This document shows positions 1 to 61,662 of a DNA stretch of 61,662 nucleotides, in pieces; position 1 is the stretch's first letter, and each line of letters starts with the position of its first letter. The notes beneath the pieces are model-generated. The model had not been told where the DNA came from and did no database searches. It saw nothing but the letters and a program-made list of their open reading frames with translations. Where the stretch lies: assembly GCA_010093995.1 (NCBI GenBank), contig ML992502.1:506760-568421 (forward strand), read 5' to 3'. Both the position numbers and the translations under genes were made by a program. Source of the DNA: Elsinoe ampelina. Its lineage: Eukaryota.

Positions 1-3000
1 ACTCCTTTAAGGTTGTTAATTAGCTACTAAGTAAGATTCTCTAGATAGCTCTTCTAGCTTATACGAGTAACTAGCTTCCCTTGTAGTATATATACGTTAA
101 TTACGTCGTCTACCTTATACTCTTCCTTACTGTCGATCTCTACCGGAGGTAGTTCCTTAAAGGCTTAGCCTAGTAGGGGGTTATTCGGGTACTTAGTAAG
201 GAGGTCGGCGTAGAATATAGAGTAAATCCTTTATAGAGTAGCTAGTAGATTAAGCTTATACACTAACGGCAACTGTTTTTCGAGGATCTTATAAGGACCG
301 ATATGCTTTAGTAGTAGCTTCGGATTGCCTTATAGCCGAAGGTTTTTCGTTAATAACTACACTAAATCGCTAGCTTCGAACTCTATTAGCTAGCGGTGTT
401 TATTAGCTTACTCTACTATTCGTGACTAAGCAATAGTAAGGTTAGCTTTAGTAATAGTAAGGGCTTCTTCTAGTTATTTAGTAAGCGCGCGAATTTTAGC
501 CTTATTAAGCTTAGCTCTTGTTAATAGTAAGTCGGTAAGGGGCTAGAAGCTTATTCTTAGCTTATATCCTCTAGTTACCTTAAATAGCGATAGCTTAGTA
601 CTTTCCGAGGGGTTAGCGTTTATAGAGAACTCTATAACTAGTAGAATAAGAGTCTAATTACTAAACTATGTTATATAGGATCGAATAACTCGTTTAAACT
701 CTCGGTTTATAACTTTTAATTAGCCGTCTATTTAAGGGTAGCCGGCGGTAGATAGCTTAGCTATAATCTTTAGGATCTAGTAGAGCCTCTTCTATACGTC
801 ACTAACGAACTAAGGGCTATAGTTAGAGGTGATACTATCTAGTAGGCTATATAATTTCTACACGTAGAAGAATAATAGCTTAGCTGTCTTAAACGTAGAG
901 GTTTCTCCTTCTCCCTAGAGGTAAGGGATTAAGTGTCGCTCCTTAGATAAGCAATCGACAATATATAGTACTACGTTATAGCTATCTACTAGGGGTAGAC
1001 TAGTAACGAAGTCTATAGTAATGTGTTACTAAGGTTTCACCGGAATAGGCAATAGCGATAGAAGGCTAGCTAGTAAGCTATAGTAAGCCTTTAAGCGCTT
1101 ATAGTTGTAATAGTTAGCTACGAACCTCTTAATAAAGTTATTATAGCTCGGGATATAAAAGGTAGTCTTAATTATAGTAGCCGTTTTAGTAGCTCCTCTA
1201 TGTATATAGTCCTTCGATATATAGACTTCTTAGATAACCTTTACGGCTATTAACTACGGCACGAATAGTCGGCTAGCGACCTATAACACCCCTTTATTAA
1301 TAGTAACATCGCTCGACAGTAGCTATTTCCTCTTTAGGAAGGCCTCTATTATATAGTAGATACCTCTAACTGTTTCGCACTTAGCGTCTTATAAGTTAGC
1401 TTTAGCTACTTCTTCGAAAAGGGGTAAAGGTTCTTCCGCGGCTAAGATAGGTACTACGTAGATACCTAGTTCAGCAGCCGAAATAGACGCCGATACAGGT
1501 AGCGAAATAGGAGGCAAAATCGGTAGTAAACTAGATAGCGAACTAGTCCGCGAACTAGATACTAAACTAGATCTTAGTTCGGCTTAGATTAGTAATCTAG
1601 TTCGGATACGACCTAGATTTAGTTCGTCGATAATGCGCTAATCTAGCACCTTGTGTAGTAGTAGCGTCTAGCGTAGATTAGAGTCTTCTCTCGAATATAG
1701 TACGTTTCTATTCCTCCTCGTAAGTGCGTCGGCCTTACTATTAGCAGCGCTAGGCCTATATATAATCTTAAAGTTAAACTACGCGAGGTAGAGGGCCTAA
1801 TATACTTAGCGGCGTAATAGCTTCTAAGTCTTTATAAAGTGTATCAAGGATTAGTAGTCGGTAAGGACGTAGATAGCCTTATCGGATTAAGTACTTATAA
1901 GCTTAGAGGCCTATTCCTCGAAGGCTTAGACAATTGCTAGTAGTTCCTTGTCGTAGATAGCGTAGTTACGTTCGGCTTTATTTATAGATTTACTAAAAAA
2001 GGCAATAGGCTAGAGGATATTAGACTTATTGTATTACGACAGGATTCTAGCGGTAGTAGTGTTAGAGGCGTTAGTCTTAAGGACTATCTACTTCGAGCGA
2101 TCGAAATGTGCAAGAATAGGCGCACTTATAACGGCGTGCTTTATATAGTTAAATACGGTAGTGTACTTATTATTCTATAGTGTAGCGTTCTTCTTAAGGA
2201 GATCGTTTAGTAGCTTAGCGATAGTACTAAATCCCTTAATAAAGCGGCAATAGTAGCTATAGAAACTAATAAAGCTTCTTACCTAAGTAGTATTACTAGG
2301 AGCTAGCTATTTCTAGGCTTATATAGCTTCTATCTTCTTTAGATCTATTTTAACTCTATCTCAGCCAATAATAATACTAAGATACTTTACCTCCGTTAGG
2401 TAGAACTTACTCTTCTTAATATCGGCGTTTAGGCCTAATTCGTAGAGCCTCTAGAGTACTAGCTTAATATACTTAGTATACTCTCGGTAGAAGCCGTTTA
2501 TATAGATAAGAATATTGTCTAGGTAGATCGATATAAAGCGCTCTAGTATATTAACGAAGTTATAATTTATAAACCTCTACTAGACTATAGGGGCATTAGT
2601 AAGGCCGAACGGCATTACTAGCTACTTAAAGTTACCTATGCGTGTAAAGAACGTAGTAAGATCTTTACTATCGACGGAGTTATAGAGGTAGTAGAAGGCT
2701 TAACGGATGTCGATCTTACTAAACTATTTAGCCTTACTTACGCGCGTAAGCGTTTCTTTAATAAGGGGTAGAGGATAGACGTCTCGCTTAGTTACCTCGT
2801 TAAGGCTACAGTAGTTAACGCAGAGATAGAGTCCTCTACCTAGCTTACGAACAAAGAGAATAGGTAAGGAATAGCTAGCGGAACTTAGTGTAATAAAGCC
2901 TTTATTAAGATATTCTTAGATAAATTATTCTACTATGTTAAGTTCTTCTAGCGATAGGCAGCGTAAAGGCTCTATACGTAGTAGCTTAGTACTATCTTTA

Positions 3001-5936
3001 AGTATAATATAGTTATTAAAATCCGGCCGATGCTAAGGGAGCGTATTAGATTGTTCTTTAGAGAAGACGTTAGTAAACTCCTATAACTCCTCTAGGAGGA
3101 CTACTATAGAATCTAGTTCTAGCTCGGAGGCTATCCGGTAGTAGTCTTTAATATTCTTTACTAAGATTATAAATACCTTATTCTCTTAGTATTTAGCTAC
3201 TAATACGAAGGTAGCGGCGCTAATAAAAGTAATAGTTAGCTCTTCTTACTTAGTGTTACTTACGTAGGTAAGTACGTAGAAGAACTTATATATTAACTAA
3301 GTACTATAGGAGATTAGCTTAAACTCTCTCTAATTTAGCTTAAAGTTCGACCTAAGAGCTAGTAGTCGATATAGTCTAGTTCGCCCTATCTTAGTAGCCG
3401 AGCTAGGACCTAGTTTACGTGTTAAACTAGGACTAAACTAATTCTAAACTAAAACGGCAGCTTTGCCGAGCTAGGTTCCTAGATCTAAGCCGGGCTTAGA
3501 TCTAGATTCTAGCCTTTTAATTAGCTATAGTAGCTCCTACTTAACAACTGTCGGCGAAAACTCTTCTTTGTATATAACTCGGCCATACTCGTAGTCGATA
3601 GTGGCCCTATTAGCCTTAAGCTAGCCGAGGCTAAGAATAATATCGAATCGGCCGATATCTATAATACGAAAGATAGTAAGGTTGTTTAGCTTACTAGAAA
3701 CGGTAGTAGTAAGGGGAACGCTATATGTAACTTGCTCTATTAGAACACTATTATAGGCTTAAAGCTAAATAGGACTAGCTAGTGCTATAGGGCAGCTAAA
3801 GCTCTTTAGCTTATTAAGAATGTTGTAATTAACTACGGCGCTAATAAGCGCGCTAGTGTTAATAAAGGCTTAAAGTGTAATAGTGCGTAAGTAGTTATAA
3901 AGGTCGTAAATAGTAATAGGAGTTATAATAGCAGGGATATAGTAGCCGATAACACTATTTAGTAACTATATACCTCCGGATCTATCTCGAATTGCCCTTA
4001 TTCCGCTAGAGAATAGGACTTGTCCTCCGGCTACTTATTTCCCTAGCTAGAGAAACTAGTAGGCTTATAGTCTATTTCGGGGTCGAACTAAGGCTTAACT
4101 AGATCCAGTTCGTAAGCCAAACTAGTATCGACCTAGTTACTTAACTTAGCTAAGCGATCCTAGAGCTACTATATCTCCTCTACGGCGCTAATACGTGCAG
4201 GGCGTATAGTAGCGTAAGCGGCCTTCTCTAAGGCGCTAGCTATACACTTAGTAGAGATATGTCTAGGCTTGCCGCATGCGTAATAGGTAAGTGCTAGAGC
4301 CGGACGGAAAGGCTATAGAGCACCTCCAGCAATAGGGCGGAAGGTAGGTAGAGCTATAGGCGCGAAGGTAGAATAAGGTACGTAAGTAGGTATAGTAGCG
4401 GCGCGGCTTATAGCTAGCATAGAACGTAAAGCCTAAGTGCGCTTAGTAATAAGGTTGTTCTATTAGATGTTATAGTCGGTAGCGTAGGCCTTAGTAATAA
4501 AGGTAGCGAGGTTATTAGTATCGTAGTTAACTAGAGTATCGCGTAGCTCGTTAGATATCTTCTAATAGATCTAGTATAGCTACTTCTCTTTAGCGATCTT
4601 AGCGCAAAGAGCGTACTTATTAAACTCGCTAATAAAGGAGTCAAATGTACTATTACGCTAGAAGAGGTTAGTAAACTAAGTACGTATAGTGGCCCTATAG
4701 TTAGGATCCTCGAAGCGCTAGGCTAGGAGAGTAAGGACCTCTTCGACACTAATAACGTTATTACCGACTAAGTCTATAATAAGGGTATAGACTTCTCTAG
4801 AGAGGTATAAGTATAGATAGGCAAACTAAGTGTCCCTTATAGGGAAACGATCTACGTTAGCGTATATCTTATTCCTTATCTAGTACTTAAAGACCTTAAA
4901 CTACTCCGGTGTACCTATGCTAAAGACGACGAGGTCTAGTATCTTTTCTAATAAGGTAGGGCCGCGTGTAGAAAGGGCTAGTATACTACGCCCTATCTCG
5001 TTTCTTAGTCGGTCTACCTTAGCCTTAAGCTCTTAGATTTTGTCTAGGTAGTAAGTAGCTTAGGTAGTAACGCCGTCGGTATAGGACTAAGATACGTCTA
5101 GTTCGGATTAGAGGTTGCCGAGCTAGGCCTAAGCAGTATCTAACTCGTAGTAATAGTAGAGAGCGTCGGTATAAGCGCCTTTTACCTACGTAGTCTACTT
5201 ATCGTAGGAGGACTTAATATAGTTAAATACGTCTCTTAGTGCCTATATACTATGCTCTTCCTATAGCTTCTTAAGGAGTATAGCGTCGGAGAGGGCAAAA
5301 AGATTATAGTAGAGAGAGTAGATAGGGGCATTATTATTATCGGGGATAGGTTAAGGTAGCTTACTTTAGTAGCGCTCTTCGTCGCTATAGTTAGATTAAG
5401 CTATACTTAGCGTAGTTAGTCGTAAATAGAACAGTATAAAAAGTTAACGCGTAACAAAGAGAATATTAAAATTTTTAGCCGGTAGCCTACTTCCTTTAAG
5501 AGTCGTCTATAACTCGACTTATTACCTTCTTCTTATATCTTTAGGGTTTGCGGTATTAACCTATATAGCAGCAGCGAGGATCTATTATAGTATACGCGGG
5601 AACTGTAGTTGTAATAGCTTCTTCTTCGATTCTTCGTAAGTAGTAGTTGTTAGTAGTTATATAAGTAGTAGGATAACTAGATAGTTTAATAGCTCTGTCG
5701 CTTAGTCGCGGCTTCTTCGAAGTCTCGATATAGTAATTACAACTAGCAAGACAAGAGGTTAATTACGTCTATTCGTTAAGATATCGAGACTTAGAAGAAG
5801 AAGAACAAAAGCTAGTATATAAAGTACGCGTAATATCGAGAGCGGAGCGGCTAGAAGCCTAGGCTACGATGCTAAGATTACGTAACTAATCTAAACTAGA
5901 TCCTAACTAAATCTAGTTCGTATCTATCTCGTATTA
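1..5936 (-). mobile_element. Ty3/gypsy chromovirus copy A, RIP-inactivated, 3' end cut by the window edge
   Basis: Reverse complement of copy B (53756-~59690), differing mostly by C/T and G/A transitions. Degenerate gag zinc knuckle, protease, RT (YLD[D>N]ILIY near 2510-2530), RNase H, integrase and chromodomain start; many TAG/TAA stops. Confidence 0.95.
5734..5936 (-). repeat. 5' LTR of gypsy copy A (203 bp)
   Basis: Matches the LTRs at 6710-6912, 10131-10335, 53756-53958 and 59807-60009. Termini TAAT...ATTA are the RIP form of TGAT...ATCA. Confidence 0.93.
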
Positions 5937-6912
5937 ATTAGACACTTGTTCTACTAGTCGTAGAATTCTCCGCTAATATTAACCTATTAGAGAGTACTAA
6001 GCTATTACTATTCAAGGTTACTAGAGAATATAAGCTAAGGCTAAGCTTCTAGCTCCCTTCTAATGTACTATTAATAAGAGCTAAGCTAAATAAGGTCGAT
6101 ATCTACGCACTTACTAAGCAACTAGAAGAGGCACTAGCTATTACTAAGGCTAACCTCGCTGTCGCCTAGTTATAGATAGTAGAATAAGTAAATAAGTACT
6201 ACTAGCTAATTAAGTTCGAGGCTAGTAATTTAGTTTAGCTATTAACGAAGAATCTCCGGCTATAGGGCAATCTAAAGCTACTACTAAAGTATATTAGTCT
6301 ATATAAGATCCTTAAGAAACAATTACTACTAGTATATAAGCTTAATCTACTAGCTATACTATAGAGGATCTACTTAGTATTCTATACTAACCTCCTTACT
6401 AAGTACCTAAATAACTCTCTACTAGGCTAAGCCTTTAACGAACTACCTCCGGTAGAGGTCGATAGTAAAGAGAAGTATAAGGTAGATAATGTAATTAATA
6501 TATATATACTATAAGGGAAGCTAGTTACTTACGTAAGCTAAAAGAGCTATCTAGAGAATCTTACCTAGTAGCTAATTAATAATCTTAAAGGAGTAGCTAA
6601 CGTACTACGCGATTATCTAGACTATTATATAGATAAGCTAAGGCTAAGATAGATTAATAAATAATATATAATAGCGTTTAAGAGTAAATACGTTTAAGAG
6701 AGAGAGTAGTAATATAAGATAAATACGAACTAGATTTAGTTAGGATCTAGTTTAGATTAGCTATATAATCTTAGTACTATAGCCTAGGCTTCTAGCTACT
6801 CCGCCCTCGATATTATATATACTTTATATACTAGTTCTTCTTCTTTTTCTTCTAAGTCTTAATATCTTAATAAATAGACACAATTAACCTCTTATTTTAC
6901 TAGTTGTAATTA
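5937..6912 (+). mobile_element. Gypsy variant fragment C: integrase C-terminus, chromodomain, PPT and 3' LTR (6710-6912); interrupted by copy A
   Basis: Colinear with 59034-60009 but with synonymous differences and transversions in the integrase part. Purine tract AAGAGAGAGAGTAG precedes a 203-bp LTR. Confidence 0.9.
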
Positions 6913-7364
6913 CCTAGAGATAGAAGGGCAGGAAGAATATATTATTAAACATATCCTTAATAAGAGCTATACTAGCACCCCGAAGGCACTATACTACCTA
7001 GTAAAGTAGCAGGGTTACTCTATAGAAGAAAGTATATAGGAGCTAGCAAAAAACCTTATAAACGCTAAGGAATTACTACACAAATATAAGGTAGCTTAGC
7101 GTAAGTATAGTACTAGCTAAATACTCTAGATATACTTAGGATTAATAAGTTAAAGGTACAAATTTTAAAATAAAGAGTACCTAGGCGTAGCGCTAGGTTA
7201 GCTCGGGGTATTATTAGTATACGTAGGGAGAATACTAGCATAGTAAAAACTATAGAATTATACCGAAGTAAAGGGGGCATAGCGTAGGTGTAGTGCCCTA
7301 GCTCTCCCTATCTTAACTATCTATATTATTCTCCTTAGTCTTATTCTTATTATTCTTCTTAACA
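6913..7364 (+). mobile_element. 3' end of a second chromovirus family: chromodomain and probable ~153-bp LTR (7212-7364)
   Basis: Translates as EIEGQEEYIIKHILNK...LYYLVK*QGYSIEESI*ELAKNLINAKELL, a RIPed chromodomain. Putative LTR TATTAG...TTAACA follows a short G tract; LTR limits are tentative. Confidence 0.7.
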
Positions 7365-9031
7365 CTATTAATACGCCTAGTTAGTGCCTTTATAGTGTTA
7401 TTAATCACCTACGTAGTAGTAGCTTACTTATTCTTAGTAACTACCTATAAGAAAGTTAGTATAGCTTAGGCATTATAGAGGTACACTTCTAGACTTATAT
7501 AATAGGCTAAAGCCTTAAGTATAAAGCTAGTGTTACTAATTATGCCTAAGTATAGCGCCTTTACTAGCTTCTTAGTATTAACTTTAGAGACAATAAGTAT
7601 AGTAATAGCACTATTATAGTATAAAGAAGTTATACTATTACTATTACTCTTATTAACTACCTTACTCTTACTCTTAGTATTAGACTTACTCTACACACGC
7701 TTAGTACTAGCCTTCTCGTAAATATAGTCGATATAGGCGCTAATCTAGTACTTTAGGAGAACAACTTTCTTCTTAGGAGTAGTAGCGCTATTATAGAGCA
7801 GTATATACGTAGTATAGTAGTCGTCTTAGAGCTATTTAGTAATAACTTAATCCTTAGAGTTAAGCTTAGTAGGCTATAAAGGTTAGTATAAAGTAGGTGT
7901 AGTATATACACTAAGTATACTATAAAGTAGTACTTATTACTATAACTATAATAGTTATAATAGGTAGCCTTAGCCTTAGTATTCTAGTAGAGAGGATCCT
8001 TAAGAGAGAGTACACTATTATAGAGCTAGAGGTTCTTATTAATAGCGATAGTATAGTATAAGTATAGTATAGAGTACTAGTCTTAGTTAGTAAAATCGCT
8101 CTTATAGGGTCTATAAGAGGTTAGCGCCGGCGTAGCGTAAGTATAGCACTTAATACTTACTCCTTAGAAGCTTTAGGAGCTATAGTTATTAAAGTGCGTA
8201 AGTATATAGGAGGTAAGCTAGTATAGTACTAAGTTAACAAAGAGTAAAAAATTACTACGTAGGTGCTATACTAGGTTAGTAAGTAAATAAGTAAATAGAT
8301 AAGCCTAATAGCTAGATCTATAATAGTATAGGCTTAGCGTATATACTAAGCCTCCTCTACTAGCCCTTAAGCTAATAAGGCCTAGTCTATACTATATAGT
8401 ACCTAAGAATAGATTACTAGTATAGTATTAGACCTACGTAAGTATAGAGCTAGTGTCGAGTAGAATACTTATATAAAGAAAGTATTATAAAGGAGAGAAG
8501 AAGAAGAGAAGAAGAAGAGAAGAATATATATCTAGCTCTAAGCTAAGCCTAATCTAGAGAATAATAGGTAGTAGTATATAATAATAGGTAGATCTTTATA
8601 TATAAAGATAATAATGTAAGAAGCGCTATATTCTACATGTAAAGAATTATACTATTGTTACTATATCTATTATATAAAAAATGATATAGGCTAGTATAAG
8701 CGCGCTATACGCGCGTAGAGTATACTATACCTAGGGGACACTAGCGAGATACTCTTTCCTAGTTTTCTTCTATACTAGGTTTTCTAGGTTTTATCGAGGC
8801 TCGAGAGTATACTCTCTAGAGAGAGAAAATAATTATAAGAACTAACACAGTAAGTGTGCTATACTAGCTTACTCTAGAGATACTATTCTCTATAGGAGAA
8901 TAAAACACTTCTTACCCCTAGAATAGATAGAGTAGAGATTAGTCTTATATTAATCGAGAGTAAACTAGTATAATACCTACTCTATACCTATATACTTATC
9001 TTTCTAGCTCTAATATTCTACCTTTGTTATA
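7365..9031. mobile_element. Unclassified RIP-degraded repeat
   Basis: TpA-rich and CpA/TpG-depleted, no open ORF. Contains a purine (GAA-type) tract near 8490-8525 and short internal palindromes at 8700-8920. Confidence 0.5.
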
Positions 9032-10335
9032 TTGTTCTTTATCTAGTGTTTAAAAACCTTAAACTGTTCTAGAGTACTACTAGAGAAGATAGTAGAGTCT
9101 AGTATCTTTTTAGACAATATAGTACTATAGGTAGAGGGAGCTAGTATAGTGTATTCTATCTTAGCTCTTAGCTAGGCTAGTTCGGCCTTAAGTTTACTAA
9201 TGTCTATAAGATAGTATATAGTTTAGATAGTAAGATTATTAGTAGTGCTATTAGTAGTATCTAGCTCTATTAGGACGTTATCTAACTAGTTATATAGATT
9301 AAGAGCGTTAGTATAGGCTAAGTTATATATAGTAACCTATTTATCGTAGGTGGACTTAATAAAGGTAAAGGCCTTATATAGAGTAGTTATACTATCTATC
9401 TATTATAGCCTCTTCTTAAGGTTAGTGTTGCTAAGGCGAATAAGGTTATAATAGGCTAGGGTGGTTTTTAGGTACCTAATGCAACCTAACTAGACCCTAG
9501 ATTTAGCCTAATAGAGTTATATTACCCTATAAAAATTTCGCTTCACTTTCGCGTTTCTTGTGATTTACCGCGTTAATCTCGGCTAAATCACGAGAAACGC
9601 GAAAGTAAAGCGAAATTTTTACAGGGTAATATAACTCTATTAGGCTAAATCCAGAGTCTAGTTAAGTTACATTAGGTACCTAAAAACTACTCTATTAAAT
9701 AGGCTAATTAGACTAGTTTATTATTATTATCGGTAGAGAGTAGAGGAATCTTACTTATATAGTAATTGTCTTTACTATAGTTAGAGTAAGCTATACTTAG
9801 CATAGTTAGTCATAAATAAACAGTGTAAAAAGTCAACGCGTAATAAAGGAGATATTAAAAATTTTAGCTAGTAGCCTACTTCCTTTAAGAGTTGTCTATA
9901 ACTTAACTTATTACCTTCTTCTTATATCTTTAAGGTTTATAGTATTAACCTATATAGTAGTAGTAAGGATCTATTATAGTATACGTAAGAACTATAGTTA
10001 TAATAGCTTCTTCTTCGATTCTTTAGTTCTTTATAAGTAGTAGTTATTAGTAGTTACATAAGTAGTAGAATAACTAGATAATTTAATAGCTCTATTACTT
10101 AGTTATAGTTGTTTTAAAGTCTCGATATAGTAATTACAACTAGTAAGACAAGAGGTTAATTATGTCTATTTATTAAGATATCGAGACTTAGAAGAAGAAG
10201 AAGAAAAGCTAGTATATAAAGCACACGTAATATCGAGGGTAGAGTAGCTAGAAGCCTAGGCTATAATGCTAAGATTATATAACTAATTCCTAAACTAGAT
10301 CCTAACTAAATCTAGTTCGTATCTATCTTGTATTA
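9032..10335 (-). mobile_element. Gypsy variant fragment D: 5' LTR (10131-10335), 5' UTR and gag N-terminus, interrupted by a foldback MITE
   Basis: LTR and UTR are nearly identical to copies A and B. Gag reads ..IKSTYDK..KILDSTIFSSSTLEQFKVFKH*IKN, homologous to but diverged from copy B gag. Confidence 0.85.
9457..9694. mobile_element. Foldback (almost fully palindromic) MITE, 238 bp
   Basis: Arms of ~110 bp (TAGGGTGGTTTTTAGGTACCTAATG... / ...CATTAGGTACCTAAAAACTACTCTA) differ by transitions, with a short central loop. AATAGGC occurs on both flanks as an imperfect TSD. Confidence 0.85.
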
Positions 10336-10526
10336 TATTACGATATACGTAGCTTTAATATAAGGCTTTAATAGAGTTAAAGAAAGTATATTTTATAAAT
10401 AATAAAGTATAATTAGAAAGTATTATAAAGACTAGCCTTAGTAATACTAGTATTTACTATCTAGATAAGATTAACTATAGTACTTATAGAAGATAAGAAC
10501 TATTCTTATATATATATATTCTTATT

Positions 10527-10623
10527 TATATACTCTATATACTCTATATACTCTATATACTCTATATACTCTATATACTCTATATACTCTATATACTCTA
10601 TATACTCTATATACTCTATATAC
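10527..10623 (+). repeat. 9-bp tandem repeat (TATATACTC), ~11 units, continuing for ~2 units at 15877-15896
   Basis: Direct reading; the array is split by the copia-1 insertion. Confidence 0.95.
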
Positions 10624-13600
10624 TGTTAAGAATATAGCTCTCTCTAGATAGTTAGGCCAGGAAGTTACATGACTTGTAGTCATATAATGCTAAGGCCTAG
10701 GGATTCATAAGCTGTTCTTTCTTCTAGTGGATAGACTCTTTAATCAATCAACTCGTCTATTACCTAACTAGTGGGCGGATTAGTTCCATACAATACTCCA
10801 CCCCTAAACGTACCTTCCGCTTAACAGGTTATAAGCCCGGAGCTTATAGCACTAGTATAGGATTGTATGTAAAGTAGTTAAGCATCTGCTTTATCAAAAT
10901 TAGGCCGGATTCCCTGGTATACTCCTCCGTATCCCCTTTATTATCCGATCCTAGACAGATTAGTAGAGGCGGTGTAAAGCGTAAAAGACTAGTTACTTAG
11001 TGCATTAAGTAAGGACTCCCTAACGCAGTCTAGCACAGGTTTTAACCCTGTAAACGCACAACAGCTGCCGTTCATTAGCTGTCATCAACAAAACAACAAT
11101 CTTAAAGGTCATTTATTAAAAGGAACCTAACCTTTATCTATTTATTTAAATTTCCTTCTCTCTTAGAACTTATCCTTAACTATAGAGGACAACAACACCC
11201 AATCAAGGCAGCTAGTGCTAACACTCTCAAAGGACAACTATAAGAAGTAGTTCTAACAGATAGAGCTCTAGCTAGCATCTAAGAAGGTGTTATAGACCCT
11301 TAATTCCCTTACTAAACCACTAGTAATGACTCTAGGGTCATTATTAGCTTCTTTATTTGACTCCTAGCACTCTCCTTAGTTAGTAGAGGAGAACAGTGCT
11401 GCCCTTTACTAGATCTATAGATGTATCTCAGAAAGAGATTAAGAGATAATTCAGGAATAGCAGTAGGCTAAACTAGCTTAGGAGAAGCTAAAGAGCAAGT
11501 ACACAAAGTAGACAGGTACATAGGCAAGACAATTACAGAGAGAGTTTGTTATATACACTATAAGTAATAAGACAACTATCTTAGAAGCCTAGTTACACCT
11601 AACTATGTTAGGAAGGAGAATTAATAGATCTTCACAGGTTAAGCAATACTCTACACTAACGACAAGAATCTAAACTCTGCTTGCTACTCTTCTAGCTTTA
11701 TAGTCATCTACAAGGGATGCCCTAGATGCTTAGCTATACCTTAGTGTAGATAAGATCTATAATATTCTTAAGGAAAAGGAAGCCTAGAAGGGAGAAGAGA
11801 AATCTACTATGTTTATAAGAGGCAGACTATAAGGAACTAGTAGAAGTTTAACTTATATATACATCTTATGTAAGGAACCTAGACACTCTATGTCTAGGTG
11901 CCCTTATCTCTAATAAGCCAAGAAGCATGTCCCCTCCCATAGGGTTACTAAAAGAGCTAGTCCTATAAGGAGACAGTCACCTAAACGCTAGGAGCTACTT
12001 AAACTTATAAGACAGCTTACTAAGAGGATAGATTCTCTAGAAGCAGCTAAGTTAAAGAGAAAAGGCAAAGCCTATCTAGCTACTAAAGGAGGATTACTAT
12101 TAACATCTCTATCTCCACTACTAGAAGTTCTTTCTAGTGCTAAAGAGCTTAAGACTACAGGTTCTACATTAGAGGTTCAAGGTAAACTTCCACACTATTA
12201 GTAGATGCTTAACTCTAGAGCATCTAACTATATGACAGACAAGCTAACTCTCTTTAGGGGCCTATTAAGCAAGATACGCACTCGATAGATCCAGGTTAGG
12301 GGGGGTTACCTTTAGTTATAGTCAATAGGAACCGCTATTATTAAGACTAAGAAGGGAGATAAGATAAAGGTATAGGCTCTTTATGTACCTAATCTTAGTG
12401 TCAATTTAGTCTCCTATCGCAAGCTATGTATAGATTTAGGAGTTTCTAGAGTTCTTAATTTAAATTCTTTTCTTGTCCTTGATTTATAGAAGCGACTACT
12501 ACTTAAGGCTAAGATTCGAGGGGAGGTATATATTATCTAATCCCTCTTTAAGTAGTAAGCCAATTAAAAGCCGCATTCCAGATCTAAGCCCGGCTTAATT
12601 CTAGATCTAGCTAATTAGGACATAGCATTCCTTGCTACTTAGCTAGTAATTACATCACACACTAAGTACGCATATCTAACCTAGGATAAGCAACATAAGG
12701 ATCTTATTAATTTAAGATCTAACAACTCTAAGATAGAGTACTAACTCTAGCACAGGAGATTTGCTCACCTTAGAATTAAGAAGCTAAGGGATCTTTATAA
12801 GGTTACAACCCTTAAGAAGCCTATTAACTTAAACCATGATCTGTCGATCCTATGTAAGGTCTATTCCCTTACCAAAATAAGGAACAGAAGAGGCAAAACC
12901 TCATAGAGAAGACTAGAGGTTCTTTAGCTTGTTTATGCTAATATCTATAGCCTAATTAAAGCAAGTAGGGAAGGATTTAGATACTTCCTAGAGCTTATAG
13001 ACAGCCATTTAAGGATAACATAGATTATACCACTTAAGACAAGAGATAAAGCCCTATAGAGGCTTATTAAGTAGAAGCTAAGGGTTAAGAAGGAAAGTAA
13101 TGCTAAAGTCAAGGTTACTAGATTAGACAATGCTAGTAAGCTTAATAAGATCCTAAAGTAGTAGAAGCGCTAAGAAGGTATCTATTATACAACCACTAAG
13201 CCATATAATTCAATTTAGAATAGACTAGTAGAGAAAGGCATCTAAACCTTAGAGAATGGCATAAGAGCAATGCTTAAGGACTTAAAGATGCTAAATAAGT
13301 TCTAGCCTAAAGCAGTTTAGGCAGATATATATCTAAGGAACAGGACAGCAACTAGACCTAAGATCAATAGTGAACAAGCTACACCAATTGAAGCCTATAT
13401 AGGCATTAAGCCATTAGTTAATTACATCCGAGTCTAGGGCTATAAGGTATACACCTACATAAACCTAAAGTCCCTTTCTATACATAGAAGAAAAGACAAG
13501 CTTATAGACAGAGAGAGAGTAGGAGTATTCCTTAGCTATGTAGGTAGAACTGACAGGATATACAAAATATAGGCACCTAATAGGAAGTCAGTGATTATGT

Positions 13601-15876
13601 CACTAAATGTCAAGTTCTCTAAATTTAAGAAAGGTAGTAATGTCGATCTTAGTATCAAGATTAACACTATAAGCAATTAGGCACCTATTAGGAGACTAGT
13701 TAGGAGACTAACCTAGATTCGAGCCCGGCTTAATTCTAGGATAGACTAATCAAATTAGGCTATTTAGCAAGAAGCGCCTATAGGGAGAATCTTCTTACAC
13801 ATTAAGATCCTAAGGGTTAACCCCGTTAACCTTGCAGATTTCTATCGTAGAGAAGAGCCAATAGTACAATCTAGACTATTTAATTAATTAGGCTAATCAC
13901 TTAAGAGATTAAGAGATAAAGAGTCTAATAATAAAGAGCCTAAGGCTAAGCATCATAGAGCGTTTATTACTAAGTGTATTAACTAGCAAGATAAAGATAA
14001 TAAGATTGCTATAACAGCCTCTATTAAGCAATATATTCCAATCCTAAGGGACTATTATAAGGCTGTTACTGATCCAATATAGGGAAGCAAGTGGCAGGAA
14101 GCAATTAATGCCGAGCTAAATGCTCTAGGATTAAACAACACATAGGAAGAGGTTGTTCCCCTAAAGGGATCTAACTTAGTAACATCTAAGTAGGTCTTTA
14201 ATGTCAAGTACAACACAGATAGCTCCATTAAGAAGTTCAAAGCTAGACTTATTACTAGAGGCTTCTTATAGAAGTATAGCATTAACTATAAAGACACATT
14301 TGCACTAATAGTTAGAGTAGATACACTAAGATTGTTCTTTGCTATCGTGTGTATACTTGACCTTAAGTGTTACTAGGTAGATATTAATAATGCCTTTACA
14401 GAATTATTCCTTAGGGAGGTGATTTATATAAGGCTACTACCTAGACTTAAGGTCTAACCTAGCATTGCCTTCCGGATTCTTAGGAGCTTATATAGACTTA
14501 AGCAAGCTACTAGAGATTAGAATTAGCACTGCATCTCTAAGCTCTTAAAGCTAGGCTTCACTTAGAGCAAAGTAGACCCCTGTCTTCTTATGCACTATAA
14601 CAAGAAGATCATTCTCTTAGTTTATGTTAATAACATACCATTTATAGCACAAAGCAAAGAGAACATCTAGTAGCTTAAGCAAGAGCTTAGTAGAACCTTC
14701 AAGATTAAGGATCTTAGTAAGGTTAGTAAAGTTCTTAGTGTTAAAGTCACAAGGGATAGACAACAAGGAACCTTAAGGCTTAACTAAACCCACTATGTAG
14801 ATAATGTGCTATAGAGGCTTAACATGACCTCTAATAAGGCTACTCTAACAAAGTAGCTAATAGACAATAAGCTCCCTTAGAGAGCTTAGACTAAAGATGT
14901 AAGATTTAGTAGAACTAAGTACTTATATGCTATTAGAAGCTAGATGTACCTTAGTACTCTAACAAGGCTAGATACTGCCTTTGCCTTAGGAAGGCTTAGT
15001 TAGTTCATGGCAGATCTAATAGACAGCTATACTATTAAGATGAAGAGGATATTAAGATATATTAGATTAACTAGAGATCTAGGCATTGTATTTAGAAGGA
15101 ATAGCAACAAGACTCTTAAGGGATATTCTAATTCAGATTATGCCTTAGACAAGACAGATAGAGTCTCTATCCTTAGATATGTCTTTATACTTGTAGGTGG
15201 TCCTATTAGCTAGATAAGTAGGAAGTAGAAGTCTGTTTTAACCTCTACTATAGAGGCTAAATACATGGCAATATGCTCTTGTGCAAAGAGATTACAGTTC
15301 CTGTCTCAGTTACTAAGAGATATAGGCTGTTATAAGATAGTTAGTTAGTCACCTTGGAAACTAACTGTAAAGGAGTCTTAGAAAGCAATAATAAGATCAC
15401 CCTTCACTACTAAGATTAATAGTAATAATTAAGCGGCTCTTTTACTTGTAAAGGAGCTATATACTTATAAAAGGGCAAAGCACATTAATGTTGCTTACTA
15501 TTACGTCAGGAGGCTACAGAGGGACTAGAGGATACAGGTTAAGTTTGTGAGGACAGTAGACATAGTTACTAATAGATTGACTAAGCCGTTACAAGGTTAG
15601 AACTTTACAAGATTTGTAAAGCAACTTAGCTTGTCATTAATCTAATAGCTCACCTATAGGAGCTAAGTAGGAGTGTTAAGAATATAGCTCTCTCTAGATA
15701 GTTAGGCTAGGAAGTTACATAACCTATAGTCATGTAATGCTAAGGCCTAGGGATTTATAAGCTGTTCTTTCTTCTAGTGGATAGACTCTTTAATCAATTA
15801 ACTCGTCTATCACCTAACTAGTGGGCGGATTGGTTCCATATAATACTCCACCCCTAAACGTGCCTTCTGCTTAATA
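10624..15876 (+). mobile_element. Ty1/copia element 1, full length, RIP-inactivated
   Basis: 203-bp LTRs at 10624-10826 and 15674-15876 (TGTTAAG...CTTAACA), TSD TATAC, PBS GGTTATAAGCCCGG and a PPT. Degenerate zinc knuckle (ILCKEPRHSMSRC), protease (MLNSRASNYM), GAG-pre-integrase (*HRRFAHL), integrase, RT (LVYVNN = YVDD) and RNase H (KHINVAY) in copia order. Confidence 0.96.
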
Positions 15877-16963
15877 TATACTCTATATACTCTATAGTAA
15901 AAGTTAAGAGTAATATAGAACTTATATCTACTAGTAATCTATATACTCTATAGCTTTAGAAGTAGAGCTACTAAGGAAAATAAAGAACTAGATAAATATT
16001 AAACTAAGTTATATAATAATCTTAGTAGTTTAATTAGTTCTAATATTTCTATACTTTAGCTATTTACTAGTTTATAATAAAAGACTTTTAAACTACTTAT
16101 TAGAAAAATAAGAACTATTTTAGAATTTCTCTACTCTAAAGATAATTAGAGTTTAAAGTACTTAATTAGTAGAAAATTAATAAAAAGAACTTTTTATAAC
16201 TTACTAAAGTTACTTAAAATATTCTTATTATACTAATAGCTAGTATTAGTATTAAGTATATTTTTAATATAATAAAGAATATTATTAATAATAGAAAATA
16301 TTAACTCTTTATATAAATAATCTAATAGCTAGTTATTATAAAGCTTATAACTAGAGTACTTCTTTTAAATAAGAATTCTTTTAATAGTAGCTCTAAAGAT
16401 AATATACTAAATAAACTAAATTTAGTACTTTCTAAGATCTTAATTATAAGCTAAAAATATTAACTCTAAGTCTTAGTCTTATTTACTTCTATACTAGTAA
16501 TAATAATTTAATTTAATTAATTCTTACTAAAAGCTATAAAGTATTCTAAGATATATATCTTTTATTAATTCTAGTAGATTAGTATATTTCTAGCTATATT
16601 TTACTACTTTCTAGAACTAAAAGGTAGTTAGTTCTAAAGAATAACTAGGTTTCTAGAGTAGATATTAATAGAAGAATAAAGTAAATTACTAAGTAATAGA
16701 GTAGTACTAGATAGTAGAAATTAAGTATTTATAACTAAGAACTAGCTAGTACTATATAGATTAATAGATTTTATATAACTAAGATAGATCTTTTTAAAAT
16801 ATAGAATAATTATTTATTAAAGTATTAAAAATACTTTAAGAGTCTATTTAATTAAATAGAAGATTATTTTTAATTATAAAAGTTATTAAATTAATTTATC
16901 TTAATAAGTATTACTTATTAAAATAATTACTAGTAAATAATAAAACTTTAAAAATTTACTTAT

Positions 16964-17667
16964 TATAAAAGTAAGTATATAGTAATATATAAAACTACTA
17001 ATATCTAAAAGCTAGATAGATAGATAAACTAATAGCTATTTTTATTTATTATAAATAGAAGCTATCTAAAAGATAGCTAAAGAGAGCTTATTATATAATA
17101 GTCTTAGCTAAAGCTATATATTAAGTCTTCTTTATAATTATTCTTCTTTCTATATTTAATTACCTTTAATTAAAATATATTCTTTATAGATCTATAATTA
17201 CTATTAAAGATCTTATTTATAAGAGTAAATTAGCTACTTTTAACTTTATCTAGCTAAGCTATAATAGCTTTTAGTATTATAGCTATATAGCTACTATTAC
17301 TACTAGTAGAAGTAGGTCTATTAAGGCTATCTCTATTATCTCTTAGCTCTTCTAATATTCTTAACTAAGAATATAAAGTATTTTTATTAATACTACTATT
17401 TCTTTAGATAGTTTCTAAGTTAGTATAATCTTATATAACTTAATTATCTATAGTAATAATTCTATAGACTATAACTAAAGAAAGCTATTAGAACTATAAG
17501 AGTAAGTATATAGTAATATATAGAACTACTAATATCTAAAGGCTAGATAGATAGATAAACTAATAGCTATCTTTATTTATTATAAATAAAAGCTATTTAG
17601 AAGATAGCTAGAGAAAGCTTATTATATAATAGTCTTAGCTAGAGCTATATACTAAGTCTCCTCTATA
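16964..17667 (-). mobile_element. TRIM-like miniature LTR element (704 bp)
   Basis: 173-bp direct repeats at 16964-17136 and 17495-17667 (TATAA...TATA, RIP form of TG...CA), exact 5-bp TSD CTTAT and a 358-bp internal region. Strand is inferred only from the purine tract next to the left repeat on the minus strand. Confidence 0.88.
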
Positions 17668-17724
17668 CTTATTCTATTATAAGAACTAATTCTAATTATT
17701 TTATTAAATATTATTAATACTTAT

Positions 17725-18143
17725 TAGAGTAGTTAGTAGGTTATATTAAGTAGGTTAAGGTTTTATATTATTTTTATATCTTTCTAAAATTCTATATAAT
17801 AGAGTAGTTTTTTTTAAAAACTTTATATTAGTAAAATATAGAGAATTTAATTCTATACGTAATAATATATATTATACTTACGTAATACTAAACCTTAATC
17901 TTTAAATTACAAAAAAACGTTTTTCTATACCTAATCTATTACTTATATAATACTATAATATAATAAATATAGAAGAATTTTTAAGAATTCTAATAATATA
18001 TTTTTTTAGTCTATATACTATTATTTATACGTAAAAATGTAAAAAGAAGTAAAAATTATATAAAATTTTTAAGAGTAATATAACTCTATAGAGTTAGAGA
18101 GAATTAGTAAAACTCTACTCTACTTTACCTACTAACTACTCTA
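17725..18143. mobile_element. hAT-type MITE (419 bp)
   Basis: Perfect 17-bp TIRs TAGAGTAGTTAGTAGGT / ACCTACTAACTACTCTA and exact 8-bp TSD ATACTTAT (17717-17724, 18144-18151). Confidence 0.9.
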
Positions 18144-19492
18144 ATACTTATAGTAATTAGCTAAATTTTTATTAGTAATTCTAAGTAAAGATAAAAGAAG
18201 TAAAAGTCTAATATACTAATATTCTTAAAAGATAATATAAAAGACTTAATTATTATTATTTTTAATTATAAATTTCTATAAATAATACTTATTAAAAAAT
18301 AAATAAGTAGTTAAATATAAATAGATTTTTATAATTCTTTTTCTTACTTAGAACTTATTAAAAGCTAAATAGAAACTTAAAGTAAAAAAATTAAATATTT
18401 AGTTTTATTAAGTAAAGTAGTTAAAGATCTAAACTATTAGTATAGTAGCTTTTATATAGAAAGAAAAAGATTTATTACTATTTAATTTCTTTAAACTAAG
18501 AATAAAGTAATTAGTAAATAATAAGTTATCTATTTAGAGTAAAGTAGAATAGACTCTACTTAGTACTATAAATAGAATAGAATAAAGTAGTTATCTAGCT
18601 ACTTAGAGAGGTATTAATAATAGTATATATTAAATTCTTTAGTAAATTAATTAAGTTATTAAACTAGTTATTTTAAATAGTTTAATTCTTTAAGATAAAT
18701 ATTAGTAGTACTATATAGCTAATAATACTTAGAGTCTTAATAGCTATAGTCTACTTATAGTTACTAGATTAATATAAATAAAACTTATACTTATTATTAC
18801 TTATAATCTAGATTTACTTATAAAGTAATTAACTAAGTATATAGCTAATTTTATTTATATTATAAGTATTATAAAGCTTAATATTAAAGACTTTAAAGAT
18901 ATATACTACTAACTTAAACTAAGTCTTTATCTTTTTAGTATTACTAAGCTCTTTTAATCTATTACTATCTATAGCTAGATAATACTAAAGATTAATCTCT
19001 AGATAGTACTCTTTAAAGTAAATATACTAGTACTTACTAGTAGAAATAGAAAGTATATATACTAGTTAGATAGTTAAGAATTTAAGTAAGTAACTAGTAT
19101 ACTAATTAAGCTAGTAATTATTTAGATTAAAGCTATTAAAGAATAGAAAGTAAATAAACTTAATTAGAGTATTCTCTTATACTAGTATAAGGTACTACTA
19201 ATAAGAATAGTTTATTATATATAACTTATATAATTCTTTTAAATAATAAGTAAGAGTTTATCTAGTAATAAGAGAAAAGTAATATTTAAGTTCTTTTTTT
19301 AATATTTTACTTTTTTAATATTAATATTTATATATAGTCTTATTAAGCTACTTTTTATATTTAATTAAAATAGCTAGAACTATTAGAAAAGGTAGTTATT
19401 AGGTGTATTAAAGCTTCGAAGAAGATAGAAGTCCGAGAGTACTATTTGGGACTAGTCTCGGGGCAAAATCACGCTCTCCGATTGGCTGCAAA

Positions 19493-19506
19493 TAGGGTTA
19501 ACCCTA
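19493..19506. promoter_or_regulatory. Palindromic telomere-repeat-like motif TAGGGTTAACCCTA next to a reverse CCAAT box
   Basis: 14-bp perfect palindrome ~95 bp upstream of the ATG at 19601; ATTGG at 19481. Function is inferred only. Confidence 0.35.
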
Positions 19507-19600
19507 AAGTGGCCAGTTCTAGGGGATGGCCAGATCCCCGGGGCAGACGTTATCACATGCAAACCTCACCTCCCCTCTCGTCCTCGACTTCACATCCAAA

Positions 19601-20307
19601 ATGCCACCTGTAAGTAATTCCCCCCCTCACCCACCCGACACCCTCCCTTCCTCCTGCCTACCGCACCGATGCACGCCCACACTCACCCTCTCCGGCAGAC
19701 ACCCTTCTTCTGCACCCTCTGCAGCAAAGGCTACGCCCGCGCCCCCGAACTCGAGGCCCACGAGAACAGCTACGACCACCAACACAAGAAACGGCTGAAA
19801 GAGATGAAGAGCCTGACGCGCAACCCGACGGCGGCGGTCAAGGATAGTAGAGCCGAGAAGAGGAGGAGGGAGAATAGTGAGATGATTTCTGTGAATATAG
19901 CGGAGGGGAGGGGGGAGAGGGAAAAGACTGGGGCAGGTGGGGGAGGGGAAAGGGGGTTTAGGACGGGTTTCGCGACGGGGTTTGGGGGGGCGGTGGCTGG
20001 GGATGTGTCGGATGGAAGGAGGGAGGGCGAAGAGGATGGGAAAGGCGGGGGTGAGGGGGAGGGGGAGTATACGGTTGTTGAAGGGCCGATTCCTTGGGAG
20101 AAGTTGGACGAGGTGGGGGAGTTGGTCGATTTGAGTGTGAATAGGCCGAGGGAGGTGCAGAAGGTTGTGGAGAGAGTGGAGGAGTATATGCGGACGCGGA
20201 AGGATAGGGGGTTTTATGAGGATATTTGGAGGAGGGTGGATGCGTTGAAGGAGGGGGGGAGGGCGAGTGAGAGTCCGGGCAGGGAGAGGGTGGGGTTAGG
20301 TGCTTGA
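19601..20307 (+). CDS. C2H2-type zinc finger protein (exons 19601-19609, 19699-20307)
   Basis: ATG CCA CCT, then a GTAAGT...ACTCAC...CAG intron joining in frame to FFCTLCSKGYARAPELEAHENSYDHQHKKRL. Confidence 0.8.
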
Positions 20308-20656
20308 TGGGTTGAGGATATCATGCCTGCGATCAGGCAACAATATCGAACGTGCCTGGAGACTCATGGTGCTGGACGAGGAATGAGAGTCACAGACGAG
20401 AAGCACAGAGATCAACAAGAGGCACTGCATGGTCCCAGGAAGGAGTTCGGTGGATGATACCCATTTGATATTCAAAGGTCATGCATTTTCGCAACGGGTA
20501 TCTCGCCCTTGCCCTTTTTGTACATTCCAACGCCATGCTTATATTTGAGTCCGCCACGTGTGCTCGCTTGAGCTCCTCGTCGCCTTTCATGCTGTCACTA
20601 GTAATGCACTCGTCCTCTCTTGAAGCTCTATCACTGCCCATATCGCTGTGGCTCCT

Positions 20657-22021
20657 TCATGCTTCATCCGCATCTCCATCATTCGCCGTCAAAGTCATTG
20701 CAGTATCGTACTTTGCCCTTGCAGCCAATCTCCGACCCAGCTCATCCTCGTCTGCGTCTCGGATTGCAATGTGAATCTTGTCCGGAGTGGCCGAGTCATC
20801 CACGTATGCATTCTGCACCTTTCTCTTCGGCCGTAGATACGTCCTTTGCGAGACTGGGTATATGTATGCCCCTTTGGGTAGTCTTGGTGCTTCCCCATCA
20901 TGTCCAACCTCAAACTCTGGATCGTGTAGCGCAAGCGCGACGCTGTCGGCAAAGGGATTTTCCCCGTCACCCTGCTGCTGATATGTCTCGTATGCTCTTA
21001 TTCGCTTGTACTTGAACACCTTTTGGCCCTGGTCGTCTTGTGAGGTGTATAGATTTTCGTCGTCTCTGTCTGGATCGTTAACGTCGCATTTGCGCTTGAT
21101 CCCTTTCAGTGAGTTGACATCGTCCAGCATGTACATTTCGTAATCGTATTCCGCAATTGGTTTGACCATGTTCAGGTCCTTTTCGTATGCCGCTAATCTC
21201 TCTTCCAGCTTCAGGTTGTTGGCGTTCTTGGGTTTGAGAATCGTCATGTCCAGTCTTGGATCGTAGCTTTTTACTGCGGCCGAGGGGTCGGAATTGTACT
21301 TCAATAGGATGTAAGATCCGAGACCAGGGATCGCATCGAGGTCGGGAAGAACGGGGTAGCTATCGAGCAACTTGAGGCCAGGGTTCTTGGGATGCTTTGG
21401 ATTCGACCAAGCTGTAATGTCTGCCGTGGTGATTTCTGCTCCCTTGACCAGATCTCGCGTGTCATCTCCATTGTGCGCATCCTTTGGATATGCGATATCG
21501 AAACCCTTGACGACATTCTTGACTATGTTCAGCGGATCCTCCTTGTCCAAATGTTTGCTGTTCTTCCGCTTGGGGTCATTCCGGATCTTGAATAAATCTC
21601 GCGACGTACTCGACTCATAACGTTTGATACCCTGATCGGAGGAGATGTATTCGGTCTTGCGTAGGAAGGTCGCACCAGCGCCGGTGTTCCCTTTACCAAT
21701 CTGCGACAATGGCTTCAGGAGTGCGCGATCGTGTGGATGTAACAAAGGTGGTGGATCTCGTGCGTTGATGGCGGCTTCATTTCCGTCAAAGACTCCAGGT
21801 AGTCCAACGAGGTCGATTGGCATGCCCAATTCCGCATCTGCTTCAATATTCAATGGCTGCTCTCGCGCCAGTCGCGTGCCGTATGAGGCATTTGTGTATT
21901 GTCCCCCACTCAGGCCAGTTCCGGGGATGTCGAGAAGTTTTGGCGGGTTCGGTGGCGGCGGTAGTGTGTTGGAATAGCGTATTCGGACCACATAGTCTTG
22001 GTGATAAGTGCGCTGAGCCAT
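20657..22021 (-). CDS. PAF1: RNA polymerase II-associated factor 1 (Paf1 complex subunit)
   Basis: HQDYVVRIRYSNTLPPPPNPPKLL, ELGMPIDLVG, FLRKTEYIS and HPKNP...YPVLPD Paf1 motifs; first ATG at 22021. Confidence 0.93.
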   Translation of the reverse strand: MAQRTYHQDYVVRIRYSNTLPPPPNPPKLLDIPGTGLSGGQYTNASYGTRLAREQPLNIEADAELGMPIDLVGLPGVFDGNEAAINARDPPPLLHPHDRALLKPLSQIGKGNTGAGATFLRKTEYISSDQGIKRYESSTSRDLFKIRNDPKRKNSKHLDKEDPLNIVKNVVKGFDIAYPKDAHNGDDTRDLVKGAEITTADITAWSNPKHPKNPGLKLLDSYPVLPDLDAIPGLGSYILLKYNSDPSAAVKSYDPRLDMTILKPKNANNLKLEERLAAYEKDLNMVKPIAEYDYEMYMLDDVNSLKGIKRKCDVNDPDRDDENLYTSQDDQGQKVFKYKRIRAYETYQQQGDGENPFADSVALALHDPEFEVGHDGEAPRLPKGAYIYPVSQRTYLRPKRKVQNAYVDDSATPDKIHIAIRDADEDELGRRLAARAKYDTAMTLTANDGDADEA

Positions 22022-22358
22022 GACTGGGAGATTGAGTAGTGATTGCGCCTGCAATGGCGATGGGACGTGAAGCTGGAGAGATTGACAAGATCTGGTGGAG
22101 GTGCTCTAAAGTGAAAGCTTTGGCCAAATTGATGCTCTTCTCAGAGTGGACCACGGACCCACGTGTGCGACCGTTGGCTTAACATCAAGGTAGCTCTACT
22201 CTCATGTTTGGGAAGCTTCTTCTTTCATCGGGCATCATGTTCGATGGAATTGCTCGCATGGGCGAGCTTCTTTCAGTGTGATCGCTGAGCTGGCAAGCGG
22301 CCTGGTAGTACGTTTAGACTAGCTAGCCCGGCGTGCCTGGAGGCGCATCTTGGACGGC

Positions 22359-25300
22359 ATGTCTTCTTCAGCCGTCGCCATTGGCTCTTCCTCCACCTCG
22401 ATACCTGGCCTCCTGATCATGCTACCAGCTCTGCTGTTCTCGATAGTCACGTTTATCACAATCACACTGCCAACATGGATCTTCACGTTTCTATCGACGA
22501 GCTTGACTTTGACTGTCAACATGACAACTCTCCTTTTGATCCTGGTGTTTGTCGTATCAACAGTCTCTTGGCTGGTCAGATATCGATGGATGAACATGTA
22601 CACCAGACTTCCTCCAAGTCCTCAACGGAAGGAACCGTTGATCGAGGTCTTCCCAGATACTCAAGGTGCAGATTCGAAACCTGGACTTTCAAACTATCTC
22701 GATGAGTTCCTCAGCGCCATCAAGGTCTTTGGCTATCTGGAGCGGCCAGTCTTCCATGAACTTACTCGCACCATGCAAACCAGAAAGCTCATAGCTGGCG
22801 AGACACTTTTACTGGAAGAAGAGAAAGGCTTCTGCTTGGTAGTGGATGGTACTGTGCAGATCTTCGTCAAGTCGAATGTCCACCGGGATGACTCCATGGC
22901 CGATCTATCGCCAAACCCAGAGGACGAATCTCATGGTACAGGCAATCAAGGGTATCAGCTACTCACAGAAGTCAACAATGGAGCGCCAATGTCTTCACTC
23001 TTTTCTATCCTCTCACTCTTTACCGAGGATGTCAAGCTCCGGCATGACAATTCCGAAGATGCCAACGATCCAATGAATCTGGAATCAGCTCTCATGCGAC
23101 CAATGATGCGCAGAAACCTGTCCAATCTTTCCGCAGGTGGCAACAGTCCCAACCCGGCTTACCCAGACTCTCGTCCTGGCTCCAGCTCGAGAAGGCGATT
23201 CTCTGAGTTTGAGCACAACGGTCCAGTCCCAAATTTCTCTTTGGACGAGGGAGATGCAGATGATGATTCCCCGATTTCCCCTACGAAGAAACGTGGCAAT
23301 TCCTTACGGATAAGAAGGAGCCGCAAGCAGACCTCTGCACACCCAGATATCGTTGCTCGCGCTTCGGTGGACACCACAATCGCAATCATACCGGCTACAG
23401 CATTCCATCGGCTGACTAGAGTATATCCAAAAGCGACAGCACATATCGTGCAAGTCATCTTGACACGACTGCAACGAGTTACCCTGGCCACAGGCCACTC
23501 CTATTTGGGTCTTACGAGCGAGGTCCTCAGAACGGAGAAGCTGATGGATCGATATACGAGCTACGATCTGCCCGACTTCTTGCGAGGCGAGGCGCTAGAA
23601 CGCTTGAAGGACAAGTTCCGCAAGGAGTCAGAAAGGGTTGGTCCGGAGGAAAGCGCCAAAGGCATTGCCCTTCATAATCCTCGCGCCAATCAGCGCAGGC
23701 GGTCCAGTAGTTCGCTACGCAAAGATGCAGTGATACAAGCTCGTCTTGCCGTGAGTGCTGCTGCTGGCTCGACCTCGAGTACTGCCAGTCCGAGGACCCA
23801 GCCTGTCCAAGATACTACCACACCAACCAAACCTCGTGGCAGTGCCTTTGGCATCGATGAGCATAGAAGCGGAATGAGTGCTGGCGATCTTTTGACAGGC
23901 AGCCATCCTCGAAGACACGGCAGTCGCGACTCTAGAATGAGCTTCTCCCAGCCATATCAAACACCAAGGCCGCTTTCTAGGGACGCCCAGACCCCGATGG
24001 GATCAAACAATTTCAATCCCTTTGGCAACCACATGCAACGGAGGATGCCTCTGCAGAGGCAGGACTCCCGAAGTGATGACGAATTAGCTTTCCGGGAGCA
24101 GATCCTGGAATGTATGTTGAAGGCTGTCGGTCTGACCAACAGCAAAGATGAATTCAAGCCATCGGCATCGGTCCCCCAGTCACCTCGGCTGGTCTCATAC
24201 GATTCCAAGAGACAGAAAGCCGTTTTTAACAACGCTTTCGGATTTATGGATTCGTACGACCCATATGGCGATGGCGAGACGGGATCGACAGCTTCGGTAT
24301 CTGCCTTTAGCACCATGAGTAGCGGAGCATCTGCTTTGAGAGATCTGAAGCATGAGGTCGAGATCGTCTACTTCCCTCAAGGGTCAGTGCTGGTCGAGAA
24401 GGGAGAACGCAATCCTGGCCTCTACTATGTGATTGACGGCTTCTTGGATGTCTGCCTGTCTGGCGAGGACGCTGAGCAAGACAGCAATGTGCTGGGTACT
24501 GCGCCACGCGAGACCAACAACGATTTCACCAGGATCCGCACCAATGCGGACAGTCATCGCAGTCCCGAGAGGCAATCATTCGCAAACCAAAGCAACCAGA
24601 ACACTCGACCAAAGGCTCGCAAACCTCATCGGAAGAGCTTGTTCGTCACCAAACCAGGTGGCGTTGCTGGTTACCTCGGAACGGTCTCTTCGCATCGATC
24701 TTTCGTAGATGTTGTGGCCAAGACAGATGTTTACGTCGGCTTCCTGCCAATTGCAGTGGTGGAGAAGATTGTCGAGAAGTTCCCGATCGTTCTTCTCACA
24801 TTAGCTAAGAGGTTGACCCATCTGCTACCACGACTAATTCTACACATTGACTTTGCACTCGAATGGGTGCAAGTCAACGCTGGTCAGGTCATCTACCATG
24901 AAAAGGATGATAGCGACGCAATCTACATTGTTCTCAATGGTCGTCTTCGTGCTATACAAGAATCCGAAGAGGGCAAGATGAAAGTCATTGGCGAATATGG
25001 GCAAGGAGAAAGCGTGGGTGAACTTGAAGTACTCACCGAGACTGCCAGGCCTGGTACACTTCACGCCATCCGAGATACAGAGCTGGCAAAGTTCCCAAAG
25101 ACATTGTTCAACAGTTTGGCTCTGGAACATTCGGGCATCACCATCAAAATTGCCAAGATTATTGCCAATCGAATGCGAGCTGTAGTGCACAACCCATTGA
25201 CGGACAATCGCTTGAGCGACGATCGAACGGCTGTGCAGGAAAGCTCGACATCGACTACGAACCTTCGGACAGTCACTATTCTCCCAGTCACAGCTGGCGT

Positions 25301-26861
25301 GCCTGTGGTCGAATTCGGGCATCGGCTGTTGAATGCACTGAATCAGATAGGAACATCAAATGGCGTTACGACTCTTAACCAAACAGCGATTCTCAATCAT
25401 CTCGGACGGCATGCATTCAGCAGGATGGGCAAGCTGAAACTGTCACAGTACCTGGCGGACCTGGAAGAGAAGTACGGTCTTGTACTATACGTTGCAGACA
25501 CCAACGTCAAGTCACCCTGGACACAGACATGCATCAGTCAAGCGGACTGCATTTTGCTAGTTGGACTTGCAGAAGGCTCACCAAACATTGGCGAATATGA
25601 GCGCTTCCTCTTGACAACAAAGACCACAGCCCGCAAAGAGCTTGTGCTACTCCATTCCGAGAGATACTGTGCACCTGGTCTATCTCGCCGCTGGCTAAGA
25701 AACAGAACTTGGATCAATGGTAGTCACCATCATATCCAAATGTCTTTCCGGAGCACCACAGAACCCGTTCAACCACAGCTCAGGAGATTTGGCACTGCTC
25801 TCAAGCAGAGAGTGCAAGTCTTGCAGGCTGAGATCCAGAAGTACACCTCTCGTAGAGTGCGACAGACACCTCTATACTCAGCCGAGACGCCCTTCAAAGG
25901 TGACTTTCATCGATTAGCGAGGAGATTATGCGGGAAGAGCGTAGGCCTGGTGCTTGGCGGTGGAGGAGCTCGAGGTATCGCTCACGTTGGCATCATTCGG
26001 GCTCTCGAAGAAGCCGGTATTCCGATTGATATCGTTGGCGGTACCTCCATCGGATCCTTTATTGGTGCTCTGTATGCTTGGGATGCTGATGTCGTTCCAA
26101 TGTACGGGAGAGCCAAGAAGTTTGCTGGACGCATGGGCAGCATGTGGAGGTTTGCTCTCGACTTGACATATCCTTCAGCATCATACACAACCGGTCACGA
26201 GTTCAATAGAGGTATCTTCAAGACTTTCGGGGACTCTCAGATTGAAGACTTTTGGCTGGAATTCTACTGCAACACGACAAATATCACCAAGAGCCGATCC
26301 GAGATACACAACAGTGGCTACGTCTGGCGATACGTCCGTGCGTCCATGTCTCTTGCTGGGCTGATTCCTCCACTCTGCGACGAGGGAAATATGCTGTTGG
26401 ACGGTGGCTACATTGACAATCTCACCGTTGCACACATGAAGAGCTTGGGAGCAGATGTCATCTTCGCCATTGACGTTGGCGCACTTGATGATGACACACC
26501 ACAATCGTATGGTGATTCGCTGTCAGGCTTCTGGGCATTCATCAACCGCTTCAATCCATTCTCGACTCATCCCAACCCACCGACCTTGTCTGAGATTCAA
26601 GCTCGTCTGGCATACGTCTCTTCCATCGGTGCTTTGGAAAGAGCGAAGAGTACTCCTGGCTGCAGATACATGCGGCCGCCGGTTGAGGACTATGGCACTC
26701 TGGAGTTTGCAAAGTTCGACGAGATATACGACGTGGGCTATAAGTATGGCAAGCAGTTCCTTTCGCAACTTAGAGATCAAGGGGTGTTGCCGGTTATGGA
26801 GGAAACGGAGGAGAAGAGGAACTTGCGGAGGACAATGGCGCCGAGAAGAGCCAGTATATGA
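22359..26861 (+). CDS. NTE1: Lysophospholipase NTE1 (neuropathy target esterase homolog)
   Basis: 1500-aa ORF with N-terminal TM segments, cNMP-binding-like domains and a patatin domain (GGGGARG, GTSIG, DGG). Confidence 0.97.
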
Positions 26862-27668
26862 GCCAACGGGGGAGGCAGACACGAGCGTTGAGGCTAAGAT
26901 ACATGAAGGACGAGCAGCGGATAACGTTAGATACCCCTTCATACATTGTCATGATTCAGGCAGGGGCACAATGAGATTGCTGATGCGCCTCACTGGCAAG
27001 TAGAACTTTCTTTTGTGTTTGCTGTCGATGCTTGCTTCTTCTCTCCTATCTCCTGCGCTCGTCATTAAGACTGTGTACGGCTATCACAGCACTATTACGC
27101 TGTCATGTCCATATGAGTCCTCACTTGTCCTCTCATCTGGTAAACAAGAAGCACCAATCCTTCGAACACAATGCTCACTGATATACTAGTACGACTTTCA
27201 AGTTACAGAGTATCCTTGGTGAATTGAATCGTAACATGAGATTTGAATGCGTGGTCGACCCGACGGCATGGGTCAGATCGACGTCGTCAGGGGCGACTTC
27301 CTGTTCGAGGCGGGTCAAGCTTCGGTCAGCTTCTCTCACCACAATATCTCCCTCAACACATCAACAACTTCAGCTCCGTCGCAAAAATTCAGGACGCCCT
27401 TACACTCCTTGTCCCGTCTCTCTCATAAGTCAGACATCCCTTCAGGCCAGTTGCATACGCAACGGACTACCAGGTGCTGGCACTTGAAACTCTCTTGCAC
27501 CACTCACAATAGCTCTTGAAAGCTATAGATCCTCTCAAACAGCGAGTGACACGGGTGAGAACACATCCAGCGTATCTTCCTGTCGTGCGATTCATGTCAC
27601 TGACAAGCTTTGAGGGTAACAGGCCCTCGTCAAAGACCGAGTTCCAAGGCTCTTCAATTTTGTCCACG

Positions 27669-30607
27669 ATGGACAACTCCTTCACCAAGGGGCTATACGG
27701 CGACGTCGACTACGCCGACCTCGTTCTGATCTGTGACGGACGACATTTCAAAGTTCACCGCGTCGTAATTTGTCAAGGATCGGGTTGGATTGCGGCTGCG
27801 ACCAAGAACGCTGCCCAGGTGAACAAAGCTCCCATACACATGCGGGGATGCCAACTAACCACGTCTCAGAACAAAGACAAGCGCATCATTGTCATCCGTG
27901 CCTGCGACCCAAAGACCTTGCATCGAGTCATCGAGTTCTGCTATCTCCACGACTACCAAGAAACAGACGATTTGACACTTCCCGCACCCTACGACCCGCC
28001 GAGCACTCCGCACTCCGCGAACGTGTGGGATATGCTAGAGCTATCTGGTCAGCCAATCACTACGCCAGTCAAGCAGGAGACTATGAAGGAAGAGAAGATG
28101 GCCTCTCCGCACCAATCTCCTCAGCAGTCAGACCCAGCTCTTGTCAATCTAGACGAGCATGATCGCCTGGGCAACGTCTTCGCCGTGACGGGCTGCGATA
28201 TTACTGTGTTGGACGATCTATTCAAGGGTCGTACAAAGGATGACCGCATCAATGCTGCTTGGGTACACATGAAGGTCCACGATGCAGCTACGAGATTCGA
28301 GGTTCCGCCTTTGGCAACACTATCCATGTCCCGACTGGAAAATCAGATCGTCAACGCCTGGCAGCTGCAAGGATTCGTCGAATTAGTACAAGTCACATTC
28401 TCTCTGAGTCGACAGCAAATCACAGCCACTCCTGCCTGCAGACTTATTGCTGAGGAGTGTGCGCAGCACATTCGTCCACTTCTGACTAACAAACAATTCG
28501 ACAATGAACTTAGAGAGAATGCTCATCTTGGATATCTCATCGTCCATGCCATGGTCCAGAAACTCTCTCAGGATTCAGCAAGCTCCAGTTCAGCGATTAT
28601 GCTGACGCCTAAGCCCAAAGCAAGACTGGACCCTCACAATCCCGCGTCGCCTTCGCCTGAGGGCAACGGGCACGTCGAGTCCCTTTCAGCCAAGACAAAT
28701 GGCATTCATCTCGGACCTTCTAAGCAGAACGAAACCTCAGATGGCGCATCTCGCACTACATCGTCTATTCAGACCAACGGCTTCTCAGCAATCAATACTA
28801 CCAGTGTCGAACTCACCTCCGTAGCAAACAACGTCGACAAGGCTGTCTTTGATGAGGTCAATGCCGACTTGGCCAAAGCCAAAGACGTCATCAGAGACCT
28901 CAAGAGCCAGCTCAAATCTCAGCAAGACAAGATTGCTACGACAGATGATGAGCTTGCCGACTCTGAACGTTACATCGATGAGCTCAAGATACAGCTCGAA
29001 AAGCTCAAATCCGAGAACAAACAGTTGGGCAAGGCTCCCGCTCCAGACGACTCTGCTGTGCAGCGCTTGACAGCAGAGAACGATAACCTCCGAAAGCTCA
29101 ACAAGGCTGCGAATGCAGACCTGAAGGTCGCCGGCGATCGCTTGCAGAGCACTGTCCAACTTCAGGTGAAGTCCGCAACTCTGGAGATTTTGTCCAAGTC
29201 TAACTTGTATAAGAAGCAAGTTGTCGACATGAATAACAGCAACGTGCGAAAGAGTGAGGAGATCAAAGACCTCTCCCGCAAGCTTGAGAAGGTTCAGAGC
29301 CAGGCTGCTCGGAGCAAAGTGAATGATCCTCAATTAGACAAGTACAAGCAGCAAGTCGACGAGATGCGCAACAGTCACACACAACAGCAGCAAGAGATGA
29401 GCAATCTTCATCAACAGATCAAAGATTTGAACGGCACTGTCGCCAGCAAGACTACAGAAGTTTGCGGCCTCCAATCTCAGATCAGGTCCCTCCAAGCTGC
29501 GGCCACACCTGCTGGACCAGCTGCTGGTAGTGTCGTCTCCCGAGCTCAGCTTGACACAGTCAAGAAGCAGCACACACAAGAGATTGCTGGCTGGCAGGTG
29601 GACTATGCAAGGGTCAAGGAACAGCTTGATGCCGCACTCATGGCATCCCAAGCTGTACCAGACCTTGAAGCACAAAATAAAAGCTTGGTGGATCAGGTCA
29701 AGTCCTTGACACAAAACTTTCAATTCGAGCGTGATCAGCACAAGACACAAATCGCTCGACTTGAAAACGTTGCCCGGAACGCTGCTGTCAATGGGACCTC
29801 AGGCGTAGGTCATTTCACATTGGGTCTGGGATATAATACTGACCAGAACTGTAGATACACGCTTCAGTCACCACTATCACGACTGCACAGGCCATGCCAG
29901 AACGTGAACGCCGCCCCTATGGTGCTCCCGTTGCAGAGGCTGCGACTCAGCCGAACAACGCCCCTGCTCCTACCACCGACAAGGGACCTGCGGCAAAAGG
30001 TCCCTTGACCTTCATCGAGAAGATGAACATGCGCAAAGAAGAGCGTGAGAAGCTCGGAGCTACTAGGAGCGTTACACCAAGCGATCAAAACTCGGTCATC
30101 AGCACTAGCACGGCCGCCACTCCGATCACGCCGACTCCTACACGCATGCCCGTCCTGCCCCTTGGTACTCCTACCAGGGTCGATCGCGACATTGAGGAAG
30201 GTCGCCGTATCATGCAGCAAGTGATCGCCGAGAAGGACAAAGAGCTCGGTGCCAAATCGAAGACGATCGACTTCCTCCGCAACGAACTGACAACACTCCG
30301 CATGTCCAATGCTGGTGCGCCTACCGGTCCCAGAGCCGGTGAGTTTATCCTGATATTCATCGCCCGCTACTTTCTGACCATACTAATAGGTGTGGGTCAT
30401 AGTGTACACAGCAGCGGATCTTCTGAGTCTGCGGTCCGCAAGTCATACAACTTCGCTCTGAAGGATGCGGCCAAAGATTTCAAGTCCTGCAGCGGATGCG
30501 GTGCTGCATTCTATGCGCAATTCAGGGGGGCGCCTGATGACGGGGGAAACAATCTCATCTTGAAGTGTACGAAATGTGATGAGGAGGTGTTCAGGTGGAA
30601 GGTTTGA
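27669..30607 (+). CDS. BTB/POZ-domain protein with long coiled coil and C-terminal CxxC...CxxC motif (~928 aa; introns 27819-27869, 29805-29854, 30339-30389)
   Basis: YADLVLICDGRHFKVHRVVIC BTB start. Three GT-AG introns with CTAAC/CTGAC branch sites join the 830-aa and 237-aa ORFs in frame; ends CSGCG...CTKC. Confidence 0.85.
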
Positions 30608-30882
30608 AGTGGTCAGCTGGACGAAGGGTGATATTTCGCATTGTCAGCATGTGGACAAGCTTGCGAGTCGGAGAAGTGGGAATAAGGGGCTTATGGCATC
30701 GTCGTTGGCAGTTCGGAAGACACCAGTAGACAAAGTTCCGGTGGCCTGGGGAAGACTTCCTATCTGTACTACGACAGCATGGCGGTAATGGCAGATGATG
30801 AGGCACAAGATGTACTTATAATCACAAGATAGCCTCGAACAAGAAACAAGTTGAAAACACCAATCCCGACCATTTCATTCCA

Positions 30883-33241
30883 TCATATGATATCCAACCC
30901 ATCATCACTATCATCCTCGGCCCCATTTACGACCCCCAAGCTCTCCCTCCCCGGCTCCCTGATCCCTTTCGCAAGCGCAAACCTCGCCCTCTTCACCGGC
31001 GAACTCAACCTCACCTGCCCCTTCTCCCGCACCGGACTCCTCTTCTTCTCCCCAAGCTGATTCCCTTCCAACACCCCTCTCTTGAACGCACCGCTCCACC
31101 CCAACGCCTCAGCCTGCTCATGCGGCGCCCTCTTCCGTCCTCGCACAGGGGACAGCCGCACGTCTGCCGCTTTGCGCACCAACCCAAGCGAAGCCGCGTC
31201 GGGCTTGACTTCCGTGCCGATGCTAAGCTCCCAATCCGGGTCATGCTCGGGGGGCAAACCCCTGTGGTCCAGCCCAGTTTTCACCGGAGACCTGCCCCTG
31301 CGCTCCATCCCCGCTGTCCCTCCCCCTCCGCCTCCCCCGCTCCCCCGTCCGGCCGACGAAGAAGAAGCTGGGTTCGACGACGCGGCATCGACCACCACGC
31401 TGCCCCCACTCAACGGAAACCCCTTGGTCGCTCCCGCCGTGTTGGCCCTCAGGTACGCCGCGCCCAGCCCCTTGCCCAGTCGGCCCAGCTTCTCCCCTAG
31501 TTCCCGCTCGTGTTCTTTGGCCGCGAGACGGCGGCGGAGTTTCTCGGGCGCCATGACGTCTTCGTTGTCCAGGAGTTTGGTCGTGGCGGGGCCCATGAAG
31601 TAGGTTTCGCCTGTCTCCCAGTCGCGGCGCTGGTGGGTGGAGAATTTGCCTTTGCCTTCTGAGGAGTCGGTGCGGGGGACGCGGGAGCGGATGTTGCGCC
31701 CGGGAGGGGAGGTGCTGCCGTCGCGTTGTCGCTTTTTCTGCCCGGAGTAGCGGAAGATGGTGTTCATGTCCATGCGGGCGGAGCGGGCTCTGTCGATGAC
31801 GAGGTTCATGTGGAAGTCGCAGTGTTCGGTTTTGCGCTTGTCGATCCAGGCGTTGCAGAGCTGGCCGTCCTTTTTGAGGGAGGTGCAGAAGGCGAGGTCG
31901 CGCGCGGTGCCGAGTTCGAGGATTTGGTCGTCGCTGCTGGTGAGTTTGAGGGAGAAGCGGCCCGTGTCCTTCGCGTGGGGGCGAGGCGGCATGATGGCTG
32001 GGTTGAGGATGGCGATGAGCGTGCCGGCGGGGAGTTTCCAGTATTTGGTGAAGGCGGTGGAGAAGAGGAAGAGGTCGACTTCCCAAGATAGGTCGGTGAG
32101 TTTGAGGACGAGGAATTTCTTCTCCGTCGAGAGGGAGTCGGGGGAGGAGGAGCGGACGGAGGGACCGGATTTGATGTCGAGGGGTTGGGACTTGGAGGCG
32201 ATGATGCCGAAGACTACGTAGTCGGACTCGCAGTCTGGTGGTTCGTAGACGGGGGACTTGACCTCTTTGAGTAGTCGTGGAAGGGGATATAACTCTTTGC
32301 CAGAAAGAGCAGTTGTAAGATCGGCCGAGGGAAGTGTTCGCCTCGAGACATGAAGACCAGAGAATGGTTCGTATGTCAGAGCATCCTCTGCCGTCATCGG
32401 CTTCTTTGATTTTGTCGTTCTCGTAGTAGAAGAGGACTGTTGTGTTGGTGCTGTAGATATGCTTTGGGAAGGGCCAGTCTTCGGGTTAGAAGACGTGGCG
32501 GTCGCCAAACCAAAGGTCCTACCACGAGCATCCTGTATCCGCTTCTCCTTTTCTTGACGCTGGACCTCTGTATCTCTACTCTCTGCCAGACGTTCCGTAA
32601 AGCTCTTCACTCGTGGTAGCGGCTTCTGCTGAGCACTTCCAGAAGTAGAAGCTGGTCGTGCCCGCTTCAACGATACTTGGTCTGCTCGCAAGCCCTTGTC
32701 TATACCCAACAGCACTTTGGCAGGACTTTTGGGTAGTGCTGCAGCCGTTCTAGTCCGGTCGGGCGACACTGGGACTTGTACATCTTTGTCCAATCTGGGC
32801 TTCTTACGCCGTGGAGATCCCAGCACAGAGACTGGATCCTGGAAACCCTTGTTCGACGCATGCTTCTCTTTCGCTTGCTTGAGCTTCTTCAACTTGAGTT
32901 TGGCTTCGATTGCTTCCAGCTTGAGCTTCAGGGTCTCTTCGTCCTCGTCCTCCTGATCTGATTCAAAGGGGTCGCCAAGCTGGTTGAGAACATCCTGCGG
33001 ACTCTTGCCATGCTGTAGTGTCGGCTTCCGGGGCGATGGTGAAGGCGTCCTCTGTCGCAGGTCCTGCCTGTCTTGCCATCGTCTCTTACCGCTCGGGGAG
33101 CTAACCAGAGCTTCGTATGGCGACTTTGGCGGCCAATTGCCGCGGTTTTTGTCTGGGGAGTCTGGTACAATGAGGACTAAACATTTGTGGCAAATTACTA
33201 CACTTACGCTTCGCACGAGGAGACTCCCTGACAATCACCAT
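30883..33241 (-). CDS. MCM10: DNA replication factor Mcm10/Cdc23 (exon 1 33241-33208; intron 33207-~33162)
   Basis: OB-fold (VVFGIIASKS, LKLTDL, LIAILNP) and primase-type zinc finger CTSLKKDGQLCNAWIDKRKTEHCDFH; GTAAGT donor after MVIVRESPRAK. Confidence 0.9.
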
Positions 33242-33339
33242 AGTCACCAAATCGCCACAGCTATCCTGCAAGTCATACCAGAATGTGGCGTTGTCGTGGA
33301 ATTGTGTTGATATCGGAAGTGGTAGGGCTGAACCCGAAA

Positions 33340-33400
33340 GCCGTGAAACGCGAAATTTACACGGACCGCGTAAAGTGGCCGATAGACCTCGCGTTATAAA
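33340..33400. promoter_or_regulatory. MCB/SCB-like CGCG cluster in the MCM10-RNH202 bidirectional promoter
   Basis: ACGCGAAA (33348), CGCGT (33367) and TCGCGT (33389) in a 227-bp intergenic region between two replication genes. Confidence 0.6.
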
Positions 33401-33468
33401 GCATGCTCTATCTACATCATTTCACGAGGTCAACATAACATACAGAATCAATATTTTGGCATGCAATC

Positions 33469-34788
33469 ATGAAAGGGAGAACGACGAGAAAGTCCCAATC
33501 AGCCACTGCCAGCAAGGATGAGACTGTGGACAATAGTGGACCATCTCTAGCACCCAGCAGCACTAATCCACCATTACTCTTCATTCTTCCCAAGGACAGA
33601 TCGATAGACGCAAGAATCGTCACACTGCCAAATCCTGCATCTGGAACACAGAACAGATATATTTTCGATCCATCACATGGCCTCTACGAATTCACAAAGA
33701 TCTCGGCTCCTAAGAAAGAACCCTCCAGTTGGCTACTTGCCCCTGGATCTAGAGGGGACGATGCAAGCACAGTGACACAGTCAATGGATCTGAGTGGCGG
33801 GTACACTCTTGAGGATGCTGGCGTCTTCGTTGCCACTGAGGTCGACCCCATCTTCTTCATTCTATCAAATCTCTTATCAGATGCAAGCCAATCTGGAAAG
33901 CAATTATTTGTTACCTTGGACGACCATCTGGACAATGTCGGCAGTAATTCTGAGCTCTTACGAGACGTGCTTTCTTCGCCGGGTGTCTTGCCTAGACTCG
34001 ACATTGCAATGAGTCTAATCTGCGATAAGGTCGAGGCGGGAGATGACAGCATGTTTCGGGTGAGCGTGGAGAAGCTCACTCGTATGCTATTGTCAAAGGC
34101 GGAGAAAGTGGTCAAGGCCGGCTTGCCCCCTTCAATGGAGGAGAAATTTGTCAAAGAAGCCTTACAAGCACCGACAAGTCTTCGAACGCAGATGGAAATG
34201 GTGGCAGAGCTGGAGAAAGAGAGTCAAGAAGAAGTCGTTCAGGCAGAGCTCTCTCACGGGCAAAGCCAATCCGCAGCCACTAATTCTTCGGCTGGCGCTT
34301 CACAAGACTCGCTGGCATCGGCTACATCTGTCTCTACTACAGCCGCTTCCATTGCTGATGCGGCGACCGATACCCCTGAAGACGAAGAGGACCGGCGACT
34401 CCTAAGGCTTCGTACCGCATTCAACTTCATCCTTGCATCCTACATCCAAGGGAAATTCCATGATCAGCTTCGTGCGCCCTTGTCCAAACCCAAGTCGCCT
34501 GTCGACTTTGCACCTCTAGACAAGAAATTGTCTGAAATTGCAGCGCTCAAGAAGGAGGCGCAGACGTTACGCTCACTCTCCGACAACGTCGGCCGCAAAC
34601 GGGTTTTCGAGGAGGATGACGAGGCAGCTGAGGCGCGTGCTGAGAAGAAGCGAAAGAAGGAGGATGAAGAGGCCAAGAAGAAGGCGCAGAGTCGAGCCAT
34701 CAAGCAACTCGCCAAAGCCGACACGAGTGGAATGAAGAAGCTGAGCAGTTTCTTCTCCAAGCCAGCAGCTAAGAAGGCCGCGGGATGA
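33469..34788 (+). CDS. RNH202: Ribonuclease H2 non-catalytic subunit B (Ydr279 family)
   Basis: IVTLPNPASG...GLYEF...SWLL, ATEVDPIF and a C-terminal PIP-like KKLSSFF. Confidence 0.88.
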   Translation: MKGRTTRKSQSATASKDETVDNSGPSLAPSSTNPPLLFILPKDRSIDARIVTLPNPASGTQNRYIFDPSHGLYEFTKISAPKKEPSSWLLAPGSRGDDASTVTQSMDLSGGYTLEDAGVFVATEVDPIFFILSNLLSDASQSGKQLFVTLDDHLDNVGSNSELLRDVLSSPGVLPRLDIAMSLICDKVEAGDDSMFRVSVEKLTRMLLSKAEKVVKAGLPPSMEEKFVKEALQAPTSLRTQMEMVAELEKESQEEVVQAELSHGQSQSAATNSSAGASQDSLASATSVSTTAASIADAATDTPEDEEDRRLLRLRTAFNFILASYIQGKFHDQLRAPLSKPKSPVDFAPLDKKLSEIAALKKEAQTLRSLSDNVGRKRVFEEDDEAAEARAEKKRKKEDEEAKKKAQSRAIKQLAKADTSGMKKLSSFFSKPAAKKAAG

Positions 34789-34839
34789 ACACTCAGCACT
34801 TCGTCTCCGCCCCGACACAATGGCATGGTCAATCGTGCT

Positions 34840-36138
34840 TCACCTCCGTCCCAAGTCTATATTCAGTACCTCTACCAGGTCTCCGGAAGCACGGCCATCT
34901 TCCGCCTGCAGACCGAAGAATGGTTTGACTGCCACCTCAACCACACCATCGAAGAGTCCGGCGATGAGGTTCTTGAGATCGCCGCCCGTCTGAGCAAAGT
35001 CCGGAAAGGCATTGACCTCTAACAACCATGCATTCCCCGAGTCATCAATGAGATAGTCCAGTCCATAGATCTCAAACGCATTCGGCAAGGGCTGAAAGTG
35101 AATCATCATGCCCTTTGCCGCTGCTTCAAAGAGCTCTCCAGTCGTACTGCAGATTTGCTCGAATGCCTTCTCCTTCCACCCCTTGCCCAGATCACCAGCG
35201 TGATCCGGTAATAACCAGAACTCATGAACACTGCCCTCCCTCTCCCCAGTCTGCAGACACGTATTGGTCAAATGCCCGTTCAGCTCCTCATTAGGATCAT
35301 CCTCCTTCCCAGGCTCACTATACTCCCTTCCAGCAAACAACGCCAACATCCTCCTATACACAAACACCTTCAACGCCCCCACCGCCACCACATACGTCCT
35401 CACATGGAACTTCCTTCCCCTACTTTCAAACCCCTCTCCAAACAAAAGCGGCCGTCCCACATACCTCTGCGCCACAAAATGTCTCATCTGACTCGTCACA
35501 ATCCCCTCATCCTTTTCTCCCCTTACCTTCACCTCCCCATCTCGATCCCCCTCCACCTCCACCTCCCCCTCATCATCACTCTCCGGATCCCACCCCTCAA
35601 AAATCCCCTCCAACTCCCCCATCGTAGAAAACAACCTTATCCCCCCTCCCCGTTCCGCCATCCCCGCCTTGAGAATCCACCACTCCCTCTCCCCCTTCTC
35701 CCTCCCCTCATTGCCCCCCAAGCTCGCCACCAACTCCTCCCCGTCCGCTTCCATGAATGCATCATCCAGAAACTCGGCATAGTCCAGCTCAAACTCGACC
35801 GAGGACTGGACGTGCTGCTGCAGGGATGAGGAAGGGTTTTTGATCACCCAGTTGCGCACCGTGGTGGCGAGGTAGTGTTTCCGTATCAGGGCTTTGCGGT
35901 AGATGTAGGAGTTGATCAGGACGGAGGAGGGGTGGGACGTGGCGTGGGTGAAGGGGAGGAGCTCGTATTGGGTCCAGATGAGGAGGGGGGTGGTGGGGAG
36001 GGAGGATTCGGCGGTGCTGGCGGGGAGAGGGGTGAGGGGGAGGGAGGAGAGGGCGGTGTCCAGGAGGGGTTGGACGTAGGTGTCGGCGTAGGAGATTATG
36101 GCGTGGATTGAGTTGGGTGGGGAGGGAGGGTCTGCCAT
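34840..36138 (-). CDS. Tubulin-tyrosine ligase-family ATP-grasp protein (Pby1-like TTL domain)
   Basis: INSYIYRKALIRKHYL, WILK...GGGIRLF, RKFHVRTYV, HLTNTC, FEIYGLDYL and WLLEVNAFPDF. Confidence 0.92.
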   Translation of the reverse strand: MADPPSPPNSIHAIISYADTYVQPLLDTALSSLPLTPLPASTAESSLPTTPLLIWTQYELLPFTHATSHPSSVLINSYIYRKALIRKHYLATTVRNWVIKNPSSSLQQHVQSSVEFELDYAEFLDDAFMEADGEELVASLGGNEGREKGEREWWILKAGMAERGGGIRLFSTMGELEGIFEGWDPESDDEGEVEVEGDRDGEVKVRGEKDEGIVTSQMRHFVAQRYVGRPLLFGEGFESRGRKFHVRTYVVAVGALKVFVYRRMLALFAGREYSEPGKEDDPNEELNGHLTNTCLQTGEREGSVHEFWLLPDHAGDLGKGWKEKAFEQICSTTGELFEAAAKGMMIHFQPLPNAFEIYGLDYLIDDSGNAWLLEVNAFPDFAQTGGDLKNLIAGLFDGVVEVAVKPFFGLQAEDGRASGDLVEVLNIDLGRR

Positions 36139-37159
36139 GGTGATCGATCTGAGGTGAATGATTCTGCGTTGAGATATGCGGGCGCGGCTGTGATATAAAA
36201 TATCTCTTTGGTAAAGAGCAGGAGTCGACTGTTGGCTCGTTCTTTGGCATCACACCACCTTGAATCAGGTCGGTACAGAATTCGTCATGTTCCTTGAGCC
36301 AAGCTATAAATTCGCAAGAGGGTGTTGGAGCAAGTCAATGCTGATCAGAAAAATAATTCTGATGGAGACGAGACGAGACGAGACAAATTTGCTTGCGGTG
36401 GCGGCGAGTCCCCAAAGTGGTATTTTTTGGTGCGAGAGAATTCAACTTCCTATATTCCCTCGCAACCTTGACATCACGCGGCCGAAAATGCGCTGGGGCT
36501 AGGGCTATGCTGTCATCTAATCAGATAGTCTCCCTGTCGTGCGCTGAATAGCCGCCTTGAATACATCCGTTCTGCCGGGTTCGCATGAGGTGAAGATCAT
36601 GTGAGGCTAATCAAGGAACTCCCCAATAGCAACAGAGCCCGGATGGTGACAGAAATCAGGCAAGAGCCGCTTCTCATTACAGACATGCTGAGTGGCCCCA
36701 CCACTCACAAACACCATCAGTAAGTGTCTTCAATTTCCATGATGATCATAGCCACAAGCGGTGCCTCCACCGGGCATGAGTAGCACAACATACTCGATCG
36801 ACACCGGCCGTGGGATGAACATCAGAGGCATGCTCGCCTGCCTGCAGCCCGGCGGAGATAATGCACACGGCGGAACAGAAACACGGCATGTCCCTTGGCG
36901 AGGGCGGCACGCGCTGGGCAGGCGGCACCTCAGCGAGTTGGCACAAACAGCTTGCGTGGCGGACGAGCGCAAAGAAGGGCGAGAAGGATGGCTTCCAAGC
37001 AGATAAGGCATCTGCTAGACAGGAAGGTGATGATGTCGTATGCCTCCTTAAGATGGGTTAGGGCCCCTCGATTCTATACAGCTGAACCCTCGCCTTAAAG
37101 GGCTCATTCTTGTCCAATTCACACACAATCGCAACCATTCCAGCAGACTACCAGCAACC

Positions 37160-38737
37160 ATGGACGACGAAAAGTCAACTCCTGGAATGGAGAGGCGTGC
37201 ATCATCCCCTGAGAGCCCTGTCAGGCACGAGGATGCAGGCCTGGTCGACAAGCCTGGCATGCCTTGGGGCACACGGCTATGGGGCGACCTCCTGACTCCA
37301 GGTCACGCTCTTCAAATCATCGCTGCAGGTCTGCTGGCTATCGCCATTGGCCTGGCGGTAGTCTTCTCAACGGGCAGCATAACCGACGTTGCACCTGCAC
37401 TGCTTGAAATTCCCGGTAGTTTGTGGTTGAGAGCTCTGCGGGCTACAGGTATGACGGAGAAGATGCTTATATATCGTCAATACTGACACTCTCAAGTCCT
37501 ATCATTGATCATCACTGCCATCATCCTCGCCGTTCAGACTCTCAAAGAGATGGCCAACGGTGGCGCGAAGCTCGCACGCTGGACCATTGGATGGTATCTA
37601 GTGACCACAATCATTGCTATCGTCCACAGCGTTATCGCCGTGTCCCTCGGATGGCGTCGACTTATGCAGACCGCAGACGAGGCTTCTCTCAACGTCGACG
37701 CATCCGACCAAGCGGACATCGAGGAGAACTCCGGCAACGCACCTCACGATATCGTGGTTCAGGTATTCGAGTCCTTCATCCCCAGCAATGTCTTCAATGC
37801 CATGGCCGAAGACGAACTTCTCGCTGTGCTGGTCGCTGCTGTGGTGGTAGGTGCCCTGCTCAAGGGACCAGACTCGTCCATCCTACGTGCCGTCAGGGAG
37901 ATCGAACGACTCATCACCATCATCATCGTATTCCTCATCAAGCTCGCTCCCATCGGTGTCTTCTCACTCATCCTGGCAAATCTGATGACACTCGACCCAG
38001 CTGCCATCGGCATCAACCTTGACGTGCTCATCGGTGCGTCCTTGGTAGTAATGTTCATCCAGCTCTACATTGTCCTACCAGCATTGTTCTTCATCGTCAC
38101 TCGAGAGAATCCGTACGCTTCCTGGATGAAGTGCTCGCCTTCCTGGATCACCGACTGGGGATCAGCTTCATCTGCTGCAACCCTGCCAGTGACCATGAGG
38201 GTGCTTCGGCAGAGAGCCATACCAGAGACGGTCGTCAAATTCACTGCTCCGTTAGGCGCACTGGTCAACATGGACGGGTAAGCCTCTCGATCCTACCAGA
38301 CATTGTCCTACCTCTACTAACACTCGAAAAGGACAGCAATCTACTTTCCTGTCGTCGTCGCCTTCCTCGCCGAAACCCAAGGCATAACCCTCAACACAGG
38401 GCAATACGTCATTGTCTTTCACCTTGCGACTTTGTCATCAATCGCCACCACACCCATTCCCAGCTCATCGCTCATGCTTAAAATCATGATTGCCAATTCT
38501 GTCGACGTCCCCATCACAGGCATGTACGCCGTCGTAGTGGCTATAGACTGGTTCATCGATCGTTTTCGGACCGCAACGAACGTCAGTGGCGATTTGTATG
38601 CCGCCAGAGCGTTGGAAGAAATCACTGGGATCGGCGACGGGGATGACGACCGTGCTGGACTTGTGCAGCCTGATCAAGAAGTATTGGATGATCAGGCGGG
38701 TGCAGAGAAGGGCAGGGCCAGGGACAGCCCAGTCTGA
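37160..38737 (+). CDS. Sodium:dicarboxylate/amino-acid symporter (SDF/DAACS, EAAT-like); introns 37449-37496 and 38278-38331
   Basis: LWLRAL, LAPIGVFSLI, SASSAATLP, NMDGTAIY across intron 2, and DWFIDRFRTATNVSGD; both introns restore the frame. Confidence 0.92.
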
Positions 38738-39505
38738 TAGATATACATGCGCAGAACGTTGAAGAGATGGCCCAAGCAAGATGCGACGCAAGCGTAATGA
38801 TATGAAGTGAATGCATGTTGAAGACCTACCTTTGCAACTGTGGATAGGTCCATGACTGGTTTGTCTAGTAGCCGATCATGAGATGGTTTTGGATAGATTT
38901 GAAGGACGTTGGCTGGGATTTGTCGAGGAGGAAGCATTGTCCAGATCTACCTATGCATAGTAGAGCGTGGCATCGCTGACTACCAGCATTGCACATGAAC
39001 CAGACCAAAAAGGATTGAAGCTGCCAAAATCTGACAGACCATTCTAACCTCTGCTTGGTTGTGTGCCACGCTCCTCCGCTCTCCTGTGAGAGCTTACGAC
39101 ACAATGTCGGCTCCAATCAAGATGCTCGCAGAATCGTAAGATCTAGTTGATGAAGTTGCGTCAATGCCACATGTGCGAAGTGTGGAAGTTGTTTGCGCCA
39201 TGTGTTTGGATTGCTAAATGCTTGTGATTTTGGCAGGTTCCCATCGTTGTTGGCGGAACGCCACATTTCAATCCCGACAGCAAACGTTTGGTGCCTGCGT
39301 CACAGCAATCATCCTTCTTACATCCTTTACAGCAATAACACTCTCCGCAATCTTCGCTCTCACCTACAACTCTTCGCACTCACTTTGAGATACAAATCTT
39401 TTCCCTGATACTACTTCTCGTCCCGCACCCTCTCCGACCCCACTCTAGTCCACCATCGCCTTGCGACCACAGCCTGGTAGCCAACCACCACAACATCCTC
39501 CCAGC

Positions 39506-40330
39506 ATGGCCACCCGCGGCGCCCACAAGCGCCTAGCGCGAGAGTACCAGAACATCTCCGCCAACCCACCACCATACATCACCGCCCACCCCTCCGAATC
39601 CAACATCCTAGAATGGCACTACATCCTCACCGGGCCCCCCGGCACCCCCTACGCCGGCGGCCAATACTGGGGCACCCTCACCTTCCCAGCAGACTACCCC
39701 TTCGCCCCGCCCGCGATCCGCATGCACACACCCTCGGGCCGCTTCCAACCCTCCACCCGCCTCTGCCTCTCCATCTCCGACTTCCACCCCAAATCCTTCA
39801 ACCCGGCCTGGGAAGTCAGCACCATCCTCCTCGGACTACAGAGCTTCATGACGGGCGAAGAAATGACGACGGGCTCGTTGGCGGCCTCAGAAACGGAGAG
39901 GAAAATGTTCGCCCAGCGCTCGAAATGGTGGAACAGCACGGGCGGCGGCAGCAGCGCCAGGCAGATACCGGGGGTGAGCCAGACGGGGAGTAATGGTCGG
40001 GGCAACGGGGCGATCAAAGCCGGCGATGGAGGGAAGAGGTTCAAAGAGGAGTGGGCGGAACTGGACGAGGAGAATTGGAAGTGGATGGAGGCGAACAAGA
40101 TCGATCCCGCGACGGGCAAGAGTGTGGTGCAGAACAACTGTTCGCCGGAAACGGCGGCGTTGGGGAGGCGGCCGCAGGGGAGCGGGACGGGGGTTGGGGC
40201 GGTGGTGCAGGGTGGGCAGGTCGTGAGGGAGGAGGCGCAGGGGTGGGTGGGGAGGTATAAGTGGCATGTGGTGTTTGTTGGGGTGTTTACGTATGTGGTG
40301 CTGGCGAGGATATTGGGCGAGGCGAAGTAG
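39506..40330 (+). CDS. UBC6: ER tail-anchored ubiquitin-conjugating enzyme E2
   Basis: MATRGAHKRLAREY, TPSGRFQPSTRLCLSISDFHPKSFNPAW and a C-terminal TM anchor. Confidence 0.96.
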   Translation: MATRGAHKRLAREYQNISANPPPYITAHPSESNILEWHYILTGPPGTPYAGGQYWGTLTFPADYPFAPPAIRMHTPSGRFQPSTRLCLSISDFHPKSFNPAWEVSTILLGLQSFMTGEEMTTGSLAASETERKMFAQRSKWWNSTGGGSSARQIPGVSQTGSNGRGNGAIKAGDGGKRFKEEWAELDEENWKWMEANKIDPATGKSVVQNNCSPETAALGRRPQGSGTGVGAVVQGGQVVREEAQGWVGRYKWHVVFVGVFTYVVLARILGEAK

Positions 40331-40889
40331 CGGGGTGGCGGCTGGTAGGATGTGATTTTAGCCAGCGAAGGCGTTTGGGAAAGCATGCTGGGATAGGGTA
40401 GTGACACGCGAACCGCATAGCATTGATAGCACGATAGGATTCGTTACGAGTACGCTGCTTGTAAATTATCATGGGTAGACCTGGATAACTACCAGGCATT
40501 CAAGGCACTGTATGAGATCTGGCACCGTGATGGCAGCACAATGTTGTCAACTCCGTGCTACAACAAAGGGTCCTACCACTTGTGCTGAGGGTCAGCCTGA
40601 GTGGACCATCACTAGCAATGCAAGCCACGATCTCTGCGATCGCAGACATTGTTTGCAGCACCAATCACTTTATCCCGCACATGGCATCACATAGCAGCGG
40701 CGGAAATCGACCCTGACATTCCACTGGACTACCTCTTTCCGATCCACACAACAGAGAATTGTGATGAATTGTATTCGTAAATCTGAATACGCAGACCAGG
40801 CGTATCGAATCGCCGTTCTGCCCGAAGTATGTCCCTCTCTCCGTCCCAGGGTCTCCTTCCTTCATCCCCCATCGTCTTCCCGCACACAT

Positions 40890-41453
<564 letters not shown>

Positions 41454-41744
41454 GTTGGATAGTTGTGTGGTGACAGTGACCTTGGATGAGCTGGCGCGAA
41501 ATGAAGCCGAAGTGCGATGTTGGATTTGAAGGGCAAAATTCCTGGTGCGGTTTAGCCGGATTTTCGCCGGCGCATGGGCCCGCATCTTGGCATGAAAAAC
41601 CTCCTCCTCTCTTCGTCGACCTTTACAACAACATTCTTCCATTCCATTCTCTGCTTGTTAAGTGTCTGGTCCGTTCAACCTCGATATTGACATGTAGCTT
41701 CGATACAGTTGCTTATACGCCGTACATCGCAAAGAGTAGCCACC

Positions 41745-43598
41745 ATGGGAGAAGCTGTGGTCGGCCTCATCGGCATGGGCGATATGGGCAAGATGTATGC
41801 CCGGCGCCTAAGTGATGCAGGGTGGAGGTGAGACAGCCCTCTTTGTCAACAGGAACTGTCTCCATACTATTGGTGAGTCTACCTTCTCCGTTCAGCTTCA
41901 CCGCCCCCAGCACCTGATGACTTGAGTGCATTTGGCTCGAGTATGGTCTGCTCGGTTCTATCACCGTTTCGGTGGTATAACCGGGCAGACTGTCACTGAT
42001 GTAACTTCTCAGCTACCTTACTTTCTTTCGTCTGACAGCTTCCTTCGAGCCACATGTTCATCCGCATACTTCGGAATGAACCTGTGCTAACAAGCTCTAC
42101 AGATTTCAACCGCGTCAATCTTGCTCCATTGCTGATGATTGATTGTAGAATACATGCCTGTGACATGCCAAACAAGTACGATAGCCTCGTAGAAGAGTTC
42201 AAGGGTAGGGTACGAGTCACCTCCCTGTACCTAGTTCTTCCATAGCACAGACCTGGCTGAGTAGCTCTCCAGGAGAATGTACAAATCATGAAAAATGGCC
42301 ACCTCGTCTCCCGCAGCAGTGACTACATCATCTACTCCGTCGAAGCCGAGAACATCGACCGCGTCGTCGCCCTCTACGGCCCATGTCAGCCCCTCTGTCC
42401 TCTCCTCATCGAGCCCCCACTAACCTCCCCCAGCAACCAAACTCTCCGCCATCGTCGGCGGCCAAACCTCCTGCAAAGCCCCCGAAATCTCCGCCTTCGA
42501 ACGACACCTCCCCCCGGACACCTCCATCATCAGCATCCACTCGCTGCACGGGCCCGGCGTCTCCCCCGTAAACCAACCCCTCGTCTTCATCCCGCACCGC
42601 TCCACCCCCCAATCCCTCTCCCTCGTGCAATCCATCTTCTCCTCTTTCCACAGCAAAACCGTCACTTTATCCGCCGAGCAACACGACCGCATCACAGCCG
42701 ACACCCAAGCCGTGACCCACGCCGCCTTCCTCTCCATGGGCGCCGCATGGGCCGCGAACAACCAGTTCCCGTGGGAAATCGCGCGCTACGTCGGCGGCAT
42801 CGAGAACGTCAAGATCAACATCACCTTGCGGATATACAGCAACAAGTGGCATGTGTATGCCGGGTTGGCGATACTCAATCCGTCGGCCAAGAGGCAGATT
42901 AGGCAGTACGCCGAGAGCGTCACGGAGTTGTTCAAGTTGATGTTGGCGGGGGATCGGGAGGGGTTGAGGGGACGGATATGGGAGGCGGGGAAGGCGGTGT
43001 TTGGGACGGTTGGGGAGGGGAAGAAGGAGGGTGGGTTGTTGTTGGAGGATGAGTTGTTGGATCGGTTTAGTCTTGGGACGAAGCCGGAGACGAAGGTGAG
43101 GAATAATCATTTGAGTTTGTTGGCCATGGTGGATTGTTGGTGGAAGTTGGGGATTGTGCCGTATGATCATATGATTTGTTCGACGCCGGTGAGTGGATTG
43201 AGGTGGTATGGAGGGATCTTGCTGATGAGGGATAGCTGTTTCGATTGTGGTTGGGGATCACGGAGTACTTGTTTCGGGACAAGGCGTTGTTGGAGGAGGT
43301 GGTGGAGACCGCGATCGAGGATAACACGTTCAGGGCTGATGATTTGGAGTTTACATTCGCCGCTAGGGTAAGTGGAGATACTTCGTCAAGTCGTAGAGGT
43401 ATATGTACAGGATCCGTGACTGACCTCTGCTAGGATTGGAGCGATAGAGTCAGCTTTGGGAATATGGACGGGTATAGAGAGAAGTTTGAGAGCATCCAGA
43501 GCTACTTTGCGCCTCGATTCCCAGAGGCCACAAAGCTAGGCAACCAGATGATCAATACCATCGAAGAAAACCTCAAAGCAAGAGGGAAGGCCTCGTAA
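41745..43598 (+). CDS. TYR1: Prephenate dehydrogenase; exons 41745-41827, 42149-42209, 42273-42384, 42434-43188, 43236-43367, 43434-43598
   Basis: GLIGMGDMGKMYA Rossmann motif, IVGGQTSCKAPE, HSLHGP, HDRITADTQAVTHAAF and NKWHVYAGLA; all five introns are phase-consistent. Confidence 0.95.
41910..42040 (+). ncRNA. snR13: Box C/D snoRNA, snR13-like, intronic in TYR1
   Basis: Box C TGATGA (41915), guide GCATTTGGCT with atypical D' TCGA, G:U-containing hairpin 41940-41997, second antisense GCTACCTTA (42012) and box D CTGA (42032). Both antisense tracts complement LSU rRNA UAAGGUAGCCAAAUGC. The layout matches yeast snR13 as I recall it; not database-checked. Confidence 0.88.
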
Positions 43599-44039
43599 TC
43601 ATGATTTAGGGGAGGACCAGACTTCAAGAGGTGAGATGCTCGAAAGCCTCATAAATCCTTCATCGCAGGTTGTTTTTCGAACATGGGTGGTAGGTTGTGG
43701 TGGGAAATGTGGAGCAACGAGCTTCAGTAGAGCTCTCTTGTCCGCCGGCCACTTAGACTGCACCAATCGCACTAGACAAGGTCAGCTTTGTCCTTCAGAA
43801 TACAATACACGCCTCGCTCACCTCAAATGCGTTTGTTCCCCTATTATCGACAATACAGTATTCCTGCCCGCACTGTCTGCACTTTCTGATGTACCTCGTC
43901 TTGCACTCTGCACAAGTCCGACCACAACCAAAGCAGTCTCTGTGCACTCCGACCTGCTTGAAAAGTCAGTCTACGTCGAGAAGTGTGATACCAGTCAAGG
44001 ATACAGCCGTGGGGCATACATCTCCGTTTCCGGGGATAA

Positions 44040-45341
44040 TCATCCCCACATGCCATCTACGACAGCAAGTATCTCGCTTCGCAGGCAAGTCTCAACGCAA
44101 ACATTGAAGTATACCTTTACGTCATCGCCACGTTCCCTTTCAAACGCGACTGGGTGACCGGAATCGCTCGCCCTCCTCGCTATTGGCTGAGATGCCGCGC
44201 GTGATACCGGTTCGGAGTAGCAGCTCTCGCACCACCATTTGTTGCACCTTTCGCACCATCTGCCCCGCAAGCATTCCTCGCATCGGAGGATGAGTCTCGG
44301 GTATGATCTGGCCCCTGCCTCGTTCATTCGTGATTGTGGTTGTTGAGCGGCCTTGACAGTCGCTGCGTGGAGCGGAGGTGGAGCAAGGAGTGGTAAAGCG
44401 CTCTCGCGATCCCGGCCGAAGATTGCAGGCTCTTCGGGGCAAGTGCCACAAGTCTCGCAACCCGCAGGTCCTAGAGCTACAGTAGCGACAGTAGGCGGCA
44501 GATAATCCTTACCAGCTCGTGGATCATGCCTTGGACCTCGACATAGTACTGCATCGAAGGATATGATGTCGGCACATGCATTCATCGTCTCTGCCCACGC
44601 CGAGATTGGTGGTCGGACAACTCGTCCCATAGACCGGTACCATCGATCTTCTGGTAGTCCCAGACTGATGGTGTCCGGTTTCGTCGGTACTTCCCCTCCA
44701 ATCTGGGCTCCCTCGCTCATAGTCACACCCTGTCCACCTGGCATGTCGGATTGTTGATGGCTCTCCATGCTCGTGGTGGCAGCGGTAGAATCCTTGGGGC
44801 CAAAGATATATAGGCCTTTGAGTTTAGGTGTCCCATCTCGTCTACCTGGTCGCACAGCATATTGAAGCACCTGACACAACTTCCTCTCATTGAGATGCTC
44901 GCACTTTCGCAGGCTCAATAACTTGACGTTGAACCTGTCCTCGCTGATGATTTCCCTAACGAGTTCGGCAGGCACGCTCAGTCCATCCAACATCAGAACT
45001 TGAACAAAGTGAAGTATGTTCAGGCTCGGCCTAGCAAGTTTGCTGAAGATTCCACGGAGTGGTCCACAATAGAATTCGTCTTCGGTAAGTGACTCGTCCA
45101 TGCGTTCAGCTCGGAAAGATTGGCCACCCTTATCAATAGGTGATACGTCCAGGATGGCAGATCGGACGGTCCGCAGATCCAGATAGGAACATGCTTCTTG
45201 CGATGTGGTGATCAGACTGCGGAATTCCTTCGAGGTTGACGCTAACGATAAGAGCGAGGATGGATTGAGGTAAGGTGCAGTCTGTCGCAAGACTAATGAT
45301 GTAGAGAGCAAATCCAGGAGTGCTGGTGGCAGGTCTGCCAT
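44040..45341 (-). CDS. Conserved fungal protein with N-terminal F-box-like motif and Cys-rich C-terminus
   Basis: 433-aa ORF: LLDLLSTSLVLRQTAPYL...LLSLASTSKEFR, LMLDGLSVP, CEECLRGRWCERCNKWWCESC. Confidence 0.75.
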   Translation of the reverse strand: MADLPPALLDLLSTSLVLRQTAPYLNPSSLLSLASTSKEFRSLITTSQEACSYLDLRTVRSAILDVSPIDKGGQSFRAERMDESLTEDEFYCGPLRGIFSKLARPSLNILHFVQVLMLDGLSVPAELVREIISEDRFNVKLLSLRKCEHLNERKLCQVLQYAVRPGRRDGTPKLKGLYIFGPKDSTAATTSMESHQQSDMPGGQGVTMSEGAQIGGEVPTKPDTISLGLPEDRWYRSMGRVVRPPISAWAETMNACADIISFDAVLCRGPRHDPRAGKDYLPPTVATVALGPAGCETCGTCPEEPAIFGRDRESALPLLAPPPLHAATVKAAQQPQSRMNEAGARSYPRLILRCEECLRGRWCERCNKWWCESCYSEPVSRAASQPIARRASDSGHPVAFERERGDDVKVYFNVCVETCLRSEILAVVDGMWG

Positions 45342-45634
45342 ATTGATGCTGGGTGGAATCGACTCAGAAGATACAGGCGCTCAGGACATAAGAGATGTCA
45401 ACGGGCTAATGCAATGCGTCATGCTGATGATCTAGACTGGTGATGGTTTATCGCGCTCATCATTCTAGAGATACTCATTGATCTGGCTTGAGGAGACCCA
45501 TCCGCGTGAGAACCTGGCGTAAGTAATTGAGCGGCGTCTTCGAACGGCATCATTCCAAGGGCAAGGGAGCAATTGTGATATTGGCTGAATTGCTCGCCGC
45601 CACGTGACCTGTCTCCGATGTCAACCGAGGTATA

Positions 45635-48600
45635 TGTTGTAACTAGCAAATCGGATCGAGAGACGTGTGTTTCATTCAGAGAGTTACAATAACCGATTTA
45701 TCTACTATGCGTGCGCTGACTCATCAGTACCAGTTCTTCAGTACTAGAGAAGCTATACTAGCCTTCTATTACAACACTCCCCCTCTAGTATAGATTACTA
45801 AAGCTAGAGAACTGTCCTGTCACATATAAGTAAAGTAATTAGCTTATTACTTTATCTCTTTATAATTGCTTATAATTGTTAGTGTTAGCTAATCATTAGT
45901 AAGAATTCACTATTAGTTTAGCTTATAATTGCTAGCAACAATAGTAACTATTAACAATAGCTAGGCAGCTATTGTTCATGTAAATAGACTGGCTTATAAG
46001 TCTCAATTAAAGAGATATAAGTATCTAACTAGCCTCTTTATAATTTCTCTTTCCTTTATTACACTTATAGTAGTAGCCTTTTCTTTTATATAACACTTTT
46101 ACCTTCTTACTATACTACATTAACAACACTTATAACATAAGCGCTATAGTGTAGTAACAGCTAGGCATTAGTAGCATTACTACTAGTGCTAGTGCTCTAA
46201 GTAGTCTACTAGGTAGCGGAGGTAGTAGCAAGAAGAGAAATCCTCTATTAAGGTTACCTAGTACTTCTAATGTTAATTATAATACTACTATAAGACTAAT
46301 TACTCGTCTTAATACTCTTAGTAAGTAGCTATAAAGCATTAATAGCATAAGCTAACATTAATAGCCTAATTAACTTAGACTTTAACTTAATAGTTAGCCG
46401 ACATAATCTAGAATACTCTCCTTAGGCTTAGGATAATTAGTTATTACAACTATGCTAACTTATATCTTGTCTAGAGGTCTATAGTAGTCTAGGCCTTTAG
46501 TACCTATAGTGCATACCTAGTAGTTACTAATCCTATTCTAGTTAAGGATCTAACTAAGTAAGTTAACCTTACTAGATCTGCTAACTACTCTGCTACTTTA
46601 ATAGCTTCTAGTGCTACTAGTAGAGTAGTCTACTATAGCACTAATTGCTATACTAAGTGTTAGGGATCTAACCCTAGTAATAATTAGAGTAAGGGTAGGA
46701 GTAGCAAGTTTAGTAAGTGTATTACTTTGCCTAGTTAGCTTAATAAGGCCTACACTTGCTATGCTTATAGTAACTAATATACTAGATGTTCCTTAGCTAA
46801 CTATACTCTAACTCTAAGGCCTGTTAGCTCTCCTAAACCTATAAGGACCCTAAGTAGCTTAAGGGTCATTACCTAGCCTATTCTATATAGCCTAACACAC
46901 CTACTAATAGAGCTCCTAAGGTCTGTCTCTTTTAGTAGTGCTTTGCCTTAGAGGTTCTTACTAAGGGCCTATATACTAGAGGCATTATTAGGTGTAGTTA
47001 ATACCTCGATAACTTATACTAACTCTTGCTACTTTATAGTAGTCCCTATAAACTTTGTAGATCCTACTAACCTAACCGCTACTAAGGTTCGTAACTTAGC
47101 TACTATAGTAACAAACTATGTAGTAGAGCTTATAAGGATTATAGCTACTAGCTACCCTAGTTAGCTTTCTCCTATTTATGCCTTTATACTAGGCCTAGCA
47201 CTAATAAGGTATAGTAGGTCTAGATCTAACACTTCTATAAGGTCTGCTAGTAGTAATAAGGGAAGGGGTTCTCCTTCTATAAAGAAGTAATTAAAGGTAG
47301 GGGATAGGTAGGGGTTATTAAAGGTAATAATAGTACTAAGTAGTAGATATAGCTTAGGTATAAGTAGCTAGTAATAGAGTTATAATAGCTTTTCCTTTCT
47401 CTCTTCTTAATAATAAAACAATTTACTTTAAGCTTTAGACAAATAAGATAGCTTAATAAGTAGTAGTAGCATAAATAACATACTTAAAATAACAATATAT
47501 ATAAAATCTAAATAAGTATATAGTATAGATATACACTAAGTAATTAGCCTTTGCTAATTAATTAAGAATCTTGTTAGAAGACTTAGGCTTTATAAGTGCA
47601 TTAGCTAATTACTAAGTTATATTAATATACTTAAGCTTAATTACTCTAAGTTTATACTACTCTCTATAGTAATAATTCCTTAAATTAATATACTTAGATC
47701 TCCTTAAATTAGTATAATCTCTTATAAGTTTAATAGCTAACTTATTATTAACAAAGACTATAGTTAGGCTAAGATAAATATTAGTAAGTGGCCTAAGTTT
47801 AATAATAAGATTTCTTAACTAATTAATCTCTCTATAGGTCTTAGTAAGGGTAAGGTATTTAGCCTTAGTACTTAATAACATAATAATCTTCTATAGCCTT
47901 AATTTCTAAATAACTAGTACACTAAGCATATAAATAATAGTACTAGATATAGATCTTGTAGTTAATCTATCTCTAGTAAAGTCTAAGTTAGAGTAGGCCT
48001 TAATTGTGTTAACTAATAGTCTATTAGTCTTCTTAAAGGTAAGGCCCTTTATAATAGTCCTATTAATATACCTCTAGATCTGCTTAGCTATAACTACATA
48101 AGCTGTAGTTAGATTCTAAAGGAACCTAGCTAGGTAATTAGTAGCATAGCTAATATTAGGCCTTGTGTTATTAGCTAGATATTACAATTCACTAATAATC
48201 CTATTAAATGTCTTATAGTACTAAGCATTAACTTAGCTATTAGTTAGTTTATAGAGTTAATTAATAGGATGCTTTATAGTTCTTACTTAGTAAAGATTAT
48301 AACCTTTAAGCTTCTCCTTTAAGTAGTGTAATTACTTAATCTTAATTAAGTCCTTAGTTCTATAAAGTTAAACACTAAGGAAGAGGTTTAAGTTTACAAT
48401 CTTTATTAGAAACTTAAGATAAAGATCTTTAACTAGCTTATCTATATGCTTCTACCTAGTAGTAATAATCCTAAAGTCATTAATATATACAAGAACTATG
48501 TAATACTTATTAATAAAGAGACAGGCATTACTATAGGATCTAATAAAACTAAGTAATAGAAGTGCCTTAACTATAGCGTTATACTAGAGAGTAGTAGCTT

Positions 48601-51600
48601 GCTTAAGCCTATATAAGCCCTTTATAAGAACAATAAGCTTATCCTGTTTACTAGGAATTAGTACGCCTTCTAGGTAGGAGATATAGTTCTTAATATTAAT
48701 GTCTAGTCTAAGGAATATAGTAACTACATCTACTGTTATAATAACCTAGTTATAATAAAGAGCATATACAAGGATTACTCTCCTAGTTTTAGCTCTTAGT
48801 ATTAGTATAAAGGTTCTAACAAAGTTAATACCTACTCTTTAAGTAAAGCCCCTTATAGTCTAACGAGCCTTATATCTTTCAACTTTACTATTAGTAAGCC
48901 TCTTAGTCTTAAAGACCTATTTACCTGTTATTAGCCTAACACCTCTTAGTGCCTAAGATTTCTTAATAATCAAAAAGGTTTTAGAGTTAGTTAGAGCCTT
49001 CTACTCTACCTCTATTATAGCTTACTAGTAATAACCTTTAGGAGAGGATAGTATATCTCTTACTATTTGTGGGTCTAGCTTAAAATTGATAGCTATAGAT
49101 CTAATAATCTTACTATTGTTAAGTTTCTTATAATTAATCTAGTAATATGTTCTAAGAGACCTTCTAATAGTTTCTTATAGTAAGAGAGATCTTTTTCTTT
49201 TACTAGTTAGAGGTTATATGTTAAATAGTGTAATAAGGAAGTTAACATCCTTATTCTATATATATATTAGTAGTTAATTAACATTAACTATAGGATTAAA
49301 GGTTAAATGTGGTTTACTAATAACTTTAGGTAGTAGTGTTATAAGGTCTTTACCTTTATAATTAGTAACATTAAGTTGCTTCTCCTGTTTATTAACAGGT
49401 TAAGGATCTAGTTTAGAATGTTAGTGTTACTCCTTCTATTCTTTAATAGGGGTAGATAATTGTTGTTTATATCTAGGGATAGAAGGGTAGTTAGATGTTA
49501 GTTGTTTAACTTAAGGTTGTTTAGCCTAAGTAGTTTATAGATTCTTATGACTAAAGGGTAGTTAGTTATAGCTATAGCCTTAATTATAATTACTACTAAA
49601 TATCTGCTCCCCCTAAAGCTATAAAGCCTTAGGTTGTTATACCTATAGGATATATAGCTATTTAATGACTTATGTTACCTAGTCTTTATAGACTATGTTC
49701 TTATTAAATGTTATATAGGGTAATATAATAATCTTTCCCTTCTAGGCTTTCTAAGCATAATACTAATAGGGTATCTAGATAAGGTAATTAGTTGTTAAGT
49801 TGTTCTACATGCTAATATGCTAACTAAGTAGTGCTCTAGCTTAGAATTTGTGTAATTTAGAAACATGTTAGTTATAGACATAGGCTCTATAGCTAAAGCG
49901 TCTAATATAAGTTAATAAGACTAGCCTGTTATTATTAAGAAGATCCTTTCTAAGCTCTTATATAGGGATCTTCTTAGTTTTAGTGTAGGCAATCCTATTA
50001 CTAATATAGATTACAAACTCTATAACTATATACTAGAGTTTAAGGGGTGCTCTATAATTAACAAAGATATACCTTGTTCTAAGAATAACTACTTTGTTAG
50101 TAGCCTTAGATTTACTATTTTAGTATTAAGTATTAGGTGTAGAGATGTTCTATCTCTACCCTTTAAGATAAATAGCTATTGCTAGTTTATAGTTCCTAAA
50201 TTTACCTCCTCTATTAGAGATAAAGATAAATAAAAGCTTGTTATAGGCTATTTTGTTCCTTGTATAGATAAGTTTAATTACTACTAGTGTATTACTCTTA
50301 AGGAAGAGAATAGTAACAAACTTATACTTGCTCTTACTACATGTTATAAGGAGAAGGTATTTATAGCTCTTACTTAACTATAGTTTAATAGGACTAACAA
50401 GGTCTAGATAGAGCTTATCTAGTAAGCATTTTAGCATATCCCTTAGTTCCCTTAATACTACTCTCTATACCTTTAATATAGTATATAGTTTATAGTAGCT
50501 AAGATCTAATGTTTAAAGTTCTTCTAATCTAATAGCTTAACTTTTAGTAAGGGAGAGAATAGTATTACTAACATAGCCTAACCTCTAGTACTATCTTTCT
50601 AATATTAGCTTTTAAGTAGTTACAATAGCTAGATTTGCTCTTATAGCCTATAGCTTCTATAGTTTTAGCCTTATAGGTAATTCCTTATAGTTCTAAGGCT
50701 TATATACTTTGAAGTTCTTAAGCTATTTAACTCTTTTAAAGTGTTTAATAAGGCTAACTTCCTTTCTATCCTTTATTAAGGATTTGCTAACTATAGAGAT
50801 ACTAAGTTCCTCTTTATTCTAAAGATTAGATATAAGGGTGTTTAGTGATAATAGTAAGTGTATACAATTGTAAAGCTTAATAATTAACTTCTTGCCTTTG
50901 CTGTTAGTTAGGGTAAGCCTAACTATGCCTACTTCTGCATTAAGTAGCTTCTTTGTGCTAATAGCTTATTTAAATTTAAGAACACCTTTATGTACCTTAA
51001 TTGTTAAGAACTATAACCTGTCTTTAATAAAGTACCTTAACGCACTAGAGTTATAGATTGCTCTATTCTTACTATAGGTTAAGGATAATGATATAGACAC
51101 TACTACTGCCCTATAGACTAGTATAATGATATTAATATTAGTGTTAGAGCGTTTATCTAATTTACCTGCCTTAGTAGGTTCTCTAGATTCTTTAATAGCT
51201 ACTTAACCTCTGACTTTCTTAGTCTTTAACTTGTCACCTTTGCCTTTAGCCTTTATGCCTTTATTATTTAACTTGTCTTTATTATCCCTTTTACTCTAAC
51301 TCTTTAGTGCTTTCTTAGGGTACTACTTAAAGCAATCTACATTAGAGTAGACATAATAAGTGTACTAAGTGTATTAATCCTTAATATAACTAGCTACTCT
51401 ATAAATAGGGTTTAGATTAGTTCTTCTATTATATAGGGGCTTCTATATTCTAAGAAAGCCTATTATCTCTTTAAGACTCTTCTTGTAGTTAAGGCTAGAT
51501 CTCTAGCTCCTTAACTATTTAGTAGTCTCTATTCCTATAATAAACATAGTCTTAATATAGTATAGAGGGAGCCTAAACTTATCTAGTTTAGTACTAATAG

Positions 51601-52456
51601 TGCTTGCTCTTTACTCTATAGCAATAGTGTATTAATAATAGTACTTTATAAAATCTTTATAGTACCTTTAGGTGTTATAACTCGTTATAATTACCTTGTT
51701 AAGGTTATAGATAGCTATATGCAGCTTATATGAAATAACAGGTTTAAATATAGCTTTAATAGTGTCTAGAAGTTCCTTTAAAGTCTTCTAAGTTGTACTA
51801 TAGTAAGGTCTAATAGATTTATAAATTCTTATTATAATAACACTATAAGCAATTCTATTATTCTTATACTAGGTCTTGTTCCTAACCTTATAGATTGCCT
51901 TAGTGCCTTTACTAGCATCTAGGGCTAGTTCTTTAGGCTTTATAACTGCTAGCATCTAGTCGATGTTATAAATTGTATGTCTAAGTATATCCTTTTTAAG
52001 GAGGGCTACCTTAAGAGTTAATCTCTAAGTATTGTAGTTGCTCCCTCTCTTAAGAATCTAAGTCTTAAGCATTTTTGCTAATCTAGACATAATAATAGTA
52101 ATTGGCTAAAGGCCTGTTAATTTGATTAATGTAATTAGCTTGTTTAAGCCGTTTAAACCGTTTAATTAAAGAGTTAATACGGGCTACTACAAGTGTTTAT
52201 CTTAATGTAGCTAGTCTAGAATTTAGTATAGGCGGCTTAGTGATCCTTTTAATAATAACACGCTTAATTTGCTATAGCTTTAAGTGCTTTTGTAGAAGCG
52301 CCGGGCTTATAACCTGTTATAACTAGCAAATCGGATCGAGAGACGTGTGTTTCATTTAGAGAGTTACAATAACCGATTTATCTACTATGCGTACGCTGAC
52401 TCATTAGTACCAGTTCTTTAGTACTAGAGAAGCTGTACTAGCCTTCCATTACAACA
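45635..52456 (-). mobile_element. Ty1/copia element 2, full length, RIP-inactivated
   Basis: 142-bp LTRs at 45635-45776 and 52315-52456 (TGTTGTAA...TTACAACA), exact TSD GTATA, PBS GGTTATAAGCCCGG and PPT AGAGGGGGAG on the minus strand. Degenerate protease, integrase, RT (VLVYINDF; KGLYRLKQ) and RNase H. Confidence 0.95.
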
Positions 52457-53755
52457 GTATAAGCTAGAGCGCCAAGAAGGACCCTAATTTAGTTTATCCC
52501 CTAGTGGAACTAAACACTTATCTACTACTCTACTAATTCATAATCAAATTAGATAGTTATTGTCTTAATCTATTGCTATTAAGGAGTTCTTTTGATTTAG
52601 CTATCTTTCAGTACACTAGGTTAAGTATTTATGTAGTTATAATCCACCTTAGTTTAGTGGATTAGGTAGTAATTAATCCTTTTTCCTCCCCTACATAAGT
52701 TAACAGTTATAAGCCTAGTATAACTACCCCTATATAAGTATATCACTTAGTTGCTTAGCTACTCTATTCATTAGTTAATTCTCTATTATCTTGCTTTTTA
52801 AGTATTAGAATCTATTAAGAACTGCCTTAATTATAACTACAGGATTTAGGTGTTAATAAAGGGATAAACAACTATAGATACTAATACCTTAACAGCTAGA
52901 ACACCTATTATTCTTGCTATATTAGCTAAATAGGCTAGCTAGCTATATATTATTAAGATAAGAGCATTAAATACTAAGATATAGAACCTTATTAATCCCT
53001 AGAAGACTATTAAACTAGAGGGGCTCCCTAAGCCTTAGAGGCTAGAAGTAGCAAATATTAACTTCTTAGCACTCTTCTAGATATACAAGGAGGAACAAGC
53101 ATAATTTAATAAATAGCACAAGGCCTTAGCTAATTTAGCTAGCCTTATTTAGTTATTAATTGCACTATAAGTTCTTACTATTATTTAGCTAGAAGAGGAT
53201 CCTTATCTATAGGCTATTCTTCGAGCCTTAAAGAACAGATTTGCTTTATCTAATATAGCTATATAGCTTAAGGTTAAAGCACTCTAGAGGAAATAACTCT
53301 CTAGTCCTTCCCTATAGAATATAGACTATTAGCTTTAGTAATAGGAAGAGGTTATAGACAAGGCTAGGAACTATAATCTACTAGAAGCTTAAGGCTTAAA
53401 GCTATAAAGAGACTTCTTGCTCTCTATCTCTAAGACTAAACTAGCATTTGCTAATAAGTACCTTATTAATCTAGATTTACTAACTCTACTAACTATACTT
53501 AAACTAATTACTAAATTTAGACAGTTCTATAAACTTTATAAGCTATATAATAATACAAAGACTAATAAGGGGGCTATAGCCTTCCCTATAGCTACTAAGA
53601 ATATTCTTTATAAGAAACCTAGTCCTATTAGAGAGCCTAAATATATATATTAAGGCCAGCATAAGTAGAGCAAGTACTATTACTTAAATAAGTATATAAG
53701 GCTAGATAGATAGACACTAAACTAGTAGACTATAAAGGAGGTTAGATAGAGGCTA

Positions 53756-56700
53756 TAATGCGAGATAGATACGAACTAGATTTAGTTAGGATCTAGTTTA
53801 GATTAGTTACGTGATCTCGGTATTATAGCCTAGGCTTTCGGCCGCTCCGCCCTCGATATTACGTATGCTTTATATACTAGCTTTTCTTCTTCTTCTTCTA
53901 AGTCTCGATATCTTAACGAATAGACGTAATTAACCTCTTATCTTGCTAGTTGTAATTACTATATCGAGACTTTAAAGAAGCTGTAACTAAGCGACGGAGC
54001 TATTAAACTATCTAGTTATCCTACTACTTACGTAACTACTAACAACTACTACTTACGAAGAATCGAAGAAGAAGCTATTATAACTGCAGTTCCCGCGTAC
54101 ACTATAATAGATCCTCGCTGCTACCGTATAGGTTAATACTATAAACTCCAAAGATATAAGAAGAAGGTAATAAGTCGAGTTATAGACGACTCTTAAAGGA
54201 AGTAGGCCGCCGGCTAAAAATTTTAATATCCCCTTTATTACGCGTTAACTTTTTACACTATTCTATTTACGACTAACTACGCTAAGCATAGCTCGATCTA
54301 ACTACAGCGACGAAGAGCGCTACTAAAGTAAGCTACCTTAACCTATCCCCGATAATAACGACGCCCCTATCCGCTCTCCCTACTATAATCTTTTCGCCCT
54401 CTTCGACGCTACACTCCTTAAGAAGCTATAGGAAGAGTATAGTATATAGGTACTAAGAGACGTATTTAACTATATCGAGTCCTCCTATAATAAGTAAACT
54501 ACGTAGGTAAAAGACACTTGTGCCGACGCTCTCTACTATTACTACGAGTTAGATACTACTTAGGCCTAGCTCGGTAACCTCTAATCCGAACTAGACGTAT
54601 CTTAGTCCTATACCGATAGCGTTACTACCTAAGCTACTCGCTACCTAGACAAAATCTAAGAGCTTAAGGCTAAGGTAGACTAACTAAGAAACGAGATAGA
54701 GCGCGGTATACTAGCTCTTTCTATACGTAGCTCTACCTTATTAGAAAAGATACTAGACCCTGCCGTCTTTAGTATAGGTACACTAGAGTAGTTCGAGGTC
54801 TTTAAGTACTAGATAAGGAACAAGATATGCGCTAACGTAGATCGTTTCTCTATAAGAGACACCTAGTTTACCTATCTATACTTACGCCTCTCTAGAGAAG
54901 CCTATACCCTTATTATAGACTTAGCCGGTAACGACGTTATTAGCGTTAAAGAGGTTCTTACCCTTCTAGCCTAGCGCTTTAAGGATCCTAACTATAGGGC
55001 TACTATACGTACTTAGTTCGCTAACCTCTTCTAGCGTAATAGTACGTTTAACTCCTTTATTGGCAAGTTTAATAAGTACGCTCTTTGCGCTAAGATCGCT
55101 AAAGAGAAGTAGCTATACTAGATCCGTTAGAAGATATTTAACAAGCTACGCGATACTCTAGTTAACTACGACACTAATAACCTTACTGCCTTTATTACTA
55201 AGGCCTACGCTACTAACTATAATATTCGACAGAATAACCTTATTACTAAGCGCACTTAGGCTTTGCGTTCTGTGCTAGCTATAAGCCGCGCCGCTACTAT
55301 ACCTACTTATATACCTTATTCTACCTCCGCGCCTATAGCTCTACCTATCTTTCGCCCTATTACTAGAGGTGCTCTATAGCCTTTCCGTCCGGCTCTAGCA
55401 CTTACCTATTATATATACGGCAAGCCTAGACATATCTCTACTAAGTGTATAGCTAGCGCCTTAGAGAAGGCTACTTACGCTACTATATGCCTCGTACGTA
55501 TTAGCGTTATAGAGGAGATATAGTAGCTCTAGGATTGCTTAGCCTAGTTAAGTAACTAGGTCGACACTAGTTCGGCTTACGAACTAGATCTAGTTAAGCC
55601 TTAGTTCGACCCCGAAATAGACTACGAGCCTACTAGTTTCTCTAGCTAGAGAAACGAGTAGCTAGAGGACGAGTTCTATTCTCTAGCGAAATAAGGGCAA
55701 TTCGAGATAAATCTAGAGGTATATAGTTACTAAATAGTGTTATCGGCTACTACATCCCCGCTATTATAACTTCTATTACTATTTACGACCCCTATAACCG
55801 CTTACGTACTATTATAATTTAAGCCTTTATTGACACTAGCGCGCTTATTAGCGCCGTAGTTAATTACAACGTTCTCGATAAGCTAAAGAGCTTCGGCTGC
55901 CCCGTAGTACTAGCTAGTCCTATTTAGCTTTAAGCCTATAATAGTGTTCTAATAGAGTAAGTTACATATAGCGTTCCCCTTACTACTACTGTTTCTAGTA
56001 AGCTAAATAACCTTACTACCTTTCGTATTATAGATATTAGCTAATTCGACATTATCCTTAGCCTCGGCTAGCTTAAGGCTAATAGGGCTACTATCGACTA
56101 CAAGTACGGCCGAGTTATATATAAAGAAGAGTTTTCGCCGACAGTTGTTAAGTAGGAGCCGCCGTAGCTAATTAAAAGGCTAGAATCTAGATCTAAGCCT
56201 AGCTTAGATCTAGGAACCTAGCTCGGCAAAGCCGCCGTTTTAGTTTAGAATTAGTTCGGTCCTAGTTTAACACGTAAACTAGGTTCTAGCTCGGCTACTA
56301 AGATAGGGCGAACTAGACTATATCGACTACTAGCTCTTAGGTCGAACTTTAAGCTAAATTAGGGAGAGTTTAAGCTAATCTCCTATAGTACTTAGTTAAT
56401 ACATAAGTTCTCCTACGTACCTGCCTACGTAAGTAACACTAAGTAAGAAGAGCCGACTATCGCTTTTATCGGCGCCGCTACCTTCGTATTAGTAGCTAAA
56501 TACTAAGAGAACGAGGTGTTTGTAATCTCGGTAAAGAATATTAAAGACTACTACTAGATAGCCTCCGAGCTAGAACTAGATCCTATAGTAGTCCTCCTAG
56601 AGGAGTTATAGGAGTTTACTAACGTCTTCTCTAAAGAATAATCTAACACGCTCCCTTAGCATCGGCTAGATTTTAACAACTATATTACACTTAAAGATAG

Positions 56701-59700
56701 TACTAAGCTACTACGTATAGAGCCTTTACGCTACCTATTGCTAGAAGAACTCGATATAGTAGAACAATTTATCTAAGAACATCTTAATAAAGGCTTTATT
56801 ATACTAAGTTCCGCTAGCTATTCCTTACTTATTCTCTTTATTTATAAGCTAGGCGGAGAACTCCGTCTCTACGTTAACTACTATAGCCTTAACGAGGTAA
56901 CTAAGCGAGATATCTATCCTCTACTCCTTATCGAAGAAACGCTTACGCGCATAAGTAAGGCTAAATAGTTTAGTAAGATCAACATCTATTAAGCCTTTTA
57001 CCGCCTCTATAACTCCGTCGATAGTAAAGATCTTACTATGTTCTCTATATATATAGGCAACTTTAAGTAGCTAGTAATGCCGTTCGGCCTTACTAATGCC
57101 CCTATAGTCTAGTAGAGGTTTATAAATTACAACTTCGTCGATATACTAGAGCGCTTCGTATCGATCTACCTAGATAATATCCTTATCTACACGAATAGCT
57201 CCTACTAAGAGCACGCCGAGTATATTAAGCTAGTACTCTAGAGGCTCTACGAATTAGGCCTAAACGCTAACATTAAGAAGAGCAAGTTCTACCTAACGGA
57301 GGTAAAGTATCTCGGTATTATTGTTAGCTAAGATAGAGTCAAAATAGATCTAAAGAAGATAGAAGCTATACGAGCCTAGAAATAGCTAGCTCCTAGTAAC
57401 ACTACTTAGGTAAGAAGCTTTATTAGTTTCTACAGCTACTATCGCCGCTTTATTAAGGGATTTAGTACTATTGCTAAGCTACTAAACGATCTTCTTAAGA
57501 AGGACGCTATACTATAGAACGATAAGTGTACTACTGCATTTAACTACATAAAGTACACTATTATAAGTGTGCCTATCCTTATACATTTCGATCGCTCGAA
57601 GTAGATAGTCCTTAAGACTAACGCCTCCGACACTACTACCGCTAGAATTCTATTATAATACGACAAGTCTAACGTCCTCTAGCCTATTGCCTTTTTTAGT
57701 AAATCTATAAATAAAGCCGAACATAACTACGCTATCTACGACAAGGAACTGCTAGTAATCGTCTAAGCCTTCGAGGAATAGGCCCCTAAGCTTATAAGTA
57801 CTTAATCTAATAAGGCTATCTACGTCCTTACCGACTACTAATCCTTAATACACTTTATAAAGACTTAGAAGCTATTACGCCGCTAAGCACGCTAGGCCCT
57901 CTACCTCGCGTAGTTTAACTTTAAGATTATATATAGGCCTAGCGCCGCTAACGGCAAGGCCGACGTACTTACGAGAAGGAATAGAGATATACTACATTCG
58001 AGAGAAGACTCTAATCTACGCTAGACGCTACTACTATATAAGGTGCTAGATTAGCGCATTATCGACGAACTAAATCTAGGTCACATCCGAACTAGATTAC
58101 TAATCTAAGCCGAACTAAGATCTAGTTTAGTATCTAGTTCGCGGACTAGTTCGCCGTCTAGTTCGCTACTAATTTTGCCTTCTATTTTGCTACCTGTATC
58201 GGCGCCTATTTCGGCCGCTAAACTAGGCATCTACGTAGTACCTATCTTAGCTACGGAAGAACCTTTACCCCTTTTCGAAGAAGTAGCTAAAGCTAACTTA
58301 TAAGACGCTAAGTGCGAAACAGTTAGAGGCATCTACTGTATAATAGGGGCCTTCCTAAAGAGGAAATAGCTGCTATCGAGCGATGTCACTATTAATAAAG
58401 GGGTGTTATAGGTCGCCGGCTAACTATTCGTGCTATAGTTAATAGCCGCAAAGGTTATCTAAGAAGTCTATACATCGAAGGACTATATACATAGAGGAGC
58501 TACTAAAACGGCTACTATAATTAAGACTACCTTTTATATCCCGAGCTACGACAACTTCGTTAAGAGGTTCGTAGCTAACTATTATAACTATAAGCGCTTA
58601 AAGGCTCGCTACGGCTTACTAGCTAGCCTCCTATCGCTATTGCCTATTCCGGTGAGACCTTAGCAATATATTACTATAGACTTCGTTACTAGCCTACCTC
58701 TAGTAGATAGCTATAACGTAGTACTATATATTGTCGATCGCTTATCTAAGGAGCGACACTTAATCCCTTGCCTCTAGGGAGAAGGAGGAACCTCTACGTT
58801 CGAGACAGCTAAGCTGTTATTCTTCTACGTATAGAAACTACATAGCCTACTAGATAGTATTACCTCTAACTGCGGCTCTTAGTTCGTTAGCGACGTATAG
58901 AAGAGGCTCTACTAGATCCTAAAGATTATAGCTAAGCTATCTACCGCCGGCTACCCTTAAATAGACGGCTAATTAGAAGTTATAAACCGAGAGTTCGAAC
59001 GAGTTATTCGATCCTATATAATATAGTTTAGTAATTAGACTCTTGTTCTACTAGTTATAGAGTTCTCCGTAAACGCTAACCCCTCGGAAAGTACTAAGCT
59101 ATTACTATTTAAGGTAACTAGAGGATATAAGCTAAGAATAAGCTTCTAGCCCCCTGCCGACTTACTATTAACAAGAGCTAAGCTTAATAAGGCCGAAATT
59201 CGCGCGCTTGCTAAACAACTAGAAGAAGCCCTTACTATTGCTAAAGCTAACCTTACTATCGCTTAGTTACGAATAGTAGAGCAAGCTAATAAATACCGCT
59301 AGCTAATAGAGTTCGAAGCTAGCGATTTAGTGTAGTTATCGACGAAAAACCTTCGGCTATAGGGCAATCTAAAGCTACTACCGAAGTATGTCGGTCCTTA
59401 TAAGATTCTTAAAAAACGGTCGCTGTTAGTGTATAAGCTCGATCTACTAGCTACTCTATAAAGGATTTACTCTATGTTCTACGCCGACCTCCTTACTAAG
59501 CACCCGAATAACCCCCTACTAGGCTAAGCCTTTAAGGAACTACCTCTAGTAGAGATCGACGGTAAGGAAGAGTATAAGGTAGACGACGTAATTAACATAC
59601 GTATACTATAAGGGAAGCTAGTTACTTATATAAGCTAGAAGAGCTATCCGGAGGATCTTACCTAGTAGCTAATCGACAACCTTAAAGGAGTAGCCGACGT

Positions 59701-60009
59701 GCTACGCGACTATCTAGACTCTTACACGGATAAGCTAAGGCTAAAATAGATTAATAAATAATATATAATAGCGTTTAAGGGTAAACGCACTTAAGAGGGA
59801 AAGTAGTAATACGAGATAGATACGAACTAGATTCAGTTAGAATCTAGTTTAGATTAGTTACGTAATCTTAGTATCGCGGCCTAGGCTTCTAGCTACTCTA
59901 CCCTCGATATTACGCGTGCTTTATATACTAGCTTTTCTTCTTCTTCTTCTAAGTCTCGATATCTTAACGAATAGACGCAATTAACCTCTTATCTTACTAG
60001 TCGTAATTA
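53756..60009 (+). mobile_element. Ty3/gypsy chromovirus copy B, full length (6254 bp), RIP-inactivated
   Basis: 203-bp LTRs at 53756-53958 and 59807-60009, TSD GGCTA/AGCTA and PPT AAGAGGGAAAGTAG. Order is gag-PR-RT(IYLDNILIY)-RH(YDKELL)-IN(ITIDFVTSLP)-chromodomain. Confidence 0.96.
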
Positions 60010-60178
60010 AGCTAAATAATAAGACTCTTAAAGAGAGGATTAATGCTATCCTTGCTAAGGAAGTATAATATTAGAAGGAGTTAACCCTACTAGTGCTAAT
60101 TAACACAGCTATAACTATTAAATTACACTTAGTATTTATTTTAGCTACTAGTAACATCTTAAGCTTATAGATACTAGA

Positions 60179-60268
60179 NNNNNNNNNNNNNNNNNNNNNN
60201 NNNNNNNNNNNNNNNNNNNNNNNNNNNNNNNNNNNNNNNNNNNNNNNNNNNNNNNNNNNNNNNNNNNN
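60179..60268. other. Assembly gap
   Basis: Run of N. Confidence 1.
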
Positions 60269-60518
60269 CTATAACTATCTATCTTATAAAGGTAGCCTAT
60301 ATACTATTAATTATAACTAATCTAGTTAGCCTTAGGAGGTTTATTAATAGTAGAGTCTATTAAAACACTTAAACTATAGAAATTAGCTACAAAGGAAAAG
60401 TACTCTTCTTAGTTACACTAAAGCATAACTAATATATACTAGAGGATAACTCTAAAGCTCTCTATATTACTACTATATTAAGGAAAGATAATCCTTAACT
60501 ATTAGCCTTTACTATAGT

Positions 60519-60952
60519 NNNNNNNNNNNNNNNNNNNNNNNNNNNNNNNNNNNNNNNNNNNNNNNNNNNNNNNNNNNNNNNNNNNNNNNNNNNNNNNNNN
60601 NNNNNNNNNNNNNNNNNNNNNNNNNNNNNNNNNNNNNNNNNNNNNNNNNNNNNNNNNNNNNNNNNNNNNNNNNNNNNNNNNNNNNNNNNNNNNNNNNNNN
60701 NNNNNNNNNNNNNNNNNNNNNNNNNNNNNNNNNNNNNNNNNNNNNNNNNNNNNNNNNNNNNNNNNNNNNNNNNNNNNNNNNNNNNNNNNNNNNNNNNNNN
60801 NNNNNNNNNNNNNNNNNNNNNNNNNNNNNNNNNNNNNNNNNNNNNNNNNNNNNNNNNNNNNNNNNNNNNNNNNNNNNNNNNNNNNNNNNNNNNNNNNNNN
60901 NNNNNNNNNNNNNNNNNNNNNNNNNNNNNNNNNNNNNNNNNNNNNNNNNNNN
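60519..60952. other. Assembly gap
   Basis: Run of N. Confidence 1.
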
Positions 60953-61662
60953 CTATATTAAAGCTATTTAAGAGAACTACCTTTAATATTATTATTAATA
61001 GATTTACTAGCTATAATAAGGTAAGATATATAAGCCACTTTACTTATAGGACTACTAACTATTAACTAGTTGCTACCTATGCTTATAGATATAAGATTAA
61101 TAAAATCTGCATTAAGATAATCACTTATATTAAAAGTAATCTTAGCTTTAAAATTAGATTCCTTAGGAGTGACAATAAGAGGGCCTTTAGTCTTAAATTT
61201 ACTATCTTCCTAGATAGTAAAGGAATCTATTATAAGCTATCTACTCCCTATACTTAAGCTTAGAATAGTTACAATAAAAGGATAGAAGCTATACTATTAA
61301 GGAGAGTAAGGGCAATTACTATCTTTACTAATCTACTAAGGGAATTATACCCTAAACTATATAGATTAGTAGCCTATCTAATTAATAGAATACCTCTTAA
61401 GAAGCTAGACTAGAAGACTCCTTTTAAGCTAGTTTATAGATGCCCTCTATTAGTTACTTATCTTAGGCCACTTAGATATAAAGCTTATACTTTAGATAAG
61501 CTTATTATAAGTAGTAACAAGCTTATACTAAAGGCTTACATTAGCTATCTAGTTAGCTATAACTTAACTAACATCTTTAGGATCTTTATACTAGCCTCTA
61601 AGAAGGTTATTAGAATAAGAGATGTTAGATTTAATAAAACTTAGTTCTATAAGCTAGAGGAA

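Follow-up and report, generated by a model that had tools for sequence, protein, structure and literature searches.

A snoRNA-bearing intron nested within an ordinary short intron of the fungal TYR1 gene

The first intron of TYR1 in Elsinoe ampelina is a true nested intron, in which a strong intron carrying a box C/D snoRNA lies inside an ordinary weak, short intron. The locus was analyzed within 61,662 nucleotides of contig ML992502.1 (assembly GCA_010093995.1; this whole stretch is hereafter the window), and TYR1 is described as a prephenate dehydrogenase because its homologues carry that name in their sources. The inner junction was found in RNA together with the outer one, and the inner donor, branch site and acceptor are conserved in orthologs, so the intron within an intron proposed in a first-pass annotation of this DNA is real and in use. 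We favor, with a probability of about 0.6, a reading in which the two introns are removed from the inside out, the snoRNA intron first and then, slowly, the residue that it leaves; both this order and the fate of the half-spliced RNA are what we infer. The features of the locus are listed below.

40890..41453, minus strand: ribosomal protein S14 gene (open reading frames), which we take to be RPS14 from its peptide; head-to-head with TYR1
41745..41827, plus strand: TYR1 exon 1, coding part (sequence reading; RNA contigs end or join at 41827)
41828..42148, plus strand: outer intron, 321 nt (joint 41827/42149 with GT..AG ends in runs X1, X2 and X7)
41828..41872, plus strand: 5' remnant, 45 nt, retained once the inner intron is spliced out (X2 contig 8)
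41873..42102, plus strand: inner intron carrying the snoRNA, 230 nt (joint 41872/42103 with GT..AG ends)
41910..42040, plus strand: box C/D snoRNA, ends approximate (boxes, invariant guide and covarying hairpin in 30 lineages)
41915-41920, plus strand: snoRNA box C, TGATGA
41928-41937, plus strand: snoRNA invariant guide, GCATTTGGCT
41997-42002, plus strand: snoRNA C' box, TGATGT
42010-42020, plus strand: snoRNA conserved element, CAGCTACCTTA
42032-42035, plus strand: snoRNA box D, CTGA
42103..42148, plus strand: 3' remnant, 46 nt, with the outer branch site and acceptor (X2 contig 8, X1 contig 4)
42149..42209, plus strand: TYR1 exon 2, 61 nt (RNA joints at 42149 and 42209/42273)

Each of the two introns has a full set of splice signals. 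Those of the outer intron are the donor GTGAGA (41828-41833), the branch site GCTGAT (42131-42136, with the A at 42135) and the acceptor TAG (42146-42148), and those of the inner intron are the donor GTGAGT (41873-41878), the branch site GCTAAC (42086-42091, with the A at 42090) and the acceptor CAG (42100-42102). All coordinates given for these double signals in the first-pass annotation were exact, as were the sizes of the whole intron, the inner unit and the 91-nt residue (45 + 46 nt) left by inner splicing. The claim that intron 1 is longer than its neighbors also held, with 321 nt compared with 63 and 49 nt for two other TYR1 introns (from RNA joints) and 47 and 66 nt for two further ones (read against a protein consensus). 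Exon 1 ends in phase 2, after ...AGW plus AG, and the translation of exon 2 starts (R)IHACDMPNKY.... When the 5' remnant is retained, the junction reads AG|G TGA, placing a stop (TGA, 41829-41831) directly after the completed AGG codon, and the 46-nt 3' remnant causes a frameshift, in agreement with the predicted consequences of using the inner donor and the inner acceptor. Upstream, the start codons of RPS14 and TYR1 are separated by 291 nt, and this divergent pairing was found in 46 of the 48 loci with at least 1200 nt of upstream sequence.

The transcription of the locus was inspected in the assembled contigs of three public runs (X1, X2 and X7), which represent one organism and were recognised as RNA from their spliced contigs; a run of raw reads (X22) gave a single partial read and was uninformative. 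Both predicted junctions were found, and in X1 and X2 the depth of the inner joint was close to that of the outer. The outer joint 41827/42149 had depths of 5.2 (X1), 228.6 (X2) and 8.4 (X7), and the inner joint 41872/42103 had depths of 4.3 (X1) and 164.2 (X2), thus appearing in two of the three informative runs; it was absent from the X7 contigs, where the depth of the region is 5-12. X1 and X2 thus each contain the inner and outer joints together, both with GT..AG ends, as is characteristic of nested splicing. One 149-nt contig (X2 contig 8) runs from 41798-41871 into 42102-42176, passing continuously through exon 1, the two remnants and exon 2. RNA lacking the inner intron alone is abundant, comprising ~42-45% of the spliced TYR1 RNA in X1 and X2, and the depths of the individual branches add up to that of exon 1 (4 + 4.3 + 5.2 versus 14.4 in X1; 164 + 229 versus 410 in X2). 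The mixed joints 41827/42103 and 41872/42149 occurred in no contig, although contig assembly drops rare forms. No unspliced intron was seen in X2, the RNA of which looks mature.

To determine how widely the arrangement is kept, we compared 80 TYR1 loci from metagenomes. The same C/D snoRNA was detected in this phase-2 intron in 73 of them, by its anchor upstream of exon 4; these are all the loci with enough upstream DNA (the other seven have just 8-410 nt), and the phase-2 position of intron 1 is shared by 65 of 65 parsed loci. Under strict rules, 45 of 52 unique introns retain the inner donor and the inner branch site and acceptor; in composition-preserving shuffles of 52 orthologous introns, the inner signal set was correctly placed in 0.23% of trials. 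Lineages were defined as clusters at 70% flank identity, as a 60% threshold is meaningless given that shuffled pairs reach 62%. The double signals are conserved in 26 of the 30 diverged lineages under strict rules and in 28 under relaxed rules, and the flanks are approximately randomised between lineages (median identity 0.57 versus a shuffled mean of 0.54). Several classes of Pezizomycotina are represented among the lineages with the arrangement. Two lineages (L048 and L073) have the same snoRNA in a simple intron, indicating that nesting is not needed for the production of either the snoRNA or the enzyme. The simple form is limited to one clade within the nested-bearing group and is thus probably derived.

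The geometry of the inner intron is tightly maintained in the 28 nested lineages, with a length of 229-259 nt, 36-55 nt from the inner donor to box C and 52-68 nt from box D to the branch A. The remnants are variable (41-124 nt for the 5' and 26-76 nt for the 3' remnant), and a branch motif is located 11-24 nt from the acceptor in the 3' remnant of 27 of the 28. The inner signals are near-perfect matches to consensus, with strong donors in 26/28 and CTRAC branch sites in 25/28, compared with 8/28 and 12/28, respectively, for the outer signals. In the ordinary introns 2 and 3 of TYR1 (median length 55 nt), strong donors were found in 6 and CTRAC branches in 12 of 46 introns, of which 44 are sound and the two from the poorly parsed L034 are unreliable. 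The possibility that the outer signals are unusually weak was thus rejected, as they match those of introns 2 and 3; it is the inner signals that are unusually strong.

The enclosed RNA has the boxes, guide, cross-species conservation and spacing from splice sites of an intronic box C/D snoRNA. Aligned across 30 lineages, the guide and the boxes C, C' and D show no variation (40 invariant columns among them); compensatory changes were found at 11 of the 18 predicted pairs of an internal hairpin, and the D' box is degenerate. At the Elsinoe locus, the inner donor is ~42 nt from box C and box D is 55 nt from the branch A on remeasuring (~55 nt had been estimated), which is the usual geometry of intronic snoRNAs; for Neurospora crassa, distances from the 5' splice site of mostly 41-60 nt are described in the portion of PMC2780460 used here. 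The snoRNA is probably the homologue of snR13 and N. crassa CD1, as matched by published descriptions rather than by sequence. According to Table 1 of PMC2780460, CD1 is an intronic snR13 homologue of 125 nt with a D' guide given as 10/0, and in the parts of PMC2780460 and PMC3116282 consulted, snR13 has a second element, an extra base-pairing region overlapping the target of the guide. The likeness thus lies in the length of ~125 nt, the intronic location in N. crassa, the short 10-nt D' guide and the second conserved element. An Rfam search gave no family at gathering score across the whole window, and nothing relevant at E up to 10 within 41800-42200 or in 15 related loci. A scan of the window by the learned geometry revealed no second snoRNA of this kind, the one further match, in TYR1 exon 5, being false, and a second copy of the 10-nt guide in three lineages (L058, L059 and L062) was dismissed as a coincidence in exon 5 coding sequence.

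Two candidate RNA structures were evaluated and rejected as conserved elements. The pairing of GAGACAG (41830) beside the outer donor with CTGTCTC (41856), as noted in the first-pass annotation, is present and forms in the minimum-energy fold, but it is not unusual (z -1.77) and not conserved: for a hairpin of the 5' remnant over the outer donor, the mean z was -0.25, with z < -2 in 1 of 28 lineages. A pairing of the guide with the intron just downstream (~42045-42057, -19.7 kcal/mol, z -1.75) had a mean z of -0.12, with 2 of 30 below -2.

In the inside-out reading, the spliceosome would pair the strong and close inner sites first, and the inner lariat would be released, debranched and trimmed to the snoRNA. 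Inner excision would shorten the span holding the outer donor and the outer branch site to 91 nt, a normal length for a fungal intron, and a second, slower splice would then give the TYR1 reading frame. We propose that the second step lags or fails in part, so that RNA with the 91-nt residue between exons 1 and 2, and with a stop directly after exon 1, builds up; every transcript would then yield a snoRNA and only part of them enzyme mRNA. In the portions of the cited reports used here, two-step excision by intron definition is known in Pezizomycotina (PMC5639578), and nested splicing has a precedent in Cryptococcus neoformans (10.1101/224170). One-step and two-step removal of the 321 nt would give the same final mRNA, and assembled contigs cannot reveal lariats or kinetics. 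A half-spliced form that makes up 42-45% of the spliced forms in seemingly mature RNA is equally compatible with a slow intermediate and with a stable dead-end isoform.

Competing alternative splicing is a less probable but plausible alternative, in which mRNA would arise only through direct splicing of the 321 nt between the outer sites, and use of the inner sites would produce a dead-end RNA retaining the 91 nt, to be degraded by NMD or left untranslated. As both routes would release the snoRNA, their split would set the amount of enzyme mRNA per snoRNA. The high steady-state level of inner-only RNA (164 versus 229 in X2, 4.3 versus 5.2 in X1) is consistent with this, and its absence from X7 could reflect regulation. 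An NMD target would, however, be unexpected at 42% of steady-state RNA, and weak outer sites would have to bypass a near-consensus inner donor and branch/acceptor over 321 nt, when the ordinary weak introns of TYR1 have a median length of 55 nt. The stop directly after the split codon in 26 of the 28 lineages fits a dead-end product, but it follows automatically from a GTRR donor in phase 2 and is thus no evidence of selection. Alternative splicing with NMD is reported to uncouple snoRNA from mRNA in mammalian snoRNA host genes, as outlined in the part of PMC11028025 used here, and the inner-only TYR1 isoform likewise bears a stop (AGG TGA after exon 1).

Two other explanations were considered. 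A snoRNA intron inserted into a pre-existing one could have left the inner signals behind as a neutral relic, with the inner junction being inconsequential splicing noise; intron units with snoRNAs have been proposed to move between sites in fungi (PMC3596301, in part), and L048 and L073 manage without nesting. This is very improbable and largely refuted, given that the signals are kept in 26/30 lineages with randomised flanks against a chance of 0.2%, that they are stronger than those of the ordinary TYR1 introns, that the inner junction is too frequent among spliced forms for noise, and that the simple form appears to be derived. It is similarly improbable that the snoRNA has its own promoter or is released by an endonuclease, with the double signals having no other role than the removal of a long, structured intron. 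Independent units exist among fungal snoRNAs (PMC2780460), and no mature snoRNA ends were seen in the contigs, which cannot show the ends of small RNAs; against this, the snoRNA is at canonical distances from the inner donor and branch site in 28/28 nested lineages, matching N. crassa (PMC2780460, the sections used here).

Beyond inside-out splicing itself, we tentatively suggest that the nested intron might be an ancient attenuator, possible though doubtful at present. TYR1 would then share a bidirectional promoter region with RPS14 and have its transcription rate set by the need for a snoRNA of ribosome biogenesis, the fast inner splice would give one snoRNA per transcript, and the slow outer splice would pass a set, possibly regulated, fraction as mRNA, the whole being kept by selection across several Pezizomycotina classes. 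A coupling of snoRNA release to TYR1 expression, as suggested in the first-pass annotation, and any regulatory use of it would likewise be something that we infer.

Fungal introns are short and recognised across the intron, and to our knowledge, how protein-coding genes accommodate a snoRNA of ~125 nt under intron definition has received little attention so far. The TYR1 locus represents one solution, enclosing a strong, self-contained snoRNA intron in an ordinary weak one, and the nesting has been kept in most sampled lineages despite their randomised surroundings. In the one organism with RNA data, the level of the half-spliced, non-coding RNA comes close to that of the mRNA. TYR1 thus offers a compact and genetically tractable model for asking whether fungal nested splicing runs inside-out, whether the mRNA output of a host can be uncoupled from its snoRNA output outside mammals, and how intron units that bear snoRNAs become established in new hosts. 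In the annotation of many ascomycete transcriptomes, the inner junction will resemble an "alternative isoform" of TYR1 with a frameshift.

No description of a snoRNA-bearing nested TYR1 intron was found in the literature searched, and the CD1 host may be recorded in the supplements of PMC2780460. The stwintrons of the same subphylum, Pezizomycotina, are likewise nested introns of the U2 type; they are spliced consecutively with a detectable intermediate, as explained by intron definition (PMC5639578 and PMC9024468, in the portions used here), to which the abundant TYR1 RNA lacking the inner intron alone may correspond. In a stwintron, as defined in those portions, the inner intron interrupts the donor, branch site or acceptor of the outer intron, which exists only after inner excision. 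The TYR1 nested intron is not a stwintron, as its outer donor, branch site and acceptor are complete and outside the inner intron (41873-42102); further differences are the snoRNA within its inner intron and its occurrence in several classes. When the stwintron literature was searched for snoRNA, the term appeared in one paper, as an Rfam category only. Recursive splicing was also ruled out, as the inner junction reads ...ATTG|ATTTC... and no GT is created. For a second splice, the donor would be the original outer one, 45 nt before the inner junction.

In C. neoformans, 13 cases of nested splicing ("intron within an intron") were found by spliceosome profiling (10.1101/224170, as described in the sections used here). 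As presented there, these cases are without snoRNA, and in the example shown only the large intron is detectable in polyA RNA-seq, whereas the inner-only product of TYR1 is abundant and its architecture is kept across distant lineages. The complex snoRNA introns of non-coding polycistronic hosts (PMC3596301, PMC5033589) are similarly fungal and spliced stepwise, with movement of units proposed, although in the parts used here they are juxtaposed, overlapping or recursive (with zero or negative exon length), or have an intron inside the snoRNA. TYR1 differs from them in being protein-coding and in having its one snoRNA intron wholly surrounded by an ordinary intron. The resemblance to the mammalian snoRNA hosts with alternative splicing and NMD, as far as PMC11028025 was drawn on here, is that a stop-bearing isoform still delivers the snoRNA, thereby uncoupling snoRNA and mRNA outputs; the differences are that those hosts belong to another kingdom and rely on exon choice, in contrast to the enclosed intron of TYR1.

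The locus encodes TYR1, and homologues of a 251-residue fragment of its exon 4 carry the source name prephenate dehydrogenase. Its first intron is 321 nt long (the remaining introns are 63, 49, 47 and 66 nt), and the first-pass annotation had placed two complete sets of splice signals in it, every coordinate of which proved exact on sequence check. The inner unit spans 230 nt, and its removal leaves a residue of 91 nt.

Features of the TYR1 locus
40890-41453, minus strand: RPS14, head-to-head with TYR1
41745, plus strand: TYR1 start ATG
41827, plus strand: end of exon 1, phase 2, after ...SDAGW+AG
41828, 42131 and 42146-42148, plus strand: outer donor GTGAGA, branch GCTGAT and acceptor TAG
41873, 42086 and 42100-42102, plus strand: inner donor GTGAGT, branch GCTAAC and acceptor CAG
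41915, plus strand: box C of a box C/D snoRNA that lies between the inner splice signals
41928-41937, plus strand: invariant snoRNA guide, GCATTTGGCT
41997, plus strand: snoRNA C'
42010-42020, plus strand: second conserved snoRNA element
42032, plus strand: snoRNA box D
42149, plus strand: start of exon 2, the protein continuing (R)IHACDMPNKY...

Four public sequencing runs (X1, X2 and X7 as assembled contigs, X22 as raw reads) were compared with positions 41600-42500. The contigs of X1, X2 and X7 show the GT..AG joints of introns 1, 2 and 3 and are otherwise letter-identical, identifying them as RNA; X22 contributed a single partial read. Both junctions that the annotation had proposed were recovered, the outer in all three RNA runs and the inner in X1 and X2.

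Depths at TYR1 intron 1 (outer joint 41827/42149; inner joint 41872/42103; unspliced intron)
X1: 5.2; 4.3; 4
X2: 228.6; 164.2; none
X7: 8.4; none; 5.3

The inner joint of X2 lies on one 149-nt contig, joining 41798-41871 to 42102-42176, which runs from exon 1 through both remnants (45 nt, then 46 nt) into exon 2. Exon-1 depth equals the sum of the branch depths, run by run, and half-spliced RNA, lacking the inner intron only, makes up ~45% of spliced forms in X1 and ~42% in X2. Mixed joints (outer donor to inner acceptor, or inner donor to outer acceptor) were not seen in the contigs, which show presence rather than absence and are uninformative on lariats, splicing order and small-RNA ends.

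Two further observations concern these transcripts. X2 depth is ~400 over the exon 1 and exon 2 contigs versus a mean of 155 on the long contig running from exon 3 onward (41648-41827 versus 42273-42500), which may be an averaging artefact of the 3-kb contig or extra 5'-proximal RNA. An ATG at 42135-42137, within the 3' remnant, reads in frame with exon 2, and a start there in half-spliced RNA would yield TYR1 without its N-terminal GxGxxG motif.

Conservation was profiled in 80 metagenome loci, the best 80 of 367 confirmed relatives, retrieved with an alignment of TYR1 homologues. Of these best 80, 73 carry the 10-nt guide upstream of exon 4; the seven others have just 8-410 nt of upstream DNA, and the guide of nested loci lies 432-633 nt upstream. 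Fifteen loci were left out of the counts (seven anchorless, four with exon 1 beyond the contig, three with box C cut at the contig end, and L071, with an additional intron within exon 1), and the other 65 together with the window gave 52 unique introns. In all parsed loci from this set, intron 1 occupies one phase-2 site, and its length is 309-423 nt except in L048 (247 nt) and L073 (485 nt). Under a strict pattern, a consensus inner donor was detected in 46 of the 52 unique introns (shuffles, 0.038), an inner branch and YAG that leave 20 nt or more in 49 (0.082), and both together in 45 (0.0023). Flanking sequence outside the snoRNA has been all but randomised from one lineage to the next (pairwise identity: median 0.57; shuffled mean 0.54, maximum 0.62), and clustering them at 70% identity gave 30 clusters. 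The expectation that the double signals would be conserved among orthologs was borne out: 26 of the 30 clusters, from the best 80 of 367, pass strictly, and two more do so if a GTTCGT donor (L012 group) or a GCTCAC branch (L054) is accepted. Single signals occur in L048 and L073 only. As for L071, its extra short intron follows ...GKMY and is lacking in the close relative L070, which looks like a recent gain or loss.

Geometry of 28 nested lineages (range; median)
Inner intron: 229-259 nt; 238.5
Inner donor to box C: 36-55 nt; 42
Box D to inner branch A: 52-68 nt; 56
5' remnant: 41-124 nt; 51.5
3' remnant: 26-76 nt; 47.5
Residue: 77-164 nt; 104.5

The inner intron is under tight constraint, and the remnants are loose. 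Strong-consensus donors and CTRAC branches were counted in 26/28 and 25/28 inner introns, 8/28 and 12/28 outer introns, and 6/46 and 12/46 of the ordinary TYR1 introns 2-3 at the same loci (median length 55 nt; the L034 parse is poor). Because the outer intron resembles introns 2-3 and the inner exceeds them, the outer is ordinary and the inner unusually strong. The immediate stop after the split codon (26 of 28 nested lineages) would arise with any GTRR donor in phase 2 and is therefore not evidence of selection.

The nested feature exists, is used and has been conserved, and half of its mechanism has been shown. Splice sites in fungi are described as paired across the intron in PMC5639578, and by this rule the inner donor, itself strong, should outcompete the outer one for the inner branch and acceptor, which are strong too. 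The inner sites would pair first, their excision would leave an ordinary 91-nt intron, and this would then be spliced slowly. We put the probability of splicing in this inside-out order, the second step being slow, at roughly 0.6, since half-spliced RNA is abundant, mixed joints were not seen, and the weak outer signals would otherwise have to bridge 321 nt, against a median of 55 nt for introns whose signals are similar. The steady-state abundance of half-spliced RNA fits equally well if this RNA is a dead end (NMD or untranslated) and mRNA arises solely by direct outer splicing, an alternative that we consider possible but rather unlikely. A neutral relic or noise is very improbable, and independent production of the snoRNA marginally more so.

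The alignment of the snoRNA across 30 lineages has 40 invariant columns, in box C, the guide, C', GCTACCT and box D, and its internal hairpin covaries (compensated pairs, 11/18). Rfam returned no family matching the snoRNA of the window and related loci. Two candidates were rejected: pairing of the guide (41926-41941) with its own intron at 42045-42057, a near-copy of the guide target just past box D (-19.7 kcal/mol, z -1.75), is not conserved in the 30 lineages, and a second copy of the 10-nt guide (L058:4315, L059:2750, L062:4806) is TYR1 exon 5 coding ...F-R-I-W-L..., a coincidence and no second snoRNA.

The divergent neighbour, which we take to be RPS14 from recognition of its peptide, has its start codon 291 nt from that of TYR1, and the pair recurs in 46 of the 48 loci, among the best 80 of 367, whose upstream DNA extends to 1200 nt or more (exceptions, L029 and L032). 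This pairing suggests that the locus may be driven together with ribosome-biogenesis genes; if so, there would be reason to uncouple the enzyme mRNA from snoRNA output. Whole-window G+C is just 0.41, with 524 N, and the TYR1 region is much richer by eye, suggesting that parts of the window away from TYR1 are rich in AT.

An exon-4 protein tree (30 lineages, with 28 further proteins that are named or come from databases), to be read cautiously as a single exon, placed nested loci near Dothideales (Taxawa), Arthoniomycetes (Coniocarpon) and Geoglossum, and nested L068 with Drepanopeziza in a Leotiomycetes/Sordariomycetes clade. Others lie beside genera that we take to be Pleosporales and Mycosphaerellales, or beside a sister group of presumed Eurotiomycetes genera. 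The same snoRNA sits in a simple intron, with one donor, branch and acceptor, in L048 (3578-3825, 247 nt) and L073 (intron 1, 485 nt). Microthyrium, a dothideomycete, joins these two in a single starred clade (100/99) that falls within the group bearing nested introns, so nesting was probably lost there in one event and the simple form is derived, judging from this one-exon tree.

The snoRNA fits the descriptions of N. crassa CD1 (125 nt, intronic, 10-nt D' guide, snR13 homologue; PMC2780460 Table 1) and of snR13 (among the shortest guides, together with an additional region of pairing, its target overlapping that of the guide; PMC3116282), a match by description and not by sequence; the host gene of CD1 may already be on record alongside PMC2780460. 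In mammals, alternative splicing combined with NMD is described as separating snoRNA output from that of the host mRNA (PMC11028025). TYR1 intron 1 differs from a stwintron, as its outer signals are uninterrupted, and from recursive splicing, as its inner junction regenerates no splice site; it is a case of nested splicing. The available part of a preprint (10.1101/224170) lists 13 nested C. neoformans introns, none with a snoRNA, and the stepwise-spliced fungal snoRNA introns in the accessible sections of PMC3596301 and PMC5033589 are juxtaposed or overlapping, in non-coding hosts. A snoRNA intron enclosed in a TYR1 intron was not found described in the literature covered, which excludes most subscription journals. 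The TYR1 arrangement appears new; nested splicing itself was already known.
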